NCBI GenBank assembly: GCA_036172245.1
Contig: JAYWIR010000130.1
Location: 61,474 to 81,473 of the forward strand
DNA length: 20,000 bases
Direction: 5' to 3'
DNA from: Raillietiella orientalis
Taxonomy: Eukaryota
The notes under the pieces are model-generated. The model worked only from the letters and a program-made list of their open reading frames with translations. It was not told the origin of the DNA and ran no database searches. Made by a program: the position numbers and the translations under genes. Shown here piece by piece: positions 1-20,000 of this stretch. Every line of letters starts with the position of its first letter. Position 1 is the first letter of the stretch.

Positions 1-2395
1 TCCTTTGTCCTCTTCTTCGATTCCACAGTGGAAGGGCAAACAAAAAGCCAGAAGCGGAGGATAAGGGCCGCGAAGGCGTTCCAAACCGCGGCCCGTTCCG
101 GCAAGTGAAACTTGCCTTCCAGGAACGGGCCGATCGCCGTCTCGACTTTTTGGAGGCAGATGGACCACGCTTCCGCAGAAGAGTAGTCCCCCAACGGCAC
201 ACCAAGGGTCTTGAAGCACCTCGCCGTGGAGATCCCTAGACGGACCCAGTCCTGCTGCCCTGCCCACGCCGCACCTATTGGCACAACCGACGTCTTCGCC
301 CTGTTAACCTGCAGTCCGGTCCCGCGCCTGAGCAGATCGAAGAAGTCTCCGACCGCCTTTGCCGGGGTAGACATTGGCAACAAGAGCAGACGATCGTCGG
401 CGTACGCTGCTACGGCGAACGTGCGGAGGCACGAGCTCGGCAAGGGGGCCAAAGTCACTCTGTACGCTCTCAGCACCAACTCAATGTAGGTGCTGAAGAG
501 CAGGAGGCTGAGGCTATCGCCCTGCCTTATGCCCCGCCGCACCGGCACGCCATACACCTTGTGGCCGCTGAAAGAGACGGTAATCATCGCATTCCGCCAG
601 CAAGAGCGCAGGTAGGAAATCAGGGAGGTTAGAAGCCCAAGCGACCCACGAGCTTCAAGAGAAGTTTCTGGTCAACACAGTCGAATGCCTTATGGAGGTC
701 GACTGCGATCGCTAAGGCCCCCTTCCCCGCATGAGGGTCCTTACCCCTTCCCACTGGCGGCCCCAATGTGGGGTTGCCGACTTTTCCTATCCCTTTCTTC
801 TCTCTTCTCTGCAGGTGCACCCATGTGCTTCAGAAGAAGAGGTTGGAATTCATACTTAGCCCGGCAACAGCATAACTCTGCTCCGGGCTAATTATGGATT
901 CTGCCACCTGCCCCAGACGCGAAGCCCATAGCCCTGCTATCAACTTGGCGTCCGTATTCACGATCGTGATCGGACGCCAGTTCTTTAAATCCCTGAGGTC
1001 TACCCCTTTCGGAAGGAGCCTCACTCTGGCTGACCGAAACGAGGCGGGAACATCGCCTTCGTCTCGGATCAGCCTGATCAACTTAAGCAGCAGGGGTGCC
1101 AACTCTTCCGCGAAGCTCTGAAAGAACTCCGCGGGCAAGCCGTCTTCCCCTGGAGCTTTACGCCTTTAGAGCCTTTGGATACCGGCGAGAATTTCGCCGG
1201 TGGTAAAAGGCTAGTCGAGTCTTTCCATCTCCTCCTCCCCTATTGGCAGGGCGCCATCCGGAAGCAAGCGCCGAGAAGCGTCTCGATCTGAGGGCTCCCT
1301 GGCGTAGAGAGAGGAATAAAAACTCCGCACGAGATGCCGTACCTACGCCGGGGACGAACATTCCCTGCTCTGGTCGTCCAGCAAGCTGGCCGACCCGGAT
1401 TGCCAGGCTTGGCGTTTGGCCCCAACGCGGTACTCGGCCATGCGACGGACATTAGGTGTTCTCTCGTAACTACGAGCCTGTAAATAGGCCCAATGTTTGC
1501 AAGGACCCTCGCCGAAACAGGGGAGCAGGCGGTCCAGGGGGAACTGCTCGCAGAACTCCCGGACCGAGGCCTTGAGAACGTCCCAATCCTAGAGATTCTG
1601 GAGCGTGACGCCTCTCAGGAATTCGCGAAGGTGTTCCTTCGCACCTGAAAGTCGCTTCCAGTCCCCGGGCAGACGCCAATCCCTAGATGGCGATCCCTTG
1701 TCGCGAGGCTGCATCTCGAAAATTAACCGGGAATGGACCGACCACGTCGACGCAAACCTCCCCCGTTTGCCGACCCGTGAACACAGGTCAGCGTCGAGGA
1801 AGACGTGGTCGATGCTACGGACCATTCCCCTCTCACCCGCGAACAAGTTGCGCGCACGCATGGCGGCGCACAACTCGTTCATCGCGTTCTCTTGTGTTTC
1901 TGGCTCACCTGTAAGCAGACGGAGATTGAAATCACCCGCTATCAGGTGAGCCTTCCGCACGTTCGTGTCCGCCAGCCAGTCGCGCTTCAGGGATTCCAGC
2001 AGCCTGGTGCGGTCGCTGTATCCCTGTTTACCGCTGGGGGCGTACACATTCGTGACGATCAGTTCTATCGAGTCGGACCAGCTGAGTATCAGCTGACCGA
2101 CCCGACCGTCGTCAGCGAAGCACACGCCCTTCACGGCAGCGTCGATGGCCGGCTTCACGAAGAACGCGACCCCGCAGGTTTTGCGGAGGCCGCATCGCCA
2201 ATACAACCGACCCCCCGCGATCGTCTCGATCTCCTGTGCGTCTGCCGCGGTGATCACGTTGATCTCCTGCTGCAGGGCCAGGTCGAGCTCACGCAGGGTG
2301 TCTGCCGTATCTCGCCTGTTACCGTCGTCGCGCAGCCCGTTGACGTTCCAACAGGCGGCGCGAATCCGACGGCGACTGGCGAGCCCAGGTGTCAT
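1..2395 (-). pseudogene. Element A ORF2 (APE endonuclease plus reverse transcriptase), disrupted and cut by the window edge
   Basis: ATG at 2395. EN motifs WNVNG, QQE, NVYAP, GDFN, IDH, SVH (for SDH). RT motifs KAPGEDGLPAEFF, WRPITIVNTDAK, VDLHKAFDCV, GIRQGDSLS, YADD (around 393-404). Stop at 1589-1591 and several frameshifts. Confidence 0.92.
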
Positions 2396-4145
2396 TCCTG
2401 GAAAAGCGGCTCTGCGGCGTCCTCCACCTGTTGGGGCGAGACGCTTAATGGAGCAGGAGGGACAGGTGCCTCGAGCACCTGGTCCCACTACTCCATCGGT
2501 GACGGGGCGTCGGGCGGGTCATCCTCCGGTTGGGTCGCGCCTAACTGTTGGCCCTCCTCCATAAGGGTGGGCTTTACAGGGTTTGCCCCGGCAAGGAGGA
2601 CTTCGTCCCCCTGCTCACCCTCCTCCATGGGGGTGACCTGCTCGACAACTTCCGCGCGTGGGATTTCCCCCTCCGGGATTCCCACGCGGCCGTCGGCTTC
2701 CTGCTTCTCCTCCTCGCTCGTGGAGGGGAAGCGCCTCCTCGGCTTTTGGGACTTGCGTCCCTTCTTCCGGGGGGTGCCTCCGACGAGGAGGATGCACTTC
2801 CGGACCCCAGGTCGCACTCACCTGCGGGGGCCTTCTTCGGCGGAGCCGGCCTGCGCAAGGCCTTGCGTGAGGAGTTCTCACGCTCGGCCAGCGTGGCCGC
2901 TAGCTCCTCCGCCGCCTGCGCGAACGCGGCGTCTTCGCTTTCGGCGCGCGCTTCGCGCGGCTCACCCTCTGTGCAAACAGAGGGTTCGTCGTCGCGAACC
3001 TCGGGCGCGGCGGAAACGGAGAGGGAAGGCTCGTCGCCCCGGGTGGCAGTCTCGGGAACGGCTATGCGCTCCAGTGCCACCGTACATTCCCGCATGGTCT
3101 TGGAGCGCGGCGCAGGTTCTTTCGCCTTGCCGGCTGTCTTGTTTACCGCTTTCGCGGGTTCTGCGGGGGGCACCTTTTTCTCCTTCCTGGCCTTGACAAG
3201 CTGCCAGCCGTTTTGAACTCCCGCGTATTCGTAAGGTTTTTCTTCCGACGCCAGTGTGGGAGGAACGGAGGCTAGCGGCTGCTGCCGGCGAGTATCTCTT
3301 TTTGGTCTTTCGACCACTTTTCCGCGTTTTGCCTGCGCTTTCTTTGCGGCAGGCGGCACCGGAGTAAGACGTTTAGGGCATAAGCGGCGCATGTGTCCCT
3401 TCTCCCCGTTTAAGTGGCACACAATGTTCGGGCACCGCTTGCGCAAGTGTCCTACTGCATTGCAGTAGCCACAAAAGCGGGGTTTCCCCACGTACCAGAG
3501 GTCTACGTCCTGGTCATTGACCTCTTGTTTGTGGGGAGGCCCACTATCCTTCTAAATGGTCACACGCGCGGCAGCCGGTTCTCCGAAAAGGCTATCGTAG
3601 CCATCGAAGATTGTGGCCTTTGGCCATAGCGCGTTAACATCGCCATATTTTCTTAACTGATCACCAACCGCAGACCGCGTCATGCGGCTGGTGATCCCTG
3701 TCAGATGGACCACTACGGAGGGTTCCATCGTGACTGGTAGGATCTTGCGTCCGTCCACGTTCAGCGGGGTGGTAATCAAGCTTTGCGCCAAGGTGATGTC
3801 CTTGCACACAACCTCGACGCGCTGACCCTTGCTGAGCACGGATAGACCGTCAAGATCCTTTTCTAACACGTTGGCGTTCTGCAACGCCCTCGAAAAAGCG
3901 CGTGCAGTTCGCCCATCAAAAAGGTTGCCTACCTTGTAGACTAGCAAGGGTTTATACCCCGTTTTCCTGTAGGCTTCCATCTCGGCCATGGCTTCAACGC
4001 TAGGCGCTGCCACCATGGCGCTCCATGACCTGGGCGTCGCCGGGGACGATTCCGGAGCGGATGCCCCTGATCCAGTAGGCTGTGGGGGAGAACAAGGATC
4101 ATCAACGCCTACTTCCATCGCGGTGTCCTCTGGCAACGCTGCCAT
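2392..4145 (-). pseudogene. Element A ORF1 (gag-like nucleic-acid-binding protein, two CCHC knuckles), disrupted
   Basis: Pieces 3552..4145 (MAALPEDTAMEVG...VVVHLTGITSRMTRSAVGDQLRKYGDV), 2574..3491 (CGYCNAVGHLRKRC-PNIV-CHLNGEKGHMRRLC) and 2488..2817 are collinear with G ORF1. Reading through the TAG at 2490-2488 continues to ...FQE-TGA at 2394-2392. Confidence 0.88.
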
Positions 4146-4197
4146 CGGACACCGACGATGTGCACGCACAAATCACTCAAGAAGAAACCACTCGCTT

Positions 4198-5430
4198 TGC
4201 CACGCAGGCGGAGCGCAGGAGAAGCACGTCCTCTCTGCACAGCGAGGATTTGGCGAAGGAGCTCGCTACGAACGCGCGTATTTGCACGCGCTTCGTCACG
4301 AGAGGAATCCCAATGTCCGTCGCATGGCCAAATACCGCGGCGGAGCCGAGCGACAAGCCAGGCAATCCGCGTCAGCCTGCATGCTGGATGACCTGGGCCG
4401 GGAACGTTCGTCCCCGTCTGCGGTACGGAATCTCGTGCGGTGTTTTTTTTCCTTCCTTTGCGCCAAAACATGACCCGAACGAGACGTCTCGGGGCGATTG
4501 CTCATGAGTGGTTCCGTGGCGATTGGGGAGGAGAAGAGGAAAGCCTCGATGAGCCTTTCACGACCGCTGAAATTCTCGCCGGTATCAAAAGTTTCAAGAG
4601 GCGTAAGGCGCCAGGGGAGGACGGCTTGCCCGCGGAGTTCTTTCAGAGTTTCGCGGAAGAGCTGGCCGCCCTGGTGTTCCAGTTGACAAGGCGAATCCGA
4701 GACGAAGGCGATGTTCCCGCCTCGTTTCGGTCAGCCAGGGTGAGGCTCCTCCCGAAGGGAGCAGACCTCAGGAAACTTTGCATCTGGCGTCCGATCACGA
4801 TTTTGAACACGGACGCCAAGTTGATTGCCGGGCTGTGGGCGTCGCGATTGGGGCAGGTGTCCATTTCCATAATTAGCCCGGAGCAGACTTACGCTGTTCC
4901 CGGGCGAAGTATGGAGGACAACCTCTTCTTCGCGAGCACATGGATGCATTCGCACGGAGTAAGACAGAAGGGAAAGGGAAAATTTGTAACCATACTTTGG
5001 GGCAGCCAGCGGGACAGGGTAGGGACCCTCATGCGGGAAAGGGGGCTTTAGCAATCGCAGTCGAGCTCCATAAGGCATTCGACTGTGTTGACCAGGAACT
5101 CCTCTTGGAGCTCCTGGGTCGCATGGGCTTCCCACTCTCCTTGATATCCTACCTGCGCTCTTGCTGGCTGAATGCGATGTTCACCGTCTTTTTCAGCGGT
5201 CACAAAGTGTATGGCGTGCCGGTGCGGCGTGGCATAAGGCAGGGAGATAGTCTCAACCCCCTGCTCTTTAGCACCTAATTTGAGTTGGTGCTGAGAGCGT
5301 ACAGGGTGACTTTGGCCCCCTTGCCGAGCTCGTGCCTCGGCACGCGAGCCGTAAGTGTTTATGTCGACGATCTTCTGCTCCTGTTACCTATGTCCACCCC
5401 GGCGATGATTACTGTCTCTTTCAGCGGTAA
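4198..5430 (+). mobile_element. Element B: ORF2 fragment (EN-RT linker to RT YxDD), pseudogenised, very similar to J
   Basis: ORFs 4440..5051, 4940..5278 and 5285.. encode KAPGEDGLPAEFF, WRPITILNTDAK, ELHKAFDCV, RQGDSLNP and YVDD. DNA is collinear with 13244-14300. Confidence 0.92.
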
Positions 5431-5432
5431 GG

Positions 5433-5780
5433 CTGGACTCGCCTTTTCGCGCGCAGTGTCTGCAAGTGGCGCCACTTATGCGCTCAAAGGACTCAGCTTG
5501 TGGGGATCCTTAATAGGATCTAGAAGACCTGTCCACGCCCAACGTGATCCCTACCCTGCCCTCCCACCCCTGAAACATCTGTTCCCCCCCCACTCACTTT
5601 TTAACTTTTTGTTTCTTTTTGTTTGTTATTTCCCATCCTCGCGCATTGGAAGGACATCACCGGCATTGAGCCGGCAACCAGCAAGCTGTTTTGGAGTAGT
5701 GGACCTTCGGATTCGCCACGCAACAATTAGTTGTATTTTTATTACACTGAAATGGATGCCCCGGCACATCCGGGTGTGAA
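5433..5780 (+). mobile_element. Piece B': last about 90 nt of ORF2 plus type III 3' UTR (same subfamily as I)
   Basis: Aligns with the reverse complement of 10330-10676. Stop TAG at 5521-5523, then C-rich and T-rich tracts, hairpins and terminal CCCGGCACATCCGGGTGTGAA. Confidence 0.88.
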
Positions 5781-7328
5781 TCGCCACGGCGCGCGTCACC
5801 ATGGACGACCGCAGTTTCATGCCTTCGCAGATCCTCCTCGGTGATGTCGTCGTCTATCTCCGGTTTGCCGGGCAAACCCCTGCTTGCAGCGACTGCGAAA
5901 AGGAAGGCCACCGTCCGCGGAAGTGCCCAACACGCCGTTGCCGATACTGTAAGCTGCTTTACCACTCGATTAACGAGTGCGCCGAGCTAAAACGTGAGAT
6001 GGGGGCGAGGAACCTTCCCGCAACATCGCCGTCCGCGTCGACTCCATACGCAACGTCGTCGGGTAAGAAATCCGGCGGGAACGAAGTTCCGCAACGGACA
6101 AGCAGGAAGTCCGATTGCGCGGGCGTGTATGGGAGCAATGCTCCTATAAAGCCGACGCAAAAGGACAAGAACCTTCAGCAAGCTGCTTCAGTGAAGCCCC
6201 GAGCGACCCAGCCCGCCGATAACATCGGGCAGGCTGCGAAACCACCGCTTCCATCCGCTCTTGCTCCGAAGAGAAATAACAGTGGCACGCTCTGGAAGTA
6301 CAAAAAGAAATCGCGCTCCCCTTTGCCCGAGACATGCAAGCCGGCCACGGCGAGCCAGACGCCTGGAAACGCTGAAAAGCCTCGCTCGACTTCCGAGAAT
6401 ACTACCACTCTGCTCGCACCTTCCGGAAAGAAGGTGGAAAAGGCAGACGAGGCGAAGGAGACACTGGTCTCCATCGCCGTAACCGAGGACTTGGAAAGGA
6501 TTCGAAGGACACTAAAAGCCCAAGCGCTCAACCGAGGCAAACCATAAGGCGGCAAAGATGGCTGGACCTTTGTTGGGGGAAATAAGAAGGACCGCAAACC
6601 GCGCGATCCTTTCCACTTACCGATTAAAAAGGTAGGCCGGGTGAAGTGGCAGCCCCACGCGCCAAAAATCGTGCAAGAGAAAGCCTCTGCTGCCGCCGCG
6701 CGCGCCGTCGCAAACACCCGCGGCGAGAGGGGAGCTGTCGAAGCCGTGACCCCGAAAGGGGGATCAGTGACGAAGGCAGCCTCTAAGAATGCTGGAGCAG
6801 CTCCGGGCTGCAAGCAAAAAAAGAGGCAAGCGGAACTCCCGCCGCGCGCACGGAATTCGGACTCCGAGGTGGAGACCGAGGTCAGAGCTAAGGTTATCCA
6901 AGCCACCGGTCGAGGCCAGAGCTGCGCGCAGAGCAGAACTTGCCAAGCAAGAGCTTGATGCCAAGAACGGTTCCCGATGCTCCTTCGAGCCAATGGTCCT
7001 CGACTCCACCGAGCCTGCCGCGAACGGCGCGGCGGGGACAAGTTGCGCTTGCGCTACCTCATCCGCCGTGCTCCCCGCTGACGCCTTGCCGGACATGGCG
7101 AGGAACGCACCTCCATGTCCGTAGCTGCAATGCGCGGTCTTGCTTTTTCCTGTCGCGTCCGAGTGGCCTGTTGAAACGTCAACGGGCTGCAGGACAACGA
7201 GAAGTAGCGATTGGTTGCGAACGTCTTGCGCGACTTCGATCTGGCCCTGCTGCAGAAGATTCACGCAATCTTCGAGCAGCAAGCGGCAGATCTGCAAGTT
7301 CGCGCAGGCGGGACGCTCCATTGGAGGT
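5781..7328 (+). mobile_element. Element C: divergent subfamily; ORF1 knuckles and tail plus start of ORF2 endonuclease, truncated at both ends
   Basis: CSDCEKEGHRPRKC-PTRR-CRYCKLLYHSINEC in ORF 5801..6547. ORF1 tail ends at TAG 7122-7124. ATG 7130 gives MRGLAFSCRVRVAC*NVNGLQD...RDFDLALLQKIH...GGTLHWR. Confidence 0.85.
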
Positions 7329-8145
7329 CAGGCTCCAAAAAGCCGACGAGAAAGAGGAGCTCAGCGCTATGACCATCCGCAGCGGGGCTCAGTACGTTGA
7401 GGTCATCTGCAAACATGCAGAGTCGTTCCAACGACTGCTAAAAACCCCTGTGGTGCTGGGGGCACTCAGGCTCCTTCCCACTACGGTGGACCTCAGCATG
7501 GTGGTCTACCTGTTAGGAGAAACATCGCCGATACGGAAAGACCAAGTACGTGCCACGTTGAAAGAACAAGGAACGGTCCATGCTGTCTAAGAAGCCTATT
7601 CCTTTCTAGGACTATACTAAAGTTAAATGCAGCCTTACGGCTGCACGCACAACCGTCCGCGAGGGCTCTACTTTTCCCCACCAACTGGTGGCCGGCGGCG
7701 AAAGCGTCGTAACAGAGGTCTGTGACGTGGGGAAACCCAAATACTGTGGCTTGTGCAGCACGTCTGGCCACATCAAAAGTAGGTGCCCTAACGTACAGTG
7801 CAAAGTATGCAGGACATTCGGTCACACGAGGGAGGTGTGCCCACAATCCGCTGTGCACGTGGTTTCCGCGAGGAACCAAAAAAAACTCTCCCGGCCTCTT
7901 CAAAAAAGGCTGGCGGCGAATACTGCGGCTAAAGCTATGCAACCCACGCCCACGGTCCAGGACACAGCGGCGATCAGGGCAGCAAACGCCGAAAGAATAG
8001 AGTAAAGCCTCCAGGAGCCTGAATGGCAGGCAGCAACAACGAAAAAGAAAAAGTCTAAAAAAGAACCCCGACTTGAAAAGCCGCTCGCATACCAAAATAA
8101 AAACAAGCAAGGTAGCGAGTCTTCAAGAGAATGCAGCGTTGACGT
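7329..8145 (+). mobile_element. Element D: internal ORF1 fragment of another divergent subfamily
   Basis: GAQYVEVICK...MVVYLLGETSPIRKDQVRATLKEQGTVHAV and GKPKYCGLCSTSGHIKSRC-PNVQ-CKVCRTFGHTREVC are homologous to A and G ORF1. Contains in-frame stops. Confidence 0.85.
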
Positions 8146-8366
8146 TTATTACCCGGTTGCGACGGAACATTTATTAAAAAAACATCTGGGAACCGTGTTC
8201 CCAGGCAAGGGAACAAAAGATGGGGAGTAGATTCCCCGGCACGCAGGACGGGCACTCAGAGAGTACGGAACGGGGGGGAGGGGAAAATAAATAAATCAAT
8301 TGGGGAGGACGATGGGGATAGGCGTCTATAGTTCAGCCGTTCCTCTTCTCAGCCGCACCTGGATCC
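8146..8366 (-). mobile_element. Element E: very short 3' end (last ORF2 codons plus type II 3' UTR)
   Basis: Collinear with K 3' end (18132-18376): same hairpin series, AATAAA and degenerate terminal hairpin TCCGT-CGCAA-CCGGG-TAATAA. Confidence 0.8.
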
Positions 8367-8951
8367 TGCGTATGACAGTTGCGGGGAGAAGGAGTCGCTT
8401 CCCAACCTTATTGTCGATTGTGCTGCCCTCCGACCCCTTTGGGAACGGTTCGGGACGACCCTCGGGCTCCCTACGGGCAGCACACCCAGAGACGTTCTTC
8501 GGCCCCTCTTCGTGGAGGACGCACTGCAGCCAGCCGCAGCCATCGCAGCCTTGTGCTGCGTCCGTGGCTTCGTGGCGGCATGGAGCGCCGCCAACAACGA
8601 AGGAGTGAGTCCACAGGCGAGAAATGTCATCCCGTATGCACAACGCATCTTGCGGAGAGCTGCCGGATGGCCCAGCTTGGATATATGCGGAGAGACCTCG
8701 AGGGCTTTCTTCGAAGGATGGGCCCTCCTCACAGCGACCAGTGATACCTACCCTGCCCTCCAAACTCTTTTTGTATTTTATGTCTTTATTTTTCTTTTTG
8801 CTTCTTCCCCTCATCCCATTTCGCTCTCGGGGAGTGCCACGCCGGGCTGCGTCCCGGTGTCCTGACAGGTCCTGTGTTTACGGCCTTGCTGGGGCCTTGT
8901 ACCACGCATGTAGAGTTTATTAATAAACGCCCGGGCGCACCCCGATGATAA
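8361..8951 (+). mobile_element. Element F: 5'-truncated 3' end (degenerate ORF2 C-terminal zinc finger plus type I 3' UTR)
   Basis: DPAYDSCGEKESLPNLIVDCAALRPLW and IAALCCVRGFVAAWS...RMGPPHSDQ* match the J C-terminus. The 3' UTR aligns with 15864-16090. Confidence 0.88.
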
Positions 8952-10329
8952 CGCCGAAAAATGGAGAAAGACGGTTCATGGGAAACTCGTAGAAGGACTC
9001 GCGGACTGAGCTCTTCAAGTCGTCTCTGACCGCGAGTGACTGCAGATGGAAGCCTTACAGGAACCAGCGAAGATGTTGCGCTGCTCCTGCGAGGCGCAAC
9101 CAATCCATTGGCAGACGCCACGCTGTGGAGGGTGGACCTCTACATCGCAGGTGTATTTCTAGCACGAGCCGGAAATGATAGGAAAGTTCGGATGGCACTG
9201 CCCTTCGATTTCCAGCCCGCGAACACAGTTGGTTGTCGAAGAACATGTGGTCGATCCTCGTCTCCGTCCCGGCGTCACCGGCCAACAAGTTGCGCGCGTG
9301 GATGGAAGCGCACATCTCGTTGACCAGCTGCGTGCGAATGTCCGTCGCACCTACCAGCAGGCGGACGTTCAAGTCCCCGGCAATGAGGTGCGCCTTTCGC
9401 ATGTCTGCTTCGGCCAGCCAATCTCGTCGCAGGCCATTGGCGAATGCAGAGTGTTCCCCGCGCCTGTGGCTCGCGCCGGGCGCGTACACGTTGGTCACGA
9501 CGAGGTCGATGGCGTTGGACCACTTGGCAACAAGCTGCATGATCTGACCTTCCCCGTTGAAGTGCACGTCGGGCAGCGCATTAACGACGACTGGCTTCAG
9601 CATGAAAGCCACAACGCGGGTGCGGTCTCCCTTTCTCGTATCTAAGCCGCCCGCCTTCGATCCGTTCGATTTCCTTTGCGTCCTCTGCGTGGAGCACGTG
9701 CGTTTCCTGCAGAAGCGCCACGTCGAAGTTCCGCAGGCTGGTGGCCCCTTCTCTCCTCTTGCCGGCGTCGTGCAACCCGATGACGTTCCAACAGATTAAG
9801 CGCAGCCGCCGACAGAAGAAGAGTACACGTGTTGGTGTGTTTATGGTTGCTTCCCGTGCTTTACCTGCTGTTCAGAAGGCGGGAGTTGTGTGTCCATTGC
9901 GACGGGCTGTTCCTCGCAAGCAGTTGGTCCGTCGGTGGTTGTGGTGGAGATTGGAGGATCCTGTTTGGTCAGGACCGCCTCTAGAGAAGAGTCGCGAGAC
10001 CTCGTAGACATCGCATCCCCGTCGTCGTGGTCCGACCTCATTTCCTCCTCCGACGGTGGAGGTACGGAGCGCCGCGAGTTGCCTTCCTTGCGGCCCGCTT
10101 TGCGCATCGGGAGAGCGACAGCCGGAGCGTTGCCGGATTCGGCTTCGGACTCGGAAGTTTCAGGTCCTTTCGCCCCAGTCGTACGTTTTAAGGCCTTCTT
10201 CTCGGCCTTGGGAGGTTGCTGGTGCATGGCTGCGAACTCTTTCGCCGCCTTATTGAAAGTCCGGTCGTCGCTGCTCACGCTGGGCTCGCGACTTTGTCGC
10301 GGCGTCGGCGTCCGCGCGGCGGCAGGTTG
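8946..10329 (-). mobile_element. Element H: ORF1 C-terminal tail plus ORF2 APE endonuclease, truncated at both ends
   Basis: ORF 9841..10278 is a low-complexity ORF1 tail. It is followed by ICWNVIGLHD, LLQETHV, NVYAPG, GDLN, RIDH, SYH and WRLP, with frameshifts. Confidence 0.88.
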
Positions 10330-13243
10330 TTCACACCCGGATGTGCCGGGGCATTAATTTCTTAAAAATAAAATAACAGAAAAATTGTCGCGTGGCGAAC
10401 CCGAAGGTTCACCACTCCAAAACAGCTTGCTGGTTACCGGCTCCGTGCCGAAGAGGTCCTTCCGATGCGCGGGGATGGGAAATAAAGAAAAACAAAAAGA
10501 AACAAAAAGTTCAAATGTGGGGGGGAACAAATGTTGTAGGGGTGGGAGGGCGGGGAAGGGATCACGGTGCGCGTGGAGAGGTCCTCTAGATCCTATACAG
10601 GATCCGCACAAGCTGAGTCCTTTCAGCGCCCAAGTGGCGCCACTTGCAGACACTTCGCGCGAAAACGCGAGTCCAGTGTAAGGCGTTGCCGGTTGGCTGA
10701 CGTCTTCTTCTGGTGGCGTTCCAGGCCGCCACGATCCCTCGAATGCAGCAGAGGACTGCTACAGAAGAGGGGGGGGACAAGGCGTCACAACGGAAGAGGA
10801 GCCTGAAAACGTCCTTAGGGCCGCATCCGCGCAAGTCCAGGATCGCCGTAAGGCGATCCCATAAAGGGCGGATGGCACTGCACTCGATGAGAATGTGAAG
10901 GAAGGTCTCTTTTTCCCCGCACCGGTCACAATAAGGATCCACAGCCCCCCGGGTTGTGCGATGAAGGCGTGCTTTGAATGGAAGTCCCCAGAGGACCACA
11001 AGCAACGCCACATCCTGCCATTTCAAGGGGAGGGATCCACTGTTTCAGGACGCCGGGGGCCACTTTATCTCCTCCGGAGATAGTCCGAGTAGCTCGCCCC
11101 AGCGTCGAATTCCGTTGGGCGGGACTCTCGGCGTCACAGCGTCCGCTAGCTGCCGAGATGTCCACGCCATAATCGTTTGTGTCCCGCCTCCAATCGTGCA
11201 GGACACGTTCCATTTTAAGCTCCCTACTGTCCCTGGCGTCGATGAGGGAGGGCAGCACTGGGGCAAGGGGGGTTATCAAAGCCCACATGCGCTTTCCGTG
11301 GGACTGCACGATCTTCTGCAGTTTCCAGCGGGCGTGCCTTTGCAGGAAAGTGTTTCTTGTGCCCGCCGAAACGAGGATCTTTACCCAGGTGGACACTGCC
11401 TCGTGCAGCCATGCAGAGTAGTTCCCTGGGCGGCAGAAGATTCAGTCGTTCACCCGTACCGCAACTTCCATGCGACGCAGGATTAAGCAGCCGTGTGCTT
11501 CTCTGCGGTCGCGTGCCAGCAGAAACGACAAAAGTCCGTCGAATCCGCAGGCATGTTTGGCCAGGAGGCGTGCTGGAACGCACCAAGGCGTGTCCTACAA
11601 TTCCGCCGCAAGGGCAAGAGTCCTGAATCTGAGTTGTAGTTCAATGCGCTCCAGCGTAAGAACGCCAAGTCCTCCGTCCTTACGTGGAGCGCACAAGTCT
11701 TTGAGCCTCACACGGGACATCGCTTTGCCCCAAAGGACTGTCCTCAGGAGGCCCGCTGCTCGTTTGCGGATGAAGTAAGGGGCGGGGCACACAAAAAGTA
11801 GGGGGCCAAGAAACGGGGGCCGCAAACGCGTTCCACACCTTGGCCCGTTCCTGGAAGTAGAACTTGCCTTCTTGGAACGGACCGATCGCCAACGCTGCCT
11901 TTTGGAGACGGTCGGACCAGGCTTCTGCTGCGCAGAAGTCCCCCAACGGTACGCCGAGGTACTTGAAGCACCTGCCCGTGGGGATCCCCAAGCGGATCCA
12001 GTCCGACCGTCCAGCCCAAACCGAACCGACGAAGACCATGGACGACTTCGCCCTGTTCACCTCCAGGCCCGTCCCGCGGCGCAGCAACTCGAAGAAATCT
12101 TTGAGCGCTGACGCCGGGGTGGACCGAAGGAGCAGGAGCACGAGGTCGTCGGCGTAGGTTGACACGGCAGGCGTGCCGGGACACGAGCTTGGCAGGGTTG
12201 ACAGAGTCTCCCTGTATGCCCTCAGCACCAGCTCGAAGTAGATGCTGAAGAGCATAGGGCTCAGACTGTCACCCTGCCTTTTGCCACGCCGAACCGGCAC
12301 GCCGTACACATGCCGGCCGCTAAAAGAGATGTTTATTAGAGCAAAGCGCCAGCAGGAGCGCAGGTAAGCCCGTAAGACGGCCGGGAATCCCAAGCGTTCC
12401 AGGAGCTCGAGAAGCAGTTCCTGGTCGACGCAATTGAACGCTTTACGCAGATCGACTGCGACCGCAAGGGCACCGGGCTCGGCTCTTCCATGATGGGCGC
12501 CCCCTCCCTGGTCAGACGAGAATCCAGGATTCTCTTGACCTCCCTGGTCTTCGCTTTGTTGCAACTGCCACCATGCTTCGTCCGGGAACAGCGTATGTCT
12601 GCTCCGGACTCACCACGGATTCCGCCACCCGTCCCAGTCGCTCAGCCCAAAGCTTGGCAAGCAACTACGCATACGCATTCACTACTGTGATGAAACGCCA
12701 GTTGCCTACGTTGCGATTGTCTCCTCCTTTCGGCAGGAAACGTACTCTAGCTGACCGGAACGATTTGAAGACGTCCCCTTGTTCTCGGATCAGCATGCTT
12801 AGCCGATGCACCAAGGGGGCCAGATCCGCCACGAAGCCTTGGTAGAACTCCGCGGGCAGACCGTCTTCCCCTGGTGCTTTTCTCTTTCGGAGCTTTCCGA
12901 TGGCGGAGACGATCTCCGCCATCGAGAAAGGCTGCGCGAGTTCATGTGCCTGCTCCTCCTGCAGCGCGGGAGCGCCTTGAGGCAGCAAGCGCTGCGCCAC
13001 GGCGTTCTCTGTTGTTCTACGCGCGTACAAGGAGGAGTAATAGTCCCGCAGGATGCGGTTTATTCTCGCCGGAGCTGAGCATTCTTGGCCTTGGGCGTCC
13101 AGCAAGCTGGGCGACCCGGATTGCCAGGTCTGTCGCTCAGCCCCAGCTTTATACTCCGCTAGGCGTCGAACGTCGGGAGTCCTAGAGTAAAGACCGGCGT
13201 GGTGGTATGCCCGGTCTTTCCTCTGCCCTTCGCGGAATGCCGG
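10330..13243 (-). mobile_element. Element I: ORF2 (linker, RT, C-terminal CCHC) plus type III 3' UTR; interrupted by J
   Basis: KAPGEDGLPAEFY, VDLRKAFNCV, RQGDSLSP, YADD, FKYLGV, CDRCGEKETFLHILIEC. Stop at 10586-10588. Terminal hairpin at 10336-10350. Confidence 0.92.
13230..13243 (+). repeat. Target-site duplication of J, left copy
   Basis: TCGCGGAATGCCGG here versus TCGCCGAATGCCGG at 16091-16104 (13 of 14 identical). Confidence 0.8.
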
Positions 13244-16090
13244 AGCCGAGCGACAAGCCTGGGAATCCGGGTCAGCCAGCATGCTGGATGACCTGGGTCG
13301 GGAACGTTCGTCCCCGTCTGCGGTACGGAATCTCGTGCGGTGTTTTTATTCCTCCCTTTACGCCAAAACGCCACCCGAACAAGACGCCTCGCGGCGATTG
13401 CTCATGAGTGGTTCCGTGGCGATAGGGGAGGAGGAGAGAGAATGCCTCGATGAGCCTTTCACGACCGGTGAAATTCTCGCCGGTATCAAAAGGCTCAAGA
13501 GGCGTAAGGCGCCAGGGAAGGACGGCTTGCCCGCGTTGTTCTTTCAGAGTTTCGCGGAAGAGCTGGCCCCCCTGGTGCTCGAGTTGACAAGGCGAATCCG
13601 AGACGAAGGCGATGTTCCCGCCTCATTTCGGTCAGCCAGGGTGAGGCTCCTCCCGAAGGGAGGAGTCCTCAGGAAACTTTGCAACTGGCGTCCGATCACG
13701 ATTGTGAACACGGACGCCAAGTTGATTGCCGGGCTGTGGGCGTCGCGATCGGGGAAGGTGTCCAATTCCATAATTAGCCCGGAGCAGACATACGCTGTTC
13801 CCGGGCGAAGTATGGAGGACAACCTCTTCTTCGCGAGCACATGGATGCACGCGCAGCGGAGTAATAAAGAAGGGAAAGGGAAAATTTGCAACCCTACTTT
13901 GGGGCCGCCAGTGGGACAGGGTAGGGACCCTCATGCGGGAAAGGGGGCCTTAGCGATCGCAGTCGACCTCCATAAGGCATTCGACTGTGTTGACCAGGAA
14001 CTCCTCTTGGAGCTCCTGGGTCGCATGGGCTTCCCACCCTCCTTGATTACCTACCTGCGCTCTTGCTGGCGGAACGCGATAATCTCAATTACTTTCAGTG
14101 GACAAAAGGTGTATGGCGTGCCGGTGCGGCGGGGCATAAGGCAGGGCGACAGCCTCAGCCCCCTGCTGTTTAGCACCTACGCGGAGTTGGTGCTGAGAGC
14201 GTACAGGGTGACTTTGGCCCCCTTGCCGAGCTCGTGCCCCGGCACGCCAGCCGTAGAAGCGTATGCCGACGATCTTCTGCTCCTCTTACCTATGTCCACC
14301 CCGGCGAAGGCGGTCGGAGATTTCTTCGACCTGCTTAGCCGTGGGGCCGGATTACAGGTTAACAGGGCAAAGTCGTCAGTGTTAGCAGTTGGAGAGACGT
14401 GGGCAGGACAGCAGGACTGGGTCCGTCTGGGGATCTTCACGGTGAGGTGCATCAAGTACCTCGGTGTGCTGTTGGGGGACTTCTCTCCTGCGGAAGCGTG
14501 GTCCAGCTGCCTCCAAAAAGTCGAGACGGCGATCGACCCGTTCCTGGAAGGCAAGTTTCACTTGCCGGAACGGGCCGCGGTTTGGAACGCCTTCGCGGCT
14601 TCCATCCTCCGCCCCTTGCTTTTTGTTTGCCCCGCCCCCGTGGAATCAAAAAAGCGTACGAAGGACCTCCTGCGCATAGCTCTTTGGGGCAAGGGGAGGC
14701 CCCGAGTCCCTTTGAAGTACTTGTGCGCTCCGCGTCGGGACGGCGGTCTCAGCATCCTGACGCTGAAGCGTGTGGAAATCCAGCTGCTATGGCGTAACCT
14801 CGCCATCGCAGCGAAGATGTGGAGCACCGCTTGGTACATTCCTGCCCGCCTCCTGGCCAGGCGTGTGTCCCGCTGCGAAGGACTCGCATCGTTTCTTCTG
14901 TGCCCTGGCCGGAAGATTCGAAGATGCGGTCTACTGCTCGGCCGCAGGGCAACCCTGGCAAAGGAGAACGACTGGATGGTTTGTGGCCCTGCCAACTCCT
15001 CCGCTTGGCTGGAAGAGACTGCTGGCACCTGGGCCAAGCTGAACCAGAGGTGCGAAGACCAGATGAACTGCCTGCGAGTCGGCTTTTACGCCCGCCGAAC
15101 TCTCCGTGAAATACTTGAATTTCCCCCGAGTTGCACGTGGGCGGAAAGCACACCCCTTGTTACGGCGATGCCCTTCCTCTAAAGGGCGCTTCACGAAAGC
15201 CGGAAGCCAAGGTGGCAAGTCTGCTGCCGTATCGCAGGCAGAGAGAAGACGATGAGCGGCTGGACCATGGGGGAGTTGACAGATGCAACGACCCCTGGTA
15301 TCCTGCCGCGTGGATTAAGAAGATGGAGCGAGCTGCTCCGCATTTGATTGGATGACCTGAAGTGGCCCTCGGTTCTACTTGGATCCAGGATTCTTCCCCT
15401 GAAGTGGCAAGAATCGGCGCTTCTGTGGCTGCATTGAGGTCTACCCTGCAACGCGCGCCGCTTCCACTGGACGCGGGGAAGAGTAAATCCTGCGTGTGCC
15501 AGGTGTGGGGAGCGGGTGTCGCTCCCCCACCTCTTAATTGAATGCCCTGCCGTCCGGATTCTTTGGAAACGTCTTCAAACGGCACTTGGGATACCGGATG
15601 CTGGCAATGGTGGATGTATCTTCAGTCTTGTCTTCGTGCGGGACGCCCTCAGTCCAGCTGCAGCCCTGGCAGCACTTTGCTGCATTCGTGGTATAGTGGC
15701 GGCCTGGAGTGATGCCGAAGATGAAGACTGCATCGTGAGGAATGTCATCGAGTATGCTTCTCGCTTCCTGCAGAGAGCTACCCGATGGACCCATCTAGGA
15801 AGGATGAAAAACGAACTAGAAGGCATCCTGCAAAGGATGGGCCCTCCTAGCAGTTCTCTGTGATCCCTTCCCGGCCCTCCAAACTTTTTTTTTTTGTGGT
15901 TTGTTTTTCTCTTTTATTTTATTTTTGTGTTCTCCCCCATCCCCCTCCACTGCTGAGGAGAGCCACACCGAGCTGCGTCCCGGTGTCCCGGCAGTTCCGG
16001 TTTTGCGTGGCCGTCAGTGGGGCCTTGTACCACGTTCTGTATTGACCGTTGAAATGTTTTTAATAAACGTCCCGGCGTATTTGGGTGGCA
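13244..16090 (+). mobile_element. Element J: 5'-truncated insertion (about 2.85 kb) with TSD, antisense within I; type I 3' UTR
   Basis: Flanked by TCGC(G/C)GAATGCCGG. Contains RT, C-terminal CARCGERVSLPHLLIEC, stop at 15861-15863, AATAAA and terminal hairpin. Confidence 0.93.
13281..15863 (+). pseudogene. Element J ORF2: uninterrupted 633-aa stretch covering the whole RT domain, then a disrupted C-terminus
   Basis: KAPGKDGLP, NWRPITIVNTDAKL, VDLHKAFDCV, GIRQGDSLSPLLF, YADD (14262-14273), IKYLGV, RRDGGLSI. First stop at 15180-15182. No endonuclease because of 5' truncation. Confidence 0.93.
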
Positions 16091-16104
16091 TCGCCGAATG
16101 CCGG
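16091..16104 (+). repeat. Target-site duplication of J, right copy
   Basis: TCGCCGAATGCCGG directly follows the J tail GGGTGGCA. Confidence 0.8.
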
Positions 16105-16146
16105 TGTGGGTGGACGTGTTTTTTTGGTCACTCCGCCAGCGCTTGT
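16105..16146 (-). mobile_element. Remnant of element I on the far side of insertion J
   Basis: Follows the second TSD copy. On the minus strand it encodes KKHV and contains CGCTGGCGGAG, homologous to B 4203-4230 (CGCAGGCGGAG...EKHV). Confidence 0.65.
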
Positions 16147-16207
16147 CTGGGAAGCACCCGGAGTTTTTTAGTGTAGTCAGGTGTAAAGTGTGGGTCGTCG
16201 GTGTCCG

Positions 16208-17942
16208 ATGGCAGTTGTGCCAGAGGACACCGCGATGGATGTAGTTGTGGGGGAGGCAAGTCCTCCCACATGACGTACAGCTATGGGGGCAATAGTCCCT
16301 GGAACGTCTTCGCAGTCGGCGAAGAATTGGAGTGAAATGGTCGCCGCCCCCAGTGCGGAGGCCATGGCCGAGGAAGCCGCCTATGGGGCCTCTAAATACA
16401 AACCATCGCTTGTATACAAGGTAGGCCCTTTGTTTGAAGGAAACACGGCGCGCTCCTTCAGCAGTGCGCTTCAAAATGCTAATGTCCGTGAGGAAGATCT
16501 GGAAGGTCTGTGCGTGCTCAGCGGGGCGCAGCGGGTTGTGCTGGTGTGCTAGAGCATCAGCCTAGCCGATCGCCTTATAAATACCCCGCTGATCATGGAC
16601 GGCCGAAAGATCTTCCCGGTGTCAATGGACCACTCGGTTGTGGTCCACTTGACAGGAATATCCAAGCGCATGACGCGCACTGCAGTGAAGGACGAATTAA
16701 GCAAGTACCGGGACGTACACGCGCTGTGGCCGAAGCCCACAATCTTTGAGGGCTACGGACGCCACTTCGGGGGCCTCGCCGCGGCACGTGTAACCCCAAA
16801 AGACGAAGCGAAGCTACCCCACAAACTTGAGGTCGCGGGAGAACCGGAAGACCTCTGGTATGCGGGCAAGTTACGGTATTGCGGCTACTGCGATGCGGTC
16901 GGACACATCCGAAAGAGGTGCCCAAACATCGTATGCTACTTGTGCGGGAAGAAGGGACACGTCCGTCGCGTGTGCCCTAAACGCCCCACCCCGATTCCCT
17001 CGGCCGCCAAAAAGGGAGAAAGAAAAATTGGAGAACCGTAAAACTGGCCGAGAAAAGCTGCCAATAACCCAAGCTCCCAGCGCGGCATCGGAAAAAAACC
17101 TTCCCAAGACCGCAGAGAGAGAACAGGGCTGGCAGCTAGTCAAAGCCAAAAAAGAGAAAAAGGACAAGCATGTCCCGAAGAAAGGAGAGAAGGCGGCGGC
17201 CGGAACAAAAGCTAAATCCGTGTCGCGCGTAAAAACTTTCCGAGAATGCACGGTTACGCTGGAGCGCATTGACGTTCCCGCCGACGCCACCGCAGGCGAT
17301 ACGGCTTCGATCGATTTTCCCGCCGCCACAAATGCGCGCGAAAACCCACCCCTTGCTTGCGAAGAGGTTCAGCCGGACGACAAAATCGCCGAAACGGAGG
17401 ACGCAGCCTTCGAGAAGACCGCGGAGGAGCTCGCGGCAACGCTTGCCGAACGCGAGAACCCTTCGCGAAAGGGGTTGCGTAGGCCGGCAGCGGCTAAAAT
17501 GGCCCCCGCATGTGAGTCGGACCGGGAGGCCGGAAGTGCATCCTCCTCTGCGGAAGCACCATCAAGGAAAGCGGGGCAAAAATCCCAGAAACCCCGAAGG
17601 TGCATTCCGCCTCCGCGCGAGGGGGATCCAATGGAGAAGGAAACAGTGGATGAGAGCGTAGGAGCCCATGTCGGGCATCACCCACGTGCGGAAGCCGACG
17701 AGAAGGCGACTCCAATGGAGGAGGGTAACCAGGGGTCAGCAATGCCCTCTGAAACCGCCGAACCTGAACCACCCGCACCAATGGACGTGGGCCAACAGGT
17801 ACGAACAACACCTCCTTCGCACGGGCAGCCGGAGACGTCGGCACGTAAGAAGGATGGGGAGTTGGTGGGCAAGACGCCAACCCCGTCCAGCGATTAGCCC
17901 CAAGAGGTGGCAGGAGCACCACCGCCAGGTTCCCAGGAATAA
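16208..17942 (+). pseudogene. Element G ORF1 (gag-like, two CCHC knuckles), disrupted
   Basis: ATG 16208 (MAVVPEDTAMDV). In-frame stops near 16271, at 16550 and at 17895; frameshift near 17020. CGYCDAVGHIRKRC-PNIV-CYLCGKKGHVRRVC. Inferred ancestral end ...SQE-TAA at 17940-17942. Confidence 0.88.
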
Positions 17943-18117
17943 CACCTGGACTCGTTTGTCGCCGTCGGATCCGCGCGGCCAGTTGGAATATTAACGGGTT
18001 GCGCGACGACGGAAACAGACGAGATACAGCCGCCACCTTGCGAGATTTCGACCTGGTGCTTTTGCAGGAGATCCACGTGATCACTGCAAAAGACGCCCAG
18101 GAGATCGAAACGATCGC

Positions 18118-18131
18118 GGGAGGGCGGTTGT
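18118..18131 (+). repeat. Target-site duplication of K, left copy
   Basis: GGGAGGGCGGTTGT, identical to 19288-19301. Confidence 0.92.
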
Positions 18132-18161
18132 TTGTCACCCGGGTGCGCCGGGGCGTTTATT
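18132..18161 (-). terminator. Conserved 3'-terminal motif (AATAAA plus CCCGG-N5-CCGGG hairpin); representative of six copies, function inferred
   Basis: Other copies near 5751-5780 (+), 8146-8175 (-), 8922-8951 (+), 10330-10360 (-) and 16062-16090 (+). Confidence 0.6.
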
Positions 18162-19287
18162 ATAAACTATCCGGGAACAGGGTTCCCGGACAAAGGGGAA
18201 AACAAGAGACGAAGGGGGTGGGATCCCCGACACGCAGGTCGGTATGCCGAAAGTCCGGAACGGTAGGGAAGGGACCACAAACACACTACTATATAAAAAA
18301 ATAAAAGAAAAATATGGAGGGCAGGGGACAGGGGTCTTTGGTAAATCCGTTCCTTCCTTTCAACACCGGCGATGGATGCCGGCGATCTCTCTCCTTACGC
18401 CCTGTGGCAGATGGGTTCACTGGGCAGCAAACGACATGTTTGCGCTGGCTAATCCGGTGGGCTGACAAAGGATGGCCAGCTTCTCCAACTCTCGGTGGGC
18501 CTTGTCGATGGCGCGGGTGCAACACACGGTTGCAACGACAGCACCCAATGACAGGCCGCCTGGCGTGAAGAAGCGGCGCATCAACTTCCTCGCGGTGTCC
18601 CCCTGGTGCAGGAGAGCTGAGGCCAGCCTCCGGCAGAGTCCTAGAAGGGCACCGCAGTCCAGGAGCAGGTGCGGGAGCGTTTCCACTTCCCCGCACCGCT
18701 TACAGTTTGGGGAGACGACTCCCCCGGAAACAAGGTTCGTGCGCTGGTTGGAGTGAAAACCCCAATGCACCATCATAATCACATCCTGCTTCCACGAAAG
18801 GGGGAACACAGAAGTGTTCAGACACGAGGGAGGAACCACAAGTTCTTCAAGGGGCACACTCAAGTGTTCGCTCCACCGAAGAAGTCCCTTCGGAACGTGG
18901 CGAGGCGTGGCGGCGTCCGCCAGCTCGCAAGTCTTACAGCCGCCAATAGGTCGCGTTGTTCCTGCGATGGTGCAGGCGACCTCCCATCTCGCCGGTTCGC
19001 AACTGTCATCTCTTGCCCTGAGGGCTGACAGCGCGTCTTCGAGGGGGGTGACGGCCAGGCGGGTCCACTTCTCCTGGCTGTTGCACACCTCATCCACCGT
19101 GCAGTACGGGGAGAGGTGAGCGCAACGGAGTTCCAGGAGGGAAACATCCTGGTGCTTTGCCCAGCCATGCAACGATTCCTGCCGCCAGGCTTGAAAGTTC
19201 GTTGGGCGGCAGGAGATCCATTCCTGGGCTTCCAGGAGCCGATACAGCGGTTTCAAGGGGAAACCGAAGCTTCTGGTGGCGCGCTTG
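18132..19287 (-). mobile_element. Element K: 5'-truncated insertion (1156 bp; ORF2 C-terminus plus type II 3' UTR), antisense within the G endonuclease
   Basis: ORF 18417..19256 contains CKRCGEVETLPHLLLDC. Ends AATAAA-CGC-CCCGG-CGCAC-CCGGG-TGACAA. Perfect 14-bp TSD. Confidence 0.94.
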
Positions 19288-19301
19288 GGGAGGGCGGTTG
19301 T
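19288..19301 (+). repeat. Target-site duplication of K, right copy
   Basis: GGGAGGGCGGTTGT. Removing K and one copy restores IAGGRLYWRCG, as in A. Confidence 0.92.
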
Positions 19302-20000
19302 ACTGGCGATGCGGCGCCCGCAACACTTGTGTGGTCGCGTTCTTCCTAAAGCCAGCCATTAACGTGGCCGTGAAGGACGTGCGCTTTGGGGACGACGGAC
19401 GGATCGGCGAACTGATTCTCAGATGGTCCGATTCGATCGACCTCATAGTCACCAATGTGTACGCTCCTAGCGGTAAACAGGGACACCAGCAGCGCAACGC
19501 GTTACTGGAAACCTTAAAGCGCGAATGGCTGGTGGACGAGGACGTGCGAAAGGCGCATCTGATATCAGGGGATTTCAACGTCCGTCTGCTATCAGATCAG
19601 CCCGGAGCACAGGGGAACGCGATCAACAAGTTGTGCGCCGCCATGCGCGCGCGCAACTTGTTGACAGAAATAAGCGGGATGGTCAACAGCGTGGACCACG
19701 TCTTCCTCGACGAAGACCTGTGCACACGGGTCGGAAAACGAGGGACACTTGGATCGACGCTGTCGGACCATTCCCGGTTAGTATTCGAGATGCGCCCGCG
19801 CGACAAAAAACCGCCATCCAGGGATTGGCGTATGCCAGTGGACTGGCCGCGCCTGTCAGGAGCAAAAGAAAATTTTCGCGAATTCCTGCGAGGCGTCACC
19901 CTCTAGAGTCTCGCGGATAGGGACCTATTTAAGGAATCGGTCCGGGAGTTCTGCGAACAGTTCCCAGTGCAACGTCTGCCCCGGGGATTCGGCGTTATCA

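Follow-up and report, generated by a model that had tools for sequence, protein, structure and literature searches.

LINEs of an L1/Tx1-like lineage in the genome of Raillietiella orientalis end at a fixed distance past a conserved terminal motif that belongs to the element itself; resolved copies carry neither poly(A) tails nor 3' transductions, and A-tailed copies are rare. The motif is best read as a recognition or end-defining signal, and this part of an earlier note on the same DNA, which had proposed a stringent-type RT recognition or 3'-processing signal, is retained; covariation of the terminal stem did not bear the proposal out.

A LINE nest and its terminal modules

The window, a stretch of 20,000 nucleotides at the end of a contig in a 210-Mb genome, consists of nested non-LTR retrotransposon fragments on both strands, in which Exo_endo_phos, RVT_1 and zf-CCHC domains were matched and zf-RVT gave a weak, sub-threshold match. 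The elements show the features of the L1/Tx1 group: an ORF1 and an ORF2 with APE endonuclease, RT and C-terminal zinc motif, target-site duplications (11-18 bp) and 5' truncation, with inserts between 61 and 5,904 nt long. ORF2 frames are open over approximately 1,200 aa in genomic copies. The best solved relative of the RT is human L1 ORF2p (E 8.5e-39, versus 2.9e-14 for R2, in a comparison without an L2, CR1 or RTE outgroup), and the closest database proteins are 24-34% identical (39 homologues among 8,000 candidates scored). The L1/Tx1-like affinity proposed earlier agrees with the domain set and with human L1 as best RT relative. In a quick RT tree of 43 rows with no named Tx1 reference, four RT domains of these elements formed a single long-branch clade of unsettled placement. 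ORF2 proteins of the K type and the J-like type are about 52% identical. In several J-like ORF2 frames (starts of L137, L135, L136 and L138; window position 17891) the ATG is missing that the window's copy has at about 2395 (minus strand); ORF2 may start by re-initiation or at a non-ATG codon.

The six 3' ends described for the window were all found as written and where they had been placed. The terminal modules and associated features are as follows (stem arms, loop and tail separated by hyphens).

18132..18161, minus strand: K terminal module, AATAAA, CGC, 5-bp stem, loop CGCAC and 6-nt tail TGACAA (CCCGG-CGCAC-CCGGG-TGACAA)
18132..19287, minus strand: element K, 5'-truncated, ORF2 C-terminus and 3' UTR
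18118..18131, no strand: K target-site duplication, 3' copy, 14 bp
19288..19301, no strand: K target-site duplication, 5' copy, 14 bp
16062..16090, plus strand: J terminal module, tail TGGCA, next T possibly element-encoded (CCCGG-CGTAT-TTGGG-TGGCA)
16091..16104, no strand: J target-site duplication, 3' copy, 14 bp
13230..13243, no strand: J target-site duplication, 5' copy with one mismatch, located in the codons of element I for the EN-RT linker
8922..8951, plus strand: F terminal module (CCGGG-CGCAC-CCCGA-TGATAA)
8146..8175, minus strand: E terminal module, stem decayed (TCCGT-CGCAA-CCGGG-TAATAA)
10330..10359, minus strand: I terminal module, AATTAA variant (CCCGG-CACAT-CCGGG-TGTGAA)
5751..5780, plus strand: B' terminal module, decayed hexamer AATGGA (CCCGG-CACAT-CCGGG-TGTGAA)
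19995..20000, minus strand: candidate seventh 3' end, with tail TGATAA and then the residue-310 target

Read on the minus strand, the K module runs from AATAAA (18161-18156) through CGC, CCCGG (18152-18148), the loop CGCAC and CCGGG (18142-18138) to TGACAA (18137-18132). AATAAA lies 3 nt upstream of the stem in four of the six ends (K, J, F and E), as noted before; the hexamer is AATTAA in I and AATGGA in B'. Positions 19995-20000 are a probable seventh 3' end, whose hairpin would fall beyond the end of the contig. The K and J duplications start 6 and 5 nt past the stem, respectively, in line with the earlier description. A convincing duplication was not found within the window for B', I or E, and F has only a doubtful candidate of 8-10 bp.

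K is inserted antisense into the endonuclease of a related LINE, at about residue 80, and this site recurs: 27 of 45 K insertions lie antisense at about residue 80 of relatives' ORF2. The J family (14/30) and the family with a 6-bp stem (6/8) are found antisense at about residue 310 of relatives' ORF2, and another family at about residue 500 of a sibling ORF2 (3/3). Overall, 68 insertions are antisense and 14 sense, some of which may be segmental duplicates. The window holds sibling-LINE insertions at 18118-19301, 13230-16104 and 19990-20000.

Occurrence of the motif and the position of the end

Across the 210 Mb of the genome, AATAAA-YGY-stem-loop-T(G) ends number at least 1,659, compared with 5 matches in the controls. 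The pattern AATAAA-YGY-N5-CRYA-N6-TG, which leaves the stem free, has 1,465 matches versus 5 for the reversed control, and a form with a 6-bp stem and a 4-nt loop adds 194, versus 0 in the control. Loci were also collected by ORF2 protein, independently of the motif, with a J and a K query (30 loci each, the window's own copies included). The motif ends 29 of the 30 loci for either query (58/60), the two misses having an interrupted UTR, and the hexamer keeps its canonical spacing in most of these copies. In a second sample of 31 loci, hand-picked for diversity out of 134 zf-RVT matches, 24 have the motif; one of the others is a false match (L216), two are decayed by eye and four are interrupted. 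Among the pooled ends, 154 of 179 lie in sense direction downstream of an ORF2 C-terminus, and the 25 that lack ORF2 homology resemble, by eye, truncated or decayed UTRs.

The motif is common to 108 UTR clusters and to families only about 52% identical in ORF2, so it is old within this lineage. A 3' terminal sequence is thus kept across diverged families, as in stringent LINEs. No partner SINE with the same tail was recognised among the 179 pooled ends; relaxed ARAGORN matches for the J family lie 1.3-1.4 kb upstream, within ORF2. A metagenome search gave 13 matches, none near an ORF2 homologue. Several of the metagenome loci (L199, L200, L202, L204, L205, L209 and L210) share a recurring sequence with the terminal pattern alone and no LINE protein nearby, probably an unrelated prokaryotic element. 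Look-alike windows were not seen in the other genomes compared. In the literature searched, neither this motif nor a tail-less end at a fixed position is described for any L1/Tx1 family of animals; Repbase and subscription journals may hold a case.

The position of the end was examined in 205 pooled ends (one of them the false match L216), of which 146 had a mappable 5' boundary and were tested for duplications. Duplications were found in only 28, or 26 after two tandem artefacts were dropped, versus 0 of 438 random windows. They start 5-6 nt past the stem in 25 of 26 cases, and a distance of exactly 6 nt would fit 22 of the 26. In the outlier, L157, the first base pair is probably mutated. 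The three 5-nt cases are J copies with a T as sixth base; L042 retains this T where its target has C, which argues that the apparent 5 nt of J are probably 6. Family tails vary in sequence (TGAAAA, TGACAA, TGTAAA, TGTCAA, TGCAAA) but not in length. The J family, with its 5-bp stem, and the 6-bp-stem family have the target core CGCCG in common. In both (a comparison that includes L135) the core starts with the seventh base after the stem, even though the 6-bp-stem family has its hexamer one base further upstream; it is therefore the stem or its 3' arm, and not the hexamer, that sets the place of the end. Six duplications (L154, L184, L134, L160, L144 and L166) open with C, G or T immediately behind a tail whose last base is A, which shows that A-T pairing is dispensable. 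No 3' transduction was found in resolved copies. The motif lies inside the target-site duplications and is therefore part of the element, which contradicts the reading, raised earlier as a possible refutation, that it is a host target sequence.

That the ends lack poly(A) holds for the DNA copies in general, with the exception of rare copies in which A12-A15 follows three bases past the stem. No A tail was found among the 58 and 24 protein-collected motif ends, and the longest A run after the 24 is of 5; young copies lack poly(A), whose presence there would have spoken against the proposal. Three distinct sites have the stem followed by A7. When the search for A tails left the stem out, 12 distinct sites appeared against 18 control rows; of the 12, one is L038 again, another (L233) shows the motif clearly, and in two the motif may have decayed. 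An A7-A15 tail therefore occurs in at most 6 sites against at least 1,659 ends, which is not the pattern of a relaxed, mammalian-type L1. One of the tailed copies, L031 (C6, approximately 5698611-5698643), is a micro-insertion of hairpin, TGT and A12 within an 11-bp duplication that shares ATAAA with the hexamer, and it is the only one whose adjacent duplication rules out that the As are target DNA. L038 has TGT and A15 at 21 nt past AATAAA, an ordinary spacing for a poly(A) site, and no adjacent duplication. These copies suggest that the element RNA can probably be polyadenylated at the motif, and we infer that the tail is normally left uncopied.

Some ends depart from the common arrangement in other ways. 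A second 6-bp-stem group (C2:3859967, C9:4133815, C10:4310097 and others) has the loop ATTA or ATCA instead of CGTA. Two terminal modules stand in tandem, 80-120 nt apart, in L086 (locus 2595-2740) and L043 (locus 3160-3267); in L086 the UTR carries its final 120 nt twice, resembling the product of a template switch or a re-insertion.

Predicted structure in the 3' UTR

Two features that had been taken as support for a terminal stem did not hold up. The C-G to G-C change of F, described as compensatory, has a single match in the genome, F itself, and a compensatory subfamily was therefore rejected; the F UTR matches copies carrying the 6-bp stem, and F is likely a decayed copy of that family. 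The TTGGG arm of J, whose G-U pairs were said to keep the stem, is private to the window copy among 29 J-query ends and differs from most J copies by two C-to-T changes. Covariation, by which the stem was to be judged, is not apparent either: in an alignment of 105 rows (99 distinct), two-sided changes number 3 versus 2.4 in shuffled alignments, and 226 of 500 shuffles are as high. An alternative register that uses YGY and TG was rejected, as it shows no covariation either, and RNAalifold found no consensus structure in the terminal ends. Near-invariant pairs, however, say little for or against pairing. The drawn pairs have a mean pairing probability of about 0.3 in a 100-nt context, the best fold of the isolated K module uses a different register, and the changes in the arms mostly resemble CpG-type decay. 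Among 165 ends, 27 loop sequences stand between near-invariant complementary arms. The G before the stem, the TG after it and the first loop C are about as invariant as the arms, and a C-A mismatch recurs at the stem base (10/165). The 6-bp-stem family, with its one-base insertion, gains a pair and has several 4-nt loops in 194 copies. The variable loop, the invariant arms and this 6-bp variant lend the terminal stem weaker support, by its pattern of variation, than a covarying helix would have.

Further upstream, the UTRs contain two predicted hairpins, H1 and H2.

18227..18242, minus strand: K H1, predicted, 5-bp stem, loop CTGCGT at 18232-18237
18170..18190, minus strand: K H2, predicted, at least 9 bp, 3-nt loop
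15973..15978, plus strand: J H1 loop CTGCGT, mismatch beside the loop in the window copy
8840..8859, plus strand: F H1, predicted, 7 pairs around CTGCGT at 8847-8852
8241-8246, minus strand: E H1 loop
8186-8204, minus strand: E H2
10392-10415, minus strand: I H2
5699-5719, plus strand: B' H2

The six ends had been assigned to three otherwise different UTR types; K, J, F and E share the upstream CTGCGT loop, whereas B' and I do differ there. H1, with the loop CTGCG(T) approximately 90-165 nt from the end, has the exact loop in 54 of 108 cluster representatives, two of which are false matches. In an alignment of 52 rows (two K duplicates dropped, the two false matches kept), H1 shows 30 two-sided changes versus 12.8 in shuffled alignments (0/500), and slid controls are all lower; the two measures least sensitive to relatedness are not significant (77/500 and 37/500). 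On a tree of 50 rows, about 6 of the 12-13 changes in the loop-closing pair are co-changes, a score that 2 of 75 control column pairs also reach; a further pair does equally well, and three of the six pairs have no co-change. The K H1 is absent from the whole-UTR fold. These results give moderate support to H1 as a putative covarying hairpin. H2 is clear in several families, and z is below -2 in 31% of the 108 representatives versus 16% of 96 controls, a weak indication that H2 may be an unusually stable hairpin overall; whole-UTR folds are not unusually stable (z of -1.8 and -0.7). In 17 of the 87 representatives compared (4.5 expected; 0/200 shuffles), a U-rich stretch further upstream could pair with AATAAAY along its full length, and this helix thus holds for a minority of families. 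A kissing interaction between the H1 loop and the terminal loop was rejected: the second loop base is A in 23 and G in 25 of the CTGCG representatives, with no dependence.

No Rfam family matched within the window at gathering threshold. The histone genes of this genome close with a stem-loop of the canonical type, as is typical of animals, and so point to an animal host; the H2B looks arthropod-like. Sequence mimicry of the histone stem-loop, whose consensus has a 6-bp stem and a 4-nt loop, was also rejected: the host's own version has another sequence and a loop of another size, and none of the histone genes examined is followed by the LINE motif. Several of the clustered histone H3/H4 copies (L104, L105, L107 and L115) are frameshifted, which suggests assembly indel errors or pseudogenes.

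Readings of the end and known LINE systems

The reading that we prefer, and to which we give an even chance, is that ORF2p binds a 3' UTR with secondary structure and begins cDNA synthesis at a set distance from the terminal motif, where an uncopied poly(A) tail would begin. AAUAAA would direct cleavage and polyadenylation just past the motif, and the tail would probably be present on the RNA but left uncopied. ORF2p would engage the 3' UTR by putative binding to H1 or the terminal motif; the latter, if it folds as drawn, would set the start of cDNA synthesis at +6. The endonuclease would supply a family-specific nick, and priming would need little or no pairing with the nicked target. A bolder version, possible but on the whole doubtful, is that ORF2p of these elements, as a deep L1/Tx1 lineage of animals, ignores the tail of a polyadenylated RNA, the terminal hairpin serving as a 6-nt ruler without primer pairing and the upstream CUGCGU-loop hairpin as an identity tag.

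The main rival places the end in the template: the RNA itself would stop 6 nt past the stem, through cleavage without polyadenylation or deadenylation down to the footprint of a hairpin-bound protein, and the RT would start at the RNA end. It predicts the same DNA ends and the same stem-anchored distance, and DNA cannot separate it from the preferred reading. The AATAAAY helix (17/87 versus 4.5 expected) could moreover mask the poly(A) signal in some families; however, this helix is missing from most families, the hexamer stands at canonical spacing in most protein-collected copies, and A-tailed copies exist at the motif. A histone-like logic is further disfavoured by the different host histone stem-loop and by the lack of the LINE motif behind every histone gene examined. 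We regard this rival as rather unlikely. It is improbable that the module is read mainly as sequence, as two CCGG boxes at fixed spacing and a TG, with incidental pairing and the real structure residing in H1 and H2. The near-equal invariance of arms and flanks, the terminal stem without covariation, the recurrent C-A mismatch (10/165) and the two competing folds would fit this, but variation is free in the loop and not in the arms, and the family with a one-base insertion gains a pair while tolerating varied loops.

In R1 and R2, read-through transcript that extends into the flank pairs with the nicked target and primes reverse transcription. Were the LINEs studied here to do so, with the hairpin secondary, the strong family target preferences (27/45 for K, 14/30 for J, 6/8 for the 6-bp-stem family) would mean that donor flank and new target often match. 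Insertions at unrelated sites nevertheless have the same end position, bring no donor flank along and lie in exact duplications, and A-tailed copies put the RNA end at the motif, which makes read-through priming highly improbable. That the motif is a host target sequence, or an artefact of assembly or chance, might be suspected from the insertion of elements into each other and from frameshift-like errors in some histone copies of the assembly; its place inside duplications, its sense direction after the ORF2 C-terminus in 154 of 179 ends and its 1,465 matches versus 5 in the control leave this a negligible chance.

If a fixed-distance start is correct, the general strategy is already known from other LINEs, though uncommon among the L1 relatives of animals. 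For maize (LINE1-1_ZM, 'monocot 1a') and Chlamydomonas (L1-1_CR), stringent lineages of the L1 clade with a hairpin at the 3' end have been proposed (Ohshima 2012, PMC3472496), and L1 families without a 3' repeat number 9 of 233 in flowering plants and 5 of 15 in green algae (PMC3472496). Like the present elements, LINE1-1_ZM and L1-1_CR are L1-clade LINEs with a conserved 3' end and a predicted hairpin, but those lineages have partner SINEs, a covarying stem and a conserved flank and loop, and L1-1_CR ends in poly(A) (PMC3472496). Here the host is an animal, an invariant stem encloses a variable loop, no partner SINE turned up among the 179 pooled ends, and copies stop at +6 without a repeat. 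The present elements would resemble stringent LINEs in working and are candidate members of that class.

L2 ORF2 binds its cognate stem-loop (Hayashi 2014, PMC4176376), and in ZfL2-1, ZfL2-2 and UnaL2 a 3' stem-loop is needed for mobility, the stem being read generally and the loop specifically (PMC4176376, PMC3747384). Such reading would fit the variable terminal loop or the conserved H1 loop. Those elements, however, belong to another clade with proven binding, whereas binding is putative in the present ones, and UnaL2 ends in TGTAA repeats. SART1, as cited in PMC3472496, likewise needs 3' UTR motifs for retrotransposition and starts reverse transcription precisely, but it is of the R1 clade and ends in poly(A). 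For human ORF2p, Thawani 2024 (PMC10830416) reports that a stem-loop influences the start of reverse transcription and that about 20 A are needed, 15 single-stranded and 5 paired, with A tails left in the copies; in the present elements, with their 6-nt spacer and almost no tails, the geometry must be a different one. If true, the 6-nt ruler would be a natural short-ruler counterpart of this requirement of about 20 nt and a testable model for the transition from stringent to relaxed LINEs. Whether recognition of the RNA end was ancestral in the L1 clade and was replaced by recognition of poly(A) is a question posed in PMC3472496. On this question the genome provides, for an animal lineage, well over 1,000 copies, many families and open ORF2 frames, and from the exact rule for the end the effect of spacer and stem mutants can be predicted sharply.

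The available part of Kojima 2015 (PMC4494074) describes Tx1-clade LINEs that target other transposons, namely Tx1 in Tx1D and Tx1-Mar in Mariner-N4_AMi, and contains no description of such a 3' end for target-specific Tx1 LINEs. The LINEs of R. orientalis share with them a preference for other mobile elements as targets, the insertions often standing in tandem about a single duplication; unlike the targets of Tx1 and Tx1-Mar given there, those of the present elements are coding motifs of sibling LINEs.
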